NCBI GenBank assembly: GCA_963665115.1 | Contig: OY762007.1 | Span: forward strand, 4,960,001-5,024,000 | Direction: 5' to 3' | Source of the DNA: an uncultured Rivularia sp. | GTDB lineage: Bacteria; Cyanobacteriota; Cyanobacteriia; Cyanobacteriales; Nostocaceae | DNA: 64,000 bases | Shown here: positions 1 to 64,000 of the stretch, one piece after another | Position numbering within the stretch: position 1 is the stretch's first letter | Layout: each line of letters starts with the position of its first letter | The notes under the pieces: generated by a model | What the model was told of the DNA's origin: nothing | Database searches by the model: none | Seen by the model: the letters and a program-made list of their open reading frames with translations, nothing else | Made by a program: the position numbers and the translations under genes

Positions 1-1
1 T

Positions 2-430
2 ATGACCGCTCATATCCTCTTCCCTGAAATCGGAGGAGATAAACCAGCAACATTTTCCCAACCAATTTTGAGCCAGATATTAAGAAAAGAACTTGGTTTT
101 GAAGGAGTTGTGGTATCCGATGACTTAGATATGAAAGCCGTCGCGGATATGTATAGTAAAAGCGGTACCGTAGCAAATACATTAAATGCAGGCTGCGATG
201 TATTTTTGATGTGCGGTAACTTGCCTTCATCATCCACCGAACGAATTGAATTTATTGCCGAAGATTTCGCGAAGTCGTTAGAAAACGGTAGCCTTAATGA
301 ATCAGTTGTAGCAGCAGCAAATGGGAGAATTGAAAAGCTATTGAGCCAAACACCGCAATATTCTGTGGAAAAGCTTGAAAAAGATACTTTATTGCAACAC
401 GCAGAATTGGCTATTAATTGTAGTTTTTAG
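2..430 (+). CDS. nagZ: Beta-N-acetylhexosaminidase (GH3), 3' part; truncated by window edge
   Basis: MTAH..PAT.S...LRKELGFEGVVVSDDLDMKAV is the GH3/NagZ catalytic-region signature. Confidence 0.8.
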   Translation: MTAHILFPEIGGDKPATFSQPILSQILRKELGFEGVVVSDDLDMKAVADMYSKSGTVANTLNAGCDVFLMCGNLPSSSTERIEFIAEDFAKSLENGSLNESVVAAANGRIEKLLSQTPQYSVEKLEKDTLLQHAELAINCSF

Positions 431-661
431 CCGTGTAGAGACGTAGCATTGCTACGTCTCCAACAATGCGAACAGAAATAAATAATCTGTTTTGATATTC
501 CCAATGCCCCATCCCCAATGCCCAATTCCCTATTTCCTAAAATTTACCATTATCCAAGCATCCTCTCAGCAAAAACTCATTTAACTTGATATAAATCATA
601 TTTAAATAAATATATAAAGATTAAATCTGCTATCAGATTTTTGTCAGCCTTGTAGAATCAA

Positions 662-696
662 CAGTGGGGTGGGTTTTACCTACCACCGCTTTTTTC
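662..696 (+). terminator. Possible intrinsic terminator upstream of arsM
   Basis: Stem GGTGGGT/ACCTACC (one G-U) with an outer GTGG/CCGC stem, followed by a T run. Confidence 0.4.
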
Positions 697-810
697 AATT
701 TAATTTCAGCGAGTATACGTCCAACGTAGAGTTATTAATATTACTATTTCTATAACGAAACCTTTAAACCAAATTTTTCTTTCAATCGTAAATCTAAAAT
801 CCAAAATCGA

Positions 811-1779
811 ATGACTTATTTAGAAACAGCAGCCAAATTTTATAGCGACGTAGCCCAAACTCCCGAGATTGGGCTTTGTTGCGTGCAGAGTACTCCTATG
901 CAGTTACCGGGGTTACATATTCCTCTAAAGATGCAGGAGATGAATTACGGTTGCGGTACTACAGTTCACGCTAACGAACTTAGTAACGAACCTACAGTAT
1001 TGTATGTAGGCGTTGGTGGTGGACTAGAAGCTTTGCAGTTTGCTTACTTTTCTCGTCGTGCTGGTGCTGTAATCGCAGTAGATCCAGTTGCAGATATGCG
1101 TCAAGCTGCTTCATATAATTTAGAAGTAGCAGTTAAAGATAATCCTTGGTTTGATACTAGCTTTGTAGAAGTTCGCGAAGGCGATGCTTTCAACATACCA
1201 GTTGCTGATAGTTCGGTTGATATTGTTGCTCAAAACTGTCTTTTTAATATCTTTGAACCCGAAGATTTAACTCGTGCTTTAAAAGAAGCATATCGCGTCT
1301 TAAAACCCGGCGGACGCTTGCAAATGAGCGACCCCATTGCAACTCGTTCGGTACCGGAACATTTAAAGAAAGATGAGCGATTGAGAGCAATGTGTTTATC
1401 AGGTGCGTTAACTTATGACGAGTACGTTCAACGTATTATAAATGTTGGTTTTGGACAAGTTGAAATACGCGCTCGTCGTCCTTATCGTTTACTGGAAGCT
1501 ACTACTTATAACTTAGAAGATAATCTACTTTTAGAAAGTCTTGATTCAATAGCTTTCAAAGTACCGATTCCAGAAGATGGAGCTTGTGTTTTTACTGGTA
1601 AAACAGCAATTTATGCAGGTTCAGAGCCATTTTTTGATGACAACCAAGGTCACATATTACAGCGAGGAATTCCAGCCGCTGTATGCGACAAAACTGCAAC
1701 AAACTTAGCTGCTGCTTTACCAGAAAAAGTAATTGTCACGGATTCAACTTGGTATTACGACGGCGGCGGATGCTGTTAA
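811..1779 (+). CDS. arsM: Arsenite S-adenosylmethionine methyltransferase (arsenosugar pathway)
   Basis: LCC and NYGCG Cys motifs, SAM-binding VGVGGG, QNCLFN, RAMCLSGA, C-terminal GGGCC; adjacent to arsS. Confidence 0.9.
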   Translation: MTYLETAAKFYSDVAQTPEIGLCCVQSTPMQLPGLHIPLKMQEMNYGCGTTVHANELSNEPTVLYVGVGGGLEALQFAYFSRRAGAVIAVDPVADMRQAASYNLEVAVKDNPWFDTSFVEVREGDAFNIPVADSSVDIVAQNCLFNIFEPEDLTRALKEAYRVLKPGGRLQMSDPIATRSVPEHLKKDERLRAMCLSGALTYDEYVQRIINVGFGQVEIRARRPYRLLEATTYNLEDNLLLESLDSIAFKVPIPEDGACVFTGKTAIYAGSEPFFDDNQGHILQRGIPAAVCDKTATNLAAALPEKVIVTDSTWYYDGGGCC

Positions 1780-1990
1780 TATTTGGGCATGGGGCATAGG
1801 GGATAGGACATTGGTAATAGAGAATAGTTACAAGTTAGAAATTAATATGTAGTAGTGTAGTGGGAGCATCTTGCTCTCTTCTTATCTCTATAAAAAAAAT
1901 TATTTTCATAAACTAAAAAAATAGCCAATTACCAATTACCCATCCCCAATTTACAATGCCCAATGCCCTATCCCCAATTCCCAAATTATT

Positions 1991-2977
1991 ATGATTCAAA
2001 CAACAGTAACACCCTTTAATCGTAAACTTAATTCGACCTTAACAAAGAAAGAAATCAACGTTTTGCAAATTAATTTGGGAAAGCGTTGTAATCTTGCTTG
2101 CAGTCACTGTCATGTGGATGCGGGACCAAAAAGAACTGAAGAATTATCTATAGAAATTTGCGAGCAGTTAATTGAAGTAATCGAACGATTTCCTGAAGTT
2201 AAAATTGTAGACTTAACTGGTGGCGCTCCGGAAATGAACTATGGTTTTAAATCACTTGTTGAAGCTGCAAGGAAGAATAATAAACAGGTAATTGTTCGCT
2301 CTAATTTAACTATTTATTTTGTAGATGGATTTGGCGATATTCCAGAATATTTTGCCAAGCATAAAGTCAGAGTTGTTGCTTCTTTACCCTGTTATTTAGC
2401 TGATAATGTTGACAAAATGCGCGGCGATGGTGTTTTTGATGCTTCGGTGAAAGCGCTGCAATGGTTAAATCAATTAGGCTATGGCTCAGAATCGGATTTA
2501 ATATTGGATTTGGTTTATAATCCACAATTACCTACAAACGAAAAATTTGCTTTAACTCCCAATCAAGTTAAGTTAGAGCAGGATTACAAAAAGTTTTTGC
2601 AAGATAACTTTGGTATTGTATTTAATAACTTATTTGCGATTACTAATTTACCTGTCGGTAGAACTAAGTTTCATTTAGAAAGAACTAAACTGTATAAGCC
2701 TTACTTAGAATTCCTCGAATCGAATTTTAATCCCACCACTGTGGAAAACCTAATGTGTCGCGATGAATTATCAATTGATTATCTTGGTAACGTATACGAT
2801 TGCGACTTTAATCAAATGATGAATATACCCGCGAAAACTCGTAATGGTGGAAATATTACAGTCGCAAAGTTGCTTGAAGCTGGTAATTTAAATTTAATTC
2901 ACGAAGTGCAGACTGCTAGCTATTGTTACGGTTGTACTGCTGGTAGCGGCTCCAGTTGTGGTGGTGCTTTGTTGTGA
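1991..2977 (+). CDS. arsS: Arsenosugar biosynthesis radical SAM protein
   Basis: CNLACSHC radical-SAM motif, DLTGGAPE, YDCDFNQ, C-terminal CYGCTAGSGSSCGG. Confidence 0.9.
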   Translation: MIQTTVTPFNRKLNSTLTKKEINVLQINLGKRCNLACSHCHVDAGPKRTEELSIEICEQLIEVIERFPEVKIVDLTGGAPEMNYGFKSLVEAARKNNKQVIVRSNLTIYFVDGFGDIPEYFAKHKVRVVASLPCYLADNVDKMRGDGVFDASVKALQWLNQLGYGSESDLILDLVYNPQLPTNEKFALTPNQVKLEQDYKKFLQDNFGIVFNNLFAITNLPVGRTKFHLERTKLYKPYLEFLESNFNPTTVENLMCRDELSIDYLGNVYDCDFNQMMNIPAKTRNGGNITVAKLLEAGNLNLIHEVQTASYCYGCTAGSGSSCGGALL

Positions 2978-3380
2978 ATTGAGGGAAGAGCGAACAAGAA
3001 AGATTAGCTATTACAACTAGGGAGCGAGACGCTCCCGCTACAAATGTATTGGTGTACTAGGTAACAAATACATGAATTTTAAACAAAATCATCTCGTTAC
3101 CAAAATTGTTACCAGCGAACTATTATTGTTTAAAAATTATACAATAGCTATCAAATAAGCAAGTCTCCTTACACCATATTAAAAACCGTGGACCTCCCTG
3201 AAATATCCCACGGTTTCTTTTTTTATTTATAAGTAGTTAATATTACAATATATTGAATAAGTAATTGCAATAGATGATTGTCTAATAAAAAGTCTTGTTT
3301 CAAAAATTGATACGTCAGCATTTGACCAGCTATTTGCTGGTTATAATAATTTTAACGTTAAGCTCCTCACATTACATTCA

Positions 3381-3414
3381 AAAGCCGTGAAACTTAGCGT
3401 TTCGCGGTTTTTTA
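3381..3414. terminator. Bidirectional terminator-like hairpin
   Basis: AAAGCCGTGAAAC-TTAGC-GTTTCGCGGTTTTTT between convergent transcription units. Confidence 0.55.
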
Positions 3415-3426
3415 TTTGTTTTACTG

Positions 3427-3891
3427 CTATTTTACCCGTTCCCAAGTCAATTCAAAGATTTTAGGTGTATCATCGCTTTTACTTGGTGGGGTTTTCAAAG
3501 TCACTCGATTTCCATTTAATGTAAAAGTTCGAGTTAAACTCTTACCTATACGATTGGGAATTGATGCTATTTCTACGTGATGAATTACTTTGTTGCCATC
3601 AATGCTATAACTTCCAGCGTATGAATTAAAGGTGGAAAACGCTTCTGCTCTTTCTTCAATTGGTACTCCATGTATGGCAGCAGTAAGAGGTGAAGCTGAA
3701 TTACCGCTTAATAATGCGCGATCGCCTTTTGAGAAAATAACCATCATTTTACCTTCGATGGTATAGGTGATGTAGCCAATTGGGTTAGCTCCGAATACTT
3801 CTTTATCTATATTTCCGTTGGGGAATATGGCTGTTATTGATATTAGTTTCCAAGTTCCAATTAGCGGGTTATTTTGAGTAAAATTAGACAT
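3427..3891 (-). CDS. Lipocalin-like domain protein
   Basis: LIGTWKLIS...G.I.YT..G.M...F.SYAG.Y...HHVE..S.PN..G...R...LTWER pattern. Confidence 0.8.
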   Translation of the reverse strand: MSNFTQNNPLIGTWKLISITAIFPNGNIDKEVFGANPIGYITYTIEGKMMVIFSKGDRALLSGNSASPLTAAIHGVPIEERAEAFSTFNSYAGSYSIDGNKVIHHVEIASIPNRIGKSLTRTFTLNGNRVTLKTPPSKSDDTPKIFELTWERVK

Positions 3892-3970
3892 ATATTACAT
3901 TACTTTTAAGGTTTGTAGTAAGGATTTTAATCCTTCATATTATAAGAGTTAAAACTCTGACTAGGAGCTT

Positions 3971-4630
3971 TTATTTCTCAAACAAATTCCCTTCATTTCG
4001 ACGACGATTAATTAAGCCTGGTAATTTTTTCCCACTACCATGAACCCAACGATTTAATTCGCTTGGTACGGCTTTGTAATCTTGATTATTTAATTTAGCT
4101 AATAATGTCGATGATGCAAATTGGGTTTCTCCAATATTAAATACAAAACTCACAAGGGCATCAAACTGATTTTGATTTAGCGGTACTTTGACTAATCTAT
4201 TAACTGTGTTTTCGGCTGTAATTACATCAGAGCGTAAGATTTCCATTGCTCGTTCTTTTGTAATCCCACTTTTAAATTCTTCCGGTTCGCTACCATTTAT
4301 CGGGCCATAATGTACCAAATGACCAACACCAATTGTTGCATGATTAGCTGGGTCATTATATAAATGTAAAATCATTCCTTCGTGTTCGGCGATAAATTTT
4401 AAACCATTATTACCAATTTTTTTATTATCGGAATTAGCTTGAATATTCGTATTTTCTAGCGGTAAAGAAACAATTTGACCAATTTGTAACCGTCGCGCTT
4501 CGTTTTCTGTAAAGCATTCTCCCGTGTCTTTAGTTATCTCCTGCCAACGGTTAGCGCTGCCTAGGTGAAGTTGTGCGATCGCGCTTAGGGTGTCACCAGA
4601 TTTGATCGTGTAAGAAGTACGATTTTTCAT
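3971..4630 (-). CDS. LysM-domain GH24 (phage-type) lysozyme
   Basis: N-terminal YTIKSGDTLSAIA LysM; HEG..LHLYND....ATIGVGH (E-x8-D-x5-T triad), QNQFDALVSFVFNIG, LPGLINRR..E. Confidence 0.9.
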   Translation of the reverse strand: MKNRTSYTIKSGDTLSAIAQLHLGSANRWQEITKDTGECFTENEARRLQIGQIVSLPLENTNIQANSDNKKIGNNGLKFIAEHEGMILHLYNDPANHATIGVGHLVHYGPINGSEPEEFKSGITKERAMEILRSDVITAENTVNRLVKVPLNQNQFDALVSFVFNIGETQFASSTLLAKLNNQDYKAVPSELNRWVHGSGKKLPGLINRRRNEGNLFEK

Positions 4631-4730
4631 TAAACTCTTGTATATAAGTTGTAACAGTTAAATAATACAATAAACCCGATTCGTAAAAAAAACCGGGTTT
4701 ATAAATTGATTAATAATTATTTATAAGTGC

Positions 4731-4799
4731 TTAAGCAAAAGCGAAATTATCCGCACTCAAACTATCTACTTCAATTCCTTTTAAAACTGCTAAAAGCGT
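4731..4799 (-). pseudogene. Orphan 3'-end remnant of a secreted (RTX/Ca-binding-type) protein gene
   Basis: Translates TLLAVLKGIEVDSLSADNFAFA*, bounded by an upstream stop and with no start codon; resembles C-termini of cyanobacterial secreted proteins. Confidence 0.45.
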
Positions 4800-5012
4800 C
4801 TAGATTAACATCATTATTTTTAAACAATGACAAAAGACAGCTTGTCATACACGAACAACTTTTAATTATCGCTAGTTTGGATTTCTGTAGAGAATAAAAA
4901 AAGTTGCGAAACAGCAAAAAATGGAGAAAGCATCTTTAATTTGATCGGTAAAGCTTTCTCCATATTCCTAAATAATTATCTAATTACTATTCATTAAAGC
5001 AATCAGATGAAA

Positions 5013-6440
5013 TTAAGCAAAAGTAACACTATTATTGCTGCCATTATCAACAATATTTTCAGCAGTCAAGTTTGTACCGCTGAGTATCTCAAGGATATTA
5101 TTGTCACCACCGATTACGATGGCTCCGCTTTCATTACCCTCAAAAGTGCTACTTCCAATAGTGATGGAATTCTCATCACCAGCAATATCTAATCCCCACT
5201 CACCATTATCAAAAATCTCTGTACCAAAGAGACTAACAGTGTTTTCATTACCAAGAATTTCAATACCGTCTTCAGCATTGCGGAAGATTTCAGAATCATT
5301 GATAGTTAAGTTATTGTTTTCTCCGGTATAGTCGAAAGAAAAACCACTAGAACCATTATCAATTAAGAAGCTATCTTTAATAGTAATGGTATTGTCATCA
5401 CCATCAACTTCAAAACCCTGCTCCTTGTTATCGAAAGATTGGACATCTTCCCAAGTAACAGTGTTATTGCGTCCAAAGATATCAAATCCATCATCACCGT
5501 TGTTACGAAATCCACTTTCGATAACTTCTATAGTGTTACCAGTACCTCTAAAGTCGATATCAAAGCCATCTTCCTTGTTTCCACCAAAAACGCTTCTATC
5601 TTGAATGGTAATTTTATTATCGCGCCCATCAATCTCGAAACCCTCTTCACCATTGCCATCAGAGGATACGTTATTTAAAATGATGGTGTTTTCGCTACCT
5701 TCGATATCAAAACCATCGTCACCGTTATCGCGGAATGTAGTTGCAGTAAGAGTGATTTCGTTACCAGTAGCAGTAATATCATCTCCGAAACCGTCTCCAC
5801 CATTAGAAGAAAAATTACTGTTGGTGCCAGTAATTGTGTTATTGCTACCATCAATCTCTACACCATCCTCAGCATTACCAGTTGAAGAGGCTCTATCTAA
5901 AGTAAAAGTGTTGTCATTACCAAAGATATCAATCCCATCATCCATGTTGTTAAAAAATGCAGAGTCTTGGATGTCGAAACTGTTGCCTACACCCGTGCGA
6001 GGAATTACTAAGCCGTCGTTATTTGTTTCAAATTCACTGGTGTCGATATTAACATTGTTATTTGTGCCATCAACTTCCAAGCCTGCTGCTTCATTAAAAC
6101 TAGCTTCAACGCGGAATAAATCGACTGTATTGTTTTCTCCAAAAACATCTATACCGTCATCACCGTTGAGATTGAAACTAGATTTATTTGCTGAAACTGA
6201 AGCATCGCTGACACCACCGCGAATTTCAAAGCCATCATCTCCATTGCTGGTAGATTCAACTCCCTCAAGCTCGACATTAGCACCATCGAGAACAGCAATA
6301 CCATCTCCTGCAAAGTTGTTGAAGGTTTCACTATCTAAATTGCTATCGGAGGTAATTTCTAGTCCAGTTCCTTTGATATCATCTGTTTCATTTTCAACTT
6401 TGTTATCGGTTGTATTCATGTCAGTTGTAGCTGTAGCCAT
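5013..6440 (-). CDS. Acidic right-handed parallel beta-helix repeat protein
   Basis: Many ~23-aa repeats of the form N..DG(F/I)(D/E)I.G..N.(I/V).(L/I); very D/N/G rich. Confidence 0.8.
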   Translation of the reverse strand: MATATTDMNTTDNKVENETDDIKGTGLEITSDSNLDSETFNNFAGDGIAVLDGANVELEGVESTSNGDDGFEIRGGVSDASVSANKSSFNLNGDDGIDVFGENNTVDLFRVEASFNEAAGLEVDGTNNNVNIDTSEFETNNDGLVIPRTGVGNSFDIQDSAFFNNMDDGIDIFGNDNTFTLDRASSTGNAEDGVEIDGSNNTITGTNSNFSSNGGDGFGDDITATGNEITLTATTFRDNGDDGFDIEGSENTIILNNVSSDGNGEEGFEIDGRDNKITIQDRSVFGGNKEDGFDIDFRGTGNTIEVIESGFRNNGDDGFDIFGRNNTVTWEDVQSFDNKEQGFEVDGDDNTITIKDSFLIDNGSSGFSFDYTGENNNLTINDSEIFRNAEDGIEILGNENTVSLFGTEIFDNGEWGLDIAGDENSITIGSSTFEGNESGAIVIGGDNNILEILSGTNLTAENIVDNGSNNSVTFA

Positions 6441-7114
6441 GATATTAATTATTCCCTGGATTTAATTGGTTTAGTGACATGAACTAAGTTAAAATGATCA
6501 ATTCAAAATTGCAGCAATTCAGCTACTAATTTCTCGATTCACTGATATACTTGTTTATTAAAAATGAAAAGTTACTTAGGCAATGTGGATGAAATGTAAC
6601 CTATTTATACAAAATATTTATGAAAAGCGTGCTAAATTACTTAATAAGATAAAAGTCTAACAAGGTTAATTCAACGCTATAATGTATAATTTCAGGATTC
6701 AATTGACACAACCAGTAAGTTAAGAATTTCTACTTAGCTCAAGTTATTTCAATAGTGACAACTAAAAATTATCTTTTCTTTATTCATAGTTTAAAAGTTA
6801 GTTGTTATTAAGTTAACAAAAAAATAATACTCCTTAAGAGACATGGGCATATATCTATGGGCGTATATATTTCGTAGTAGAAAAAATATTACAGGTTTTG
6901 AATAGCAATAGATTTTATATGTATCAAATATAATCTTACTAATTAAATAATTTTGGGTTGACTCATAGCATTAATACAGCGACTTAAATAAAGAATTCTA
7001 TATTTTGAATTTGTTTCATACATAAAATTTAAAATGTAGGAATTTTTAATCCAAAATCGATTCGGCTTCCCTTTACGCTAAAGTAATTTGTGAAGCGTGC
7101 ATCGAGGAAAAGCC

Positions 7115-8110
7115 ATGAAAGCAGTGTTAATCACAGCACCCGGAAACCCAGAAGTTTTACAAGTACGGGAAATTGCAAACCCGCTTCCTCCCCAAAATAC
7201 AGAGCTTTTGGTACGTTTAAAAGCTGCTGGAGTTAACCCCATCGATACCAAACTTCGCAAACGCGGTACCTTTTACCCAGATAAAATGCCTGCAATTTTA
7301 GGATGCGATGGTGCAGGAATTGTGGAAGCAATAGGAAATTCGGTAAAACGTTTTCGCGTAGGAGATGAAGTATATTTTTGCAACGGTGGAATAGGCGATC
7401 GCCAAGGTAATTACGCAGAGTTCACAACTGTTGAAGAGCGCTTCGTAGCTGCGAAACCGAAATCAGTCTCCTTTATAGAAGCTGCTGCTGCACCTTTAGT
7501 ATTAATTACCGCATGGGAAGCATTATACGAACGGGGACGTTTAGAACCCGGTGAAAAAGTATTAATTCATGCTGGTGCGGGTGGTGTTGGACACGTTGCA
7601 ATTCAACTAGCTAAACTAAAGGATGCTGATGTTTGTACTACGGTAAGTTCTCAGGAAAAAGTGGATTTTGTCAAGAACCTGGGGGCTGATTATGCGATTA
7701 ATTACCAGCAAAATGATTTTGTCAAAGCAGCTTTGGATTGGACAAATGGTGAAGGTGTAGATTTAGCATTCGATACAGTTGGTGGAGAGACATTTGAGAA
7801 AACATTTCCAGCGATACGAATTTACGGCGATATTGTCACCATTTTACAACCAAGCGACGCAACCAATTGGAAGGTTGCCAGACAAAGGAATTTAAGAATC
7901 GGTTTGGAATTGATGTTAACACCGATGTTGCAGGGAATGGTGGAAGCACAAGCCCATCATGGAGAGATTTTATCAGAATGTGCGAAGTGGATGGATCAAG
8001 GAAAGTTGAAAGTTTGTGTGAATAGGACTTTTGGCTTGGAAGAAGTTGCGAAAGCGCATGAATTGTTGGAAGCAGGTTCGATGATTGGGAAGGTTGTGGT
8101 TGTTAATTAG
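7115..8110 (+). CDS. MDR-family NADPH:quinone oxidoreductase / Zn-type alcohol dehydrogenase-like
   Basis: AAGVNPID.K.R, ILGCDGAG.V, VLIHAGAGGVGHVAIQLAK, C-terminal GKVV. Confidence 0.9.
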   Translation: MKAVLITAPGNPEVLQVREIANPLPPQNTELLVRLKAAGVNPIDTKLRKRGTFYPDKMPAILGCDGAGIVEAIGNSVKRFRVGDEVYFCNGGIGDRQGNYAEFTTVEERFVAAKPKSVSFIEAAAAPLVLITAWEALYERGRLEPGEKVLIHAGAGGVGHVAIQLAKLKDADVCTTVSSQEKVDFVKNLGADYAINYQQNDFVKAALDWTNGEGVDLAFDTVGGETFEKTFPAIRIYGDIVTILQPSDATNWKVARQRNLRIGLELMLTPMLQGMVEAQAHHGEILSECAKWMDQGKLKVCVNRTFGLEEVAKAHELLEAGSMIGKVVVVN

Positions 8111-8147
8111 TTCGTAGTAAGGACTTTAGTCCCTCATCTCCAGATAC

Positions 8148-8390
8148 CTGGCGATTGAATATGCTGCACCTATTGGTGAACGCGGCTACACAGGCAAAGT
8201 CCACCTTCGTGGACTAAATATTTAATGTTTATTGTAGGGTGTGTTATGGCGACGAAATGGTTGTAGGGAAACAGATATGTTAGTTAATGCCGTAACGCAC
8301 CGTCTTGTTTTAGCGAAGTAATCTTTTAATTTTACTAGGGCGTTAAAGTCCTGGCTACACAGGCAAATTTCATCTGTGTGGGCTGAAAAT
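8148..8390. repeat. Cluster of dispersed palindromic repeats at the left edge of the retron island
   Basis: GGCTACACAGGCAAAGTCCACCTTCGTGGACTAAA (8184) recurs degenerate at 8354 and ~60040 and inverted at ~60675-60707; GTAGGGTGTGTTA...TAACGCACC (8234-8301) recurs near 54442-54508 and 60244-60306. Confidence 0.75.
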
Positions 8391-8417
8391 TCTATCGATT
8401 TAATTCGCTACGAGCGA

Positions 8418-8461
8418 ACTAAATTCACAATATTCCAAATTTATGGTATATTGAATTTAGT
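8418..8461 (+). promoter_or_regulatory. Extended -10 promoter overlapped by a palindromic operator (retron promoter)
   Basis: TG-n-TATATT at 8444-8452; perfect 10-bp inverted repeat ACTAAATTCA (8418-8427) / TGAATTTAGT (8452-8461). Confidence 0.55.
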
Positions 8462-8462
8462 C

Positions 8463-9076
8463 GGATAAAAGGAGATGTTTGCCATTTACTGGATTGCTTC
8501 GGCATTCCGTGGAAGATAGTTATATATCTTCTATCGTGTTTCTAATTTATCTATTTGAGAAACGTGTAATTCACGCGGGTTGCCACACTAGAGACTACTT
8601 AAAGACTCCAGGAAAGAAACCTCAATGAAATTATCATTGCACGATTCCTAGAAATGTTTAGTAAACATAGAACTGTAATTATTTCCCCTATGAGTACGTT
8701 GTTCTAGGTTACTAACTAAACTAAATTAGGAAAATGAATATGAATAGAAAACACTCAAGCGCAGCTTTAGCAAATTAGCTGCGTAGGTATGGGGAGGGTT
8801 AAAACTGCTGTTCTCCTGGTTTGTTTGAGGCAACACTTATTTGTGGAAACTTGAATAAGTGCAAACAAAACATATGCATGAGGTTTTTATGCAAGAAAAA
8901 TCCGATAAACAGCAGCAGCAATCGAAAAAGCGTAAATCAAAACGGTGGCTGAAATGGCTCCGTCAACCTCAAACGCTCCGTCTACTGTTACAACTTGGTA
9001 CAATCATTTTTAATATCTTAAAATGGTTGGTCGAACGTTCACATGGTTGATATAGATTGCTTACCTCCTTTTATCT
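8463..9076 (+). ncRNA. Putative retron msr-msd / hybrid RNA enclosing a small ORF
   Basis: Terminal arms GATAAAAGGAG (8464-8474) and CTCCTTTTATC (9065-9075) are exact reverse complements. Internal hairpins at 8491-8508 (cUUCGg loop), 8510-8533, 8538-8563, 8623-8639, 8647-8708, 8760-8783 and 8820-8869. Lies directly upstream of the HTH and retron RT genes. Confidence 0.75.
8889..9050 (+). CDS. Small basic/amphipathic protein (53 aa), candidate retron effector
   Basis: GAGG RBS at 8880-8883, ATG at 8889; MQEKSDKQQQQSKKRKSKRWLKWLRQPQTLRLLLQLGTIIFNILKWLVERSHG has a basic patch followed by a hydrophobic helix. Confidence 0.65.
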   Translation: MQEKSDKQQQQSKKRKSKRWLKWLRQPQTLRLLLQLGTIIFNILKWLVERSHG

Positions 9077-9116
9077 ATAAAACTCCTTAATATCCTCTGT
9101 TCAAAGGAGGTTAACA

Positions 9117-9425
9117 ATGTTAAATGAGGCTCTAAGATTAATTAGAGTATTCTACGATTTACCACAGAAGCAACTTGCAGAGAAATTAGGAATATCTAAA
9201 TCATATCTTTCAGAAATTGAGTCGGGAAAAAAGACTCCTACAATTGATTTGCTAAATCGTTACGCAGATTTTTTCGATATCCCAGCATCCTCAATTATGT
9301 TCTTTTCAGAAAGCTTAGAAAAGGATGCAAAAGTAGAAAAACTGAGAAGTTTTGTATCTTCTAAAATTATAGCTATTCTTAACTTTATTGCTGAAAGGTC
9401 TGGTAATTCTTATGCCGAAAAATAA
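9117..9425 (+). CDS. XRE/Cro-C1 helix-turn-helix protein (retron accessory)
   Basis: Strong AAAGGAGG RBS; LRLIR...LPQKQLAEKLGISKSYLSEIESGKKTPT HTH; overlaps the RT start by 14 nt. Confidence 0.9.
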   Translation: MLNEALRLIRVFYDLPQKQLAEKLGISKSYLSEIESGKKTPTIDLLNRYADFFDIPASSIMFFSESLEKDAKVEKLRSFVSSKIIAILNFIAERSGNSYAEK

Positions 9426-10311
9426 GCATACAATATATGAATTAGATCAATCACCTTTTTACTGTTTGAAGTCTAAAGCGAAACTCGAAAAGCTTTTACT
9501 TATAACTAAAAGCAAACTTCAAATGCTTACTAAATCAGAAGATTTGTATCGCGAGAGTAATATTTATGGAAAAAATGGTAAACCTCGTCCCGTACAAAAA
9601 CCAAGACCTGATTTAAAAAGAGTTCAAAAGCGAATTGAAGAGCTTTTAAAACGAATAAAGCTTCCAAGTTATATATATGCTCCTGCGAGGGGGCTTTCCC
9701 ATATTAATAATGCTCAAGCTCATATAAATGCTGTAGTCCTAAGAACGCTTGATATTGAAAAATACTTTCCTTCTACACCATCAAGGCACGTTTATTCATT
9801 CTTCCACAAACGGATGAAATGTTCTCCAGATGTTGCTGGAATTTTAAATAAGATATTAACATTCAAAGGTTATTTACCAACTGGCAGTCCATCAAGTCCA
9901 ATTATTTCCTATTTTTCACATATTGATATGTGGGAATCAATATACGAAATTGTGAATCAAGCTAATTGTAATTTAGCTGTTTACATGGACGATGTAACTA
10001 TTTCAGGTGATGTTGTTCCTGACAAATTGATTTGGCAAATAAAGCAGCAGTTTTATAGCTGTGGATTGCGTAGTAATAAACAGAAAGAAAAATTTTACGT
10101 TGGCAAAAAGTCATCTGAAGTAACTGGAATCATTATCAAAGAAGGTAAGTTAAAGATTCCTAATCGTATACATTGGAAAATGTATAAGATTCGTCTAACT
10201 CTTCATTCAGAAACTCAGCCAAACAAACGTAAGAAGCTGATGCAACAATTGGAAAGTTTAAAGGCATATGAGCGACAAATTCTAATATCAAACTCTGCTT
10301 CATTAAATTGA
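9412..10311 (+). CDS. Retron-type reverse transcriptase (299 aa)
   Basis: NAQAH (retron region X NAxxH), LDIEKYFPS, LPTGSPSSP, catalytic YMDD, VTG (region Y); no intron maturase or endonuclease extension. Confidence 0.92.
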   Translation: MPKNKHTIYELDQSPFYCLKSKAKLEKLLLITKSKLQMLTKSEDLYRESNIYGKNGKPRPVQKPRPDLKRVQKRIEELLKRIKLPSYIYAPARGLSHINNAQAHINAVVLRTLDIEKYFPSTPSRHVYSFFHKRMKCSPDVAGILNKILTFKGYLPTGSPSSPIISYFSHIDMWESIYEIVNQANCNLAVYMDDVTISGDVVPDKLIWQIKQQFYSCGLRSNKQKEKFYVGKKSSEVTGIIIKEGKLKIPNRIHWKMYKIRLTLHSETQPNKRKKLMQQLESLKAYERQILISNSASLN

Positions 10312-10364
10312 ATGTTCAACAGCGGTATTATCTGCATTAAATTAACAAAATAAAAGGATAAAAA

Positions 10365-10592
10365 ATGAACACTTCTATCATTGACGAAGTAATTGAACAA
10401 CTCGGAACCATGCCGCAGCACTTACAATCGCAAGTACTAGATTTTGCTCGTAAACTTGTACAAAACGAAGTTAAAGGTACTCCTGGTTCGCAATTACTGC
10501 GTTTTGCAGGTTCTATTCCTGCTAATGACGTTAAATTAATGAGGGAAGCGATTGAACAAGACTGCGAACAGGTAGATGTCAATAAGTGGTAG
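10365..10592 (+). CDS. Putative VapB-type antitoxin
   Basis: 75 aa, P...Q.QVLDFA..L...GTPG..LLRFAG.I...D...M..AIE pattern; overlaps a PIN toxin gene. Confidence 0.7.
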   Translation: MNTSIIDEVIEQLGTMPQHLQSQVLDFARKLVQNEVKGTPGSQLLRFAGSIPANDVKLMREAIEQDCEQVDVNKW

Positions 10593-10971
10593 GTTCTTGC
10601 TAGATACAAACATTATCATTGCTCTCTTTGCAGATGAAGAAGCAGTTAAAAATAAGCTTGCTCAAGCCAACGAAGTTTTTATTCCAAGCAATGCTATTGG
10701 TGAATTGTGTTACGGTGCTAGAAAATCGGGGCGAGTTCAGGCAAATCTAGCAAGAGTTGATGAATTGATTGCGAACAGTGCAGTGCTTGAATGTGATGCT
10801 GAAACTGCTCGGCAATACGGTGAAGTCAAAAACCAGTTAAGGTTAAAAGGTCGTCCGTTACCTGAGAATGACATTTGGATTGCAGCCGTTGCCTTACAGC
10901 ATAATTTAGTTTTGGTAACACGCGATGCTCATTTTCAGCAAGTTGAGAATTTGCAATCTGTCAATTGGTAA
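10576..10971 (+). CDS. vapC: VapC-family PIN domain toxin
   Basis: LLDTNIII, GEL..GA, P.NDIWIAA.ALQH.L.LVTRD.HF. Confidence 0.9.
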   Translation: MSISGRFLLDTNIIIALFADEEAVKNKLAQANEVFIPSNAIGELCYGARKSGRVQANLARVDELIANSAVLECDAETARQYGEVKNQLRLKGRPLPENDIWIAAVALQHNLVLVTRDAHFQQVENLQSVNW

Positions 10972-11189
10972 ATATTACCGTATAAATAGAATGCAATTAT
11001 TTGATTGTTTTTCGCTGCTTCACAGGTTTTCTCTCACGAAAATAACTAATCAAATACTCAGTCTTATTGATAAGACTTCTGCTATTAGCCCAGGGTTTGC
11101 AACCCTGGGTGGTTTAGGTTTAGAAGGAACAATATCAAACAAAAACTCCCAATTGACTTTATAATAAGTTTCAAGCGGAGAAATAAACC

Positions 11190-11783
11190 TTGAAACTAAT
11201 TTTAGTTGCCCCCGAATCATTATTAACAGCAGCTTTTCAACAACATTTCAATTATTTCCCTAACATCGAAATTGTTAACAACTACTTTGAATGGTTGCCT
11301 GTTTTCGATTGTTTAGTTAGCCCTGCAAATTCGTTTGGGATGATGGATGGTGGTATGGATGCAGCCATTATCAAGTTTTTTGGAGATTCCTTGATGGAAA
11401 AGGTGCAGCAGCGCATCCTTACAGATTATTTAGGAGAGCAACCTGTAGGAACATCAATGATTGTAGAAACAGGTAATCGTAAACATCCATTTCTCGCACA
11501 TACACCTACCATGCGGGTTCCCATGTCTATCGTAGGGACGGATGTTCCTTATGTAGCGATGTGGGCTATGCTTTTAGCAGTGCGTCGTCACAACCAATCT
11601 TCTCAGCATAAAATTAACACCGTTGCTTGTCCCGGTTTGGGTACGGGAATCGGTAGAATTGATTACGATGAAGCAGCCAGACAAATGGCTTTAGCTTACG
11701 ATAATTTTCTTTATCCCCCGAAGCATCTTAATTGTTTTGTTGCAGCTTCCAGACAACTTTTGATTTGGGAAGGTAATGGGTAA
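11190..11783 (+). CDS. Macrodomain (ADP-ribose binding/hydrolase) protein
   Basis: VSPANSFGMMDGGMDAAI, HTPTMRVP, PGLGTGIG macro motifs; TTG start. Confidence 0.85.
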   Translation: MKLILVAPESLLTAAFQQHFNYFPNIEIVNNYFEWLPVFDCLVSPANSFGMMDGGMDAAIIKFFGDSLMEKVQQRILTDYLGEQPVGTSMIVETGNRKHPFLAHTPTMRVPMSIVGTDVPYVAMWAMLLAVRRHNQSSQHKINTVACPGLGTGIGRIDYDEAARQMALAYDNFLYPPKHLNCFVAASRQLLIWEGNG

Positions 11784-11820
11784 TTGGTAATAGTAAATGT
11801 TCCTACCCCAATATTTTTTT
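11731..11820 (+). repeat. Direct repeat copy 1 (3' end of macrodomain gene)
   Basis: 11731-11774 matches 12621-12664 at 42/44 nt; similarity continues through AATGTTCCTACCCC. Confidence 0.9.
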
Positions 11821-11868
11821 GTTTGGGAAGGTGGTAATTAGTAATTTGTGGGAACATTTAATGATGCG

Positions 11869-12213
11869 TTATGGTTCTAACAATTTCTCCATCAGCGTAT
11901 AAATATCGTTTTTATCACCTTCTTTCCGTAAACCTATTCCTACTACTAAAACTATTATTTTCTCAAGTTCAACTTTGTAAATAATTCTGTAGCGTTGACC
12001 TACTGCTCTAAGACTGCGATAACCTAAAAGATAATCGACTAAAGCTTTACCTTGAAGAAGTGGATCTGTTTTTAACTTATTTATGCGTTGGCTCAAGCCT
12101 TTTCGATGACGCTTATCTTTAATACCGCTTAACATTTCTAATGCTAGCGGTGTCAGTTGAATTTCATACTCGGTATTAGCGGGCTGATTTGTATCTGAGT
12201 CCAACTTATTCAA
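11869..12213 (-). CDS. RelE/ParE-family toxin
   Basis: YEIQLTPLA...I..LK.DP...GK.L...L.GYRSLR....RYRIIYKV....I.V.V..IG.R. Confidence 0.85.
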   Translation of the reverse strand: MNKLDSDTNQPANTEYEIQLTPLALEMLSGIKDKRHRKGLSQRINKLKTDPLLQGKALVDYLLGYRSLRAVGQRYRIIYKVELEKIIVLVVGIGLRKEGDKNDIYTLMEKLLEP

Positions 12214-12245
12214 ACTTCCCTAAAATTCAAGCACCTTACAATTAG

Positions 12246-12269
12246 AAATGTACATTAAAGTGTACATTT
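12246..12269. promoter_or_regulatory. TGTACA palindromic operator-like site
   Basis: AAATGTACA-N6-TGTACATTT; related GTAC-core array at 12589-12615 upstream of the antitoxin. Confidence 0.45.
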
Positions 12270-12311
12270 GTAGAAGCAGTATGGGAAAGTCCAAAAATAT
12301 ACTTACTAGAT

Positions 12312-12578
12312 TTATTCAAGTCCAAGTTTAGCTTTTGCTTCCTCCCAAGTTATAGTTTCTCCTCTTTGAGCCTGCTGAATACTTTCTTGCAACTGTTTGC
12401 TGAATTTTTTATCGGAAAGAATAGCTAAAGTTTCCATCATAGATTCAAATTTTTCAAAGCTAAGTGCTGCCATTACTGGCTTACCATGCTTAGTAATAAT
12501 TACTGCATCGTCTTTCAACTCATCGGGCAAATTTAATAACTGCTGTCTAGCTTCTGTAATAGTTAGATACTTAGGCAT
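12312..12578 (-). CDS. Phd/YefM-family antitoxin
   Basis: LTITEAR..L..L......VIITKHGKPV....S.E.FES..ETL.IL. Confidence 0.9.
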   Translation of the reverse strand: MPKYLTITEARQQLLNLPDELKDDAVIITKHGKPVMAALSFEKFESMMETLAILSDKKFSKQLQESIQQAQRGETITWEEAKAKLGLE

Positions 12579-12620
12579 ATTATGGAGCGTACAGAATAAT
12601 GTACATTCATTGTACTGTAG

Positions 12621-12713
12621 ATTGTTTTATTGCAGCTTCCAGACAGCTTTTGATTTGGGAAGGTGGTAATTGGTAATTGGTAATTATCAATGTTCCTACC
12701 CCTACATTTTTTT
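12621..12713 (+). repeat. Direct repeat copy 2 (orphan copy of macrodomain gene 3' end)
   Basis: ATTGTTTTATTGCAGCTTCCAGACAGCTTTTGATTTGGGAAGGT, near-identical to 11731-11774. Confidence 0.9.
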
Positions 12714-12803
12714 ATTTGAATCAGCAGTAATTTCTAATTCATGAGAACATTTAATCGTGAATTAGGTATTAATCAATTCCCAACGCCCAATGCCCAATGC
12801 CCC

Positions 12804-14969
12804 ATGCCTAAATTATTCTGCACGCTATTTTTATTTTTATTAATATATATTCAACCCGTTTGGGCTACGGAGCTTCAACCGCAACGGACTGTTTTAACTT
12901 TAGATTTATTACAAGAAAGGATTGCTGCCCCTATTGTCAATGAAGGAAGTCTGACGGTAGATTTACGGGAGATGGAAATCAATTTACAGCCAGAAAATAA
13001 AGAATTTCGCGATAATTTCTATAAGTCGTTGCAGGATATATTGCAAAAAAATGGTGTAAAACCTGTAGGTTTAGATTTAAGTGACTCTATAATTAGTGGT
13101 GATTTTATTGGTAGTGATTTGGGTTTAAGAACTCCTTTGTATGCTCAAGGGATTGCGCCAATTTTTACTGAAACCGAACAAAGTCAACTCGAACGCTTGC
13201 GTGAAGTTTGTTTTCAGTCGCTGGCTTATTCTGTTCCCAATTCTAAGGATTGTCGTTCTTTGTTAGGAAAAGATTCGACGACTTCGGCACAAATTTCGGT
13301 GTTTCGCGGTTCGTTAATTTTTAAACAAACTCGTTTTAAGGGTAAGTTGGAATTTAACCATACGTTTTTTCTGCAACCTGTAGAAGCAGAAGGAGCGATG
13401 TTTAATGAATCTACAAATTTGACAGAATCAAGATTTAGCCGCCGCGTTAGTTTTGCGAATGCGAATTTTCGCCGTCCAGTTGATTTTGGAGGAAGTGTTT
13501 TCTTTGATGAAGCCAATTTCAAGGAAACCCAATTTAAGAAAAATGCCGAGTTTAAGAATACAACTTTTGAAGATTCCGCCAATTTTTCCAATGCTAGTTT
13601 TCAGGATATAGCTAATTTCAGCCGTGCGCGTTGGGAAGGTACTACAAATTTTTCTAAAGCGCGTTTTCTGCAACAAATTCAGTTTACTAAAGCTAATTTT
13701 CAAGAGTTTCTATTTCTCAAAGAAACTAGTTTTACACAATCTGTCATCTTTCGAGAGGCACAGTTTAATTTACCTGTAAATATGCGCGGTGCCAGTATTC
13801 TCAGTCAAGCTGATTTTAGCGATGCTGTTTTTGCAAAAAGTGCTTATCTCAACGTACCAAGTTTAATTTTTAATTCCGACAAAGCCAAAATTTTAGGTAA
13901 TCCCGGTGAAATTGGTGCAGTTTTACGGGTACCAAGATTATCGGGAAATCAAAATGTATTGCGTAATTTGATTCAAAATTTTCGCCAATTGCAGCAAATT
14001 GCTGATGCTAACGAATTAGAATATAGCAAACAGCGCCTACATTTAAACTATTTAACTCGCCGTTTAGTTGACGCGAATATTAACGATGCTTCAAAAAAAC
14101 GTTTACTCAATTTGGGTTTTTCTAAAATTCAAGCAGAAGCGATAATTAAACGTCGTCAAAATCAACCCTTTCAAGTTAAAAGCGAATTACTGACATTAGC
14201 CGACATCGACGAAGAAACATTTACACAGCTTGCTTCGCGCTTCGTAGTTGGCGAAACTCTTACTCCAGCTAAATGGTTGCTGCAAACATGGAAATGGTTG
14301 GGGTTAAGTTTACTACTATTACTTTCCGGATACGGTACCAACTTTTATTTAGTATTTGGTGTAGGAATAATTGCGATCGCGTTTTTCAGTTTAATATTTT
14401 GGTTAGTCGATCGATTCCGCCGTTTGCATCCCAACCAAATCGTTCCCACCGCTTACGAAACCAGCTGGATGTTAGGAAGTTTTCTTATCAGTACCTTATT
14501 TGGTTTAATCGCCATCTTTCGCAACACACCACAACCATTGTTAACTTTAACTTGCATGGCAGTTATTATCGTACCCTTACCAGGTTTTTTATTATTCCGA
14601 CTTTACCAACAAGGACGCTATCACGATTTAATGGAGACATCATACTTTACCGAAGATGGTACTTTACGACAATTACGGTTATTAATTGGGCGTTTACCCG
14701 TAATACCAAGGTATGAATTATTTCGCGAACGTTATTTACCTTTATTATGGAATCGTCGCTGGAACTGGTTAAATTATTATGATTTTAGTTTGAACAACCT
14801 TTTAAAATTAGGCTTCAACGACGTTCGCTTGCGAGACGAACACCTTCCTGGAATTATCAGTACTTTAGCCTGGTACCAATGGAGCTTAGGTATACTTTAT
14901 ATCACTTTGGTTCTATGGACGCTTTCCCGCACCATTCCCGGATTGAACTTATTGATTTATCTTAAGTAA
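12804..14969 (+). CDS. Pentapeptide-repeat membrane protein with a helix-hairpin-helix segment
   Basis: Signal-like N-terminus, A.F..A.F repeats, NINDAS...L..LG.S...AEAII..R...PF HhH-like motif, several C-terminal TM helices. Confidence 0.8.
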   Translation: MPKLFCTLFLFLLIYIQPVWATELQPQRTVLTLDLLQERIAAPIVNEGSLTVDLREMEINLQPENKEFRDNFYKSLQDILQKNGVKPVGLDLSDSIISGDFIGSDLGLRTPLYAQGIAPIFTETEQSQLERLREVCFQSLAYSVPNSKDCRSLLGKDSTTSAQISVFRGSLIFKQTRFKGKLEFNHTFFLQPVEAEGAMFNESTNLTESRFSRRVSFANANFRRPVDFGGSVFFDEANFKETQFKKNAEFKNTTFEDSANFSNASFQDIANFSRARWEGTTNFSKARFLQQIQFTKANFQEFLFLKETSFTQSVIFREAQFNLPVNMRGASILSQADFSDAVFAKSAYLNVPSLIFNSDKAKILGNPGEIGAVLRVPRLSGNQNVLRNLIQNFRQLQQIADANELEYSKQRLHLNYLTRRLVDANINDASKKRLLNLGFSKIQAEAIIKRRQNQPFQVKSELLTLADIDEETFTQLASRFVVGETLTPAKWLLQTWKWLGLSLLLLLSGYGTNFYLVFGVGIIAIAFFSLIFWLVDRFRRLHPNQIVPTAYETSWMLGSFLISTLFGLIAIFRNTPQPLLTLTCMAVIIVPLPGFLLFRLYQQGRYHDLMETSYFTEDGTLRQLRLLIGRLPVIPRYELFRERYLPLLWNRRWNWLNYYDFSLNNLLKLGFNDVRLRDEHLPGIISTLAWYQWSLGILYITLVLWTLSRTIPGLNLLIYLK

Positions 14970-14970
14970 T

Positions 14971-15044
14971 TGGGGATTGGGGATTGGGGATTGGGGATTG
15001 GGGATTAGGGATTGGTAATTGGTAATGGGTAATGGGTAATTGGT
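14971..15044. repeat. STRR heptamer arrays (GGGGATT / GGTAATT / GGGTAAT)
   Basis: Tandem 7-mers; similar arrays near 16085-16120, 40990-41022, 50040-50113, 50163-50195, 54520-54650 and 62985-63075. Confidence 0.9.
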
Positions 15045-15083
15045 TATAAATTAAAATATTAACTAACCACTAACAACTAATTC

Positions 15084-15890
15084 ATGAAAATCGCTACTTG
15101 GAATGTCAATTCAATTAGAACTCGTTTGGAACACGCTATTAATTGGTTAAAAGAAAGCGGTGTTGATGTGCTTTGCTTGCAAGAAACTAAGGTTGTAGAT
15201 GAACTTTTTCCCCGAGAAGCTTTTGAAGAATTGGGCTATCATCTTTACACTTCTGGACAAAAATCATATAACGGTGTCGCTATAATTAGTCGTCAACCAT
15301 TAGAAGATGTTTCAGTTGGGTTTACTTCGATTTTGCCAGAAGTAGATGCAACATGGGACGAACAAAAGCGAGTAATTTCGGGTGTAATTGATGGCATTAG
15401 AATCATTAATCTTTACGTACCTAACGGTTCTTCAATAGGCAGCGAAAAATATGAATATAAATTGCAGTGGTTGAAAATATTAGGAGATTATTTACAAAAA
15501 CAGCAGAAATCTACACCTAATATATGCGTGTGCGGAGATTTTAATATCGCTTTAGAAGACAAAGACATTCACGAAAAAGCCAAGCCAGCAACTCATATCA
15601 TGTCATCCGAAGTGGAAAGACAAGCTTTAAAAGATAATGTTTTAAGCTTAGGATTCGCCGATGCATTTCGTAAATTCACCTTAGAAGGCGAGCATTACAG
15701 TTGGTGGGATTATCGAGCCGCCGGATTTCCTCGTAACCGAGGCTGGCGCATCGATCATCATTACCTCACACCCGACTTATACGAACGTGCAAAAAGCTGC
15801 ACCATTGATATTGAACCAAGGAAACTAACTCAACCCAGCGATCATACTCCGGTGGTGGTGGAGCTTCAGGAGTTAGGAGTTAGGAATTAA
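15084..15890 (+). CDS. xth: Exodeoxyribonuclease III
   Basis: MKIATWNVNSIR, LCLQETK, GQKSYNGVA, CGDFN, SWWDYR, GWRID, SDHTP. Confidence 0.95.
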   Translation: MKIATWNVNSIRTRLEHAINWLKESGVDVLCLQETKVVDELFPREAFEELGYHLYTSGQKSYNGVAIISRQPLEDVSVGFTSILPEVDATWDEQKRVISGVIDGIRIINLYVPNGSSIGSEKYEYKLQWLKILGDYLQKQQKSTPNICVCGDFNIALEDKDIHEKAKPATHIMSSEVERQALKDNVLSLGFADAFRKFTLEGEHYSWWDYRAAGFPRNRGWRIDHHYLTPDLYERAKSCTIDIEPRKLTQPSDHTPVVVELQELGVRN

Positions 15891-16121
15891 AAACATTTTC
15901 TACCCCCTCTTCCCCCTCTCCCCCTCTCCCCTATCCAATGGGCAGCACAAAAAGAATTGGGTACTTTCCGCACTTTGCTAGAAAATTGATTTTTCTGTAC
16001 AACTAAAGAAGCCAAAATCTTAGATATTAGTTGTTAATTATTAGTTGCTAGTTATTAAGATCGATCGGTTAAAAAAAATACCTATTACCAATTACCAATT
16101 ACCAATTACCAATTACCAATT

Positions 16122-17618
16122 ATGAAATATTCTTTAGCTGCTGACGCATCCCAGGCACGCAGAACAAAACAGGAATTTGCTCAACCTGAAGAACAATTAT
16201 CTTATGAGTTGGGTAAAGCTGTACAGGAATTACCACCGCTTTATACTAGACTTTTAGCGGGGACTATTACTGCGATTGTGTTTGGTTCGATTACTTGGGC
16301 GCATTTGTCGAAAATAGATGAAGTGGCGACTGCACCTGGAAAAATTGTTGCTGCAACACAAATTCGACCTGTAACATCTTTGGGTAATGGCTCTATTGTG
16401 GGGGTGAAGGTTAAAGAAGGCGATAAAGTTGAGAAAGGTGAAGTTATAATTCAACGCGATCCAGATTTGCAGCAAGCGGATGTTGCTCGTTTAGCGAAAA
16501 GTGCTAATTTGATTCGAGAAGATTTGCGTCGCTTGGATGCCGAACGAACTGGTATTAAAAAAGCGGGTAATAAATTACAGGATGAGCTTTTGCAGTCTCG
16601 TTTACAAGATTATCAAGCGCGTCAAGCTGCTGCGGAAGCCGAAGCAAATCGTCAAGCAGCAATTGTAGAACAAGCAAAAGTGCGTTTAACTCGTTTGCAG
16701 GAAAACCTTGCTAACGCCAAAATTACTTTAAACAATGCTAGGGCTAACAAGAGCAATTCTGAAGAACTTCGCGAGCAAGTTGGAAGTAATGTTGCTTTAG
16801 CAAAAAAAAGGGAAAAAAGTTTACGCGGTTTAACTACTCAAGGTGCGGTACCGCGACTCGATTATTTAGATGCACAAGATAGACTCAACCGCGCTAATGC
16901 CGAGATTACCAGGGCTGGAGATCAAATAATTAACGCTAAAACTAAAGTAACTGAAAGCATAGACAAAGTTACATCTTTAGAAAAAGATTTAGCAGCACAA
17001 ACACAGGAAATTAGCCAAGCACAAGCAGCCTTTCAAGCAGCGAGCAGCCAAGCGCAACGCTTAGCTTCGGAACGTCAAAGTGAGATTTTGACCCAAATCA
17101 ACAAGCGCAAGGAAGAATTAACTAATATTACAGGTCAATTAAATCAAGCGCAAAAACAGCAGCAACTTGAAACGATTAAAGCTCCCGTTAGTGGCGTAGT
17201 TTACGATATCAAAGCAACAAAAGGTCCCGTACAAGCAGGAGAACAATTGCTCTCAATCGTACCTGAAGGAGAAGAATTATTATTAGAAGTCAAAGTTGTT
17301 AACCGCGATATTGGTTTTATTGATAAGGGAATGAAAGCAAAAGTCAAATTAGCAACCTTTCCTTTCCAAGAATTTGGAGCCATTACCGGCGAAGTAGCTC
17401 GCGTCAGCCCTAATGCAGTAGTAGACGAGGAATTAGGATTAGTATTTCCTACCACAATTAAATTAGACAAAAATACCGTAGTAGTGCGTGGTGAAGAAGT
17501 TGGATTTACACCTGGAATGACAGCTAATGCTGAAATTGTTACTCGCAAAAAGTCAATTTTAACATTCTTAGTTGAGCCTGTTACCCGACGCTTTAGCGAA
17601 GCATTTTCTGTCAGGTAG
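16122..17618 (+). CDS. HlyD-family type I secretion membrane-fusion protein
   Basis: N-terminal TM, VKEGDKVEKG lipoyl half-motif, long coiled coil, IKAPVSG, DIGFI..GM..KVK..TFPFQEFG, PGMTA.AEIVT. Confidence 0.9.
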   Translation: MKYSLAADASQARRTKQEFAQPEEQLSYELGKAVQELPPLYTRLLAGTITAIVFGSITWAHLSKIDEVATAPGKIVAATQIRPVTSLGNGSIVGVKVKEGDKVEKGEVIIQRDPDLQQADVARLAKSANLIREDLRRLDAERTGIKKAGNKLQDELLQSRLQDYQARQAAAEAEANRQAAIVEQAKVRLTRLQENLANAKITLNNARANKSNSEELREQVGSNVALAKKREKSLRGLTTQGAVPRLDYLDAQDRLNRANAEITRAGDQIINAKTKVTESIDKVTSLEKDLAAQTQEISQAQAAFQAASSQAQRLASERQSEILTQINKRKEELTNITGQLNQAQKQQQLETIKAPVSGVVYDIKATKGPVQAGEQLLSIVPEGEELLLEVKVVNRDIGFIDKGMKAKVKLATFPFQEFGAITGEVARVSPNAVVDEELGLVFPTTIKLDKNTVVVRGEEVGFTPGMTANAEIVTRKKSILTFLVEPVTRRFSEAFSVR

Positions 17619-17814
17619 TTATCAATTATCAGTTATCAATTATCAATTAACAGGCGAACAGTTACTAGGTAGGAGATGGGAGTTTGGAATTAGTAATTAG
17701 TAGTTATAAGTTAGAAATTAGTAGGGAGCAAGATCGCGGACACTACATTCCATTTAATTTAAGTAATTTTCTAATTCCGATCGCTGTTAATTGATAATTG
17801 ATCATTGATAATTC

Positions 17815-18810
17815 TTAAGCGCCTTTATATTTAAGAATAAAAATCACACCTATCAACCCTGCTAAAAGTAATATCCAAGCACCACTGGCTATTTGAGTCA
17901 CCTTTTTCGCTTGGATGTTTTTTAGCCAACCAGTTGGGCGTAAATCTTGAAGTACAAGAGTGGCGATCGCCGCTAAGTTTAAACTGGCAATGTTGGCTGT
18001 AACTAGCAGCATTGCTCCTAAAGCAGGTTCCCATTCACCGGAACCCATCAACATTCCCCAGGTAACTAAGGGTGGTAGTAAAGCAACCGAAACCATTACT
18101 CCAACAATTGAACTGATTTCACCAGCAGTCAAGGAAATAGCAGCAGCAGCACCGGAAGCAAGAGCAACAACAATATCGGGTAAAGTTAATTTGGTTCGGA
18201 TGGCTATTTCTGGTAAATCTGGACTGACGGGAAACAGTAAACCGATTAAAATCGAAAAAGCAATCGGTACAAAAACTCCGATTATTCCAACTCTTATAGT
18301 TTTTAGAGCTAAGGATAAATCTCCTAAGATAGTGGCTACCGCTAATGCCATATTCGGTTTTAGTAACGGTGCTATTACCATTGCGCCAATTATTACCACT
18401 TCACTGCCACGTACCAAACCAACAGCAGCAATGCTCGAAGATATTAACAATAAAGAAATTTGCGTCCAAGAGAAATGAACGCTTGTCGCTACGTTAGTGT
18501 AAATTTCTTCGCGGTTAATCCGAGTTGGTGCCTCTGGTAAACCAACTGAATTCTCAGATGATTCAAGTCGAGGTAAAGAAGCTTCTACTGGCAGTATCAG
18601 TAATCTAAAGCTTTCTACATGAGTAAATTGCTTAACTAAACAATCAACCAGCGGTTCTACTTCTCCACTTGAAAGCAATATTTTAAATAAAAGCTGATGA
18701 TTTTCTAATTTTTTTTGCCAAACTTCATCATAAGAATATTCGGCGATTAATTCCTCAAATCGTTCACCTTTTTCCTGTGGGAGATAAACCTCAACTAAAC
18801 GTAGATTCAT
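17815..18810 (-). CDS. TIGR00341/DUF389-type membrane protein
   Basis: IAAVGL...S.VVIIGAMVIAPLL.P, VALASGAA, VGVMVSVALLPP. Confidence 0.85.
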   Translation of the reverse strand: MNLRLVEVYLPQEKGERFEELIAEYSYDEVWQKKLENHQLLFKILLSSGEVEPLVDCLVKQFTHVESFRLLILPVEASLPRLESSENSVGLPEAPTRINREEIYTNVATSVHFSWTQISLLLISSSIAAVGLVRGSEVVIIGAMVIAPLLKPNMALAVATILGDLSLALKTIRVGIIGVFVPIAFSILIGLLFPVSPDLPEIAIRTKLTLPDIVVALASGAAAAISLTAGEISSIVGVMVSVALLPPLVTWGMLMGSGEWEPALGAMLLVTANIASLNLAAIATLVLQDLRPTGWLKNIQAKKVTQIASGAWILLLAGLIGVIFILKYKGA

Positions 18811-19285
18811 GTGCGGCGTTTTGTGGGAAAGTTTTTTAATGCTAATTATTCAGCGTAGCCGATTCTAATAGGAAAAGCTTGTCAAACTTATTACGCTGTG
18901 GGTATGAGTTTAATTTATTCCTTTTTATTGTTATTGTTTTGGATGCATTTTTAAATACATTTACTATTCCGTATGAATAAGTGTAAACTGCCGTAGTTTC
19001 TTAAAATATATATATTTTTTTTAATTTTGTACAACTTTTGACTTGAAATTATAAATATATCAAGAATTAATCTGAGAAGTTTGTTTTCTTAGGTGATTTT
19101 TGAAAAAGAAATTACCAGCTAAAGTGGTTGAGTCAATATATCCCATTTGGGTAAGAGTGGATTTCGCTGTAATCGAGACTCGACTTGTTTCATAGCTTTC
19201 TTTGATAGAGAAATACCTTTTTGGTAAACAGTTTTGCTTAAATTCAAGATAGGATTTATCCCTTTTCTGTTAGGTAAATTAATTT

Positions 19286-19534
19286 ATGCCACATACGCAC
19301 TTGTTACATACGCAACTGATTGAGACAATCAAGGCGAAAGATATAGAAAAAGTTCATGATTGTATTTCCCAAGGAGTCAACGTTAATTATGTGAATAATA
19401 CGTGTACATCAAGTGCAATAGAAGAGGCTACGCGAGTAGGTAGTATCGAAATTGTTGATTTGCTTATTAATTACAAAGCAGATCCAAATACAGCAGTTTT
19501 GAGGTTTATGAGGTACAGCAACAACAATTTATAA
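19286..19534 (+). pseudogene. Truncated ankyrin-repeat gene
   Basis: GVNVNY...A...G.IEIVDLLINYKADPN, then the frame runs into a MITE-like repeat at 19489. Confidence 0.65.
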
Positions 19535-19744
19535 ACCAATTTGTTAGATGTTGTGGATTAATTAATTGCAATGCGATTTTAATTAAACCATCAACTACCG
19601 ATGCATTTTTTGGAGAGAATTGTTTAAGAAAAGCTTTTACAGCCCTTTGCAGCTCAATGAGGTACAAAGCTATATTCCGAAAGTCTTGTGGGATAGGCAT
19701 CCCTGCCCGTCAGAATGTACTTCACCAAAACTAAATATGCTGTA
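19489..19744. mobile_element. MITE-like element(s) with TACAGC...GAGGTACA / TGTACTTCAC...GCTGTA ends
   Basis: Imperfect terminal inverted repeats at 19489-19517 and 19716-19744, a second left end at 19638-19666; same end motifs at 44039-44154. Confidence 0.6.
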
Positions 19745-19815
19745 AATTTGTTAGTAGCTGTAGGCTTGATTCTCAAATAAAGCTTTTAAAGCTTACTACA
19801 AAAGAAAACAGAAAA

Positions 19816-20949
19816 ATGTCTATCACTGCGCTTATCTTTAATAATTATCCAGAACAAAATAATACTGAACTTCATGAGGCAATTTCTGCTAACGATTTGC
19901 AGGAAGTAAAAAAATTGCTTGCAGGAGGTGCCAACGTTCATCATATTGGCGATTGGGGATGTACGCCACTTGAACATACTTCTCAATTAGGTTTTTTAGA
20001 AATTGTAAATGTTCTGTTACAAGCAGGAGCTAATCCAGAATTTGGGGTTAGCACATACCCCCTTAGTTTCGCTATTGAAATAGGACAATTAGATATTGTA
20101 TCTCTACTAATTGAAGCTGGTGTTAATGTTAATCAAAAACTTGAAAATAATCATACTTTCTTGATGGAAGCTGCAATCAGTAGTAATCTTGATATTGTGA
20201 CATTTTTAGTTGAGATGGGTGCTAATGTCAATGTGATTAGAGAAGATGGTGCAACTGCCTTAATGTGCGCTGCAATGACAGGTCAACTTGATATATTTAA
20301 ATACCTAGTTCCATTAACTTTCCCTGAACTAAGAGAAAAAGCATCTCAAAAATTATCAAATGGTTTGCTCTACCGGCAAAGAAAAGACGATAAATTAACT
20401 GAAGCATTTATTTTTGCATCTGGGCAAGGTCAAACTGATGTGTTAAGAGAAGCTATTTATAAAGGTATAAATGTTAATGCTACTGACTCATATGGTAATA
20501 CTGCCCTATGTCTTGCAGCTTATTGGGGAAAGCTGGATACAGTACGTATCTTATTAAAATCTGGAGCTAACTTAGAACAGAAAGATGAACAAAATGCTTG
20601 GACTCCTCTAATTGCTGCAATTCGTTTAGGGCAATTTGAAATAGTTAAACTATTAATAGAATCAGGTGCAAATATTCATACGATATATAAAGGTAAAACA
20701 AGCTTAGTGTTTGCTATAAATTACGCAGTTAATAAGAAAATTTTTGGAACTAGCCTATTTCCTGAAACATCTTTTCGGCATATTGAAATTATTAAATTTT
20801 TGATAGAAAAAGGTGTTGATGTAAATATTAAAGACGAATTTGGAATGACAGCTTTTATGATAGCAAAACAAAATAAAAAGACAGAAATTATTGAGTTGAT
20901 TCAAAAGATGAGTACCAAGAATAAGAAGATATCATATAATACACACTAG
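19816..20949 (+). CDS. Ankyrin-repeat protein
   Basis: About 9 repeats of G.TPL..A...G..EIV..LL..GA.VN. Confidence 0.9.
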   Translation: MSITALIFNNYPEQNNTELHEAISANDLQEVKKLLAGGANVHHIGDWGCTPLEHTSQLGFLEIVNVLLQAGANPEFGVSTYPLSFAIEIGQLDIVSLLIEAGVNVNQKLENNHTFLMEAAISSNLDIVTFLVEMGANVNVIREDGATALMCAAMTGQLDIFKYLVPLTFPELREKASQKLSNGLLYRQRKDDKLTEAFIFASGQGQTDVLREAIYKGINVNATDSYGNTALCLAAYWGKLDTVRILLKSGANLEQKDEQNAWTPLIAAIRLGQFEIVKLLIESGANIHTIYKGKTSLVFAINYAVNKKIFGTSLFPETSFRHIEIIKFLIEKGVDVNIKDEFGMTAFMIAKQNKKTEIIELIQKMSTKNKKISYNTH

Positions 20950-20950
20950 G

Positions 20951-21370
20951 TTGAATTGGGGAAGATTAACTACTACCAAAGATGTCAGAACTGGTGCAAC
21001 TAGTACTAAAAAATACGATGCAGGTGGTAGAGTAACCGAAGAAATCGACCCATTGGGAATGTTTACCAAATATCTATACAACACCAACGACGGTAAACTA
21101 CAGCAAACCCAAGCCGGAAAATATCAACTGAATGCTGATGGAAAAGTTATTCTTGATGCTGACAATAACCCCGTAGTTGACACAAACGTAGAAATAAGAA
21201 CTTGGAATTACGAGTATAACGGTACAAACACCACAGTAATTAACCCTATCGGATGCAGAACAACTTCCGTTACTGAAGATTATTACCTCCCCACAGAAAC
21301 CATTTACCAATTGCGTAACGGGTAAATTTACAGCGAGAAAGCAGAATATCTCTACGACAATAACCTCTAA
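20951..21370 (+). pseudogene. RHS/YD-repeat protein fragment
   Basis: YDAGGRVTEEIDPLG..T.Y.Y, YEYNG..T.VINP.G..T; no proper start; stops at 21325 and 21370. Confidence 0.7.
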
Positions 21371-21669
21371 GAAGCCAAAGATTATCTCACAAAAATTTCG
21401 GTAAATTCTTTCTTAGAAATCGCCTTAACAGTTTTTTTTTAATCGGCTTCATTTTATAGAGATAACTTCATCCTCTTTTCAGGGAACTTACCCTTGGAAA
21501 TATATATTTTTAAAAGTTACAACATACATATAATAAATAACTAATTTCTCACTTTGATTTTGTAAGTCCTATTTGTAATACAAATTTAGCCTAATTAAAG
21601 CTTGAACTAAAAGCAGCATTTATTTGTTGTTATTCAGTGCTGAAATTTTAACAAAAAGGTATATATTAT

Positions 21670-22410
21670 ATGCGATTCTCTCTATGGATGATACCAATAT
21701 CATTATTGATAAGCACTTGCGGTCAATTTTTTCAAATTAATCCCTCTTCGGCAGAATTACCAGTCGAATATAAAGTTGCTCAAGTCAAAACTAGTCCAAC
21801 TTTATTAGCACGAGCAAGCTACCTCTCGCAGTTAGAAAAAGAGGTAATTATTGAGATGAATAAAGTGCGGGAAAATCCTCAGTCATATATCCCAATTTTA
21901 AAAAAGTATAAAAAACGTTTTCAAGGGAACAAAGTAAAAATTGGTAAGCGCAAATATATGCTGACGAGAGAAGGAGTTGCAGTAGTTGATGAAACAATTG
22001 CATTTCTCTATAAACAGCAACCTGTTGTCTCATTACGTCCATCTAGAGGAATGTCTTTAGGGGCTAGAGATCATGTAAATGACCAAGGCTCTACGGGTGA
22101 ATATGGTCATTATGGCAGCGATAAAAGCGACCCTTTTACCCGCGTTAATCGTCATGGAAAATGGAGAAAAATTGCAGCAGAAAACATTGCTTACGGTTAC
22201 AGCACTGCTCAAGATATCGTTATGCAGTTAATTATTGATGACGGTATACCCGATCGCGGACATCGAAAGAGTATGTTCAACCCAGAATATAATATTACTG
22301 GAGTCGCTTTCGGAAACCATTCTGTTTACAAAGTAATGTGTGTTATTAATTACGCTGGTGATTATCAAGAATCGGAAGTTTATGTAGGGAATAGGGAAAA
22401 AGGTTCGTAG
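21670..22410 (+). CDS. Secreted CAP/SCP domain protein
   Basis: Signal-like N-terminus, E.NKVR.NP, ARDH..DQ...G..GH.GSD, AENIAYG, DDG.PDRGHR. Confidence 0.9.
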   Translation: MRFSLWMIPISLLISTCGQFFQINPSSAELPVEYKVAQVKTSPTLLARASYLSQLEKEVIIEMNKVRENPQSYIPILKKYKKRFQGNKVKIGKRKYMLTREGVAVVDETIAFLYKQQPVVSLRPSRGMSLGARDHVNDQGSTGEYGHYGSDKSDPFTRVNRHGKWRKIAAENIAYGYSTAQDIVMQLIIDDGIPDRGHRKSMFNPEYNITGVAFGNHSVYKVMCVINYAGDYQESEVYVGNREKGS

Positions 22411-22645
22411 TTGGGCTTTAGCTCTTCCGAATTCAAAATTATGAGGCGAGTCACCGCGCTACTAAGAACTCTTAAAAAAAACCTTGTTAGGGCGCAGAGT
22501 ACACAAAGGAAGAAAAGAGAATTAATTCAAGTAGGTATAAAATTGATGTTTGTAGTGGGAGCGTCTCGCTCCCTATTTATAATTCGCTACGCTAGAAGCT
22601 GCTTATTTACAAGCAGGAAGGAAGATGCTCTTTATCGCTGAAAAA

Positions 22646-24163
22646 CTAAAACAAAATTTCATTCTCTTCAAGCATACTTTCAACATTACTACCAAATATT
22701 CGATTATTCTGACTCAACAAACTATTTTGCTCGTAGGAAATAAACTGCCGTTCAAAAGGAGCATTTGCAGACTTGTTAATGTCTGAAAATAAGTCGAAAT
22801 CTGTACTAAAGCTTTGTGTTATATTTTGCGTTATATATTTGCTACCAGAACTATATGCAAAGCTTTGATTAGAATTTGAATTTAGACTTAAACCGGGGAA
22901 AAAATCGCTAAAATCCGGTAATAAAGGCATATCTGGACTATCATCACCCGATGTTTCCTCTAGAATCTGTCGTATCTGCTCGTTATTAAGGCTAGAATTT
23001 GCACTTAACATTAAAGCTACTACTCCCGCAATATGAGGAGTTGCCATAGATGTACCGCTATAAGATTCATATTGATTATCTGGAAGTGTAGAGTAAATAT
23101 CTACTCCTGGAGCGGTAACATATGTCAAAGCATCTGAACCTGCACGGTTAGAAAAATTAGCCAGACTTTTATCTTCATCTATAGCTCCTACAGCAATTCC
23201 ATATCTATCGGCATAACGAGCCGGATAAAGAGGCATTTGCCCACCACTATTTCCTGCTGCCATCACCACGGCAACTCCTTGCTGGCTAGCGTATTCTACC
23301 GCTGCTGCCACATCAGAACTAGGTAGAGAACCACCCAGTGAAAGATTAATCACATCTGCTCCATTATCTACGGCATAGTAAATACCGTCAGCAACGGCAT
23401 TATTAGAGCCAGAGCCAAAATCATCTAAAACTTTGACTGGCATTATTTGAGCATCGTAAGCAATCCCAGTCACACCAAAACCATTATTTTCTCCGGCGAT
23501 AGTACCAGAAACGTGGGTACCATGCCCATCTACATCCATAGTATTGTTATTATTTCCATCAAAGTTCCAGCCATACAAATCATCTATATATCCATTACCA
23601 TCATCATCCCTTCCGTTACCCGCAATCTCACGGCTATTAGTCCAAATATTATTTTTTAAATCATCGTGATTGCGATCGATACCAGTATCTAACACCGCAA
23701 CTACTACACCCTCACCCGTATATCCTTTTTCCCATACTTCTGGAGCATTTATAGCATCAGCCCCCCAATCATTGCCCCCTTTATCGGGAACATCATCAAA
23801 AGTATCTTCTCCAGCAGCTTCCGCGACTGCTTCTGCTGCATTTGCTAAACCATAGCCATTACTAGAACTATATCCTTCACTATCGGAGGCATAAAAACTA
23901 GTTTTACTAAAATTATTCTTCTGGGAAGATAATTGAATTGTGCTGTCTGTAACTGCGACCTTAGAATTATTTAGGTTAGGTGTTATAGATGATTCAGCCG
24001 TATTCACAAGTGAATCATCAATAGAAGATTCAAAACTACTACGACTTAAAAGGTTGAAATTATTTGGTTTTAAATTATCATTTAACTCATCTATCGAGGT
24101 GATAGAAGTAATATTATGTTTTCTTTCAGGAAACAAATTGCTATCACTAAAATTAGCGTGCAT
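22646..24163 (-). CDS. Subtilisin-like S8 serine peptidase
   Basis: Triad motifs VAVLDTG, HGTHVSG, SGTSMATPH; GAGGT RBS before ATG 24163. Confidence 0.92.
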   Translation of the reverse strand: MHANFSDSNLFPERKHNITSITSIDELNDNLKPNNFNLLSRSSFESSIDDSLVNTAESSITPNLNNSKVAVTDSTIQLSSQKNNFSKTSFYASDSEGYSSSNGYGLANAAEAVAEAAGEDTFDDVPDKGGNDWGADAINAPEVWEKGYTGEGVVVAVLDTGIDRNHDDLKNNIWTNSREIAGNGRDDDGNGYIDDLYGWNFDGNNNNTMDVDGHGTHVSGTIAGENNGFGVTGIAYDAQIMPVKVLDDFGSGSNNAVADGIYYAVDNGADVINLSLGGSLPSSDVAAAVEYASQQGVAVVMAAGNSGGQMPLYPARYADRYGIAVGAIDEDKSLANFSNRAGSDALTYVTAPGVDIYSTLPDNQYESYSGTSMATPHIAGVVALMLSANSSLNNEQIRQILEETSGDDSPDMPLLPDFSDFFPGLSLNSNSNQSFAYSSGSKYITQNITQSFSTDFDLFSDINKSANAPFERQFISYEQNSLLSQNNRIFGSNVESMLEENEILF

Positions 24164-24553
24164 AATCTTATACCTCAAATAGATTAATATATATTTTGAT
24201 GGCAGCATCAATTGTGAAAAATATAAAATAATTCAGATATAAAGCTGCGAAAATTTCTGATTAAATATATTTACTATGAAATTAAAATCAAATTTGCTAA
24301 TTATTTTACAATAGCTTTATTTAATAGGTATTTATTGATATGAATCAAAAACTAATAATAAAAAAAGAATCAAGTTAAACATCTATAGATTATAAAAATG
24401 TATGTTATTAACTTTTAATTTTTGTGAGTGCTTTTGTTTATAAAAATAGCTTTTTAAACAGCTAAAAAGGTTCGTAATAAGCGATTTATTGCTTCATATA
24501 AGAACTAAATCCCTCACTACGAACCCCTTTTATTTTTACCTAATCCCTATTTA

Positions 24554-27500
24554 TTACGTAGAAACCACATTACTAATCGTAGAATCCCAATAGCTAAAGT
24601 TACTACTAATTTCGTTCCAACTTAGTTCTAGAGTTCTAGATTTTAAAGCATTATTATCAGTACTCCAAGGATTTAATAAAGTAAATTTTTGAGTATCAGC
24701 ATTGTAATCGATTAAAGCGTAAGCATGAGAAGCAACAATATTTGATTCTATTCCAGCAGATTTTGAACCAAATCCTATAACTTCACCAGAATTAAACGCA
24801 TCAACTACCTTGTTGAAGCTCAGATATCTACCTAAAGCAGATTTTTCGCCAGTAATATGTTTGAATGCATCGCTTAAATATCCAGCATTACCAATACCGT
24901 TATATGAATTGGTATTATCTTGATTTATCCATCCAGATTCATTAAGTTGAGCATAAGCTTTTTCAGCAAGTGCTACCCATAACTCATTGCTAGCATTGCC
25001 ATGATAATAGCCTGCATTCGCATATACGAAGTTACCAATATTATTAGTTGGTAAATATCTGTCTACAGTTACATAGTCGGCAATTCCTTTATTGTAAAAG
25101 CGGACGGTAAAAGTACCATCTCCATTATCGACAAACATATTTTGAATAGTCTCGGGTGACTGTACTAGAGTTGCACCTAAACCAGCTAAGAAGAAACAAT
25201 TATTGATATAGCCTTGTCTGATATCATCATGACTGATTCCATTTTGGAACAAAGAACCTTGAGCATATTGATAAGTGTGGGAGGTTTCGGGACGCTCGCT
25301 TCCTAAGAACCACTTATTAATTAACTTGTCTAATTGATCGGCGCTACTTCCAGCTTGTAAGTTGCTCGATTTATTTGCAGTGTCACCGTTAATCACTTTA
25401 TTGGACAAAACTGTTACATAGTCTTGCATTCCTAAGTCTGAAGCACTATCAACTATGGTACGTAAGTCTGTAATCTCAGTGGAATCTACAACACCGTTAT
25501 CTTTTGCATCGCGGAGAATTGTAATCATGTCGTTACGATCTAAATTATTGTCTGAAAATAACGACTCACTTAATGCACGTATGCTTGTATCTTGAATATT
25601 CTGTTCAAACCAATTTTGCTCGGGTTGCGCCGGTATAGGAATATAGTTTTCGGGTTGCGGTATGGGAGTTTTATCGATAACTTTGAAAGACTTTTCCCAG
25701 CTATTACTGTAACTATCTGCTTTATCCCGGCTTCTAGCCCATAACACATAATCTCCAGCTTCTAAAGAATTAACACTGTAATCAAAGCCGAACGAACCAT
25801 CTTCATTGCTACGGAATTCCACAGCATCAGCGATATTTTTCCAGCTTTCATCTTCTTTCTTCAACCAAAAATCAACTCTGGTTAAATCATCTATACCGTT
25901 AGCATCAGATACTTTAGTGTTAACAACACGCACACCATCATCAATAGTTTCGATTTCAAATAGAAAATCTGTTGGTGCAGCATTCTTAACATTGAAGTAA
26001 GTTGTTAAAACATTTCCAGAAGCACCGGCTTTATCGTAAGCTGTGGCTTTAAGTTGGTAATCACCTTGTTTCAAGGCATTAATACTGTAATCAAAACTAA
26101 TGGAACCATCCTGATTTTTATTAAAATCAAGAGCGTCTTGAATCTCAATCCATTCGCCATCTTCTTGCTTAAGCTGAAAATCGATTCTTTCTAAATCATC
26201 TTTACCATCTGCATCAAATATTGTTGTATTGTTTAACTCAACTCCTCCATCTATTTGCTTAAGATTAAAGTCGAGTTGACTGGGTGCTGCATTACCGATG
26301 TTAAAAGACTGCTGCCAACTATTACTATAGTTATTTGCTTTATCGCGAGTTCTTGCCCACAATACATAATCACCTTTTTCAAGGGACTCAATACTGTAGT
26401 CAAAGCCAGTGGAACCATCTTCATTGCTTCTAAATTCAACAGCATCGTCAATATTTTGCCAATTTCCACCCTCTTTTTTCAACCAAAAATCAACTCTGCT
26501 GAGATCGGTTACACCATTCGCATCGAATACTCTGGTATCTTTGAGACGAACACCACCACCTTCAATAACTTCGACTTCAAACCGTAAATCAGAAGGGTTA
26601 ATATTCTTAACTTGGAAATAACTTTTTAAAGTTTGACTCGCAGCACCAGCTTTATCGTAAGCCGTGGCTTTAAGTTCATAATTGCCATGTTCTAAGCTAT
26701 CAATGCTGTATTCAAAACCGAATGAACCATCTCCCTTGTCAGTAAAATCGAGCGCGTCATTAATATCAACCCATTCACCACCCTCTTTTTTGTACTGAAA
26801 ATCAACTTTTTCGAGGTCATCTATACCGTTTGCATCATATACGTTTGCATTCTTTAGCTCAATTCCTCCATTTTTAGCCTCGATTGTAAAGTCTAATTTT
26901 GTAGGTGCTAGGTTCTCAAGCTCGGGATTAATAATTTTTTGTACATCAATAGCTTTTCTCCAACCATTGCTTCTCGCGTTAGAATTATCGGTTGCTCTAC
27001 CCCATATATAATATTTGCCTTCTTCAAGATTGCTGATATCGTAGTCGAAACCAATTGAACCATCATCGTTGCTGCTAAAGTCTAGTACCCTACCAGCTTT
27101 TGTCCAATTCCCACCCTGTTTCTTTAGCCAAAAATCAACTTTATTAATGTCATTTACGCCATCAGCATCAAAAATCTTAGTATCTGTAAGCTTAATACCA
27201 CCGTTGATTACCTCTGTATCGAATTGAAATTGAGGTATATAGTTGCTTTTCACATCCAAATTGTAGGAAGTAATAGCATCATCCACTTGATGCACCTGAA
27301 TATGGTATGTACCTATACCTAAAGTCTTATTAATATTTTCATTTCCGATACCATCGGCAGATGAAACTGCAATTTCTGAGCCGTTATCATCTAGTAGTAG
27401 AACATCAACGTCGGCTGATAGATCGTTTAATGCAAGACTAAAATTACTGCGACTGCTGATAGTGAAAGTGTAGTAATCATCAGTATTATTCAAACCCACC

Positions 27501-27583
27501 GTATCTTCGATAGTTTGCCATGTTTGGGTAATATCCAAAGATGTTGAAGAGCCGAAAAGGTTCCCCGCATTATCCATTGACAT
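24554..27583 (-). CDS. PPC domain + five ~100-aa beta-rich repeats + calpain-like C2 cysteine peptidase
   Basis: N-terminal DDYY.F..S.RS.F...L..LSAD.D..L PPC; repeats FDADG..D...VDF.LK..GG.W; catalytic QG...NCFFLA, HAYAL, NPW, ELWVALAEKAYA. Confidence 0.88.
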   Translation of the reverse strand: MSMDNAGNLFGSSTSLDITQTWQTIEDTVGLNNTDDYYTFTISSRSNFSLALNDLSADVDVLLLDDNGSEIAVSSADGIGNENINKTLGIGTYHIQVHQVDDAITSYNLDVKSNYIPQFQFDTEVINGGIKLTDTKIFDADGVNDINKVDFWLKKQGGNWTKAGRVLDFSSNDDGSIGFDYDISNLEEGKYYIWGRATDNSNARSNGWRKAIDVQKIINPELENLAPTKLDFTIEAKNGGIELKNANVYDANGIDDLEKVDFQYKKEGGEWVDINDALDFTDKGDGSFGFEYSIDSLEHGNYELKATAYDKAGAASQTLKSYFQVKNINPSDLRFEVEVIEGGGVRLKDTRVFDANGVTDLSRVDFWLKKEGGNWQNIDDAVEFRSNEDGSTGFDYSIESLEKGDYVLWARTRDKANNYSNSWQQSFNIGNAAPSQLDFNLKQIDGGVELNNTTIFDADGKDDLERIDFQLKQEDGEWIEIQDALDFNKNQDGSISFDYSINALKQGDYQLKATAYDKAGASGNVLTTYFNVKNAAPTDFLFEIETIDDGVRVVNTKVSDANGIDDLTRVDFWLKKEDESWKNIADAVEFRSNEDGSFGFDYSVNSLEAGDYVLWARSRDKADSYSNSWEKSFKVIDKTPIPQPENYIPIPAQPEQNWFEQNIQDTSIRALSESLFSDNNLDRNDMITILRDAKDNGVVDSTEITDLRTIVDSASDLGMQDYVTVLSNKVINGDTANKSSNLQAGSSADQLDKLINKWFLGSERPETSHTYQYAQGSLFQNGISHDDIRQGYINNCFFLAGLGATLVQSPETIQNMFVDNGDGTFTVRFYNKGIADYVTVDRYLPTNNIGNFVYANAGYYHGNASNELWVALAEKAYAQLNESGWINQDNTNSYNGIGNAGYLSDAFKHITGEKSALGRYLSFNKVVDAFNSGEVIGFGSKSAGIESNIVASHAYALIDYNADTQKFTLLNPWSTDNNALKSRTLELSWNEISSNFSYWDSTISNVVST

Positions 27584-28718
27584 AGTAATAGCTGTTTTTT
27601 ATATAAAGTTTGTAAATAACGCCTCGCATAAAAAGAAGCAAGGTAAGGATTTTATATTGGTTTGTAAATTCCTTATCTTTTAGATAGGAACTTCTATAGT
27701 GCTATTTATATTGCCAAAACAGCTAGGGAAAAATTACGTATTAATTAAAAATACAAAAATCTTATATATTACCTAAGCATCGAATTTTTATTGAAATAAA
27801 AGATACAAGTATTCTTCATTGACTTGAATATATTCAGTATTCATTCGATGTCATATAAAGTTATTCAAAACTAGCTTAGTATTTTTTTATATATTACGCT
27901 CTAAGGTTAAACTCCCTAGCAGCAAAGCTTCCAAGAGATTATACTTTTATCTAAAAATATTATCTCTGTAGCAAATATTACTTTAACAACTGATAAAAGT
28001 TGATTTATCATTATCTATGTTTAGCAGTATAGCTTTTGTACTTAAGTAGTAGAAGATAAATAAAATACTCTATTCTATTAATTATTGACTGGAAATAAGT
28101 ATCAGTTCAAAAAATTTACTATATTCAAGGAAAAATAAAACAGATCCGGAAATAATGCGTTCAAAAACTATTTTTTTACTATTCCAGGACGCAAATATAG
28201 CGGGTTTACATTAAGAAGAGATTAACGAGAGCAACACAATTCAAAGCTTTTCCTTACCTTCGCTTTATATTATTTGCTTTGATTCCATATTCCTCTACAC
28301 CTTTCAAATTTCACAAAGCGAAGAGATGATTACAAAACAAAAAGGCATTTGGGAATCGAGAATATACTGAATTCCCCTTCACCAAATGCCAATTATTAAT
28401 TATCAATCAAAAAGTCTCTTCCGTAGTAATCCACTACATTAATTTTGCCGAGTAACACATTTGTAGTGGGAGCGTCTCGCTCCCTATTTATAGCGATTCT
28501 AAATAGAAACCGATTGATTTGTAGTGCGTTAGCGCACTACGGAAATTAATTGGAATGACTATACTCTGCCTTGATTAATACTTTTTCCTTCTACGACTAT
28601 TTAATGCCGCATAACAAGTACGCCTATAACCAAAATAAATATAGATGCTACGCCTTTATTTTAAAAAACGAATCTTGAAAACTATGCTTGATATCTTTTG
28701 CCAGATCGATCGGCGTAC

Positions 28719-30858
28719 CTATGCAAAACCTCTAGCAATCGCTAAAGCCCTTCGCACCGCCGCATCGGCATTTATAAACCCGTTACCATAAGCCTCGTCA
28801 TAGCCTTTCTTACCTAAATCAAAAGCTGTTTCGGAGATAATTGCTTTTACTTGCCCTGCGCTCAAATTGGAATTAACACTCCATACTAACGAAGCAACTC
28901 CGGAAACGTTTGCTGTAGAAGCTGAAGTTCCATTGAATTTTTCGTTGTAACCAAAATCAAACTTACCTGAATCGTTACGATCTGCGCTGGTTGTAACAAA
29001 CTCAGATGGAGCAGTTACGGTTAAACCCTTACCGTAATTTGAACCCCACCAGTTATCATAAGAAACCCTTTCACCTGGTGTTTTAGCATTACCATACCAG
29101 TCTTGAGTTCCCCAAGAAGAACCGACAGCCACCACATTACCGTATTTCGCCGCTAAATCTGCGGGGACTGGCAATTTTATTACTATCACCATTACCAGCA
29201 GCAATTACAAATAAAGCTTTATCCTGGTTATCTGCAATTAGTTGCTCAAATTCTGCTGAGTAACCACCAGCCAAACTGATATTAACTACTAAACGTTTGC
29301 CCTGAGCGTTAGCTTTGTCTATCATGGCTTGCGTTGCAGTAGCCAAGTTGTAATCTAGGGCATCTTCCCCAACGACATCAACGTGCATCAAGTCAGAATT
29401 CCAGTTGATACCTGCCCCTCCTTTTTTATTATTGCTTTTAGCTGCAATACTTCCTTGTACTAAAGTTCCATGAGAAAAATCGCCCCACTCATCGAGGTAG
29501 TTTTTACCAATAAAATCAGTTTTACGTAAATCTGAATGAATTTTTCCACTACTATTAGTTCCCAAACCCGTATCTTGGATACCAATCATTACATTATCTG
29601 TACCCTTAGTAAACCGCCATGCATTATGAACTCCCATTCCATGCAAATTCCACTGCTTGCTAAATTGAGGGTCATTAGGATTTACTGATAAATTGATCGT
29701 AGTATCGGCAAATTTTATTGCTTCAATGCCTTCAAACAGAATCTCACTACCATCGCCAAGCGTCAAGGCATCAAATATTCGATTGCCATTCCCCGAATTG
29801 TAAGCGATACCTCCATTCGGATTGGTTGCATAATTAAAGGCAGCTGAAGTTGAAGCAAATTGGGATAAATCAATTAAATCCCGCGCTCCACTACCATAAT
29901 CAAAATTACCGTTACCCGAAAAAATTGTCCGACTGTAACCCGATTGGAATGTAAAGGTATCGGCTCTCAAAGTTCCTACTTGACTGCGCTTACCTTCTGC
30001 ACTTTGAGGTATGGGTGATGAAGTCGGAATCGGTGATACTTGAACAGCTGCGGTTACGGCTTCATTCCCAATAGAAGTAGGAATTGACTGGCGTAATGCC
30101 GAAGGCATCAAGCTTCGCTTATCGCCTTTGTTTGAAGTTATTTGTGATAGTGAAGATGCACTTACATCGAGGTTGTAGAAAGTCTCGCTGTTGCTGTAGG
30201 AATTTACCTGTAGGTAATAAGTTCCGGCTTCTAAAGTTTGAGCAATTAGCTCCGAAGCAGTACCGATATTAACCGAGCTAGCAAGAATATTTCCTTGACT
30301 CGACAGCAACCGCAAATCAGCATCAGCACTCAAACCGTCAACTACAACTTTAAACTCACTGGTACCAGCAAGATTAAACCTGTAATAGTCGTCTGAATCT
30401 AGTTTGCCTACCCAATCGCTAATACTTTTGCCCTGGGAATCTACAGCAACTTCACGAGCATCATTAAAAGTATTTCCCGCACTGTCAAACGGTACTGCTG
30501 AAACACTTAAACGATAATTGGTTTGTATATTGCCGTAAGGATAAACTTCAACATAGTAATTTCCAGCAGCTAAATCGGTGCTAATAGATTCAGCTAGCTT
30601 ACCTCCATTATTGGAATAAGCGATAGTTTCGCCTTTATCAAATTTCCCATTCGCATTTTTATCCTGAATCAGCTTTACGTCTGCATCCGCACTTAAGCTA
30701 TCAAGGGTGAGATTAAAACTGCTACGTCCTTTCAAACTGAAACGATATAAATCATTTGCTTCCAAACTACTTACTGTATCAGTAATTGTTTGAATAGTAG
30801 TATTAATACGTAGCTGGCTTGCTGAATCTGAAAGCCTTATTGGAAGAGTTTCTGACAT
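28719..30858 (-). CDS. PPC-PPC-S8 serine peptidase, split by a +1 frameshift at 29163-29166
   Basis: Two PPC domains, IQDTG, HGT.V, AAGN in ORF 29137-30903; NGTSAS in ORF 28719-29204; removing one base restores IASPADLAAKY. Confidence 0.85.
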
Positions 30859-31681
30859 GTTTATCAAATCCGAAGAAACGGTATTTATACATTCAATATC
30901 CATAAGTACTCTCTTTTTGTGTAAAAAAAGAGACTCTGCGTCTACTTTAACCTCAAACCTATAATAAATTTACTTAATCTTCATGAAAACTTTGAATTAA
31001 TAAAATTGTCTATCTAGAGAAAATACTCAGGTTTTTCTTTTGATAAGAAAAATTATAGTGCGATTTTATTGTTACGTGTTTTCCCCATCTAAAGTTATTT
31101 ATGGCTTATTTCTAGATATGGGTAAAATGAAAAGCTATGTACGATAGATGGACATGAATTATACCTTAATTATAAACTTTTACAAAATGTTTTTGTGTAT
31201 AGTTTTGTTTTTCACTTAATTATTGCCTCTATTGTTTTGGCTAATACGTTGTAATTTGATGCTCCCTCGGAAGATGAATACTTATTTAATCTGTTGTCAA
31301 AAAATATAGTTATTTATATATAAGCTGTTATTTGCTGCGTCAATTGAAATGAAAGTTGATCGAAATAAATTAAGATAACAATCTAGCTAAATATAAAAAA
31401 CGCTTTTTTACTGGTGCGGGAGTAAGAAAACTAATTTTTTTAATTTTTAGCCAAGTAAGGCATAAATGGGCTTAAATATTTTTAGTTAAATGTAGAATTT
31501 ATGCTTGAGATGGTAAAAATTTTGTAAACTACATTATAAGAATCCGAAAACGGTTAATTGAAGTAGGGAAAGCTAACGCCCTACGGGTTGAGAACAGGTA
31601 AAGGTTGATATTGTACCTTGGCGTATGGACGGTTAATTGCAATACTTATGATGTAAAACAAACATTAGTAGAAAATAGCTG

Positions 31682-32456
31682 ATGCTGTCTTTATCCGATT
31701 TTTCTAATTCCTGGCTGATAGCAGTGGGATTGAACGCCGTACTTTTAGGTATAGTTTGGCTGGCACCAAAGAAACTGCTTACTCCTGCTGGAATACTTAA
31801 TGCCTGGTTGCTGGGTGTTTTGATTTGGGGAACGCTTGGTTTGAGGGGATATGCAGTAGTTTGCGCTTATTTTATAGTTGGTTCTGCTGTTACCCGTATC
31901 GGGATGGCACAAAAAGAAGCTGAGGGAATTGCCGAAAAGCGTTCCGGTGCAAGAGGCCCCAGAAAACGTTTGGGGTTCGGCTTTTACCGCAGCATTATGC
32001 GCCGTGGCCATAGGAATTATTAATTGGCAAGGAAGCGAAACTGTTTTTCTCAGTTCGTTACTTATCTTGGGTTACGTCGCAAGTTTCTGCACCAAGCTTT
32101 CCGATACCTGTGCTAGTGAAGTTGGGAAAGCCTACGGTAAGCGGACTTTTTTGATTACCACTTTACAGTCAGTGCCCAGAGGAACCGAAGGAGCAGTCAG
32201 CCTCGAAGGAACCCTTGCTGGAATCTTCGCTTCGGTGGTGCTGGCAATGCTTGGTTGGGGAGTTGGTTTAATCGATGTATGGGGTATTATATGGTGTGTA
32301 TTGGCAGCATTTATTGCCACTAATTTAGAAAGCGTAATTGGAGCGACTTTGCAATCCCGATGGCAGTGGTTAACTAATGAATTAGTTAATGTTCTCAACA
32401 CCTTGATAGGAGCTGCTGCTGCAATGCTATTTGCATGGATAATGGCAAATGTTTGA
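31682..32456 (+). CDS. TIGR00297/DUF92 membrane protein, split by a +1 frameshift at 31957-31960
   Basis: EKRSGARG|PENVWGS junction; TKLSDTCASEVGKAYG, GTEGAVSLEGT. Confidence 0.85.
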
Positions 32457-32665
32457 AATATAATGTTTTCTTACATAGAAGTTGTTAAAAAATCGGTAAC
32501 TCTACAAGTATTTGTACGCAGCATTTATCAAGATTTGTTGCGCTATTGCTGTAAGACAACTTTGCATTCTTCGCAGCATTATCCTTCCGCCCGTGTCAGT
32601 TGAATACGATTGCTTTTGATTTTAGCTCTGTATATTTTTTCAGGTATTTTCTAAGTATTAAGTTT

Positions 32666-33424
32666 ATGGAATCTTCATCGTTTTTAACTGTTGATGACCG
32701 GCTCATTTCAGTAAAGCAGGCAGTACAACACTTACAGATTAGTGGAAAATTAGGTCAGTTTATTAGGGATATTCTGCGTCAGGATGTAATCGAACAAGAA
32801 ATTGAAGCAAGAGAAGAAATTGAACTTTCCCCCGCTTTAACCGAACAAGCAATTATTGATTTTCGGCTCAAGAATGGGCTTAGCGAGCAACAGAAGTTTC
32901 AGGATTGGTTAAACAATAGCGGTACCGATTATGGTACGTTTCACTCCACAGTTGCTTTTGGGTTTAAGTTAGAGAAACTTAAAACTTTAGTGGCAGAGCC
33001 AAAAATTGCAGAATATTTTATTGAAAGAAAGATTTTTTTAGATAGGGTGGTACTTTCTCGGATTATTGTTGATAATCGAGAGTTAGCTGAGGAGTTACAC
33101 ACCCAAATCGAAGAAGGAACTGGTTTTGAGCAGCTAGCTAGGGAATATTCGGTTTCTGACGATAAGATTGTCAACGGCATGATGGGACCAGTCAGCCGCG
33201 GAACAATGCCGGATAAACTTCGAGCAGCTGTAGATGTAGCCACTCCTGGGGATATTTTAGGTCCTGTAGAACTAGAGGAACGATATGGATTGTTTCGCTT
33301 GGAACAGCTATTACCAGCATCATTAGAAGATACTCAACTTAAGCAAGCACTACAAAATGAACTGTTTGAGAAATGGCTAGCAGAGAAAATTCAAAAGCTG
33401 ACAGTCAAACTGCAAGTAAAATAA
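32666..33424 (+). CDS. PpiC/parvulin-type peptidylprolyl isomerase associated with type I secretion
   Basis: LAEEL..QIEEG..FEQLAREYS......GG-like, GP.E......L.R; directly upstream of an HlyB-type ABC transporter. Confidence 0.85.
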   Translation: MESSSFLTVDDRLISVKQAVQHLQISGKLGQFIRDILRQDVIEQEIEAREEIELSPALTEQAIIDFRLKNGLSEQQKFQDWLNNSGTDYGTFHSTVAFGFKLEKLKTLVAEPKIAEYFIERKIFLDRVVLSRIIVDNRELAEELHTQIEEGTGFEQLAREYSVSDDKIVNGMMGPVSRGTMPDKLRAAVDVATPGDILGPVELEERYGLFRLEQLLPASLEDTQLKQALQNELFEKWLAEKIQKLTVKLQVK

Positions 33425-36126
33425 ACGTTTCAAATAAGGTTTCAGATAATCAATCATTACAAGCAACAGTGTTAGCTTCGCCCTTCTGGAACCAACCACC
33501 TTTATGCTGGCTGAGTGACGAACAAAAAACCCTGTTGCAAAACCAATCGGATATTCTTGATTTTCGTTTGGGAGAGAAAATTTGGTACCAAGAAGCAGTT
33601 GGTTATCAATTTCTCATTGTTTCAGGTAAAGTTCGCCTGCGTGAAGAAGGCATTGGTAAACCTTTAGCGACCTTAAAACCAGGACAATGGTTCGGCGACT
33701 TAAATAATTATCCCACAGAATGTAAAGCTGTAGCAGCGAGTAAAGAAGTTTTAGTGCTGCGTACCAGTACGGATTTATGGGCAGAATTATCAACCCCGCA
33801 GATTGAACAGTTTTGGCATGGGGAGGAGACGAGTGCAGAAGGAGACAAGGAGACAAGGGGACAACGGGAGGATATAGAAATAAATTCTCCCCCACGCCAC
33901 TTTGCTCAACGGGGGGAACCCCCGCACGCAAGTGGTTCCTCTTCCCCCTCTTCCCCCTCTTCCCCCTCTCCCCCTCCCCCCATTCTCCCCACCCATCCCA
34001 TCACATCCGGTTATCCCTTCGTCTCCAGCGCCAACAGTGCTGCTGCTTGCTTGACAATGGTGGCGCAGTATTTGGAAATTTCGGTGAAGTTGGAGTGGGT
34101 ACAGCGTCAAGTGCGATCGCAACGTCCCAAACAAGTTATCGAAGCTGCTGAAAAGCTGGGTTTGGTGCTGCGGAGGTTACAGGTTGATTGGGATGATTTA
34201 CAAAAACTTTCTTTTCCAGCTTTATTGTTGTGGGGTAATTCGGAGCAAGCTAATTGGGTGGTTGCTTATGCACGTAAAGGCAATAACTTGATTGTTGCTA
34301 ATCCGCAAAACCCCGATTTTACTTGCGAAAGCGTATCCCGTGAAGAACTTGAGAGCTTTTGGAATGGCTATTTATGGCAAGTAGAACAAACTCAAAAGCA
34401 AGAAAGGTTTAATTTAAGTTGGTTTTTACCAGCAGTTTGGCAATACAAAGGTTTACTTACAGAAGTATTGCTGGCATCTTTCACTTTGCAGTTGCTGGGA
34501 TTAACCACACCGCTAATTACTCAAGTCATCATCGATAAAGTCATGGTGCAAGAGAGTTTAGCCACTCTCGACGTAATGGCGATCGCCCTCCTCTTAGTAG
34601 CGGTATTTGAGTCGTTGCTGGGTATTCTACGTTTATTTATTTTTACCCATACAGCACGTCGCTTGGATTTGAGTTTGTCAGCGCAGCTATTTCGCCACTT
34701 GATGCGCTTGCCTTTATCTTATTTCGAGTCACGACGGGTAGGAGATACCGTAGCAAGGGTTCAAGAATTAGAACAAATCCGTCAGTTTCTCACGGGTACG
34801 GCATTAACAGTAGTTCTTGACAGTATATTTGCTGTAGTTTACCTGGTACTAATGTTTTACTACAGCAGTACACTTACCTTTGTAGCGCTGGCAGTACTGC
34901 CGTTATTTGCCATATTAACCCTGACAGCAACGCCAATTCTCCGCAAATGGCTGAACGAAACTTTTAATAGAAGCGCTGACAGTCAATCATTCCTAGTAGA
35001 AACAATTACGGGAATTCACTCGGTAAAAGCACACGCAGCCGAACCTGCAACCAGGGATAGATGGGAAGGTTTATTTGCGCGGTTTATTCGTACTGGTTTC
35101 AAAGCTTCCACAACTTCCAATATCAGCAGTAACATCGGCGACTTTCTGACCAAATTTTCTAGCCTGTTGATACTTTGGTTTGGAGCCAAATTAGTTATTG
35201 ATGGCAACTTTACCGTAGGGCAATTAGTAGCTTTTCAAATGCTTTCCGGAAGAGTTACCGGACCTTTATTAAGATTAGTTCAACTGTGGCAAAATTTACA
35301 GCAAGTACTGTTATCGGTAGATAGAATCGGCGACATTCTCAACGTTTCCCCAGAAGCTGAACCGGGAACCGGATTAGTACTGCCACCCCTCGAAGGTGAA
35401 GTCACATTCGATCAAGTATTCTTCCGTTACAAAGCTAATACCGAACCAATTCTCAAAGGGATTTCCTTTCACGTAGAACCCGGTCAATTTGTCGGTATAG
35501 TCGGACGAAGCGGTTCCGGCAAAAGCACGCTTTCCAAACTGCTACAGCGGCTTTATCAAATTGAATCCGGACGTATTTTAATTGATGGTTTCGAGCTTAA
35601 AAGCGTTGACTTAGCTTCCTTGCGGCAACAGATAGGCGTGGTTTTGCAAGAAGACTTTTTGTTTAACGGCAGCATCCTAGAAAATATAACTTTAGGAAAC
35701 CCCGAAATCGGTGCCGAGCAAGTAGTGCAAGCCGCAAGAATGGCAGTAGCTCACGACTTCATCAGCGAACTACCCCAAGGCTACGAAAGCAACGTCGGTG
35801 AAAGAGGTACCGCATTATCCGGTGGGCAAAGACAGCGCGTTGCTTTAGCCAGATTATTCCTTTTGCAAACACCAATATTAATTTTGGACGAAGCAACCAG
35901 CGCATTAGATAGCGAAACTGAACAACAGGTATTGCAAAACTTACAAAATACCACCGAAGATAAAACGGTATTTTTAATTGCCCATCGTTTCGCACCATTG
36001 AAACGCGCCGACATGATTTTGGTGATGGAAAAAGGAATTATTGTTGAAAGAGGAACCCACGATGAATTATTGCAGCAGAAAGGGTTGTATTATTCCCTTT
36101 ATCAAAAGCAGCAAATGAACGTTTAA
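33373..36126 (+). CDS. Type I secretion ABC transporter (cNMP-like + C39-like + TMD + ATPase)
   Basis: AACLTMV C39-like domain, RRVGD..ARV.EL, GRSGSGKST, LSGGQRQR, LILDEATSALD. Confidence 0.92.
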   Translation: MASRENSKADSQTASKINVSNKVSDNQSLQATVLASPFWNQPPLCWLSDEQKTLLQNQSDILDFRLGEKIWYQEAVGYQFLIVSGKVRLREEGIGKPLATLKPGQWFGDLNNYPTECKAVAASKEVLVLRTSTDLWAELSTPQIEQFWHGEETSAEGDKETRGQREDIEINSPPRHFAQRGEPPHASGSSSPSSPSSPSPPPPILPTHPITSGYPFVSSANSAAACLTMVAQYLEISVKLEWVQRQVRSQRPKQVIEAAEKLGLVLRRLQVDWDDLQKLSFPALLLWGNSEQANWVVAYARKGNNLIVANPQNPDFTCESVSREELESFWNGYLWQVEQTQKQERFNLSWFLPAVWQYKGLLTEVLLASFTLQLLGLTTPLITQVIIDKVMVQESLATLDVMAIALLLVAVFESLLGILRLFIFTHTARRLDLSLSAQLFRHLMRLPLSYFESRRVGDTVARVQELEQIRQFLTGTALTVVLDSIFAVVYLVLMFYYSSTLTFVALAVLPLFAILTLTATPILRKWLNETFNRSADSQSFLVETITGIHSVKAHAAEPATRDRWEGLFARFIRTGFKASTTSNISSNIGDFLTKFSSLLILWFGAKLVIDGNFTVGQLVAFQMLSGRVTGPLLRLVQLWQNLQQVLLSVDRIGDILNVSPEAEPGTGLVLPPLEGEVTFDQVFFRYKANTEPILKGISFHVEPGQFVGIVGRSGSGKSTLSKLLQRLYQIESGRILIDGFELKSVDLASLRQQIGVVLQEDFLFNGSILENITLGNPEIGAEQVVQAARMAVAHDFISELPQGYESNVGERGTALSGGQRQRVALARLFLLQTPILILDEATSALDSETEQQVLQNLQNTTEDKTVFLIAHRFAPLKRADMILVMEKGIIVERGTHDELLQQKGLYYSLYQKQQMNV
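33894..33938 (+). repeat. SDR5-like small dispersed repeat inserted in frame in the ABC transporter linker
   Basis: ACGCCACTTTGCTCAACGGGGGGAACCCCCGCACGCAAGTGGTTC; relatives at ~36327-36430, ~37685-37732 (inverted) and ~57125-57172. Confidence 0.7.
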
Positions 36127-36309
36127 AAGAGTTAGTGGTTAGTTGTTAGTTGATAGTTGTTAGTTTTGTAGGGGAGGCAAAATGGGGTGTAGATTCTCTT
36201 CCCCCATTATTGCCGTTGTGTAACGGCTTGAATATTTATTAATAGAAACTGTAAATTTAAAAATGCCGTTACGCACCATTAACTTACCGAAAAATCTCTC
36301 ATTACTTTT

Positions 36310-36447
36310 TCCTCTGCGCTCTCTGCACGCCACTTGCCTGACTGTCGGGAAACCCCTCCGGGTGAAACACTTTGCTTATGCCGGGGAACTCGTCCACCGC
36401 AAGTGTTTCACCGCCCAACGCAGTGGCTTGTCAAGCATCGGTTTTTT
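36310..36447 (+). repeat. Composite SDR5-like repeat with a nested second copy
   Basis: Inverted counterpart of 37671-37748, plus an internal insert GGTGAAACACTTTGC...GCAAGTGTTTCACC. Confidence 0.75.
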
Positions 36448-36482
36448 CTCCTTAATAATCTTCCGCTAAAACGAGTAAAATA

Positions 36483-37088
36483 TCACTTTAATTTACTTTT
36501 GACATAACTGATTCCATTATCAAACCTAAATAACATTAAGCAGTCATATGAATTTAACGATTCTTTAATATCTGGATCATCAAAATCTTTAGAGTTTCTA
36601 TTCAAAAAACAACGCTGTCTTTCATCTGACTTCTTTATATGGTCAGGTACTGAAGCGTACACTATAGAGTCTTGAGGTTCGAGATTATATTCTGACTGAT
36701 ATTTGATAGCTTCTGTAAGTATTTCCGCTGTTAAAGGAATAATTTTACAAACCTCTAATATTTTTTCTATCAAAGCATCAAGCCTTCGCTTTTGTTCTTC
36801 TTGGCTGCTTATCAAAAATGCTGTAGTATCCTCAAAAGTACGGATTTGTTCTTGATAAGGTAGCGAGCGACTTAATTGAGAAAGTTCCTTTTTCAAATCC
36901 TGAGATAATTTCTGACGTTTCTTATTATTACGAATAAGCGTTTCATATGGTTCTGCTAAACTAAAGGCAGGTACAATCAAAGTTATTTGTTTTACTTGTG
37001 CTAAATCGAGTAACTCTTGACAACTTTCGTGTTGTTCTTGTAGAAGCGCAAGTTCTAAAACAAAATTAGATTCTACGTAAACATTCAT
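36483..37088 (-). CDS. PIN-like domain protein
   Basis: VYVESNFVLE, VPAFSLAE, QDSIVYAS, FLNRNSKDF acidic PIN pattern. Confidence 0.7.
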   Translation of the reverse strand: MNVYVESNFVLELALLQEQHESCQELLDLAQVKQITLIVPAFSLAEPYETLIRNNKKRQKLSQDLKKELSQLSRSLPYQEQIRTFEDTTAFLISSQEEQKRRLDALIEKILEVCKIIPLTAEILTEAIKYQSEYNLEPQDSIVYASVPDHIKKSDERQRCFLNRNSKDFDDPDIKESLNSYDCLMLFRFDNGISYVKSKLK

Positions 37089-37093
37089 GTAAA

Positions 37094-37549
37094 TTACACC
37101 AGCACAGAAGATTCTATATAACCACCATGAATTACATCAAACAACCCCGAATCAATCAGCCAATCTTGGTAATCGAGCGAAAGCAAATCAACCGATGGTA
37201 CAGTAATAATTTGTGTTAACCATGAAGAAACTATTAACTCCAAACTTGCTCCAGAAATCTTAGATGGTGAAACATGAGCTTTTCTGTAATATGGCTCTAG
37301 AAAAAATAAGAAATTAATTTCATAAGTTGGCTCTATAGCTTCAATTGAAATACCGACATCTTTCCACAAATAAAATTTATCTGAAAGTGCTAATAAAAAA
37401 AAGCGTGTTTCCGGTAATAACCCGTGAGCATACATATTACGACGCATTTGAGCAGCCCAATTGCTAGACGTACCGTGTCTACTTTTTACTTCAACCAAAA
37501 GTTGTAAATTTTTATCTTTTCCGTATACTGCTATATCCGCATAATTCAT
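37094..37549 (-). CDS. Hypothetical protein with PD-(D/E)XK-like motif
   Basis: ADIAVY......LLVEVK; 5 nt from the PIN gene. Confidence 0.55.
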   Translation of the reverse strand: MNYADIAVYGKDKNLQLLVEVKSRHGTSSNWAAQMRRNMYAHGLLPETRFFLLALSDKFYLWKDVGISIEAIEPTYEINFLFFLEPYYRKAHVSPSKISGASLELIVSSWLTQIITVPSVDLLSLDYQDWLIDSGLFDVIHGGYIESSVLV

Positions 37550-37670
37550 TCATATCACCTGAATTTCATATTTTATAACTCTTTTATTTTAAATTACTCT
37601 TTGGGTGTTTCTACACGAAAGAAGTTGTCTGCTTTTACATCAATTCGTTTGTTAGAGAAAATTATTGATT

Positions 37671-37748
37671 AAAAAACCGCAGAGACAAGCCACTGCGTTG
37701 GGCGGGTTTCCCGACTTGTAGCAAGTGGCGTGCGGAGAGCGCAGAGGA
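37671..37748 (-). repeat. SDR5-like repeat, inverted relative to 36310-36447
   Basis: Reverse complement TCCTCTGCGCTCTCCGCACGCCACTTGCTACAAGTCGGGAAACCCGCCCAACGCAGTGGCTTGTC. Confidence 0.75.
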
Positions 37749-37910
37749 AAGAAATACAGAGAAATATTCTTCCTAAACAAGATATTTAAACCATCCGGAA
37801 TAATACCTAAAAAATTGTATTCAGAAGAGCGTTGTAGTTAAATTTACTGTTGCAATCCAATAAAAAGCTACACCTCAGATAATCTAATTATTTTGTATTA
37901 TTTCCCAGTT

Positions 37911-40900
37911 ATGGTTAAATATCAGGGCTTCTTTAAACAATCTTTTATACTTTTTCCTATTACGTTTCTGCTGATATTTTTTCTTTCCTTTCCTTGGGTA
38001 AATGCTCAACAAATACCAAAGCCGAAGCAGTGGCAGATTAACGGCATTGCGGCTGCTTTAGATGATGATTATGATGTAGTAAAAAAAGATGCTTGGAGCA
38101 AATTATCAGAATATGAAGCTCAAGATTTAAAACTTTTACTCAGGAAACGGTCGGATGTTGCTAAAAAAGCTATTAATATTCTCAAAGATAAATCGGTTGA
38201 CTCAGAAATTCGTGGCAGTGCAGCAGTAGCGTTAGAGAAGATGGGAGATGCTGCCAAACCATATGTTAAAGATATTGCCGATATTCTCAAAAATAAATCA
38301 GTTGACTGGTATGTTCGTAGGAATGCAGCAGTCGCGTTAGGGAATATGGGAGATGCTGCCAAACCATACGTTAAAGATATTGCCGATATTCTCAAAAATA
38401 AATCAGTTAACTGGAATGTTCGTAGGAATGCAGCACAAGCATTAGGAGATATGGAGGATGCTGCCAAACCTTATGTCAAAGATATTCTCGACTTTCTTAA
38501 AGATAAATCCGTTGACTCACTAGTTCGTAATAATGCAGCATATGCATTAAGAAATATGGGAGATGCTGCTAAACCTTATGTCAAAGATATTACCGATATT
38601 CTCAAAGATAAATCCGTTGACTCACTAATTCGTGATAATGCAGCATATGCATTGGGAAATATGGGAGATGCTGCCAAACCCTACGTTAAAGATATCCTCA
38701 ATATAATCAAAGATAAATCCGTTGACTCACTAATTCGTAGTAATGCAGCAGAGGTATTAGGAAATATGGGAGATGCTGCCAAACCCTACGTTAAAGATAT
38801 CCTCAATATAATCAAAGATAAATCTGTTGACTCAGGAATTCGTAGTAGTGCAGCAGAGGCATTAGGAAATATGGGAGATGTTGCCAAACCCTACGTTAAA
38901 GATATCCTCAATATAATCAAAGATAAATCTGTTGACTCAGAATTTGGTATTTTTGACTCAACAGTTCCTATCAATGCAGCACAAGCTTTAGGCAATATGG
39001 GGGATGCTGCGAAACCCTACATTAAAGACATCCTCAATATAATCAAAGATAAATCTGTTGACTCAGATGTTCGTAGTGGTGCAGCGCAAGCATTGGGGAA
39101 TATACGACAATTAGAACTAAAAGAAGTTGTTATCGTTCTTGATAATATCTATTTCGATGGTCATCTAATTATTCCAAAATGGCGTTTCTTAACCTACTAC
39201 CTTGCTGGTGGTACCGACGAAGTAAAAACCCTACTCAAATGGACTGGTTTCCCCAAAAAAGTCCCCGATAAACTAACTCACAAGGAAGCCGTTGCAACCC
39301 TAAAAATCTTCGCCAAAGTATGGCAACCCACCCAAGATTTACCTAGATTACGAAATGATTTAGCAAGAAAGATTGCTTTAGTCGCAAAAAGAGCATCTTG
39401 GCAACCCCAAGACATTATCCTACTCGAACAACATCACCGCAGCCTCCAACAAGCACGTTATAGCGAAGCCGATACCCTACAGTCGGTAATCATTAACGTC
39501 AAGGGTTGGAGATGGTTTTTTAACTTCAGAAATATCATCTTAATCCATGCTGCTTTCTGGCTGTTACTCATCTTCGCTTACCCCAAATCTCCCCAAATCC
39601 AAGCTATCTTTTTCTGGAATCCTTGGGTAAGACGCATTTTTGGTATGGGTTATGTCGGCTTTCTCCTTGCTTGGATTCCCTTTCTTCGTCGTAAATTATT
39701 TCAACCTTTCCAACCTTCTTTACTTGCTGATGCTGGTTTAAACAACTTTGACGAACAAGTATATTTTCCCGAATCTGGTGTTTCAGAAACGCAAAAAACC
39801 GAATCTTCATCAAAAATTACCCCAATTTCCCAAGCAATTCCCAATATCCAAGGTGAAATTGTACTGCAAGGAGATTCCGGTTTGGGTAAATCGATGTTTC
39901 TCCGCTACCTTGCGAAAACCTCGAAACGAATTGTCGTATATTTACCCGCTCGCAAGTGCGATAAAGGTGTAATTGAAGCGATTCAAATCAAGCTGCACGG
40001 ACAAACACAAGATGCTCAATTTCTCAAAAACCTGATTTACAGCGGCGCGATTGATATCTGTATTGACGGGACTCAACGAAGTTTCCGCTGATACCCGCGC
40101 TCAAATTAAACAGTTTGTAGAAAGCTATTTCCGGGGTAATATTATCATCACTACCCAACCCTTGGAATGGGAACCACCTTCTACTGCTAAAACTTATTAT
40201 TTACAACCTTTACAAGAATCGCAAATTCAACAGTTTCTATATTCTCGCGAACTACATCTTCCCCATGATGCCAAAATCAAAGGTAGCGATTACCAAAAAA
40301 ATTGCGATCGCTATCTTGATAAAAGCTTGAATACTCCACAAACACCAGAAGAATTAACCGCTGTCAAACGGATTCTTTCCAACCCAATGGATTTAACGTT
40401 AGTTGCTCTGATGCTTTCCCAAGGGGAACATCCCGATTTATTCCACCTGCAAGAACAACAATACAACTTGATGGCAGAAGAATACGAACGATTTTGGAAA
40501 CAGGATTTTCCCCTCAAACAGTTTTCCGAAGCCGTTTATCAAATGCGGGTTAATGATGAAAGCGCTTTACCAGATGATGAATTTTACAACGAATTAGTTT
40601 GTATGGAAGACGAGAAATACAAAATGGTAGTCAGCCGTCAGTGGCAAGATTGCTACGGTGAAGCTCAGAAAGAATGGTATTTTCGTCACGATAAAATCAT
40701 GGATTACTTTATCGTTCAAACCTTCCTCGGCGAAAATGATGAAGCAGAATCTAGATTAATAGATAACATTGGCGAGCCGCGTTTTCGCGGAGTTTATTTT
40801 CTTTTGGCAACTTTACTACGTTTGAATGAAGCTAAAGATTTACGAGAAAAGTTGATCGATTACGCAGCCGATACTAAAGACCATACCGTCAGCGATACTT

Positions 40901-40926
40901 TTGTACAATTGTTGAGAACAAGATGA
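37911..40926 (+). CDS. HEAT-repeat membrane protein with C-terminal NACHT-like NTPase, split by a +1 frameshift at 40068-40070
   Basis: Signal/TM, nine 35-aa HEAT-like repeats, TM helices, Walker A GDSGLGKS, Walker B IDICIDG|LNEV across the shift. Confidence 0.82.
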
Positions 40927-41202
40927 TTCAATTTTGGATTTTAGATTTTGGATGCAGGGATTTTAACAACGGATGTTTTTGTTTTGGATTGGGAGTTAGG
41001 AGTTAGGAGTGAGGAGTGAGGAATTAACAGTTATAGTTATTTCTTTGAAAAAATTGGTAGTGCGAGCATCTTGCTCGCTAGTATCGAGCGAGCAAGATGC
41101 TCGCACTACAAAAATTCGTTAAGCATTGATAATTTCTCCCCATCTCCCCATCCCCCCCATCTCCCCCTCTTCCCCCTCTTCCCCCTCTCCCCCTCTCTAA
41201 AA

Positions 41203-41880
41203 TCACTCCCTCAAAACATACCCCACACCACGCACCGTTTTAATCAACCGCTTTTCATCATTCGCTTCCAATTTCAACCGCAAGTAACGCACGTAAACTT
41301 CAATGATGTTGGAGTCTCCCATGAAATCGTAACCCCAGACTTCTTCGAGGATTTTATCTCTGGTTATGACTTGTCGGGGATGTCTGAGTAAATATTCGAG
41401 TAAATCAAATTCTTTGGCTGTCAATTCAATTAATCGCCCGTTTCGGTAAACTTCCCTAGTTCCACGGTTTAATTTTAAATCTTCAAATTCTAAATTATCT
41501 TCGCTATCTTCGTTGGATTTACTGCGAATGCGTGCCCGTACCCTCGCTAATAATTCTTCTACACTGAATGGTTTTACTACATAATCATCCGCACCCGCAT
41601 CTAATCCAGCAACGCGATCGCTAACTTCGTCTTTAGCGGTTAACAAAATTATCGGTACTTTATCTCCGGTGCTTCGCAATCTCCGGCAAATTTCTAAGCC
41701 AGTCATTCCGGGTAGCATCCAGTCTAAGAGGATTAAATCGGGACTTGATTCCCGCGCCATAGTCAATCCGGTTAATCCGTCATTCGCAACGCTGACTTGA
41801 TAACCTTCAAAACCCAACTCTAATTCGACAAATTTTGCTAGCTTAACTTCGTCTTCTACAAGTAAGATGTGCGGTGTCAT
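41203..41880 (-). CDS. OmpR-family response regulator
   Basis: [46 protein letters not shown]. Confidence 0.95.
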
Positions 41881-42124
41881 AAAAGTAAAATATTCTAAAT
41901 ATATAAAATTGCTCTCTGCTGATTCTATGTATATATCATGATTTCTGTTTAATAATTGATGTTACAATAACTTCGCTTTTATCTGAGTAAAATTATTGTA
42001 TATTATTTATATTTATTGGAAAAAATATTGATATCTACCATCCAAACACTAGTATGCGATAAGAAAGTATTCTAAAATTCAAAAAAATTAATAATACTAT
42101 TAAATAATTAATTAGGAATCATCT

Positions 42125-43381
42125 ATGTTGTTAGAATCTGATTATTCACAGCAGAAACAGCGAACTTTAGAGGTTTTATCATCTCTGAGTTACCGCAATG
42201 GAGAGCTTAAAAAATTTTTACAAGAAATTGCTATTAGCGTTAGTAAGTTAATTACTATTGATTGGTCTGTAGTTACCTTTTGTCAAGGGGATTTCGACAA
42301 AATTCTTGCTAGCAGTATAGAGTTAGATGATTATGAAACAACTTATTCATTGCATGGTGTTGTCACTGGAACGGTAGTAGAAACAGGAAAAAGCCTTACA
42401 GTTGATGATACTAAAACCTGTACAAAGTATGGTGCAGTACCGGAAGGATATCGTTCTTATTTAGGAGTCCCTTTACGCACTTCCCAAGGAAAAGTTATCG
42501 GTACAATTTGTTCGTTTCATCAGCAGCCACGCAAATATAATTCGGAAGAAGTTGCAATTGTTGAATTATTTGCCGAGCGTGCGGCAACTGCAATTGATAA
42601 TTATCAACTTTATCAGCAACAGTGCAAATTTAATGAAATATTAGAAGCTGAAGTTGCTAAAAGAACGGAGGAATTAAAAGCAGCGCAAGCCTCACTTGTA
42701 GAAAAAGAACGTTTGGCAGCGATTGGGGAATTTGCTTCGGGAATTATTCATGAAATTCGCAACCCATTCACTACGATGAAAATGGGTTTGACTTACTTTA
42801 AAAAAATAGATAAATCCGAACCTTCTCAGATGCGCGTATCTTTAGCATTAGAAGAAGCAGATAGATTAGAAAGATTGTTAAAAGAAATCTTGCTATATGC
42901 AAAACCTCAAAAGTTAGATTTACAAGAAATAAATCTAAATCAGTTGATAGGAGAAATGTTAGAATCACTGCGAATGATACCAGCAGCAGCCCAACAGCAG
43001 ATAGAATATTATCCCCCATCAACTCAGTTAAAAGTAATGGGAGATAAAGATAAACTCAAACAAATTGTAATTAATCTTGTCCGTAACGCTTGTGAAGCTG
43101 TAAGCGTGGAAGAAACAGTGAAAATTCAGCTTGAACTTGAAAATAATTCTGAAGAACATCCTGAGCAAGTATCGATTAACATTTGCAACGGTGGCTCACC
43201 CATCCCTCCAGAAATTTTACCGAAATTGACTCAGCCTTTTTATTCGACGAAATCATCTGGAACTGGATTGGGGCTGGCAATAGTTAAACGCATAGTAGAA
43301 TCTCATAATGGTGAATTGCTAATTACATCTTCCGCAGAAGAAGGAACTATTATAAGTGTAAAAATACCTATTTGCCCTTAG
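42125..43381 (+). CDS. GAF-domain sensor histidine kinase
   Basis: YLGVPL....G.VIGTIC GAF, HEIRNP H-box, NLVRNA, PFYSTK..GTGLGLAI. Confidence 0.93.
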   Translation: MLLESDYSQQKQRTLEVLSSLSYRNGELKKFLQEIAISVSKLITIDWSVVTFCQGDFDKILASSIELDDYETTYSLHGVVTGTVVETGKSLTVDDTKTCTKYGAVPEGYRSYLGVPLRTSQGKVIGTICSFHQQPRKYNSEEVAIVELFAERAATAIDNYQLYQQQCKFNEILEAEVAKRTEELKAAQASLVEKERLAAIGEFASGIIHEIRNPFTTMKMGLTYFKKIDKSEPSQMRVSLALEEADRLERLLKEILLYAKPQKLDLQEINLNQLIGEMLESLRMIPAAAQQQIEYYPPSTQLKVMGDKDKLKQIVINLVRNACEAVSVEETVKIQLELENNSEEHPEQVSINICNGGSPIPPEILPKLTQPFYSTKSSGTGLGLAIVKRIVESHNGELLITSSAEEGTIISVKIPICP

Positions 43382-43665
43382 CAATAAGCAGTAATATCTT
43401 CACCACATTCATCAGCAAGATAGCACAAAGCTTTAAAACGTAAAGTAACAACTTGCTCGTAAAGAGGATTTAATTTACACATTGGAGGAATGTGAAATAA
43501 CTTGCGACCAAAAACTACGACATCGCGTTCAAAAGGACACTGTGCGGGAATCATTTTGCACAGAGAATGAGCTAATTTAGGATTGCGAACTTCTTGAGAA
43601 TCTAGCCATTGACGAATAGGAGAAAGAAAGTCGGATTGAGATTGATTTTGAGTAAAGCTTGTCAT
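43378..43665 (-). CDS. Mo-dependent nitrogenase C-terminal domain protein
   Basis: IPAQCPFERD......LFHIPPMCKLNPLYEQ...LRFKALCYLADECGED. Confidence 0.9.
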   Translation of the reverse strand: MTSFTQNQSQSDFLSPIRQWLDSQEVRNPKLAHSLCKMIPAQCPFERDVVVFGRKLFHIPPMCKLNPLYEQVVTLRFKALCYLADECGEDITAYC

Positions 43666-43980
43666 GATTTTTACCAGTTTATTTAATAGTAGAGCCGGGA
43701 ACTTTAAATCCTTTTATATATATAAATAGGTGCGGATTTAATCAGTTATGCATTTCTTTCCAACGAACACCTATAACTACATACAGCTATTTGAGGGTTC
43801 CGGATACTTCAACGAGAAAATAATTGTCAGATAATTGAAATATTTTGAAGAGTGAAAACTAGCTAATTCATCCAATTCCTTGTTAATGAATAAATAGTTA
43901 TTTAGATATTTGTGAATTTATCTATCAAATTTAGATCAATTTTCATGCCGTTTCAATCAAAACTGATACATATTAATAAT

Positions 43981-44268
43981 GTAGAGACGTAGCAGTGCTA
44001 CGTCTCCCAGTATTTAGATTTGTAGCGATTCGGTTAAATATAGCGCTTCCCGGTCTATCGAGGTACATCTTAAAACCTCACCCCCAACCCCTCTCCTTAT
44101 TAAGGAGAGGGGAGATAAAGAAAGCTGTACTTCACCAGATTGAGAAACGCTATAGTATGGGAATCTTATCTATTGAAAAAACCGGGTTTCTAGTGGTTGA
44201 TTGTATTAATTCTGACTGATTCGTTTTCCCCGTAACGTCGGGAGACGTAGCACTGCTACGTCTCTACA
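43981..44268. repeat. Nested repeats: inverted pair of GTAGAGACGTAGCA.TGCTACGTCTC palindromes around a MITE-like element (44039-44154)
   Basis: 43981-44008 and 44240-44267 are reverse complements; another copy at 435-460; inner element ends TATAGCG...GAGGTACA / TGTACTTCAC...CGCTATA. Confidence 0.75.
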
Positions 44269-44405
44269 ACCTGTCAGAATTAATCAAACAGTTAACTTTA
44301 AGCTTTAAAACTAATATATAAGAACCAATCAATAAGATAAGATAGCAGCGTAGACGGCTGTTTGCCGAATATCACCCAATAACCAGCGACAAAGCAATAC
44401 TGAAG

Positions 44406-44795
44406 ATGCCCAAGTGGAAACTTGTTACCGAATTTACTTTTGATAGCGCCCATTACATCAAAGATTATAATGGTCCTTGCGGTAGGATGCACGGGCATAG
44501 TTATACAGTACGGATTGAAGCAATTAGCAGCAAATTACACTCCTCAGAATACTGTCCTCATCCAGTAATGGTTGCTGATTTTAGAAGCTTACGTTGGGCT
44601 AAAAAAGATGTGACAAAAGGAGGATTAGATCATTGCGTTTTAAACGAAGTGATGCCTCCAGAATATGAAACCACGGCAGAAATGATTGCTAAATATATAT
44701 ATGACGAGACGAAGAAGAAGTTACCAGAAGGCGTAAAAATTAAAGTTGCGGTATCGGAAACGGCTAACTCTTGGGCTGAGTATGAGGATGATTAA
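44406..44795 (+). CDS. queD: 6-carboxytetrahydropterin synthase
   Basis: F.FDSAH....Y.GPCGRMHGHSY, LDH..LNE, TTAE, VSET. Confidence 0.88.
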   Translation: MPKWKLVTEFTFDSAHYIKDYNGPCGRMHGHSYTVRIEAISSKLHSSEYCPHPVMVADFRSLRWAKKDVTKGGLDHCVLNEVMPPEYETTAEMIAKYIYDETKKKLPEGVKIKVAVSETANSWAEYEDD

Positions 44796-44831
44796 GGGTT
44801 GAGCTTTATCTAAATAGAAGTCGATGGAAAT

Positions 44832-45827
44832 ATGAAAGGTAAAACCATCAGGATTTTTTTGGTTGAAGGAACACCAAATAGTATATTAACAGCAGAAATA
44901 ATCAACTGGACGGGTAAAGTAATTGTCGCACCGCGATCGCAACTTCCTGAACTAGCAAAACGTGAAGAAGCTAAACGTACAGGTGTTTATATTTTAGCTG
45001 GTGAAGATCCAGAGAATGCGCTTAGAGAAAAAATATATATTGGTGAAAGCGACAATGTTTTTAAAAGGTTAACCGAACATAATAAAGACGAAAATAAAGA
45101 TTTTTGGACTCGAACAGCATTGATTATTAGTAAAGACGAAAATTTAACAAAATCGCATATCCGTTATCTTGAAAGCAAATTGATTCAGTTAGCACAGCAA
45201 GCTAGAAGAGGAACTATTAATAATAGTACTGCTCCAGAAACTCCTCCTTTACCTGAATCTGATACTGCTGATATGGATTTTTTTCTATCTCAAGTTCAAA
45301 TGTTATTACCAGTATTAGGGTTTTCGTTTACTCTACCTGCACCAAGTCCGATTCCTCCGAGCGAATCAATAGATGAAAATAATAATAAAGTTAAATATCA
45401 AAATCTTTCGCCAACATTTTTTATGAAAGCATCAGGAGCAGAAGCAAAAGCTCAAGAAATCGATGGTGAATTTATTATATTAAAAGACTCAACCGCACGA
45501 AAAGAAAGTGTAAAATCTTTATCTAAAAGAAGTCGCGAATTACGCCAACAACTGATTGAAGAGGGTAAATTATTTGATAATCAAGATGGGACTTTAGTTT
45601 TCCAAGAAGATGTTTCTTTTACAAGTCCTAGTGCAGCAGCTGATGCTATTTCCGGAGCAAGTTACAACGGACGTACAGCATGGAAAACTATAGATACTAA
45701 TAAAACTTATAAAGAATGGCAAGAAGCACAGATTGAGGAAGCTGAGGAGCATACAGGTATTTCCGAGAATAAACTTAGTCTTTTTAAAGAAGAGAATAAA
45801 GATATTTCTGCTCAGTATTATAGTTAA
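44832..45827 (+). CDS. GIY-YIG nuclease family protein with DUF4357-like C-terminus
   Basis: GVYIL...IYIGES.N...RL..H...KDFW, YLES.LI; F.SPSAAA..I.G...NG...WK. Confidence 0.85.
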   Translation: MKGKTIRIFLVEGTPNSILTAEIINWTGKVIVAPRSQLPELAKREEAKRTGVYILAGEDPENALREKIYIGESDNVFKRLTEHNKDENKDFWTRTALIISKDENLTKSHIRYLESKLIQLAQQARRGTINNSTAPETPPLPESDTADMDFFLSQVQMLLPVLGFSFTLPAPSPIPPSESIDENNNKVKYQNLSPTFFMKASGAEAKAQEIDGEFIILKDSTARKESVKSLSKRSRELRQQLIEEGKLFDNQDGTLVFQEDVSFTSPSAAADAISGASYNGRTAWKTIDTNKTYKEWQEAQIEEAEEHTGISENKLSLFKEENKDISAQYYS

Positions 45828-45859
45828 AATAATATAGAAAATAATATATCAGATATCCA

Positions 45860-46837
45860 GTGCTTCCCTTCCACCTCATCCCCCATACAACAGCAAAAAA
45901 CAACAATTTAACCGAAGTATATCAAAGCGATCGCGGTATTCTTTACCAAGGAGACTGCTTAAATTTTTTATCTTCTATTCCTGATGAAAGCATAGATATT
46001 GTATTTGCCGATCCACCTTTCAATCTTGGTAAAAATTATGGCAAAGGTGTAAGCGATAATTTAAAAGATAATGAATATCTTACATGGTCAAAAAATTGGC
46101 TGAATGAAAGCGTTCGTGTACTAAAACCAGGAGGAAGTTTATTCGTTTTTAATTTACCTAAATGGTGCATTGAATATGGTGCATATCTCAATCAAAAAGG
46201 TATGCTTTTTCGTCATTGGATTGCTTGTAGAATGCCGAAAGCTTTTCCTAGAGGTAAGCGAATGTCTCCTGCTCATTATGGTTTAATTTATTATACAAAA
46301 GGAGAACCGGCAGTTTTTAATAAAGTTTATACACCAATACAACTTTGCCGACATTGTAGCGGTGAAATTCGGGATTATGGAGGACATCGTAAGAAATTAA
46401 ATCCCAAAGGTATTAACTTAATGGATGTTTGGGATGCTCCTGAAGAAATTTGGGAAGATGCTTCTGCTGTTGATAATACGGAGCAAACCTGGACTCAACT
46501 TGAGGAAGTATGGAGCGATATTCCCCCAGTACGTCACCGTAAACATAAAAAAAGAGGAGCCAATGAATTAGCTCCAATTATGTTAGAGCGTATTATTGCA
46601 ATGGCATCAAATCCAGGACAAATTATAATCGATCCTTTCGGGGGTTCTGGTACTACATTTTATGCCGCTCAAAAGCTGCAACGTTATTGGTTAGGTACGG
46701 AAATTGGTGATACTTCGGGAGCAGTTCAAAGATTAAATGATTTGAAGAATGGTAAGTTTGAAGAATGGGAATCCGCAAGAGGTAAAAAAAATAATAAAAT
46801 TCAAACAGATTCTCGACAATTAGATTTATTCTCTTAA
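45860..46837 (+). CDS. Beta-class amino-DNA methyltransferase (M.BamHI-like)
   Basis: FADPPFNLGK catalytic motif precedes DPFGGSGTT SAM motif; convergent with a BamHI-like nuclease. Confidence 0.88.
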   Translation: MLPFHLIPHTTAKNNNLTEVYQSDRGILYQGDCLNFLSSIPDESIDIVFADPPFNLGKNYGKGVSDNLKDNEYLTWSKNWLNESVRVLKPGGSLFVFNLPKWCIEYGAYLNQKGMLFRHWIACRMPKAFPRGKRMSPAHYGLIYYTKGEPAVFNKVYTPIQLCRHCSGEIRDYGGHRKKLNPKGINLMDVWDAPEEIWEDASAVDNTEQTWTQLEEVWSDIPPVRHRKHKKRGANELAPIMLERIIAMASNPGQIIIDPFGGSGTTFYAAQKLQRYWLGTEIGDTSGAVQRLNDLKNGKFEEWESARGKKNNKIQTDSRQLDLFS

Positions 46838-46852
46838 GAAAATAAGTATATC

Positions 46853-47446
46853 TTAAATCAAAGCACGACCATCTGTTCCTTTAGTAATTGTTGGTACATT
46901 ACTATCTATTGCATCATGCTCTACAACAAATACTTCTAAGAATCCTTGTTCGAGATTAACAGCCCGCCAAACATCAAAGTAAGGTTCTAATTCCTCATAA
47001 TTACCAATTCGATCGGTAAGGTAAGCATAAAGTTTTCTACTAGGAAGCACCAAAGCTGAACCTAAAAAGACTCCTCTTAAAAGTCCTAAAACCATTTTAT
47101 TCACAGCGCGGTGACTGGAGGAAATATTCCCAGTTTCCCATTCAAGAGCAAAAAAATCACCATTCAACCTTTTGGTTGCATCTACTCTTCCAGGTGAACG
47201 AGTAGCATAGGTAATTTTAGTTTCTAGTTCCCAACCAAAATTTTCTTGAAGAGCAGCCATACAAGCATTTTTAATCGGTTTAACACCGTTACCATGTCGT
47301 GCAGGATTAATCGTAAAGCTTGATGTACCAACCGGGTAAACAATCAAATCAATAGCGCTGCGGATTTCGCTTTGAATAACAGACCATTCTTGAGACTTTT
47401 CAAAGTCACCACGACTAATTAGCGATACCTCTTTTATGATTTTCAA
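46853..47446 (-). CDS. BamHI-family type II restriction endonuclease
   Basis: NGVKPIK, ALEWETGNISSSHRAVNKM, YLTDRIGNYEEL.PYF, KGTDG resemble BamHI. Confidence 0.85.
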   Translation of the reverse strand: MKIIKEVSLISRGDFEKSQEWSVIQSEIRSAIDLIVYPVGTSSFTINPARHGNGVKPIKNACMAALQENFGWELETKITYATRSPGRVDATKRLNGDFFALEWETGNISSSHRAVNKMVLGLLRGVFLGSALVLPSRKLYAYLTDRIGNYEELEPYFDVWRAVNLEQGFLEVFVVEHDAIDSNVPTITKGTDGRALI

Positions 47447-47624
47447 GGTTTGTGAATTCTTCTACTCAATCACAAAAGTGTAAATTTATTCAAGTTTATT
47501 TGCAAGCTAAGGTAGTCAAATTATCACTGGGGTAAAGTATGCTTTCGTAAGGCTATTTATTCATAAAGTTTCGTAGCAAGGAAGCAAGGAATAAATTCCT
47601 GACTACGAACCCATACATAAGAAT

Positions 47625-47901
47625 TTAAATTGATTCATCAAAAAAGAAGCGCGTAGCAATTTCAAAGGCTTCCCTTGAAGTTACTATCGAATCTTTACCG
47701 CTATGGCTTTTATGGATAAATGTTCTTAATGCCCCTGGTATTTGAGCATAGGTTTGTTTGACTAATCCATCAGCTACGATTGTAATTCGTTCCATACTCG
47801 TTTGCGACTGAAAACAATCGGTTTGCGAAGGATGCTGCTCTCATGTCATAAGTACGATAATTAGTACCAACTATAGTTAGCAATCTTTCTAAAGGAAAAT
47901 A
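47625..47901 (-). pseudogene. Frameshifted internal gene fragment (possibly alpha/beta-hydrolase-like)
   Basis: Reads FPLERLLTIVGTNYRTY...YGTNYNRS, then after one extra base DGLVKQTYAQIPGA.RTFIHK.H.G.DSIVTSREAFEIATRFFF; family recalled from memory only. Confidence 0.45.
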
Positions 47902-48622
47902 TTTGTGAAAATATTTTGCATGTGTGCGAGTTCTTGAATAAAGTTGATTAAACGCACAAGTGCCTTACCATAAGTTGTAAATGTTCTATCGTTTAAATCG
48001 TAGTAGCGAAATACCCAAATCGTTTAACAAACATCGTCTACCGATTCAAGCAAATATAAAGCCATTGCTGGATCGATAACTACTAATTAAAATAATAGGC
48101 TGGGAAGTTCGTGTAGGTTGAGACGGGAGCAACTCCTCAAAAATTAGTTATTGAATTTAAGTAGTTTATCTATGACTTTTATACCTAAAATAAATAAGCT
48201 TGCGTATTTACTCTTAAAAATATATGTAGGGTTGCATTAACAATTATTAAATTTAACTACTATATAGCAATCCGTTTTTATTTTTGAATAATTCGTAGAG
48301 GTTAGGGAATAGGGTTGGGGAGAATAAGGAACAGAAAATGTACGCTCGTCTTATTCAAAATTTTGCGAAGTAATCCGATATAAGCACCAATCTTAGTTAA
48401 GCTGAAAATTGGTATTTGTTTGAAATTGATTTAATTAGACTAGTCTTTTTATTGTCAATCGGATTTTCCCGTAGGAAAACCACACCTACTAAAGCAAACT
48501 TTTATATCCATAAAGTCACTTTTGGAGGTTAAGCTTTAATAAAGTAGCTTTTTATTACAAAAAGTGAAAACTAACTTTCAGTTCCTGTTAACTTTTTAAT
48601 TGCGCTGTTTGAGAAACCCCTA

Positions 48623-49339
48623 ATGCTAGAGCGAATTTTTGATTATCTTCAATATAATTTCAGCATTGAAGCATCTATAGTCCTACTTATTCTAATTTTT
48701 CTGGAAGCCATTCTATCGGCAGATAACGCGATCGCCCTTGCAGCCATTGCCCAGGGGCTTGAAGACAAAGAACTCGAACGTCAAGCACTCAACTTCGGTT
48801 TGGTCGTTGCATACGTGCTGCGAATTACTTTACTATTGACGGCTACTTGGGTACAAAAATATTGGCAGTTTGAGTTAATCGGCGCAGCTTATTTACTATG
48901 GTTGGTATTTCAGCATTTCACCACTGATAAAGAAGAAGATAGCGAACATACCGCCCGCTATGCATCGCTGTGGCAGGTAATACCGGTAATTGCCTTCACC
49001 GATTTAGCCTTTTCTTTGGATAGCGTCACCACTGCGATCGCCGTTTCAGATACGAAATGGTTGGTAATAACAGGAACCACAATCGGCATTGTTACCCTAA
49101 GATTTATGGCAGGTTTATTTATCCGTTGGTTGGATGAATTTGTCTACCTCGAAGATGCAGGCTATATTACCGTCGCATTCGTAGGTTTGCGTTTGTTATT
49201 GAGAGTAGTCAACGAAGCTTTAGTTCCACCTCAATGGGTAATAATTACTGGTATTGCCATCGTCCTAGCCTGGGGATTTTCCAAGCGCACAGATCCCACA
49301 ATTGCCGAAGAAAGCGAAAAAACAGAAGTAACTAATTAG
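48623..49339 (+). CDS. TerC-family membrane protein
   Basis: LEAILSADNA, DLAFSLDSVTTAIA, LRFMAGLF..WL. Confidence 0.9.
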   Translation: MLERIFDYLQYNFSIEASIVLLILIFLEAILSADNAIALAAIAQGLEDKELERQALNFGLVVAYVLRITLLLTATWVQKYWQFELIGAAYLLWLVFQHFTTDKEEDSEHTARYASLWQVIPVIAFTDLAFSLDSVTTAIAVSDTKWLVITGTTIGIVTLRFMAGLFIRWLDEFVYLEDAGYITVAFVGLRLLLRVVNEALVPPQWVIITGIAIVLAWGFSKRTDPTIAEESEKTEVTN

Positions 49340-49453
49340 GAAATTGGGCATGGAGAATTGGGAGTAGTTAAGGTTAAAGGTCAAAATTATTTTTGTCTTC
49401 CCCTTGTCCCTTTGTCTCCCCTCTCCCCATGTCTAGAAAATCTTAGCTGTTAA

Positions 49454-49915
49454 TTATTTAGAAAATTTCTCATTCAACCAAGGCATAACTTCTGGCTGCC
49501 AGCTGACTAATTCATCATTGCTGAACCATAAGGAAATTTCTCTTTGTGCGGTTTCGATAGCATCGGAACCGTGGATAATATTACGGCCAATATCAACTCC
49601 GAAATCACCACGGATAGTTCCGGGTTCTGCTGTTAGGGGATTGGTTGCACCAATCATCTTTCTCGCAGCAGCAACAACACCTTCACCTTCCCAAACCATT
49701 GCGACAACCGGGCCGGAAGTAATAAATTCTACTAAGCCAGCAAAAAACGGTCTTTCTTTATGAACGTCGTAATGGGATTCAGCTAATTCCCGGCTAACTT
49801 TCATGAATTTCAAACCAACTAAAGTAAAGCCTTTGGTTTCGTAGCGGCGAATGATTTCACCAGCTAATCCACGCTGTACACCATCGGGCTTAATTGCTAA
49901 AAATGTGCGCTCCAT
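49454..49915 (-). CDS. ndk: Nucleoside diphosphate kinase
   Basis: [31 protein letters not shown]. Confidence 0.97.
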
Positions 49916-50296
49916 CACTATCTCCTATAAATTAATGAATCTATCACTTGTTAGAATGTCCGTCGCGATTCGTTTTTTGTCAATACTCAAATTTAGGGAA
50001 TTGGGAATTGGGCATGGGGCATGGAGAATAGTAGGAAGTTAGGAGTAGGGAGTAGGGAGTAGGGAGTTAGGAGTTAGGAGTAGGGAGTAGGGAGTAGGGA
50101 GTTAGGAGTAGGGAACAGTTATTTAATTTTGGATTTTGGATTTTGGATTAAAATCTTTTCTCCCAATTACCAATTACCAATTACCAATTACCAATGCCCC
50201 AATTGCTCCAAAAATTTATACCTTGCGTATCTTCCCACACAGACTCGAATGCGTTAAATTGTAATCTCGTGGGTGAAGTACGAAGGTGACTAGTAA

Positions 50297-52324
50297 ATGG
50301 GTGTTGAGTCAGGCGCTACATCGGTTGGAGTAGGAAAATTCTCATTGAATGGTAAAAAAGCTAAAGCTAAATTAAGTAACAATAAAAAAATTCAGAAACT
50401 TCTGCCACCTAGTACGAAATTAGATTCGCCCCAAAACAATTGGACAATCGAAGAAAGTGAAGCACTCTACCGTATTGAAGGTTGGGGACAACCTTATTTT
50501 TCGATAAACGCGGCTGGTCATGTTACAGTTTCTCCGAAGGGCGAACGTGGTGGTTCTCTGGATTTGTACGAGTTGGTTAAAGCCCTCAAACTGCGTAATT
50601 TGGGTTTACCTTTGCTGATTCGCTTTTCTGATATTTTAGAAGACAGAATCGAGCGTCTTAATGCTTGTTTCGCTAAAGCTATAGCTCGCTATAATTATCC
50701 TGGCGTTTATCAAGGCGTATTTCCCGTTAAATGCAATCAGCAAAGGCATTTTATTGAGGATTTAGTACGTTTTGGCAAACCCCATCAGTTTGGCTTGGAA
50801 GCAGGTTCTAAGCCAGAATTAATGATTGCTTTGGCACTGCTTGATACTGCGGGAGCTTTGTTAATTTGTAACGGCTACAAAGACAGTGAATATATTGAGA
50901 CTGCGATGTTAGCTCAGAGACTAGGGCAAACTCCAATTATAGTTTTAGAGCAAATTGAAGAAGTTGATTTAGTCATTGAAGTTAGCCGTCAATTAGAAAT
51001 TCAACCAATCTTGGGAATCCGCGCTAAACTTAGCACTCAAGGTATGGGACGCTGGGGAACTTCAAGTGGCGATCGGGCTAAGTTCGGTTTGAATATTCCG
51101 GAAATTATTCGCGCTGTTGACAAATTACGAAATGCCGATTTGCTTGATTCTTTACAGCTTTTGCATTTCCATGTCGGTTCGCAAATCTCAGCGATTAATG
51201 TAATTAAAGATGCTATCCAGGAAGCAAGCCGCATTTACGTTGAGCTAGTTTCCTTGGGAGCAAATATGAAATATCTTGATGTCGGTGGTGGTTTGGGGGT
51301 TGATTATGACGGTTCTCAAACCAACTTCTACGCTTCTAAAAACTACAATATGCAAAACTATGCTAACGATATTGTCGCAGAGTTAAAAGATGCCTGTAGA
51401 GAGCAAGATATTCCCGTACCAACACTGATCAGTGAAAGCGGACGAGCCGTTGCTTCCCATCAGTCGGTACTAATTTTTGACGTACTCAGTACCAGCGAAG
51501 TACCTTGCGATTCACCCGAACCAGTTCAAGAAGGTGAATCTCACATTATTTCCTATTTGTGGGAAACCTATCAATCTATCAGCGAAGAGAATTATCAAGA
51601 ATTTTATCACGACGCGGTTCAGTTCAAAGAAGAAGCCATTAGTCGTTTCAATTTGGGAATTTTATCTTTGAGGGAACGAGCCAAAGCCGAACAATTATAC
51701 TGGGCTTGTTGTTATAAAATTCTTAACATCATTAAGCAGCAAGAATACGTACCAGATGACATGGAAGACTTAGAAATTATTATGTCTTCTATTTATTACG
51801 TGAATCTTTCGGTGTTTCAATCGGCACCAGACTGTTGGGCGATAGACCAGTTATTCCCGATTATGCCCATACACCGTTTGGATGAAGAACCTACACGGCG
51901 CGGTATATTAGCTGACCTCACCTGCGACAGCGACGGAAAAATTGATAGCTTTATCGACTCGCGAGACGTTAAATCTGTTTTGGAACTACATCCTTTCAGA
52001 GCAGGAGAACCTTATTATTTAGGTATGTTTCTGAATGGAGCTTACCAAGAAATAATGGGTAACTTACATAACCTCTTTGGCGACACTAACACCATTCACA
52101 TTCAACTTACACCGAAGGGATATCAAATTAAACACGTAGTTAAAGGCGACACCATGAGCGAGGTAGTAGGTTACGTACAGTACGATGCCGAAGACATGGT
52201 AGAAAGAATCCGTCAGCGTTGTGAAGAAGCCTTAGAAGCAAACCAGATTACTATCGCGCAATCCCAGCGACTATTACAAACCTACGAACAAAGTTTAAGT
52301 AGGTATACTTATTTAAGTTCGTGA
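50297..52324 (+). CDS. speA: Biosynthetic arginine decarboxylase
   Basis: FPVKCNQ PLP lysine, GLEAGSKPEL, HFHVGSQI, DVGGGLGVDYDG, TCDSDG, GAYQE..GNLHNLFG. Confidence 0.97.
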   Translation: MGVESGATSVGVGKFSLNGKKAKAKLSNNKKIQKLLPPSTKLDSPQNNWTIEESEALYRIEGWGQPYFSINAAGHVTVSPKGERGGSLDLYELVKALKLRNLGLPLLIRFSDILEDRIERLNACFAKAIARYNYPGVYQGVFPVKCNQQRHFIEDLVRFGKPHQFGLEAGSKPELMIALALLDTAGALLICNGYKDSEYIETAMLAQRLGQTPIIVLEQIEEVDLVIEVSRQLEIQPILGIRAKLSTQGMGRWGTSSGDRAKFGLNIPEIIRAVDKLRNADLLDSLQLLHFHVGSQISAINVIKDAIQEASRIYVELVSLGANMKYLDVGGGLGVDYDGSQTNFYASKNYNMQNYANDIVAELKDACREQDIPVPTLISESGRAVASHQSVLIFDVLSTSEVPCDSPEPVQEGESHIISYLWETYQSISEENYQEFYHDAVQFKEEAISRFNLGILSLRERAKAEQLYWACCYKILNIIKQQEYVPDDMEDLEIIMSSIYYVNLSVFQSAPDCWAIDQLFPIMPIHRLDEEPTRRGILADLTCDSDGKIDSFIDSRDVKSVLELHPFRAGEPYYLGMFLNGAYQEIMGNLHNLFGDTNTIHIQLTPKGYQIKHVVKGDTMSEVVGYVQYDAEDMVERIRQRCEEALEANQITIAQSQRLLQTYEQSLSRYTYLSS

Positions 52325-52508
52325 ATCAACACCTGGAACCTCACCCCCAGCCCCTCTCCTTATTAAGGGAGAGGGGTGTAAGAATTCTTCTTTCCCTTCT
52401 CCTTGACAAGGAGAGGGTGCGCGTCAGCGCGGGGTGAGGTTTCGAGTGTATTGTACTCAACAAATAATTGTGTCAGCTAGTATCGAATAAAAATATATCA
52501 AAGTATAC

Positions 52509-52862
52509 TCATCTATCTTCAAAAGAAATACAAACCTTTGTCTTCGCTGGAGATAATGATTGTTTATTCTTAACAACAATTTCCACATCACAATCGAAAG
52601 CATTCAAAAACCGAAAAAGTCGCTCTATTGAAAAACCAGGTAATTTTCCTTTTATTAAAGCAGATACTTTTGGTTGATCTATTCCTAATATTCTTGCAGC
52701 TTCTTTTTGAGTAATTTTTTGCTCTGCGATAATTTTGGCAATTTGACGGGCTAATTCTGCTTTAATAACTAATTCTTCTGGATTCGCTAAACCTAAATCA
52801 GCAAATACATTTCCACTACCTTTAGTAACTTTTATTTCTTCACTTTTAAAATTTTCTGTCAT
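52509..52862 (-). CDS. XRE-HTH antitoxin (HigA-like)
   Basis: SGNVFADLG, TQKEAA.ILGIDQPKVSAL..GKL.GFSIERL. Confidence 0.88.
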   Translation of the reverse strand: MTENFKSEEIKVTKGSGNVFADLGLANPEELVIKAELARQIAKIIAEQKITQKEAARILGIDQPKVSALIKGKLPGFSIERLFRFLNAFDCDVEIVVKNKQSLSPAKTKVCISFEDR

Positions 52863-52881
52863 AAAATAGCCCTTTGATTCA

Positions 52882-53244
52882 CTATTGATAGTTTTGTTCG
52901 TAATGTTCTTTAGCTCGTGTTAATCGTGCTTCTATTAATTCAATTTCTTTTTTTGGTGTAGAAATTCCGCGTTTGGATTTCTTTTGAAAACTATGTAAAA
53001 TGTAAATTACATTTGCAAATTTAACTGTATACACAGCTCTGTAAGTATCGCTATCAAAATTCTCAACAATTTCTAATACTCCAGCACCCTTAAATCCTTT
53101 AAGTGGTTTAACGGCTGAATGTTTGTCACCACGTTGAGCCAAGTACAAAGCATAACCCATCACCTGCTGTACTTCTTCTGGAAACTCTTTCAAATCATCA
53201 AGCGAGCTACCAACCCATTCAACTGGTTTTAATAAATCACTCAT
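52882..53244 (-). CDS. RelE/HigB-like (Gp49-type) toxin
   Basis: W.GSS..DL..FP, KPLKGF.GAGVLEI, YRAVYTV, LHSFQKKS..GI.TP; toxin-first gene order. Confidence 0.88.
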   Translation of the reverse strand: MSDLLKPVEWVGSSLDDLKEFPEEVQQVMGYALYLAQRGDKHSAVKPLKGFKGAGVLEIVENFDSDTYRAVYTVKFANVIYILHSFQKKSKRGISTPKKEIELIEARLTRAKEHYEQNYQ

Positions 53245-53371
53245 ATTCTCAATATGCTAGTTTTGGCATATTTTGTCAATCATTGATGAGTCAGGGTAAG
53301 GAGTGGGGAACGCTAAAACACAGATATATGCTAGGATTCAGAGTTAAGGAACACATAACGCGAGTTAAGTT

Positions 53372-53656
53372 ATGGAGCAAGTTACATTACCTTCCGTTCT
53401 TACCTTGGAAGAAGTTTCAGAATATTTACGTTTGCCGATTGAAACTTTGCAGCGTCAAGCTCAATTAGGAAAACTTCCAGGTCGTAAAATCGAAAATGAA
53501 TGGAGATTTTTGAAGGTAGCTATTGATGATTGGTTACGTCAAAATAGTCGCTCTACCTTACTTCAACAAGCGGGTGCTTTTGCTGATGATGCTTCGCTGA
53601 CGGAATTAAGAGAAAGTATTTATCAAGCCAGAGGACGTTCGGAAGTTGATGAGTAA
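53372..53656 (+). CDS. Excisionase-like (HTH_17) DNA-binding protein
   Basis: LTLEEVSEYLRL...TL...A..GKLPG.KI..EWRF....ID.WL. Confidence 0.8.
   Translation: MEQVTLPSVLTLEEVSEYLRLPIETLQRQAQLGKLPGRKIENEWRFLKVAIDDWLRQNSRSTLLQQAGAFADDASLTELRESIYQARGRSEVDE
53609..53656 (+). repeat. Direct repeat copy 1 (3' end of HTH_17 gene)
   Basis: 43/48 nt identical to 54353-54400, including the stop codon. Confidence 0.88.
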
Positions 53657-53670
53657 ATATAACCATAATA

Positions 53671-53961
53671 CTAACGAGGACGATTTTCTCGTCCGTGGTA
53701 GACGCGCAAAATGATCGCGTCATCTTCAAGAATGACGTAGTGAATCATATAACCGTATTTCCCAAAAGGAACTAAGAGTTTGCGTAAACCTGCGATTTCA
53801 TCTACTATTGCACCTCGACGGGGGTTCTCCTGCAAACTTTCAGCGGAAGAAACAATTGTTTGTATTGCTCGTGCTGCTGCTTCCGGATTATTTACTTTTA
53901 TAAAATCGTAATGGCGATTTAAGTCATCAGTAGCGTTTTGAGTCCAAACTATCTGGGACAT
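53671..53961 (-). CDS. ParE-family toxin
   Basis: IVWT..A..DL.....I...NP.AA......I....E.L..NP..G......R.L......Y.I.Y.......ILRVYHG. Confidence 0.88.
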   Translation of the reverse strand: MSQIVWTQNATDDLNRHYDFIKVNNPEAAARAIQTIVSSAESLQENPRRGAIVDEIAGLRKLLVPFGKYGYMIHYVILEDDAIILRVYHGRENRPR

Positions 53962-54296
53962 TAGTATTCTTCGTTGCTTCCTAAATTATCAGCCCATTCG
54001 CGTACAACACTATGTGGAATCCCAGAACCTTTACGACGGTATTCTTTAAGGGCTAATTTACTTTGCTCAATCATTTCGGCTTCGGTAAGAGGTTGAAAAT
54101 TTAATGCTGAGTCTACCTCACCGTATTCAAAGGATTGTTCTACAACTTCAGTCGGTTGATTTATAATTAACTGCTCAAAATCTTCTAAATTCTCAGATGA
54201 ACTCGTTAACCATGTTAAAAGGATAGTTTTGACTTCTTCTGGTGGCAATGGTTCAAGATGCTCTAATATTTGCTGCTTAATATTGCTTGCTGTCAT
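53961..54296 (-). CDS. Putative antitoxin of the ParE-type toxin
   Basis: Acidic 111 aa ending GIPHSVVREWA; its stop overlaps the toxin start. Confidence 0.6.
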   Translation of the reverse strand: MTASNIKQQILEHLEPLPPEEVKTILLTWLTSSSENLEDFEQLIINQPTEVVEQSFEYGEVDSALNFQPLTEAEMIEQSKLALKEYRRKGSGIPHSVVREWADNLGSNEEY

Positions 54297-54352
54297 AATT
54301 TTTAAATTTTGTACTAGTTTTATGTATATAAATCAATGGTAAAGCATCATAT

Positions 54353-54400
54353 AGAGAAAGAATCTATCAAGCTAGGGGACGTTCGGAAGTTGAAGAGTAA
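54353..54400 (+). repeat. Direct repeat copy 2 (orphan copy of HTH_17 gene 3' end)
   Basis: AGAGAAAGAATCTATCAAGCTAGGGGACGTTCGGAAGTTGAAGAGTAA. Confidence 0.88.
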
Positions 54401-54718
54401 TAAATTAATATAGCGCGTTATTTTTATCATAAATAGTGATTGGTGCGTGACGTTCGTAACAAAATTTTGTGCTGTGTTCAAATTCTTTCATAACGTCACA
54501 CACCCTACAAATAATTAACAATTACCAATTACCAATTACCAATTACCAATTACCAATTACCAATGCCCTATGCCCTATGCCCTATGCCCTATGCCCTATG
54601 CCCTATGCCCTATGCCCTATGCTCCATTACCAATTACCAATTCCCAATTCCCAAAAACAAAACCCAGCTTCTTGAAAAAGAAACCGGGTTTTATGTGATT
54701 TAATATTCAAATTCCCGT

Positions 54719-55888
54719 TCAATTAGGATTTGTTTCTAACAACTCAGCAATAGCTTGACGTTCTGCGGGATTATGAGCGGGTGGTGTTTGACGGGCATCG
54801 GTAATTAACCAATCCAAAGCTGCTGCTTGAACGTCAATTGATGCTCCGGTTTTATCGACGCAGTAACGACCGTAAACTAGTTTATCAACTAACATTACTC
54901 CAGGGCCAAGGCGAGAATATTCAAAAATCACGCTGTTTTCTACGGTAGCACCGCTACATACGCAGCAGGAAGGGCCAATATAAACCGGGCCAACTATTTT
55001 AGCTCCATCTTCTATTTTGGTCATTGCACCAATGTAAACTGGGCCGGTAATATCTACTTTGTCCCAATTGACAGCAACGTTTAAACCAGTGTAAATTCCT
55101 TCTTTGACTTGATTTCCGGGGATTTGGACGTTTTTGATTTGCCCTGAAAGTACGCCGCGAATTGCTCGCCAATAATCAGGTACTTTACCGATATCTACCC
55201 ATTCAAAGTCCATTGCTTTGGCGTAGAATGGCGCACCCATTTCTACAAGTTTGGGGAATAAGTCGCCACCGATGTCATACTCAACATTAGAAGGAATATG
55301 TTCAAATATCTCTGGTTCAAAAATGTAAATACCAGTACTGATATTTGTACTTTTAGCTTCCTCGACAGTTGGTTTTTCTTGGAATTCCTTGACACGGCCA
55401 TCATCATCGGTAACAACAATACCGTAACTAGAAACTTCTTCTTTAGGTACGCTTTTAGTGACGATTGTGGCGATAGAACCCTTTTCTCTATGCCATTTCA
55501 CGGCAGCAGTTAAATCCAGGTCAATTAAAGCATCACCGCATAATACAATAAAAGTATCGTCGAAAAACGTTTTAAAGTCCTGAATTTTTCTCATTCCACC
55601 AGCAGAACCGATGGCTTTTCCGACTAATTTACCGTTATCATCAATACTACCTTCAAAAGAATAACCAATTTCTACACCAAACCGCTGACCGTCACGAAAA
55701 TAACTTTCGATTTCTTCAGCCAAATGACTAACGTTGACCATAATTTGATCGAAGCCATGCTGACGTAACAGTTCAAGCAAAAATTCCATCACTGGCTTTT
55801 GCAGGATGGGAATCATCGGTTTGGGAGTTGTATAGGTAATCGGACGAACGCGAGTACCTTTACCCGCAGCCAAAATCATTGCTTTCAT
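54719..55888 (-). CDS. cugP: Cyanobacterial UDP-glucose pyrophosphorylase / NDP-sugar synthase
   Basis: MKAMILAAGKGTRVRPIT..PKPMIPILQKPVMEFL, FQEKP, C-terminal left-handed beta-helix. Confidence 0.85.
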   Translation of the reverse strand: MKAMILAAGKGTRVRPITYTTPKPMIPILQKPVMEFLLELLRQHGFDQIMVNVSHLAEEIESYFRDGQRFGVEIGYSFEGSIDDNGKLVGKAIGSAGGMRKIQDFKTFFDDTFIVLCGDALIDLDLTAAVKWHREKGSIATIVTKSVPKEEVSSYGIVVTDDDGRVKEFQEKPTVEEAKSTNISTGIYIFEPEIFEHIPSNVEYDIGGDLFPKLVEMGAPFYAKAMDFEWVDIGKVPDYWRAIRGVLSGQIKNVQIPGNQVKEGIYTGLNVAVNWDKVDITGPVYIGAMTKIEDGAKIVGPVYIGPSCCVCSGATVENSVIFEYSRLGPGVMLVDKLVYGRYCVDKTGASIDVQAAALDWLITDARQTPPAHNPAERQAIAELLETNPN

Positions 55889-56178
55889 AAATACTTAGTC
55901 CTCAACCACAAGCCAGTTTACGTAGATTAAGCGATACTTCATCATCTGTTTTAATTTGTATCAAGTCATCCCTAAAAGCACGGATAATGCACTTATAATG
56001 CATTCATATAATAGGTATTGGCAGATAAAACGATCCGAAATTGCCAATATTCCAGTTTACTCACATTTGAGTGTCCAACTCAAAGCTCGCATATAAAGCT
56101 TTCTCGAAAACCAGAGCGGCGGCAAAAAGCCATATCTGTTTTCTGTACTAAAGAGCCGGATTATTCCTCTCTCAGAAA

Positions 56179-57012
56179 TTAACTCGCTGCTTGAGACATC
56201 GGATTACTATTGCATTCTGCAAGCAAGCGGATTTTTACTTCCTGATAAAAATCTTCTTGATATAACTCTACTTTCGATTGAGCCGAGAGCAGCAGCAATG
56301 CCCAGAATACGCTCACAGTATGAGAATTTTCACCATGAGAATGGTCTTTACCTAAATCCGATATTGACTGAGTTTGCGACCACCACTCCACCAACTGTTC
56401 CAAATTCATCCAGTTTTCTCCTAGATGTAGCTCGGCTGTTTTAGTCTGCAAAACTTGTTCTAATTCTCCAGCAACCGCTGTGAGATTTTCTTGATGTGCT
56501 AATTCTAATGCTGCCTTTAGAGTTCTAATACCGGGCTGGCGTTTTTTTGCCAAAGGTCTGGTTTTTTGTACCAATTGCAGTTGGTTAGCCATTACCTGCA
56601 ACTGGTCTATTAACTCTTGTAAACTTACCCGACGAGCAGGTGGAGGCATTGCGGAACGTCGCCGCCGCAACTGTTTCTCCAAAGGCAGCCTAGCTATACG
56701 CTCATTCAACCCATCTTCACCATCGAGCAGAAACTCATCAGCCATTGAAGCATCTATTTCGTCTTCTGCTGACTGCAATTCCATCAAAGTATTAGCTTTG
56801 AATAACACCAGCATCGAAGCCGATAAAAATGCTTGTCCCGATTGAGACAAATCTGATTCATACCCCTTCCGCCTTTTCTCAGGTGCCATGAGTTCTATAT
56901 AACGGTCTATCACCTCAACTACCTGCACATCCCAAGGATCAATTTCTCCTCGTTCGGCTTGATTAATAAGTTGTGCGATCGTTTCTAAAAGCTCAGAAGC
57001 ATCCATCGACAA
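56179..57012 (-). CDS. scpA: Segregation and condensation protein A
   Basis: GEIDPWDV.V..VID, FL.AS.LV.FKA, V.L.ELI..L, FWALLLL..Q.KVEL.Q..FY. Confidence 0.88.
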   Translation of the reverse strand: MSMDASELLETIAQLINQAERGEIDPWDVQVVEVIDRYIELMAPEKRRKGYESDLSQSGQAFLSASMLVLFKANTLMELQSAEDEIDASMADEFLLDGEDGLNERIARLPLEKQLRRRRSAMPPPARRVSLQELIDQLQVMANQLQLVQKTRPLAKKRQPGIRTLKAALELAHQENLTAVAGELEQVLQTKTAELHLGENWMNLEQLVEWWSQTQSISDLGKDHSHGENSHTVSVFWALLLLSAQSKVELYQEDFYQEVKIRLLAECNSNPMSQAAS

Positions 57013-57180
57013 GTACTAGAATTTAGGTTAAAGGTCAAAGGATAGGAGTTAGGAGTTAGGAGTTATAAGTAGTGAGTAGTTAAGAATTTAAAAGTTTTTT
57101 TACCCCCCTCTCTCCCTTCGGGTTCACCACTTCTCTCAACGGAGGGAACCTCCGCACGAGAGTGGATTCACCATCCCCCA

Positions 57181-57519
57181 TCAAGCGTTAGCTGAATCGC
57201 TAGCTGCTGTTAAAGAAGGTTGCAGGGATTGAACTTGAGCTTGGTACTCTTCAATCTTGGATTCTAATTGTTGAATTTTAACGTTCTTTTGATGAACTTT
57301 TTGACCAGACCATAATAGTCTTTCCAAATGAGTCCAAACGCTAAATAACCAAGCTAAAACTCCACCCAAGCCTAATGCTATAAGCAACTCAACTGAAATT
57401 GGTGCTTGCACTTCCATACCTGGAATTAGATGAATGGTTCCTAATTCTGTATTTTCTATACTGAATAAAGCGAAAGCTAAACAAAAAATAAAAATTATCG
57501 CAAAATTTACTTGTCTCAT
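57181..57519 (-). CDS. LapA (DUF1049)-family membrane protein
   Basis: F..EN...TI.L.P......P....L....G.G, two TMs then a coiled coil. Confidence 0.75.
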   Translation of the reverse strand: MRQVNFAIIFIFCLAFALFSIENTELGTIHLIPGMEVQAPISVELLIALGLGGVLAWLFSVWTHLERLLWSGQKVHQKNVKIQQLESKIEEYQAQVQSLQPSLTAASDSANA

Positions 57520-57951
57520 TGGAAACTATCCAGTTAAGTAATTAATTGTTGCTATTGTTTCCCCAGTCTTTCCAATCAATACCATTGTGAATGGTAAATA
57601 TTAGTTGTGCAACGCCTGATATCTTGCACTGGTATCAATGCAGTGGTTACACACATACGACCAATAAAGTATAAGAATAAAATTCACCAGGAAAGTATAT
57701 CACGATATTTTTATACCTTTACTCAGAAAAAATAAAATAATATTTTAATTTCGATCTTTATACTGAGGCAAGAATAAAAATAGCGACACAAAAGGTAAGG
57801 ACATAATTTTGAATTAACTTTTCCCTAACTTTTCTGCTCTAGCAATCTGAAGACCGGATATATTTTTCATTGGCATTCATCTATTCCTCTTTAGACTACT
57901 TACAATCGTTTTATATAACCAGTATTAAAGAATACTAATCGGGAAGAAATT

Positions 57952-58138
57952 AGGAGTAGGGAGTAGGGAGTAGGGAGTAGGGAGTAGGGAGTAGGGAGTA
58001 GAAAGTAGAAAGTAGGGAGTAGAAAGTAGAAAGTAGGGAGTAGGGAGTAGAAAGTAGGGAGTAGAAAGTAGAAAGTAGGGAGTAGAAAGTAGAAAGTAGG
58101 GAGTAGAAAGTAGAAAGTAGGGAGTAGGGAGTAGAAAG
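57952..58138. repeat. Long STRR array of two interleaved heptamers (GGGAGTA / GAAAGTA)
   Basis: About 26 tandem 7-mers. Confidence 0.92.
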
Positions 58139-58256
58139 CGTGTGAAATTATAAGAAGTAAGTAGTGCGAGCATCTTACTTGCTTGCGACTACAACTGAGT
58201 TAAAATGCTCGCACTACTATTTTGAGAGCAACTGGTAACTGGTAACTGATAACTGT

Positions 58257-59306
58257 TCACTGTTCGCTGTTTTTCTGAATAGCGTCGAAGGTACCTTTAA
58301 CAGTTCCTGCGATCGGAATGGCAACTAAAGTTCCTAATAATCCGGCAATCTCGAAACCGACTAAAATCACAACGAAAATCCAGATGGGATTGAGTCCGAT
58401 AAAATTTCCTAGCAATTTTGGGGCTATCAGATTATCTTTAACCTGCTGCATCAATATTGAGAAGAATGCTAATTGAGTTGCTAACCACCAATTTTGTAGC
58501 AGCAGCAATATAGTAACGAAGCCAATACCTAAAGTTGCTCCAATAAAGGGAATAAGCTGGGATATGCCGATGACTACAGCAAATAAAAAAGCAAATGGAA
58601 TTCCAATAACTAAAAAAATTGGTGTCAGACTTGCCACCATGAACAGTGCTAGTAAAAATTGGCTGAGAAAAAAGTAGTGGAAATTCAGTCTTAAAGATTT
58701 ACTTAAAGGAAGTCGGATTTTTTCGGGTAGGAGATTTACTAAGCCATACCAAAGGCGATCGCCATATAAAAGCATATAAAACGCCAGCACTATAACTAAG
58801 ATGGTATTTACTAACGTTGATACCAAGGTTCCCGCAAATCCTACGGCACCAAGCGGTAATTCCTTGAGTAAGTTTTCGATGCTGGCATTAGTTTGATTAG
58901 CTAATATTTTTAAGTTGATTAACGGTAAGTGCCGTCTTTTCGCTATTGCTTCAACTTGTTCTAACTGGCTTTGAAAGCTGTTTAACCAATCGGGGATTTT
59001 ATCAGTGAGTTGAGTAGTTTGATTAATTACAAGAGGTACGAGGGTAATACCGATCAGAATCAGCAGCGCTAAAGTCAACAATAAAACTATAGTTACTGCC
59101 CATTGGCGTGAAATACGAGCGCTTTCTAAAAATCGAACTGGATAATTGAGCAAAAAAGCTAGGATTGCTGCAATACTTAAAATAGTAAGTGGATGACGAA
59201 AGTAATGAAAAACTACAGAGAGCAGTCCCACGTTAAGAGCTATAATCGGGGCGCTCAAACCATATACTAATAAGTTTTTTAGGGAAGCCCAACGGCGCAT
59301 CCGCAT
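58257..59306 (-). CDS. AI-2E (PerM) family transporter
   Basis: AAILAFLLNYPV, FYMLLYG, LIPFIG, QQVKDNLIAPKLLG..IGLNP. Confidence 0.9.
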   Translation of the reverse strand: MRMRRWASLKNLLVYGLSAPIIALNVGLLSVVFHYFRHPLTILSIAAILAFLLNYPVRFLESARISRQWAVTIVLLLTLALLILIGITLVPLVINQTTQLTDKIPDWLNSFQSQLEQVEAIAKRRHLPLINLKILANQTNASIENLLKELPLGAVGFAGTLVSTLVNTILVIVLAFYMLLYGDRLWYGLVNLLPEKIRLPLSKSLRLNFHYFFLSQFLLALFMVASLTPIFLVIGIPFAFLFAVVIGISQLIPFIGATLGIGFVTILLLLQNWWLATQLAFFSILMQQVKDNLIAPKLLGNFIGLNPIWIFVVILVGFEIAGLLGTLVAIPIAGTVKGTFDAIQKNSEQ

Positions 59307-59357
59307 ATTTTTTTTAATTTTGTAGTATTTCTATAATTTTGCAATCAAACAATTGTA

Positions 59358-60002
59358 ATGGATAAAAATATAGCTAACCTTCGTCAAGACTACACTTTGC
59401 AGGGCTTAAGCGAAACCGAGATTGATTCTAATCCTTTTGCACAATTCAAAGAATGGTTCGATCGAGCATTGAGTGCCGATATCCTAGAACCAAACGCCAT
59501 GATGGTGGCGACTACTACAACAGAAGGTAAACCGTCGGCGAGAATGGTGTTGTTAAAAGATTTTGACGCACGCGGTTTTGTCTTTTATACCAACTACAAT
59601 AGTCAAAAAGCACAAGAATTAGCAGAAAATCCTCAAGCTGCTTTGGTGTTTTGGTGGGCAGAATTGCAACGTCAAGTAAGAATTTGCGGACGAGTAGAAA
59701 AAATCTTAGACAGTGAATCAGATAAATATTTCTACAGTCGTCCTTTGAGCAGCCGCTTGGGTGCTTGGGCATCTAATCAAAGTGAAGTTATCGAAAATCG
59801 AGAAGTGCTTGAGCAACACTTGGAAGAATTAAAAGAAAAATATCAAGATCGAGAAGTTCCTCGTCCGTCTCATTGGGGTGGAATTCGAGTTATACCAGCA
59901 GAAATGGAATTTTGGCAAGGACGTTCGAGCCGTCTTCACGACCGTTTAGTTTATACAAGAATGGAAGATGGTAGTTGGAAGATTGAGCGGTTGTCGCCTT
60001 AG
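59358..60002 (+). CDS. pdxH: Pyridoxamine 5'-phosphate oxidase
   Basis: EPNAM.VAT, ARMVLLK, FYTNYNS.K, RQVRI, EFWQGR.SRLHDR, RLSP. Confidence 0.96.
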   Translation: MDKNIANLRQDYTLQGLSETEIDSNPFAQFKEWFDRALSADILEPNAMMVATTTTEGKPSARMVLLKDFDARGFVFYTNYNSQKAQELAENPQAALVFWWAELQRQVRICGRVEKILDSESDKYFYSRPLSSRLGAWASNQSEVIENREVLEQHLEELKEKYQDREVPRPSHWGGIRVIPAEMEFWQGRSSRLHDRLVYTRMEDGSWKIERLSP

Positions 60003-60213
60003 AGGTTGATTTCATGGTTAATCTGGCGGTTGAAACCGCTGCTACATAAGCGAAACCCACCTCCGTGGGTTAAATAATTTTCGTTGACTTTAGCTATTAG
60101 CCTCTTAATTGCATTTCCTGGTGAATGTCGAGAACGATAAAAACTTTAAATTAAAGATATTTGTAGCAATATAAACCATTGGTATAATTCATGAGTCAAA
60201 GGTTTTAATTTTT

Positions 60214-60339
60214 AGGAATGGCCGCAACTGACACAATTTTCTTGTAGGGTGTGTGACGCTACGAAAAAATATGAACGTAGTAATAAGACTTTTAGCGTCA
60301 CGCACCAACCGGGTATTGTGATAATTTCGTAAGTCCTGA
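60214..60339. mobile_element. Degenerate MITE-like insertion with an internal REP-like palindrome
   Basis: Right end CGTAAGTCCTG, degenerate left end AGGAATGGCCGCAACTGACACAAT; AATTTTTAG occurs at both junctions. Confidence 0.4.
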
Positions 60340-60352
60340 ATTTTTAGAATAA

Positions 60353-60670
60353 TTTAAAAACTATATTCTATTACTGACATTCACAGGTTTATTTATTAAC
60401 TTTACCTTTGATAAACAAACAAATCTTGTAACTGTCAGTCGCTACAGATGCTTTGGAATACTAGGGAAAAAAGTATCTCAATATTCTTTCGATGAAATTG
60501 TAGATATCAAATATAACCGTATATATTTAGGCGATTCTGGATACGGAAGTCAAGTTTTCTTGGTAGTACCAGACGGTGAAATCAAATTAAATCCCATCGG
60601 AATGATTTCAAAATATATAGATGGTTGTTATGTTGTAATAACTATTAAAAAGTTTATAGAAATGAAATAA
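60353..60670 (+). pseudogene. Start-less 105-codon open frame (gene remnant)
   Basis: ...INFTFDKQTNLVTVSRYRCFG....YSFDEIVDI...IKKFIEMK*; long for such AT-rich DNA; follows the insertion. Confidence 0.45.
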
Positions 60671-60801
60671 TTTTTAGTCCACGAAGGTGGACTTTGCCTG
60701 TGTAGCCGTGAATTCCATTCGCCAGATATTTATTTTTCACCCCCCAAAACAAAAGACACGACTTTTGCCGTGCCCTTACATTGCCGAGGAATCCATAATT
60801 C

Positions 60802-61161
60802 TTATTTCATTTCTTCCTCGTCATCCCAAGGAGGAATTTCTCCGGTTGCTCTTGGTGTCAAATTGAATTTTTCTAACTCAGATGGTATTTCTGCGGTAAT
60901 TGTTGGAGGTTTTGATTTATCATCCTGCTGAGAATTTTCGTCATCATCCCACGGTGGTATTTGTCCAACTATTTTGGGAGAAGTAGCAGGAATTTCGGCG
61001 GTAATTATAGTTGTCCGAACTTTGCTGTTTTTCTTTTTAGTTTCAGGTTGGCAGCTATTTTCTGAAGTATCAGTTTTGCTAGCTTGAATATCTTCTTCTT
61101 GAGATTTCTTACTCAAAGTTTTGATTTTGATTGGCAATTTTTTGTCTTTTTTCTCAGACAT
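60802..61161 (-). CDS. Small low-complexity protein with duplicated TAEIP...G(Q/E)IPPWDD motif
   Basis: 119-aa ORF with AGGA RBS, downstream of and co-oriented with the TPR gene. Confidence 0.65.
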   Translation of the reverse strand: MSEKKDKKLPIKIKTLSKKSQEEDIQASKTDTSENSCQPETKKKNSKVRTTIITAEIPATSPKIVGQIPPWDDDENSQQDDKSKPPTITAEIPSELEKFNLTPRATGEIPPWDDEEEMK

Positions 61162-61219
61162 CGCAATTCGTTCCTATTCCTATGTTTAATTAAATTTAAT
61201 TAAAAATTAAATTCTGCAA

Positions 61220-62860
61220 TTAAATCCAGTTCATCTCCTTAAGGATTTCTCCGACGTGTTTAACAAATCTTTCCCCCGTCATTTCAGGCAATTCGTGAAT
61301 CTTATCTAATTTCTTCATCAGTACATATTGCAAATCAGTAAACCTTTCACGCACTCCTTGGAAATCTGGATCTCTACTTGCCCAATCCCAAAGATTGCGA
61401 TCGCTATCTCTAAGTAAGGCGTAGACTAAGTACTGACGGGCTTTTTGCTTTGTTTGCTTATCACCGTTATTTTGGGCAGTAAAAATTGCATACCACGAAG
61501 CTAAGTTGTACAAAAATCGGGAACTTAAATCGGATTCTCCATTCCACTGTTTCTCTAATAGCTGTATTTCTTTTTGAGCTTCTTCGACGAGAATTTTATC
61601 TTTTGTTAGTAATTGCGCCATTGCTTTACCAACTTTAATCCTCCGTCTTACAGTTTCATCTTCACATCTAACTAGTGCTTTTTCGTATTGTAAAATCGCT
61701 TGTCGCTGAAGGTTTATTCTTCTATTTTCTTCAAATTCTCTTCCTTGAGTGCTGTAAGTATCGCCTAAATTTTCGTAAGGTTGATACCAGTTAGGATCGA
61801 ATTCTACCGCTGCTTGCAAATCTTCAATCGCTAGTTGATAAAAAAAGCTGCCATGAGTTGGAGCGCTGGCATAATTAATTACACCGAAAAAGTTATGTAT
61901 TTGCGATTGATATCTTTTACACCAATTGCCTAAATAATACCAAGGCACATTAGCTAGCATTTCTCGTTTTGAAAGCTCCACCGCTAACCACCGAGTAGCA
62001 GGTTTTAATAACAACCTAAAACGGTCTTTTAATTCGGGATATGTTTCAATAATCGGTAACTCAAATTCTTCATCAGTTACCGTTTTAGATGCCGTTTTTG
62101 CTACTGTTTTAATTACCGTATCAGTTACACTTTCTGTTTTATTTTCTTCCCAAATAGTGTAAAGCTTTGAAGCACCATGACCTTGAATATTTGTAACTTC
62201 AAAAGTTATTCCCAGTCTGTTGTAATCTTCACCTTGGCTTTGCAAGATACTAGTTACTTTAGTTCCATAAGGTGGAAATATAATTTTGAGCAGGCTTACC
62301 AAAGGATCGATTTCATCCGGTGTAAACTCGTTTAGCGAAGCGACTAAATTAGAAAGTCTTTCATCCGGAGTTGTTTGAGGTAGAGGTAACTTGTCTGGAC
62401 GACGATAAGTTCGCAGCCCATTACTATTAATATGTTCTTTGAGACGTTGGTGAACTCCCTTCATTTCTCGCACCAATCTTTCCCGTCCCAACTGACTCAA
62501 ACCTGGTAAAACAAACTCCATACCTTCCGCACCAGAAGCATTAGCAAAATTATCAATAATTAGTTGGGATGAACGGGAAGTAACTAATATTATAATTCGC
62601 TGGATGACGGCAATACTCAGTAAGATAATTACCAATTTTGCCAGAAAAAAAACTATCCTGTTAAAGCTTTTATCTACTCTATCCAGATTTGCCAGCACTT
62701 CTTCCACAGAAGACTTTGGTTTTTTTGATTGTTCTAACTCCGATGCAGCAACAACGATCGGTGTCTCAGTTCTTTTAGAATTAGATATCGGTGCTTCAGA
62801 ACACCCCGAACCAAAACTTATCGCTACAAAAGTAAATACTAATACAAGCCTTTTTTTCAC
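61220..62860 (-). CDS. Membrane-anchored TPR-containing hypothetical protein
   Basis: Lipoprotein-like signal (FGSGC), one TM, TPR-like A.EFDP.W..PYENLGD.Y and YNLASWYA...WA..DPDF. Confidence 0.7.
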   Translation of the reverse strand: MKKRLVLVFTFVAISFGSGCSEAPISNSKRTETPIVVAASELEQSKKPKSSVEEVLANLDRVDKSFNRIVFFLAKLVIILLSIAVIQRIIILVTSRSSQLIIDNFANASGAEGMEFVLPGLSQLGRERLVREMKGVHQRLKEHINSNGLRTYRRPDKLPLPQTTPDERLSNLVASLNEFTPDEIDPLVSLLKIIFPPYGTKVTSILQSQGEDYNRLGITFEVTNIQGHGASKLYTIWEENKTESVTDTVIKTVAKTASKTVTDEEFELPIIETYPELKDRFRLLLKPATRWLAVELSKREMLANVPWYYLGNWCKRYQSQIHNFFGVINYASAPTHGSFFYQLAIEDLQAAVEFDPNWYQPYENLGDTYSTQGREFEENRRINLQRQAILQYEKALVRCEDETVRRRIKVGKAMAQLLTKDKILVEEAQKEIQLLEKQWNGESDLSSRFLYNLASWYAIFTAQNNGDKQTKQKARQYLVYALLRDSDRNLWDWASRDPDFQGVRERFTDLQYVLMKKLDKIHELPEMTGERFVKHVGEILKEMNWI

Positions 62861-63062
62861 AACCGCTGCAATTGAATGGTTTTTGTGACAGCAGATATTA
62901 TCCGCGTATCATAAATTACGTATTCTTAACACGGATTTTTTTAATTGGCAACAATTTTCAGCGAACAGTTAGCAGTTATCAATTATCAATTACCAATGCC
63001 CCATGCCCCATGCCCAATTCCCAACTCCTAACTCCTAACTCCTAACTCCTAACTGCTCACTC

Positions 63063-63891
63063 CTAACTCCTAACTGAAAACTGAATCCTCGGATCTGGCA
63101 TAAAGCGGTATCTGAGGAAAATTCCCAATCCAACAAATAGAACAATTAACAAAGTTCCAATTCCCATCGGGCTGGGAAGCCAGAAAACCGCTTCAATGTG
63201 ATTTAGCTGTCCCTGGTTTGAGTTTCCATGAAAGCTGCTTATTATTTTCCAATGGTTCGATAGAATCTTCAGTTTGTTCAATGCTCGATGCACCCCAAGG
63301 AGTGTTCAAACTGAATTCTAAATCAATAATTGAACCAGTGTTAGTTAAAGCGTTACCTTTACTGGAAATTAAACCCAAAGAACGCAAGTCTAGATCGTAA
63401 ATTAACTGGTTGCGTACTAACAGTAAAAAATTACTCTGTTTTAAAAGTAAGTTTGAATCAATTTTCGGTAGTTCGGATTCCGATTCCGCTTTCTTAGAGC
63501 GCGATTTAGGATCATTTCTTGAATTAAAAAATGTGTTGTATTTTCTTTCTAGTTCCCTACCATTACTGAAAGGAATAGTTACAATTACTTCTTCTTGGGA
63601 AATTCTTTTTGCTTTTCCATCTAGTTCGCGGGCGCGTCTTTCAATGCTATCCAACCATTCATAAACGGCATCGCCACTAAAACTAGTAAGTTTGTCTCCT
63701 AATGTAATATGCTGTACGAATTTACCGTAATCAGCATTGTTTAAATTTATTCCTAAATCGTAATCTACACACCCAGAAAGTAACAGCGATGCTAACAGTA
63801 AAATGCATAGAAGCCGCATTCGTTTAAAAAGGCTTTTAATTAATCGCATCGCGCTACGAGAAGAATTCCTTTTATAGCTAAATCGTGACAT
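63063..63891 (-). CDS. DUF3153-type lipoprotein, split by a +1 frameshift at 63211-63213
   Basis: LLSGCV lipobox, IPF.NG.EL, LRSLG, L.TPWG, W.LKPG|QLNHIEAVFWLPSP.GIG. Confidence 0.8.
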
Positions 63892-64000
63892 AATTACAAA
63901 ATTTAATCGATTTACAGATTTTGTTATTTTTAGTGGCACTATAGCGGGTAATTGTTTAGAAACTTAACCAAAATAAGCTACCCAAAGTTACCGCAATAAC

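Follow-up and report, generated by a model that had tools for sequence, protein, structure and literature searches.

Does a cyanobacterium carry an unbroken type VI retron, and how might such a retron hold its toxin silent until infection? The question is raised by a locus in an uncultured Rivularia sp., within a 64,000-nt stretch of contig OY762007.1 that we refer to as the window. Type VI retrons are defined by an HTH protein of the Cro/C1 type, 91–110 aa long, encoded 5′ of, or overlapping, the reverse transcriptase (RT) gene (Mestre 2020, PMC7736814). Their RTs belong to the type VI group within clade 3, and a small protein (SP) is encoded ahead of the HTH. In the type VI preprints, RT- and SP-dependent phage defense is described only for Retron-Vpa2, Eco12, and Retron-Sen3 (10.1101/2025.10.22.683967; 10.64898/2026.04.27.721009), in agreement with the statement of the initial annotation that the characterized examples are proteobacterial. 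The coding parts of the locus are as follows.

8404–10311, all genes on the + strand: retron locus, in the order structured leader, small protein (SP), HTH, RT
ATG 8889 to stop 9050, + strand: SP, 53 aa, predicted toxin (conservation, charge, amphipathicity)
9117–9425, + strand: Cro/C1-type HTH protein, 102 aa (HTH_VI, Pfam, structure model)
ATG 9412 to stop 10311, + strand: retron RT, 299 aa (PADLOC RT_VI, motifs, tree)

Retron RTs are marked by NAxxH in region X, by YxDD, and by VTG in region Y. The initial annotation reported all three motifs, and we located each of them (NAQAH, 9709–9723; YMDD, 9982–9993; VTG, 10120–10128) in an RT reading frame without a break. The protein matched Pfam RVT_1 (E 2.6e-13) and, in PADLOC, scored best against RT_VI (E 9.7e-91, 301.9 bits), followed by RT_III-A (149 bits), RT_V (99.2), and RT_IV (73.9); because the best PADLOC matches were all retron RT models, non-retron RT classes were ruled out. 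In a tree built without named reference RTs, the RT grouped within the RTs of HTH–RT loci. The HTH gene, previously noted as an XRE-type gene overlapping the RT, does so by 14 nt, and its product matched Pfam HTH_3 (E 5.6e-14) with HTH_VI as the best PADLOC model (E 2e-36). Its modeled structure was all helical (pLDDT 82.5), and arginine R10 of helix 1 was invariant. The PADLOC run and the RT phylogeny, both of which the initial annotation had proposed as checks, thus agree with its assignment to type VI.

Of the 17 cyanobacterial loci that were aligned, 16 preserve the SP reading frame, already noted as a 53-aa ORF before the HTH gene; the remaining one (L062) has a premature stop. The SP has a net charge of +10, amphipathic helices with a moment of up to 0.81, and a hydrophobic stretch from residue 30, and is predicted to be a toxin by likeness to those of Vpa2 and Sen3. 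It gave no PADLOC match and no Pfam match above cut-off, and was assigned to no named SP cluster. An ESM Atlas search had a best score of 0.89 and yielded no family. The earlier expectation that automated annotation would show an RT and an HTH only holds for PADLOC, which has type VI models for these two proteins and none for the SP; on the other side, the SP is annotated, as a hypothetical protein, in a Scytonema plasmid record. The claim that the retron has its own effector found no support in the sense of a unique one, as the same basic-then-amphipathic SP also precedes the HTH gene in loci of alpha- and gammaproteobacteria (L027, L028).

Judged by its sequence, this cyanobacterial locus is a type VI retron whose gene cluster has no break. 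With RT_VI and HTH_VI as the best-scoring models, a conserved SP frame, and a covarying ~640-nt RNA of the Retron-Vpa2 layout, it is a new example of an already known class. Its SP is not specific to cyanobacteria. The parts of this hybrid RNA (hyRNA) are listed here.

8459–9098, + strand: predicted hyRNA of ~640 nt that contains msr-msd as well as the SP message (alignment fold; ends approximate)
8490–8509 and 8511–8532, + strand: two msr-like stem-loops (96–97% paired; 4/8 and 3/8 pairs with two-sided changes)
8533–8786, + strand: predicted msd template, ~254 nt (limits taken from the Vpa2 layout)
8785–8800, + strand: IR1, with its partner IR2 at 9062–9078 behind the SP stop codon (covariation, duplex energy)
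8805–8915, + strand: arm 2, enclosing the SP RBS and AUG; outer helix of 8805–8812 with codons 7–9 (8908–8915)

From the predicted transcript start near 8459 to position 8888 we counted 430 noncoding nt, the length given in the initial annotation for a hairpin-rich stretch, and segment 8458–9120 folded at −174.8 kcal/mol (z −5.49, 20 shuffles). The RNA is better read, from the alignment, as running through the SP ORF to ~9098 rather than stopping before it. A closing helix pairs 8463–8474 with 9081–9095; over the whole hyRNA, 93.8% of alignment cells were paired and 38 of 91 pairs showed two-sided changes (0 of 500 shuffles), and constraining the fold cost 2 kcal/mol. The IR1:IR2 duplex (−17.3 kcal/mol) was 85–94% paired with two-sided changes in 3 of 12 pairs. 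Two general retron features are present: the RT motifs, and a structured msr-msd RNA whose ends carry inverted repeats. A switch of IR2 to the HTH RBS was considered and rejected: IR1:IR2 was the stronger pairing in 16 of 17 loci and a tie in one, which gave no support for a conserved switch. Within the msd, a variable long arm closed by 8536–8540/8750–8754 (94% paired, 4/5 pairs two-sided) is followed by a hairpin at 8759–8784; the predicted msd length was 98–262 nt across 17 loci, and the folding z of the variable arm was −2.2 in the window and −5.5 to +0.6 across the set. Arm 2 has inner helices at 8818–8827/8862–8871 and 8834–8844/8851–8861, and an outer helix that was 99% paired, with a two-sided change at pair 8809:8911 in 6 of 17 loci even though 8911 is a second codon position. 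The helix enclosing the SP RBS and AUG is conserved. In the folds, occlusion of these sites is not: the AUG was unpaired with a probability of 0.00 in the window and 0.00–0.71 over 17 loci. An Rfam search of 8000–10500 returned no family at gathering score.

The Vpa2 preprint (10.1101/2025.10.22.683967) describes a three-armed hyRNA whose 3′ end wraps back and whose repeats lie in the msd loop and the riboregulator loop, and in which a ~23-nt hairpin at the msDNA's 5′ end is required for SP translation. As far as described there, Vpa2, which belongs to the 'Large' lineage, shares with the window the SP–HTH–RT order, the SP size (55 aa; 53 aa here), an RNA that runs through the SP and pairs back at its 3′ end, repeats in two loops, one of the msd hairpin and one of arm 2, the msDNA 5′ hairpin (~24 nt here, from the predicted end), and a helix-1 arginine (R7, the putative counterpart of R10). 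It differs in the YADD motif of its RT, WP_069548583.1 (YMDD here), its 86-nt msDNA (~250 nt predicted here), and its host, which here is cyanobacterial with RecC and AddB undetected. Our RNA had been called unusually long, which holds against the ~470 nt reported for Vpa2 but not among the 17 cyanobacterial relatives (488–657 nt); the length difference resides in the variable msd arm. Over comparison sets without Vpa2 and Sen3 sequences, the lineage was assigned from how long the SP is and how the RNA is laid out.

On family membership alone, an abortive-infection (suicide) anti-phage role is likely. A type VI locus that serves no defense here, being either an addiction module that acts selfishly or a passenger in decay at a site of variable content, would fit its patchy occurrence (3 of 22 genomes of the genus have it behind the same gene), as well as the broken copies elsewhere (an SP stop in L062, an RT frameshift in L028, an early RT end in L005). 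We consider this very improbable, since every part is intact in the window, hyRNA covariation implies selection on the locus, the neighbors found at the same site in relatives suggest a defense hotspot, and three type VI members are reported to defend (10.1101/2025.10.22.683967; 10.64898/2026.04.27.721009).

What would keep the SP silent is suggested by three short elements of the RNA.

8479–8483, + strand: 5′ leader anti-repeat TTGCC, complementary to R1 and R2 (three-way change across loci)
8769–8773, + strand: direct repeat R1, which reads AGCAA here and GGCAA in most relatives; it lies in the loop of hairpin 8759–8784
8829–8833, + strand: direct repeat R2, GGCAA, in a single-stranded bulge of arm 2

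The leader:R2 helix was 100% paired in alignment A1, with one pair changed on both sides in 4 sequences. Leader and repeats changed together among cyanobacteria (TTGCC/GGCAA, TCGCC/GGCGA, TCCCC/GGGGA, GTGCC/GGCAC) and elsewhere (GCCATC/GATGGC, GTCATC/GATGAC, TGCTCC/GGAGCA, GTCACC/GGTGAC, CCTCG/CGAGG, TGTCGTC/GACGACA). An initial automated search for repeats gave noisy output and did not pick up the window. In a blind test of 22 loci with R2 defined by folding, the leader scored 313 compared to 251.9 ± 10.6 for 20000 permutations, none of which reached this value; 8 of 40 loci gave no bulge, and three others (the window, L025, and L026) had their best match in stem-loop 1, not at the leader. 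The effect was weaker in a fresh set of 7 loci (93 vs 83.4 ± 5.8; 1348/20000 permutations). Mismatches numbered 2 of 200 for leader:R2, 9 for leader:R1, and 7 for msDNA:R2, counts that carry a selection bias and several mis-picked R1s, the window's included; ranking the three pairings by their wobble pattern was not decisive.

We consider it probable that the locus works as a Vpa2-like abortive-infection system, in which the ~640-nt RNA would hold the toxin untranslated until phage-induced msDNA unlocks it. The leader is predicted to be the RNA lock on the SP message and to be mimicked by the msDNA. In the resting RNA, TTGCC would pair with R2 in the arm-2 bulge and clamp this arm, in which the RBS and AUG lie. 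The RT would prime near G8474–G8477 and copy leftwards from ~8786, giving an msDNA of ~250 nt; the loop of its first hairpin would contain a copy of R1 that is identical in sequence to the leader, and such a copy could pair with R2 with one dT·rG wobble. Upon infection, msDNA would accumulate and displace the leader from R2, the SP would be translated, and this basic amphipathic protein would halt the cell, probably at the membrane. Removal of the leader from the folds changed AUG exposure little.

The same pairings could mean something else in a Vpa2-type retron, namely that leader:R1 positions the priming guanine as a substitute for a1/a2, with R2 a target of the msDNA only and no RNA lock. 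In retrons, the branching G is expected just 3′ of the closing helix, which is where the leader lies, and R1 is near the predicted template start; the leader also complements R1 (178 Watson–Crick pairs, 13 wobbles, and 9 mismatches of 200). We nevertheless think this unlikely. The R1 sequence AGCAA of the window and L032 gives a C·A mismatch with the RNA leader, whereas leader:R2 is perfect and the DNA copy of AGCAA forms a tolerated wobble on R2; other loci gave mixed signals.

Control of the kind demonstrated for Retron-Sen3 (10.64898/2026.04.27.721009) would dispense with translational locking: the SP would be made constitutively and held by HTH binding, msDNA would be constitutive, and the RNA pairings would be just a scaffold for the RT. 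Sen3 (cl2075), as reported, resembles the window in gene order, IR1–IR2 pairing around the SP gene, and structure within the SP coding region; moreover, RBS occlusion was not conserved in our folds, and the amphipathic moment of the window's SP is strong. However, the Sen3 SP has 79 aa and cl2075 toxins a ~25-residue N-terminal extension (75–79 aa), which the 53-aa SP lacks; RTs of loci with ~80-aa SPs formed a separate clade (support 100/99); and the locus has the repeats of the Vpa2 model, both that of the msd loop and that of the bulge. Sen3 is also described as having constitutive ssDNA, post-translational HTH–SP control, and RecBCD surveillance. The host genome (99.93% complete) gave no match to RecC (PF04257) or AddB (TIGR02773), and RecB and AddA matches were below cut-off, so that RecBCD, the Sen3 trigger, was not found. 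Taken together, we regard Sen3-type control as distinctly unlikely here. Returning to the Vpa2-like reading, a phage ssDNA-binding or annealing protein would be a more likely trigger than RecBCD inhibition, given that neither RecC nor AddB turned up in the host.

A second layer of control may lie upstream of the RNA, where two elements were placed.

8404–8418, strand not assigned: palindrome TTCGC-N5-GCGAA, candidate HTH operator (comparative counts)
8424–8429 and 8444–8452, + strand: predicted promoter, −35 TTCACA and extended −10 TG-n-TATATT, with TATATT at 8447–8452 (scan, conservation)

The promoter-like site of the initial annotation is present, with 10 of 12 consensus matches, and a TG/CG-n-TAnnnT −10 box occurs at the matching position in 17/17 aligned loci; the scan by itself was at chance level (7 found vs 8.3 expected). 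The earlier start at 8418 omitted most of the palindrome, which adjoins the −35 box and was found in all 17 aligned cyanobacterial loci. Overall, it occurred in 38 of 41 short-SP loci (36 before an ATCGC variant was admitted after inspection), compared to 0 of 10 long-SP loci and 5 of 214 control windows, and in a fresh set in 11/15 HTH+RT loci vs 4/32 HTH-only loci; it was thus missing from 4 of the 15 and 3 of the 41. A metagenome scan with the HTH yielded 3 adopted loci of 80, one a duplicate and one without an RT. The spacer was fixed at 5 nt, 5 of 10 arm positions were invariant across 38 loci, and the distance from the center to the −10 box was 27–30 or 36–39 nt, classes about one helical turn apart. 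A host-wide regulator site was rejected (3 copies in the 8.7-Mb host genome vs 7.5 expected), and the strict 6-3-6 form occurred there once. Two further readings, an RNA hairpin and the Sen3 5′ stem-loop (loop 3–14 nt, within the RNA, as reported), were also rejected, as the palindrome has a spacer of constant length and lies 5′ of the predicted promoter; a hairpin distinct from it occurs 3′ of the −10 box in long-SP loci.

We conclude that the palindrome is likely the HTH operator, and the HTH is predicted, with comparative support, to be an autoregulator of its own promoter resembling the C proteins of restriction–modification (R-M) systems. The best solved structure match of its family profile was the R-M controller C.BclI (E 2.2e-13). 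The ~80-aa-SP loci differ from the window's lineage in RT clade, HTH helix, and palindrome: the recognition helix reads S.SYLSEIE here and S.SY[LI]SLLE in the long-SP lineage, where 6 of 10 loci have TTGAC-N5-GTCAA, whose left half is identical to a −35 box and which contains the R-M C-box, GACT-N3-AGTC (PMC2175313). This contrast depends on one deep tree split plus L157, in which the recognition helix is degenerate and the palindrome absent. Many HTH-only loci share the lineage's helix but lack the palindrome. As described in that source, R-M controllers (C.BclI, C.PvuII) likewise have an XRE-type HTH, a palindrome of the same arm–spacer geometry beside the −35 box of their own operon, and a toxic product encoded in that operon (here predicted). 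Unlike them, the retron has mostly a single candidate site, TCGC-N5-GCGA, rather than a tandem pair, and its HTH would additionally join the RT–RNA complex. An HTH dimer on TTCGC-N5-GCGAA would set operon output much as R-M controllers do.

More tentatively, with chances we place a little short of even, type VI retrons may carry a two-layer switch: an HTH autoregulator with a lineage-specific operator (predicted as TCGC-N5-GCGA here and the classic C-box in the long-SP lineage) and a leader–bulge pseudoknot opened by a leader-mimicking msDNA, a lock and key of three parts. In the cyanobacterial clade, the msDNA would measure ~250 nt and the trigger would be one other than RecBCD. The palindrome and leader anti-repeat appear to be conserved across the lineage, and neither is in the main text of the Vpa2 or Sen3 preprint (10.1101/2025.10.22.683967; 10.64898/2026.04.27.721009). 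The Vpa2 text leaves open by which elements msDNA turns on translation of the toxin, and also the mode of action of the HTH; with the palindrome and the motif that covaries three ways, both questions become addressable by point mutation. If this reading is true, it would describe a natural switch in which RT-made DNA opens an RNA lock, and, because the lock-and-key sequence differs from locus to locus, its swappable 5–7-nt code would make it usable as a programmable part. This retron is a candidate defense system against cyanophages, and its presence in a host without detected RecBCD tests the generality of RecBCD surveillance.

Neither the window RT nor that of L156 matched viral contigs, and the L160 RT matched near-identical copies only, which were left out of the analysis. 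The same site in relatives contains methyltransferase-like and toxin–antitoxin genes. Contigs of runs X1 (8189–10394) and X3 (8189–10700), which may be the source sample, had zero differences from the window.

The locus is almost certainly an intact member of the type VI retron family, which the accessible text of PMC7736814 defines by an RT group and a 91–110-aa Cro/C1 HTH, often with a small protein (SP); from this family, the existence of such a locus is expected. Its features are as follows.

8404–8418: palindrome TTCGC-N5-GCGAA, ending 5 nt before the −35 box
8479–8483: leader motif TTGCC, complementary to R1 and R2
RNA 5′ end with 9081–9095: closing helix (alignment fold)
Two msr-like hairpins (alignment fold)
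8536/8754: closing position of the variable msd arm (alignment fold)
8759–8784: hairpin (alignment fold)
8769–8773: direct repeat R1, one of two repeats of the Vpa2 model
8785–8800: IR1, pairing with IR2 3′ of the SP stop (alignment fold)
8805–8812 with SP codons 7–9: outer helix of arm 2, surrounding the RBS and AUG (alignment fold)
8829–8833: direct repeat R2, the other repeat of the Vpa2 model
8889–9050: SP ORF, 53 aa
Inside the coding region: arm 3 (alignment fold)
9117–9425: HTH, 102 aa, overlapping the RT start by 14 nt
9412 (ATG)–10311: RT, 299 aa, with NAQAH, YMDD and VTG motifs

The retron-type RT, overlapping XRE-HTH gene and 53-aa ORF described in the initial annotation were thus all recovered, and the PADLOC search that it proposed returned RT_VI (E 9.7e-91, 301.9 bits; second-best model, 149) and HTH_VI (E 2e-36) as top models. 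The SP had no PADLOC match and no Pfam match over cut-off; it is basic (charge +10) with amphipathic helices. The locus was identical in contigs from two runs, which may represent the source sample.

Strong matches were patchy: within the order, 8 of 401 genomes had one at E ≤ 1e-40, and within the phylum, 11 of 401 had RT_VI at E ≤ 2e-75, each with an HTH upstream. In an RT tree of 53 rows, from which loci with an RT broken, cut or missed by the script were excluded, the 16 cyanobacterial rows formed one clade (100/96) adjoining alphaproteobacterial plasmid RTs (joint group 97/90), and 10 loci with ~80-aa SPs formed a separate clade (100/99). Because the tree is midpoint-rooted and includes no named reference RT, we claim no donor. 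Of the 17 aligned cyanobacterial loci, 16 had an intact SP. Maricaulis and a gammaproteobacterium also encode similar proteins ahead of the HTH; thus, the SP is no private effector, and the earlier proposal that the retron carries its own was not supported in the sense of a unique one. Among broken relatives, L062 has a premature SP stop, L028 has an RT split over two frames, and the RT terminates early in L005 (close to a contig end) and L064. Judged by title or abstract start, the literature matches listed included no published work on a type VI retron from cyanobacteria, although supplements may list such loci, and 'cyano' is absent from the main texts, as available, of the Vpa2 (10.1101/2025.10.22.683967) and Sen3 (10.64898/2026.04.27.721009) preprints.

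The region 8458–9120, which spans the predicted RNA, folded more stably than 20 of 20 shuffles (z −5.49). The promoter-like site could not be distinguished from chance by scanning alone (7 sites versus 8.3 expected), but gained support from a −10 box at the same position in 17 of 17 aligned relatives. We derived an RNA structure by folding conserved columns of these 17 loci. Of 1513 alignment cells, 93.8% paired, and 38 of 91 pairs changed on both sides, whereas 0 of 500 shuffles were as good and slid controls paired at 42–48%; this test is biased in favor of the structure, which came from the same sequences. Pair 8809:8911 is flipped in 6 of the 17 loci, even though a change at 8911 alters an amino acid. 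RBS occlusion was clear in the window and not conserved across single-sequence folds. Predicted lengths, from inferred ends, are 640 nt for the RNA (488–657 among the 17 loci) and 254 nt for the msDNA (98–262).

This layout agrees with the published description, as far as available, of Retron-Vpa2, in which a ~470-nt hybrid RNA serves as template and as message of a toxic SP, whose translation is switched on by phage-induced msDNA (10.1101/2025.10.22.683967). In Sen3, by the account available, the HTH holds a 79-aa SP post-translationally and the trigger is RecBCD inhibition (10.64898/2026.04.27.721009). The host genome (99.93% complete) had no match to RecC (PF04257) or AddB, with RecB and AddA far under cut-off, and recC is reported, in the text available, only from marine picocyanobacteria (PMC5101192). 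This makes RecBCD surveillance of the Sen3 kind improbable in this host. Among type VI retrons the locus is most likely of the Vpa2 kind, and we lean towards its using the full Vpa2-like mechanism. By analogy with the proposal for Vpa2, a phage annealing protein stabilizing msDNA may be the trigger.

The value of the locus lies in two conserved elements, the leader anti-repeat and the promoter palindrome, both absent from the main texts of the two preprints, which turn stated open questions into directly testable ones. In the available description of Vpa2, two direct repeats lie in the msd loop and the riboregulator loop (10.1101/2025.10.22.683967); its main text lacks 'pseudoknot' and 'kissing', and its repeat passage names no third site. 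The leader, R1 and R2 vary in concert, from cyanobacteria to other phyla. For a blind comparison with a fixed leader window, R2 was read off the fold. A bulge was obtained in 32 of 40 loci, and scores of ≥13 occurred in 84% of own pairs versus 33% of cross pairs, with kin in the set not independent; for the window itself, the top match lay in stem-loop 1. A diverse subset of 25 loci, of which 22 had a bulge, scored 313 versus 251.9 ± 10.6 (0 of 20000 permutations). The outcome was weaker for 7 fresh viral-contig loci, at 93 versus 83.4 ± 5.8 (1348 of 20000), with the match at +58 to +62 in 5 of 7. Because msDNA copies R1, it bears the leader sequence. From these sequence patterns, we read the leader on R2 as a lock and the msDNA loop as a key: the leader would hold R2, and the loop carrying the leader sequence would release it. 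R1 of the window carries an A in place of G, creating a mismatch for the RNA leader but only a wobble when the DNA copy pairs with R2; taken across all loci, wobbles do not distinguish the lock reading from a role in priming.

With one mismatch allowed, a scan 400–800 nt upstream of the HTH found the palindrome in 36 of 41 short-SP loci; including an ATCGC variant noticed on inspection raised this to 38. None of the 10 long-SP loci had it, and 5 of 214 control windows did. In its strict form it has a single occurrence in the host genome. In an unbiased gapped-palindrome count of 22 non-core loci, TCGC-N5 ranked first (13 loci). A fresh set of 74 loci, less 6 with short upstream DNA and 21 near-duplicates or loci with no HTH match, had the palindrome in 11 of 15 HTH+RT loci versus 4 of 32 HTH-only loci. 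Among the 17 cyanobacterial loci, the distance from the palindrome center to the −10 box is 27–30 nt in 13 and 36–38 nt in 4; among the 19 others it is 36–39 nt in 13, with no −10 called in 6. Long-SP loci differ in their recognition helix, and TTGAC-N5-GTCAA occurred in 6 of 10 of them, 1 of 41 short-SP loci and 1 of 214 controls. This motif contains the controller-protein C-box (PMC2175313, as available), and the best solved match of the retron HTH profile was the controller protein C.BclI. The palindrome is a likely candidate operator of the HTH, with the helix–palindrome contrast resting on one deep split. The available text of Mestre 2020 merely suggested transcriptional regulation for the type VI HTH (PMC7736814); 'operator', 'palindrom' and 'autoregulat' are absent from the two preprints' main texts, and no paper on retron HTH operators or autoregulation was among the literature matches listed.

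Long-SP loci L166, L167 and L169–L174 carry TTGAC-N5-GTCAA-like palindromes (C-box GACT-N3-AGTC) ~630–760 nt upstream of the HTH, overlapping the −35 box or just upstream of it. In L157 (Peduovirus P22H1), the recognition helix is degenerate and the palindrome lost, with the leader and both repeats kept. L035 has two copies of the palindrome, and L272 has two perfect copies in tandem, lying 510 and 477 nt 5′ of an HTH behind which no RT was detected.

The site behind the quinone oxidoreductase gene (7097–8110 plus downstream; L177–L198) varies in content across the genus: it contains a retron, a methyltransferase-like ORF (a motif-based label), toxin–antitoxin remnants, other genes or nothing. 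Of 22 genomes, 3 have the retron there, 6 have the methyltransferase-like ORF and 3 run directly into the macro-domain gene. Short repeated intergenic elements occupy 8110–8330, with ~28 BLAST matches of 8184–8222 in the host genome; the element at 8232–8322, which begins GTAG and which we take to be REP-like, lies 3′ of the oxidoreductase gene in most relatives from the genus. A VapBC-type pair (10365–10971, +; DUF2281-like, below cut-off, plus a PIN domain) begins 53 nt 3′ of the RT, and such a pair likewise follows the retron in L021. The stretch 11190–12578 holds, on the + strand, a macro-domain gene and, on the − strand, an antitoxin of the Phd/YefM type together with a 114-aa partner that has no Pfam match at 1e-8 and is presumably RelE-like. 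Elsewhere, a TIR-domain gene lies immediately 3′ of the type VI RT in L148, L153 and L154 (alphaproteobacterial plasmids); related 247–254-aa ORFs lie 3′ of the RT in L003, L024 (=L004) and L147, with part of one behind the broken RT of L029. The window also encodes a phage-lysozyme domain protein (3971–4630, −), with no evident prophage around it and an N-terminal stretch that we assume is LysM-like, and, in convergent orientation, an N6/N4 methyltransferase and a BamHI-family endonuclease (45860–47446).

Follow-up and report, generated by a model that had tools for sequence, protein, structure and literature searches.

The canonical retron msr-msd RNA, exemplified by Eco1, has terminal a1/a2 arms and a branching guanosine. 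Type VI retrons are described, in the text of PMC7736814, by the gene order small protein–HTH–RT, with an HTH protein of 91–110 aa encoded upstream of, or overlapping, the RT. In the preprint text on Retron-Vpa2, a hybrid RNA of ~470 nt contains both the template and the toxin ORF, and has three arms, with the 3′ end annealing to the first arm in the manner of a1/a2 (10.1101/2025.10.22.683967). Arm 1 is the source of the msDNA (63+23 nt), which builds up during infection and turns on translation of the toxin. This translation requires the 5′ stem-loop of the msDNA, with 7-nt direct repeats present in two loops proposed as the point of contact, and deletion of the 5′ part of the RNA is toxic. 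Both the HTH protein and the RT bind the RNA, and they keep reverse transcription at a low level, while the RNA elements responsible for silencing, and the way in which msDNA lifts the silence, are left open by the authors (10.1101/2025.10.22.683967).

Retron-Sen3, of the Type VI cl2075 lineage, is described in its preprint text as having an inverted repeat, IR1, at the 3′ end of the long template stem that pairs with IR2 past the stop codon (10.64898/2026.04.27.721009). Its toxin, of 79 aa with an N-terminal extension, is controlled after translation, ssDNA is constitutive, and the ncRNA fold and the extended IR1/IR2 fold are modelled as alternatives (10.64898/2026.04.27.721009). The concept of a hybrid template and toxin RNA for Type VI retrons is therefore already published, so that the main idea of the sequence-only reading of the locus described below, namely that one RNA serves as both RT template and toxin mRNA, is right but known.

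The locus lies in a 64,000-nt stretch of an uncultured Rivularia sp. genome (GCA_963665115.1, contig OY762007.1, positions 4,960,001 to 5,024,000), here called the window. All coordinates are window positions, and the features of the retron from its promoter to the RT gene lie on the forward (+) strand, an upstream palindrome being assigned no strand. The gene order is a small ORF (8889–9050, 53 aa), an HTH gene (9117–9425) and an RT gene (9412–10311) whose start overlaps the HTH stop. The RT belongs to the Type VI group, with an intact catalytic motif (YMDD) and a VTG motif, and matches the PADLOC model RT_VI at 1.1e-90 (next model 2.6e-44). The HTH protein is Cro/C1-type (Pfam HTH_3), of 102 aa with Arg at position 7, within the Type VI size range, and matches HTH_VI at 2e-36. 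Type VI retrons have a gene for a small helical protein upstream of the HTH gene, a place taken here by the 53-aa ORF. On this sequence evidence the locus is a cyanobacterial Type VI retron, a fresh member of an already known type of anti-phage system.

The small protein has a basic N-terminal half and a hydrophobic C-terminal half, and is a predicted toxin by analogy with Vpa2 and Sen3; it gave no Pfam match over the cut-off, no PADLOC match and no family model. The ORF is open in 33 of 35 aligned loci. In the other two (L016 and L037) it is broken, with a stop at codon 10 and an insertion of ~100 nt, and the RNA helices and RT frame are kept. The closest relative (L113/L124, genome G010) sits at the same site and encodes a small protein 96% identical to that of the window; its RT match covers residues 3–77 only, near the end of the fetched stretch.

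The nearest loci are cyanobacterial, for example in Rivularia, Crinalium and Scytonema, and an RT match was found in 29 of 389 genomes of the family. The cassette occupies the same chromosomal site, after a zinc dehydrogenase gene, in three of 23 genus members, and six others have a macro-domain gene within 1.4 kb of the dehydrogenase, which marks it as an accessory insertion. In a quick RT tree, built without any Vpa2 sequence, the window RT falls in a 34-row clade (SH-aLRT 100) with short-protein loci, apart from the clade with 75–83-aa small proteins. Among viral contigs, no relative was found by RT or by RNA motif.

Several observations concern the surroundings of the cassette and its wider family. 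A VapBC-type toxin-antitoxin pair (10365–10971, DUF2281-like and PIN domain) directly follows the RT in the same accessory insertion, and further on lies what we take to be a RelE/Phd-like pair (11869–12578). At the left edge of the insertion is a dispersed repeat element (8110–8330) with up to 24 blastn matches per position in the genome, and in run X2 a single contig of low depth runs directly from 8217 to 11170 and lacks the cassette. In three alphaproteobacterial plasmids (L061, L065 and L066) a TIR-domain gene lies directly downstream of the Type VI RT. The loci L083–L091 contain RT_VI-scoring RTs in frames of 515–645 aa, most without a nearby HTH match, that form their own clade and are probably another retron type.

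The RNA was studied by comparison of homologous loci. Of 54 fetched, those with an HTH and an RT at least 50% identical were kept, giving 39 after removal of exact duplicates and 33 at 95% identity; these, with two later additions, make up alignment A1 of 35 loci, from which L055 and L056 were left out as near duplicates and L059 for having no HTH. The predicted hybrid RNA spans 8459–9077, and may reach ~9120. It comprises a leader, msr-like hairpins, the template, the small-protein mRNA and a 3′ arm, with helices conserved across the 35 loci. That a Type VI hybrid RNA is encoded here is highly probable.

Arm 1 of the predicted fold contains two msr-like hairpins, a variable stem-loop of 65–264 nt and a 24-nt hairpin. 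The first msr-like hairpin (8491–8508) is paired in 95.5% of cells, with changes on both sides at five of its seven pairs; it has a UUCG loop here, as the sequence-only reading listed (cUUCGg), and it is the hairpin and not the loop that is conserved. The second (8511–8532) is paired in 94.2% of cells. Between the two, G8509 is invariant in 35 of 35 loci and is a candidate for a catalytic or RT-binding role. The long variable stem-loop (8536–8754), with its base helix 92% paired, is the predicted main template (msd) by analogy with Vpa2. It is followed by the 24-nt hairpin (8760–8783), the predicted RT-DNA 5′ hairpin, which is kept in the DNA fold and has the first direct repeat in its loop (8769–8773). 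This template-loop repeat has one mismatch here, is exact in both nearest relatives and has decayed in several Nostocaceae loci.

Directly after arm 1 comes IR1 (8784–8801), a purine tract that is the conserved partner of the post-stop pyrimidine arm IR2 (9062–9077) in an a1/a2-like helix. Arm 2 (8805–8915), a predicted riboregulator, is closed by the helix 8805–8812/8908–8915. Its inner stems (8820–8827/8862–8869 and 8834–8844/8851–8861) flank a bulge (8828–8833) with the second direct repeat, and it encloses the RBS (8880–8883) and the start codon (8889). Arm 3 (8917–9061), closed by 8917–8923/9055–9061, holds the remainder of the small-protein ORF. Beyond IR2, a small hairpin (9094–9110) would hide the HTH RBS; it is paired in 88% of cells, with no both-side change. 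IR2 in this genome is also complementary to the HTH RBS (16 nt, 88%), a pair that is not locus-specific and was rejected (4176/5000). Pairing of 8805–8808 with the ORF end was likewise rejected, 8908–8915 being the better-kept partner.

Conservation of these helices was assessed in several ways. The arm-3 closing helix is 97% canonical, with both-side changes at five of seven pairs (tree-aware test 0/300), the arm-2 closing helix is 98% canonical (joint changes 1/300), and IR1/IR2 shows 9 joint changes on the tree against 4.5 expected (5/300). A systematic screen for helices with a minimum length of 5 bp and present in 75% or more of the loci returned 105, with the arm-3 and arm-2 closing helices and a leader helix, termed helix a below, among the top seven; near the top were 8917–8923/9055–9061, 8805–8812/8908–8915, 8788–8794/9067–9073 and 8460–8465/8901–8906. 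An 11-helix model that includes IR1/IR2, the hairpins and a further leader helix (helix c, below), and excludes the two arm-closing helices and helix a, was paired in 91.8% of 2324 cells over the 35 loci, with 32 pairs showing both-side changes; 0 of 500 shuffles did as well, and slid controls reached 40–49%. A blind all-against-all tree-aware scan returned one of 98346 pairs at E<0.05, 8838/8857, which indicates that such a scan has low power. Rfam gave five matches up to E=1, none at the gathering score.

Taken as a set, IR1/IR2 and the arm-2 and arm-3 closing helices show a predicted three-arm junction matching the Vpa2 description: three arms leave a central node, the 3′ end anneals back to arm 1, direct repeats lie in the template-hairpin loop and in arm 2, and arm 2 encloses the RBS and start codon. 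Further likenesses to Vpa2 are the gene order, a small protein of 53 aa against 55 aa, Arg7 of the HTH protein, and a predicted msDNA 5′ hairpin of 24 nt against 23 nt. The locus differs in its cyanobacterial host, in an RNA of ~620–660 nt against ~470 nt owing to the longer variable stem-loop, in a direct repeat that has 5 nt, one of them mismatched, where Vpa2 has 7 nt, and in YMDD against YADD; the leader pairings and upstream palindrome described below do not feature in the text of the Vpa2 preprint. With Sen3 it shares the IR1/IR2 helix, a transcript reaching the HTH RBS and a 5′ segment that pairs near the small-protein start; the basal stem SL1 of Sen3 hides the RBS, according to the preprint text, and is a partial analogue of the leader pairing here. 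The 75–79-aa small protein with an N-terminal extension of ~25 residues that is found in the Sen3 (cl2075) group is lacking in the window, where the protein has 53 aa and the RT lies in a separate clade. Like canonical msr-msd RNAs, the predicted RNA has two msr-like hairpins, then a long template stem-loop and a closing long-range helix, but this closing helix joins an internal arm to an arm beyond the toxin ORF.

The sequence-only reading had proposed a single RNA of ~610 nt, much longer than canonical msr-msd RNAs. The comparison supports a retron whose structured RNA probably encloses the effector ORF in one transcript of ~620–660 nt, but not the specific pairing proposed to close that RNA. 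The extra length comes from the variable stem-loop (219 nt here), and 658 nt lies within the family range of 506–694. None of five runs was recorded as RNA. Contigs on the locus came from four runs whose kind is unrecorded and which were retrieved by means of this very sequence. Those of X1 and X2 span the 5.5 kb in full; the only X4 contig on this stretch has 654 nt (8470–9123), and a contig of X5 has its first position at 8460. The ends agree with those of the predicted RNA, but are not counted as evidence, given the unrecorded kind of the runs and the way in which they were found.

The pairing at issue joins 8464–8474 to 9065–9075, which lies within IR2. As that reading stated, the two are exact reverse complements, indeed the sole exact 11-bp inverted repeat in 8459–9120, and the 3′ arm lies 15 nt past the stop of the small ORF. 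The folding check also came out in its favour: the pair has a folding energy of −17.2 kcal/mol, belongs to the minimum-energy fold (z of −4.5 relative to 20 shuffles) and, with pseudoknots ignored, folds 2.3 kcal/mol better in this genome than the forced junction. Of 1000 dinucleotide shuffles, 73 contained an exact 11-bp repeat somewhere and 6 had one whose arms were separated by 500 nt or more; a repeat so widely spaced occurred in one of 192 overlapping 662-nt window tiles.

Conserved terminal a1/a2 arms, as in a canonical msr-msd RNA, are absent from the homologues. The longest exact complement between leader and post-stop arm is 11 bp in one of 35 loci and 4–6 bp in the other 34; the pair shows no covariation (5 joint changes on the tree against 4.1 expected, 130/300), and is paired in 62% of 348 cells, equal to the shuffled mean of 62%, with no register from −5 to +3 beating shuffles. 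Leader and post-stop arm beat shuffles in one of 33 loci. Binding of the leader to that arm has a median of −6.1 kcal/mol, against −10.9 for the purine tract 8783–8803, which binds more strongly in 31 of 33 loci. When own pairs were set against cross-locus pairs, the purine tract gave 7 of 5000 permutations and the leader 2046 of 5000; a pairing of the leader with 9081–9099 gave 48/5000 and is kept as a weak possibility, locus permutations, here and in the leader tests below, treating related loci as independent and so overstating significance.

Both nearest relatives (L001 and L113) have a C at the position of 9071, which breaks the 11-bp helix, leaving 10 of 11 pairs, and falls at the mismatch position of the conserved IR1/IR2 helix; the perfect match thus rests on one change in this genome. 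In the closest relative, moreover, the U-U of IR1/IR2 becomes a proper pair. Three Shine-Dalgarno-like purine tracts fit the same pyrimidine arm (leader −17.2, IR1 −18.1 and HTH RBS −13.2), so a chance match arises easily. Judged by comparison across loci, the flagged pair arose by coincidence in this genome and overlies a real conserved structure.

Other elements of the sequence-only reading fared unevenly. Among its listed stems, 8491–8508, 8511–8532, 8760–8783 and 8820–8869 are kept (85–94% of cells paired), but 8538–8563 is not (43%). Its long-range complements fail in homologues, the columns of 8579/8829 being filled in 6% of loci and 8608/8814 being paired in 58% of cells against 60% in shuffles. 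These two complements, the stem 8538–8563 and the flagged arms in nine registers were therefore rejected as conserved pairings. With respect to the proposed branch points, a conserved one at G8477 is refuted, as G occurs there in three of 35 loci; G8474 is G in 32 of 35, but sits in predicted leader helix b. No conserved G follows IR2 across the loci.

Comparison of the leader with arm 2 suggests a different role for the start of the RNA. Three leader segments are complementary to parts of arm 2: a′ (8460–8467) to small-protein codons 4–6 (8899–8906), b′ (8471–8475, which holds G8474) to 8812–8816, and c′ (8479–8483), an anti-repeat, to the bulge repeat 8829–8833 and equally to the template-loop repeat 8769–8773. 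The flagged 5′ arm overlaps a′ and b′. Helix a crosses the three-arm junction and would therefore be a pseudoknot. It is 98% canonical over six pairs, three with both-side changes, and its joint changes on the tree number 6 against 1.8 expected (3/300); one of them, in four loci, is an Asp-to-Asn change in the small protein, and in the closest relative its G-U becomes A-U. Helix b, with weaker support, is 91% canonical and not significant in the tree test (70/300). Helix c pairs in 98% of cells with the bulge repeat and in 92% with the template-loop repeat (tree test 12/300).

These complementarities were followed into more distant loci, in a set of 23 comprising the window and 22 others with RTs 29–46% identical where printed; a rule fixed the start in 13 of these, the remaining 10 starts were chosen by eye, and L099 was left out. 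For helix a, own pairs scored 16.6 against 10.2 for cross pairs (0/20000), the own pair beat those with the four GC-nearest loci in 22 of 23, and in 16 of 23 no more than 1 nt separates the end of the helix from the arm-2 helix; helices b and c gave 0/20000 and 12/20000, respectively. In seven unseen loci with a rule-set start, helix a gave 11/20000, whereas helices b (1265/20000) and c (790/20000) were not significant. Of 31 unseen loci taken up, 14 were dropped for lacking an HTH or RT match and 8 for lacking the palindrome. With a rule fixed before nine unseen loci were viewed, the anti-repeat gave 23/20000, and helix a, tested in a wide window, gave a weak result (three measures: 359, 2654 and 1797 of 10000). 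Start-anchored versions for helix a, chosen afterwards, gave 6–114/20000, with a Fisher p of 0.008 against dinucleotide shuffles and p<=0.05 in three of nine loci. An unanchored scan was weak, the best leader position falling in the expected window in two of nine unseen and four of 11 seen loci. Across distant loci, the anti-repeat and both repeats change letters together.

The comparison thus shows a complementarity of the predicted RNA start to small-protein codons 4–6, and helix a very probably forms; that helices b and c also form is likely, with rather less confidence. The text of the Vpa2 preprint makes no mention of antisense, nor of leader pairing to codons 4–6, 8812–8816 or the bulge (10.1101/2025.10.22.683967), and the texts of the Vpa2 and Sen3 preprints make none of a pseudoknot, operator or palindrome; their figures or supplements may show some of these pairs.

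Upstream of the RNA lies a predicted sigma-70 promoter (8424–8452), with a −35 element at 8424–8429, a TG at 8444–8445 and a −10 element at 8447–8452, and a predicted start at ~8459. The claim that the flagged 5′ arm begins just past a predicted start agrees with this promoter-like site (10 of 12 letters, with TG); sites of that quality numbered 15 against 14.9 expected, and the −10 letters T, A and T are invariant in the 35 loci. Further upstream is the palindrome TTCGC-N5-GCGAA (8404–8418). With up to two mismatches allowed, it is present in 34 of the 35 cyanobacterial loci, 21 of which have it exactly, and in 113 of 5000 90-nt windows drawn at random from the genome; in L046 the fetched stretch starts inside it, and it is whole in another view of that locus. 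Of the distant short-protein loci, 9 of the 11 unseen and 10 of the 12 seen ones contain it; none of six long-protein loci does. The 8.7-Mb genome has three exact copies.

The palindrome shows no compensatory change and its spacer is fixed, and its distances to the leader start cluster at 22, 32–35, 41–43 and 53 nt, in steps of about one helical turn. Lack of compensation and helical-turn spacing together fit a DNA operator for the HTH protein, and the palindrome is a candidate operator of the retron's own HTH. Sen3, by contrast, has an essential 5′ stem-loop with a variable loop of 3–14 nt and compensatory changes.

Together, these features suggest a hybrid RNA that is both the RT template and a silenced toxin message, locked by its leader and opened by RT-DNA, a reading to which we give a probability of roughly 0.6. 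The leader would fold back as pseudoknots onto arm 2 at codons 4–6, 8812–8816 and the bulge repeat 8829–8833, and this three-point clamp would close a loop holding the RBS and start codon, keeping the toxin silent. The HTH protein and RT would bind the hybrid RNA and, as in Vpa2, keep reverse transcription low. On phage infection the RT would copy ~250 nt, from ~8785 back to ~8535 by analogy with Vpa2, the base after IR2 facing the template start. In its loop, the first RT-DNA hairpin would reproduce the letters of the third leader segment, and it could displace that segment from the bulge; once the lock is loosened, the basic, hydrophobic-tailed small protein would be translated and the infected cell arrested. 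Displacement by RT-DNA as the switch itself is a tentative proposal, at somewhat less than even odds. The leader lock agrees with two findings in the Vpa2 text, the toxicity that follows loss of the 5′ part and the requirement for the msDNA 5′ stem-loop.

A control of the kind reported for Sen3 would assign the RNA a different part. The hybrid RNA would be mainly a scaffold, the small protein constantly made and restrained by the HTH protein, and its release would be triggered when host nuclease activity is lost, not when the RNA opens. The preprint text reports this for Retron-Sen3, which has the same gene order and IR1/IR2 helix, and the cyanobacterial RBS lies outside the arm-2 lower stem and may be less hidden. 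The window protein, however, lacks the N-terminal extension, its RT stands apart from the 75–83-aa-protein clade, and the start-codon helices are kept through amino-acid changes (Asp to Asn in four loci, and Gln/Arg). We consider such control unlikely here.

Less likely again is a two-state switch, with the leader helices in one fold and the three-arm junction in an alternative one, and with the RT, the HTH protein or transcription picking the state. Covariation is blind to whether pairs are simultaneous or alternative, 8812–8816 can pair with either the leader or the RBS, and the Sen3 preprint text models its ncRNA and extended IR1/IR2 folds as alternatives. Helix a, on the other hand, uses bases left free by the junction fold, and its ending within 1 nt of the arm-2 helix in most of the diverse loci is as expected for stacking in one fold. 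That 8464–8474/9065–9075 acts as a1/a2 with G8474 or G8477 as branch point, at least in this lineage, is highly improbable, since the stability of the perfect 11-bp helix, and its near-persistence in the two nearest relatives, are outweighed by its reduction to 4–6 bp elsewhere, the lack of covariation and the rarity of G8477, and since the RT would copy the toxin ORF first, whereas the msDNA of Vpa2 is mapped to arm 1 in the preprint text.

The locus alone is an ordinary new member of its type. The leader lock, as the centre of the preferred reading, gives the silencing question posed by Vpa2 named base pairs, and would explain both the toxicity of deleting the 5′ part and the need for the msDNA 5′ hairpin; minimum-energy folding and nested covariance models cannot reveal such leader pairs. 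A wider conjecture, which we hold to be possible though doubtful, extends to the whole short-toxin Type VI clade, in cyanobacteria, alpha-, beta- and gammaproteobacteria and prophages. Throughout this clade, the first 25 nt would be a three-point antisense lock, pseudoknotted onto the region of the toxin start, with RT-DNA mimicking the third lock segment and acting by strand displacement; priming would occur at the internal arm, where no branching G is conserved, and might start from the 3′ end of the RNA itself. The HTH protein, in addition, would bind a palindromic operator at its own promoter. The palindrome offers a first testable DNA target for a Type VI HTH protein, and a natural DNA-triggered RNA switch, if the reading is true, would be a usable part for synthetic biology.

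Follow-up and report, generated by a model that had tools for sequence, protein, structure and literature searches.

Does the small open reading frame at 8889-9050 (plus strand) of this cyanobacterial DNA, whose start codon falls within a predicted hairpin, encode a membrane toxin that stays untranslated until reverse transcription releases it, as a first-pass annotation of the 64,000-nt stretch analysed here (the window) had proposed? The sequence strings on which that proposal drew are all present where it placed them, and the reading frame belongs to an intact type VI retron, a known kind of anti-phage system, in a cyanobacterial host: it is the gene for the small protein (SP) in a series that runs structured RNA, SP, HTH and RT.

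The elements of a type VI retron found in the window are an RT with its motifs, an HTH gene upstream of it, SP and a structured RNA 5' of SP. The RT (9412-10311, plus strand; 299 aa, uninterrupted) carries NAxxH at 9709, YMDD at 9982 and VTG at 10120, and its best PADLOC model is RT_VI (E = 9.7e-91, with the runner-up model at 3.6e-44); its closest named relatives are from cyanobacteria. Upstream, and overlapping the RT gene by 14 nt, lies the gene for a Cro/C1 (XRE) HTH protein of 102 aa (9117-9425, plus strand; PADLOC HTH_VI, E = 2e-36; Pfam HTH_3), in which R7 is conserved in alignments. This agrees with the definition of type VI retrons as it appears in the text of Mestre et al., 2020 (PMC7736814) and in the PADLOC RT_VI and HTH_VI models, in which a clade 3-type RT is immediately preceded by a Cro/C1 HTH 91-110 aa long. 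Unlike the type VI SPs of 75-79 aa, the SP here has 53 aa and matches no PADLOC model, which fits the heterogeneous 'Large' lineage that includes Retron-Vpa2. By analogy with that retron, the one here would be expected to produce ssDNA and to defend its host against phage. Directly 3' of the RT gene are a DUF2281/PIN pair, a macro-domain gene and a Phd/ParE-family pair (10365-10971 and 11190-12578), so that the retron lies in a small toxin-antitoxin and defence cluster; a gene for a LysM and phage-type lysozyme protein is found on the minus strand at 3971-4630, about 4 kb upstream of the retron.

Matches to an SP profile were found in 29 of 389 genomes of the host family (Nostocaceae), in 8 of 401 genomes of the order and at three metagenome loci, and RT_VI matches in 13 of 201 host-family genomes. 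HTH and RT genes lie directly 3' of SP at all 30 family loci, at four further strong order-level loci and at the three metagenome loci; three weak order-level SP matches (L072-L074) were rejected, tblastn having found no SP, HTH or RT there. After duplicate removal there were 39 SP loci, of which 35 were kept, L008 and L028 being set aside as distant, L036 for its longer spacer and L066 for the 104 nt inserted in its SP; the 34-row alignments are these 35 loci less the near-duplicate L044. Because the homologues are kin, the covariation, permutation and repeat statistics given below overstate their independence. Degraded relatives are also seen, with an early SP stop in L071, a split HTH in L053 and a split RT in L069, in addition to the interrupted SP of L066. 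Two RTs that score with RT_VI (L020, L022) have no matching HTH or SP nearby, and each of two alphaproteobacterial plasmid type VI retrons (L076, L091) is followed by a TIR-domain gene.

The SP peptide proved to be much as it had been described, with two predicted helices (residues 4-24 and 27-52; mean pLDDT 79, pTM 0.34), the first cationic and the second amphipathic, and a net charge of +10. The gene is identified by its homologues, its linkage to HTH and RT, the structure model and purifying selection, dN/dS being 0.19 over the C-terminal 27 codons of 32 sequences. The hydrophobic moment of the second helix is 0.56, and its best 19-residue hydropathy of 1.56 is borderline for a transmembrane helix, a value of 1.6 being reached by only one of 34 homologues; the helix is amphipathic and not clearly transmembrane. 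Two alternative start codons, GTG 8859 and ATG 8874, were rejected because the homologue alignments begin at ATG 8889. The C-terminus reads RSHG here and FLQD in L064, its closest relative within the genus. The possibility of a frameshift or an error of assembly was rejected, as the differences are substitutions only and an independent protein, P0029, has the same changes and also ends in RSHG.

SP is likely to be the toxic effector of the retron, a self-toxin of abortive infection by analogy with related retrons, and, judging from its sequence, it may act through its amphipathic helix, probably at a membrane. The toxins of type I toxin-antitoxin systems such as TisB and Hok are likewise small amphipathic peptides whose start is hidden in their own mRNA. 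The locus here differs from these in that no antisense RNA is apparent, the SP region having no promoter match on the minus strand, and in its linkage to HTH and RT; SP gave no meaningful Pfam or PADLOC match, and the one link to such toxins is a weak lead to TisB (score 0.78) in an Atlas search that returned nothing at 0.9 or above. The main texts of the preprints on Retron-Vpa2 and Retron-Sen3, the two characterized type VI retrons considered below, show neither membrane action of SP nor how it kills.

The region from 8455 to 9085 (631 nt) is predicted to fold into three arms that radiate from a node, itself closed by the terminal repeats (z = -4.4, none of 20 shuffles being as stable), and a separate shuffle gave z of -5 to -8 in all eight sequences tested. 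If, as predicted, it is made as one transcript, its modelled fold matches the three-arm hybrid RNA described for Retron-Vpa2. A terminal inverted repeat on the plus strand (8463-8474 with 9065-9076; 12 pairs, probability 0.99) closes the predicted hybrid RNA of about 620 nt, and at least four end-to-end terminal pairs are predicted in only 10 of the 35 homologues. Arm 1 combines two short hairpins with a long variable stem and, after it, a conserved terminal hairpin. The two short, msr-like hairpins (8491-8534, plus strand, as for all of the RNA elements that follow), with 98.5% and 94.5% of alignment cells paired and two-sided changes, would be recognised by RT. The long stem (8535-8754), the predicted msd template, folds as a long arm and differs among homologues in both length and sequence; in L039, L003, L045 and L006 it is enlarged by short tandem or duplicated segments, and the total RNA measures about 475 to 665 nt from locus to locus. 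The terminal hairpin (8759-8784; probability 0.99, 96-97% of cells paired), whose loop at 8769-8773 carries the first copy of a repeat, is predicted to form the 5' stem-loop of the msDNA, which in Retron-Vpa2 is 23 nt long (Zhang et al., 10.1101/2025.10.22.683967).

Arm 2, the riboregulator arm (8805-8915), comprises a closing helix (8805-8812/8908-8915; 99.5% paired; 6 of 34 sequences show a C-G/U-A switch), an inner hairpin (8821-8868; four pairs with two-sided change) whose bulge AGGCAA at 8828-8833 is the second copy of the repeat, and the start-codon hairpin (8875-8893). The third arm encloses the remaining SP coding sequence, its helix (8917-8923/9055-9061) having 97.9% of cells paired, two-sided change at three of seven pairs and a probability of at least 0.5 in 31 of 35 homologues. 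Taken as a whole, a 43-pair model of the RNA is 96.5% paired in 34 sequences, as compared with 29-50% for slid controls, and shows two-sided change at 14 pairs versus 4.9 in shuffles (0 of 500 shuffles reaching the observed value); the covarying pairs include codon positions that pair with the region 3' of the stop codon. No Rfam family was matched at its cut-off, the four matches seen (E 0.2-1) all being far below it.

How well does this RNA hide the SP start? It had been claimed that eight pairs bury both the Shine-Dalgarno (SD) sequence and the ATG, and this holds in part. Seven pairs (8875-8881/8887-8893) are in the minimum-energy fold, with a mean pair probability of 0.95 at 37 C in the 630-nt predicted transcript (range 0.8-0.99) and a similar picture at 30 C, whereas the eighth, G8882-U8886, reaches only about 0.5. 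The AUG is fully paired (0.98-0.99), but the SD sequence GAGG is only half covered, with G8880 and A8881 paired, G8882 at about 0.45-0.5 and G8883 open in the loop. Among 741 SD-bearing starts picked mechanically from the genome, none has its AUG as completely paired, and the hairpin is energetically modest (-5.3 kcal/mol alone and -6.1 for positions -20 to +15), with 7.2% of those same starts having an equally stable local fold. To describe the start as 'locked' is too strong, as opening the 29-nt ribosome footprint at SP costs 10.0 kcal/mol, the same as for an average gene (mean 10.1 over 526 control starts, 45% of which need an equal or greater cost); the cost lies above the 90th percentile in only one of 35 homologues.

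The hairpin is nonetheless kept by evolution as a feature and not as a sequence, its sequence being lineage-specific. In register, it is whole in only one of 34 sequences, and in the aligned homologues the covariation of the hairpin named in the first-pass annotation, as of the long-range pairing proposed alongside it, is at or below that of shuffles. Compared without alignment, a stem of at least four pairs that takes in the G of the AUG is present at 27 of 35 loci, as against 35% of non-matching combinations, and this equivalent hairpin covaries with the first codons (permutation p = 0.0005 among 11 start types). We set aside as evidence the pairing of the AUG's G in 34 of 35 homologues: in the same folds 83% of all G's are paired, so that the count carries no information. 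An upstream TCTCC is predicted to pair with the SD sequence at 10 of the 35 loci; no such anti-SD pairing is predicted in the Rivularia copy.

The loop of the arm-1 terminal hairpin and the bulge of arm 2 share a repeat of 5-10 nt at 26 of 35 loci, as compared with 6% of random windows; the shared repeat is only 4 nt in the Rivularia copy, and 4 nt or shorter in eight other homologues too. A leader motif, TTGCC (8479-8483, plus strand), is complementary to the GGCAA-type repeats, pairing in 167 of 170 cells with the bulge copy and in 158 of 170 with the loop copy, and the leader and both repeat copies change together in L005, L006 and L071; as a third copy of the repeat motif, the leader may have a role in an RNA switch.

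These features have a close precedent. In Retron-Vpa2, a type VI retron of Vibrio parahaemolyticus, SP is the sole toxin and is toxic alone, the RBS and AUG lie in stem-loops of arm 2 of a three-arm hybrid RNA, msDNA is both necessary and sufficient in trans for SP translation, HTH represses reverse transcription, and 7-nt direct repeats in the loops of arms 1 and 2 are a proposed toehold (Zhang et al., 10.1101/2025.10.22.683967). The locus here appears to resemble it in SP size and RNA layout: the two share the order RNA-SP-HTH-RT, the three arms, the terminal inverted repeat, a short direct repeat between arms 1 and 2, an AUG predicted to lie in an arm-2 stem-loop, R7 of the HTH, and an SP of similar length (53 versus 55 aa) with a hydrophobic C-terminal helix and a coding sequence inside the structured transcript. 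The two differ in that the host here is a cyanobacterium, the RNA is about 620 rather than 470 nt, the predicted msDNA is about 250 rather than 86 nt, the RT has YMDD rather than YADD, and the repeat is only 4 nt in the Rivularia copy rather than 7 nt. SP is likened to that of Retron-Vpa2 by position, size and pattern only; a broad-profile search for the latter had no Vibrio protein among its matches.

The reading that we favour, and hold to be rather probable, is that folding of the RNA keeps SP from being translated until msDNA, induced by phage, pairs with the bulge of arm 2 and releases it. What the locus and its homologues themselves contribute is the gene order, the intact RT motifs, purifying selection on an SP that is strictly linked to HTH and RT, helices that covary and, in most homologues, the loop/bulge repeat. 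If the steps follow those of Retron-Vpa2, RT and HTH would bind the hybrid RNA, and HTH would keep reverse transcription low; phage recombination proteins would cause msDNA to accumulate, and the loop at its 5' end would pair with the riboregulator arm at its AGGCAA bulge, freeing the start region, whereupon SP would be translated and growth would stop. HTH may in addition bind a palindrome at the promoter and set its own transcription, a step suggested by sequence. As gene order, predicted three-arm RNA and, in most homologues, the loop/bulge repeat are as in Retron-Vpa2, the core of the first-pass annotation, a silenced toxin released by RT-DNA, is probably right; it is the mechanism of Retron-Vpa2, to which it is tied by analogy, and is not new.

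What found no support is the notion that reverse transcription simply remodels the RNA. When the template or the bulge is blocked in silico, the opening cost of the SP start shifts by less than 1 kcal/mol here (11.0 unblocked, 11.0 with the template blocked, 11.2 with the bulge and 10.2 with the bulge and adjacent stem blocked), and the same blocking at 14 loci gave similarly small shifts, of at most 2.7 kcal/mol. An opening cost this nearly constant means that the fold model does not reproduce a switch, and proteins or kinetics must then supply the missing part.

The same insensitivity to modelled msDNA binding, together with the ordinary opening energy, would also be expected if SP were always translated and directly neutralised by HTH, the RNA being a scaffold for RT and the start hairpin only tuning the level of SP. 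This is how Retron-Sen3 (type VI, cl2075) has been shown to work: SP and ssDNA are constitutive there and HTH neutralises SP, although the RBS is likewise predicted to be buried (Garcia-Rodriguez et al., 10.64898/2026.04.27.721009). The locus here shares with Retron-Sen3 the gene order, a two-helix SP, an RBS predicted to be buried (in part here) and an SP gene lying in a conserved RNA scaffold that a repeat 3' of the stop codon closes, and its SP hydrophobic moment of 0.56 is nearer to that of Sen3 (about 0.6) than to that of Vpa2 (0.3-0.4), bearing in mind that windows and scales may differ. However, SP here has 53 aa versus 79 in Sen3 (75-79 aa in Sen3-type clusters) and lacks the N-terminal extension of about 25 residues found in that lineage, and the locus matches Vpa2 in its three-arm fold, in the loop/bulge repeat and in having a start hairpin that covaries. 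We regard control of the Sen3 kind as unlikely here, if still the most serious of the alternatives.

Another reading, and an improbable one, is that the family works as described for Vpa2 but that the Rivularia copy is attenuated or decaying, with its toxin or its switch weakened. In comparison with L064, the SD sequence has shortened from AGGAG to GAGG, the loop repeat from GGCAA to AGCAA and the C-terminus from FLQD to RSHG, and broken relatives do exist (L066, L071, L053, L069). Yet neither HTH nor RT is truncated and no motif is missing, the RSHG ending recurs in P0029, loop repeats this short are common to eight other homologues, and the candidate operator and predicted promoter, described below, are perfect. 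That the switch is instead a long-range pairing of GTTTGAGG (8823-8830) with CCTCAAAC (8967-8974), in an RNA mechanically remodelled by reverse transcription, can be given almost no credence: the 8-nt complement is there and 91% of its cells are still paired in homologues, but its ensemble probability is 0.00, a complement like it arises in 36% of shuffles, it is whole in only 15 of 34 sequences with two-sided changes at none of its eight pairs in the 34 homologues, each strand's conservation is otherwise explained (by the inner hairpin and by codons), and the start hairpin is unchanged when the template is removed from folding, the pairing itself being at chance level.

Under the Vpa2-like control that we favour, the HTH would act on the RNA and on reverse transcription; the DNA just upstream suggests a further role. 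A palindrome, TTCGCT-N3-AGCGAA (ACG spacer here), at 8404-8418 is the sole exact copy in the genome. It lies just upstream of a predicted sigma70-type promoter (8424-8452, plus strand), TTCACA-17-TATATT with a TG extension, which is the best of seven consensus matches between 8100 and 10400 (chance expectation, 8.6); an extended -10-like box is present in 33 of 35 homologues. At least 11 of the 12 fixed bases of the palindrome are found at 29 of the 35 cyanobacterial loci, as compared with 2 of 1500 background windows, and the palindrome ends 20-21 nt before the -10 box at 27 of the 33 loci where such a box was found. Its conservation extends from cyanobacteria to alpha-, beta- and gammaproteobacteria and Staphylococcus: among 28 distant type VI loci, 17 score 11-12, three score 10, five score 9 (which is uninformative) and three fall below 9, and the palindrome mostly lies 5-9 nt 5' of a -35-like box that starts with TTG. 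Across phyla, loci with the palindrome beside the -35 box include L075-L079, L081-L083, L093 and L096-L101; L084, L085 and L087, distinct viral HTH loci with no RT nearby, were excluded from the count. In several loci (L047, L063, L069) there is a third half-site about 10 nt downstream.

The fixed sequence, the fixed spacer and the position outside the predicted transcript suggest a DNA-binding site, and we consider the palindrome a likely candidate operator for the retron's own HTH. Two related type VI retrons of P2-like phages (L080, L102) have a degenerate HTH recognition helix and no palindrome, and their sister locus has both; this joint loss is one event only, and at the third distant locus that lacks the palindrome (L094) the recognition helix looks ordinary. 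A motif-only scan of viral contigs found at least 120 palindrome loci; among the matches listed, a type VI HTH and RT lie about 490-560 nt downstream of six, XRE-type HTH genes follow two others and 112 have no such gene. The palindrome of L165, on a viral contig, lies 5' of a ParE-family toxin and XRE antitoxin pair whose recognition helix is similar to that of the retron HTH, and that of L208 lies 5' of a stand-alone XRE gene. XRE-family autoregulators, among them the controller proteins of restriction-modification systems and HigA-type antitoxins, bind a palindrome next to the -35 box of their own operon. As with these, the palindromic site here adjoins the -35 box of an HTH-encoding operon, with binding being a prediction; unlike them, the type VI retron HTH has also been reported in a complex with RT and RNA. 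Mestre et al., 2020 (PMC7736814) suggest, in the text available, that the HTH of type VI retrons may regulate transcription, and the main text of neither the Vpa2 nor the Sen3 preprint mentions an operator, a palindrome or autoregulation, although their supplements could. We found no report of a palindrome at type VI retrons in the literature searched, with the same proviso for supplements; a paper on XRE regulators (PMC9769523), considered as a possible earlier report, describes a different site in its text. It is a tentative proposal, which we put at slightly short of even, that in type VI retrons of this lineage HTH is also a sequence-specific regulator of its own promoter through TTCGCT-N3-AGCGAA, an extra transcriptional layer that would couple transcription, reverse transcription and toxin translation.

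As an instance of a mechanism published in 2025, the retron here mainly shows that the architecture of Retron-Vpa2 reaches cyanobacteria, in 29 of 389 genomes of the host family. The homologue set lends covariation support to the riboregulator arm and to the msDNA toehold repeat, a hypothesis in the Vpa2 paper, and natural variants among these homologues could help in choosing between the Vpa2 and Sen3 models. With the silencing and release of SP already published, the promoter palindrome is likely to be the addition relative to the literature searched, and the candidate operator is the part of the finding most worth testing. It bears on the purpose of the DNA-binding helix of the HTH, and could also serve as a marker for finding type VI retrons. 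If HTH does act there, its displacement by a phage trigger could switch transcription, reverse transcription and toxin translation at once.
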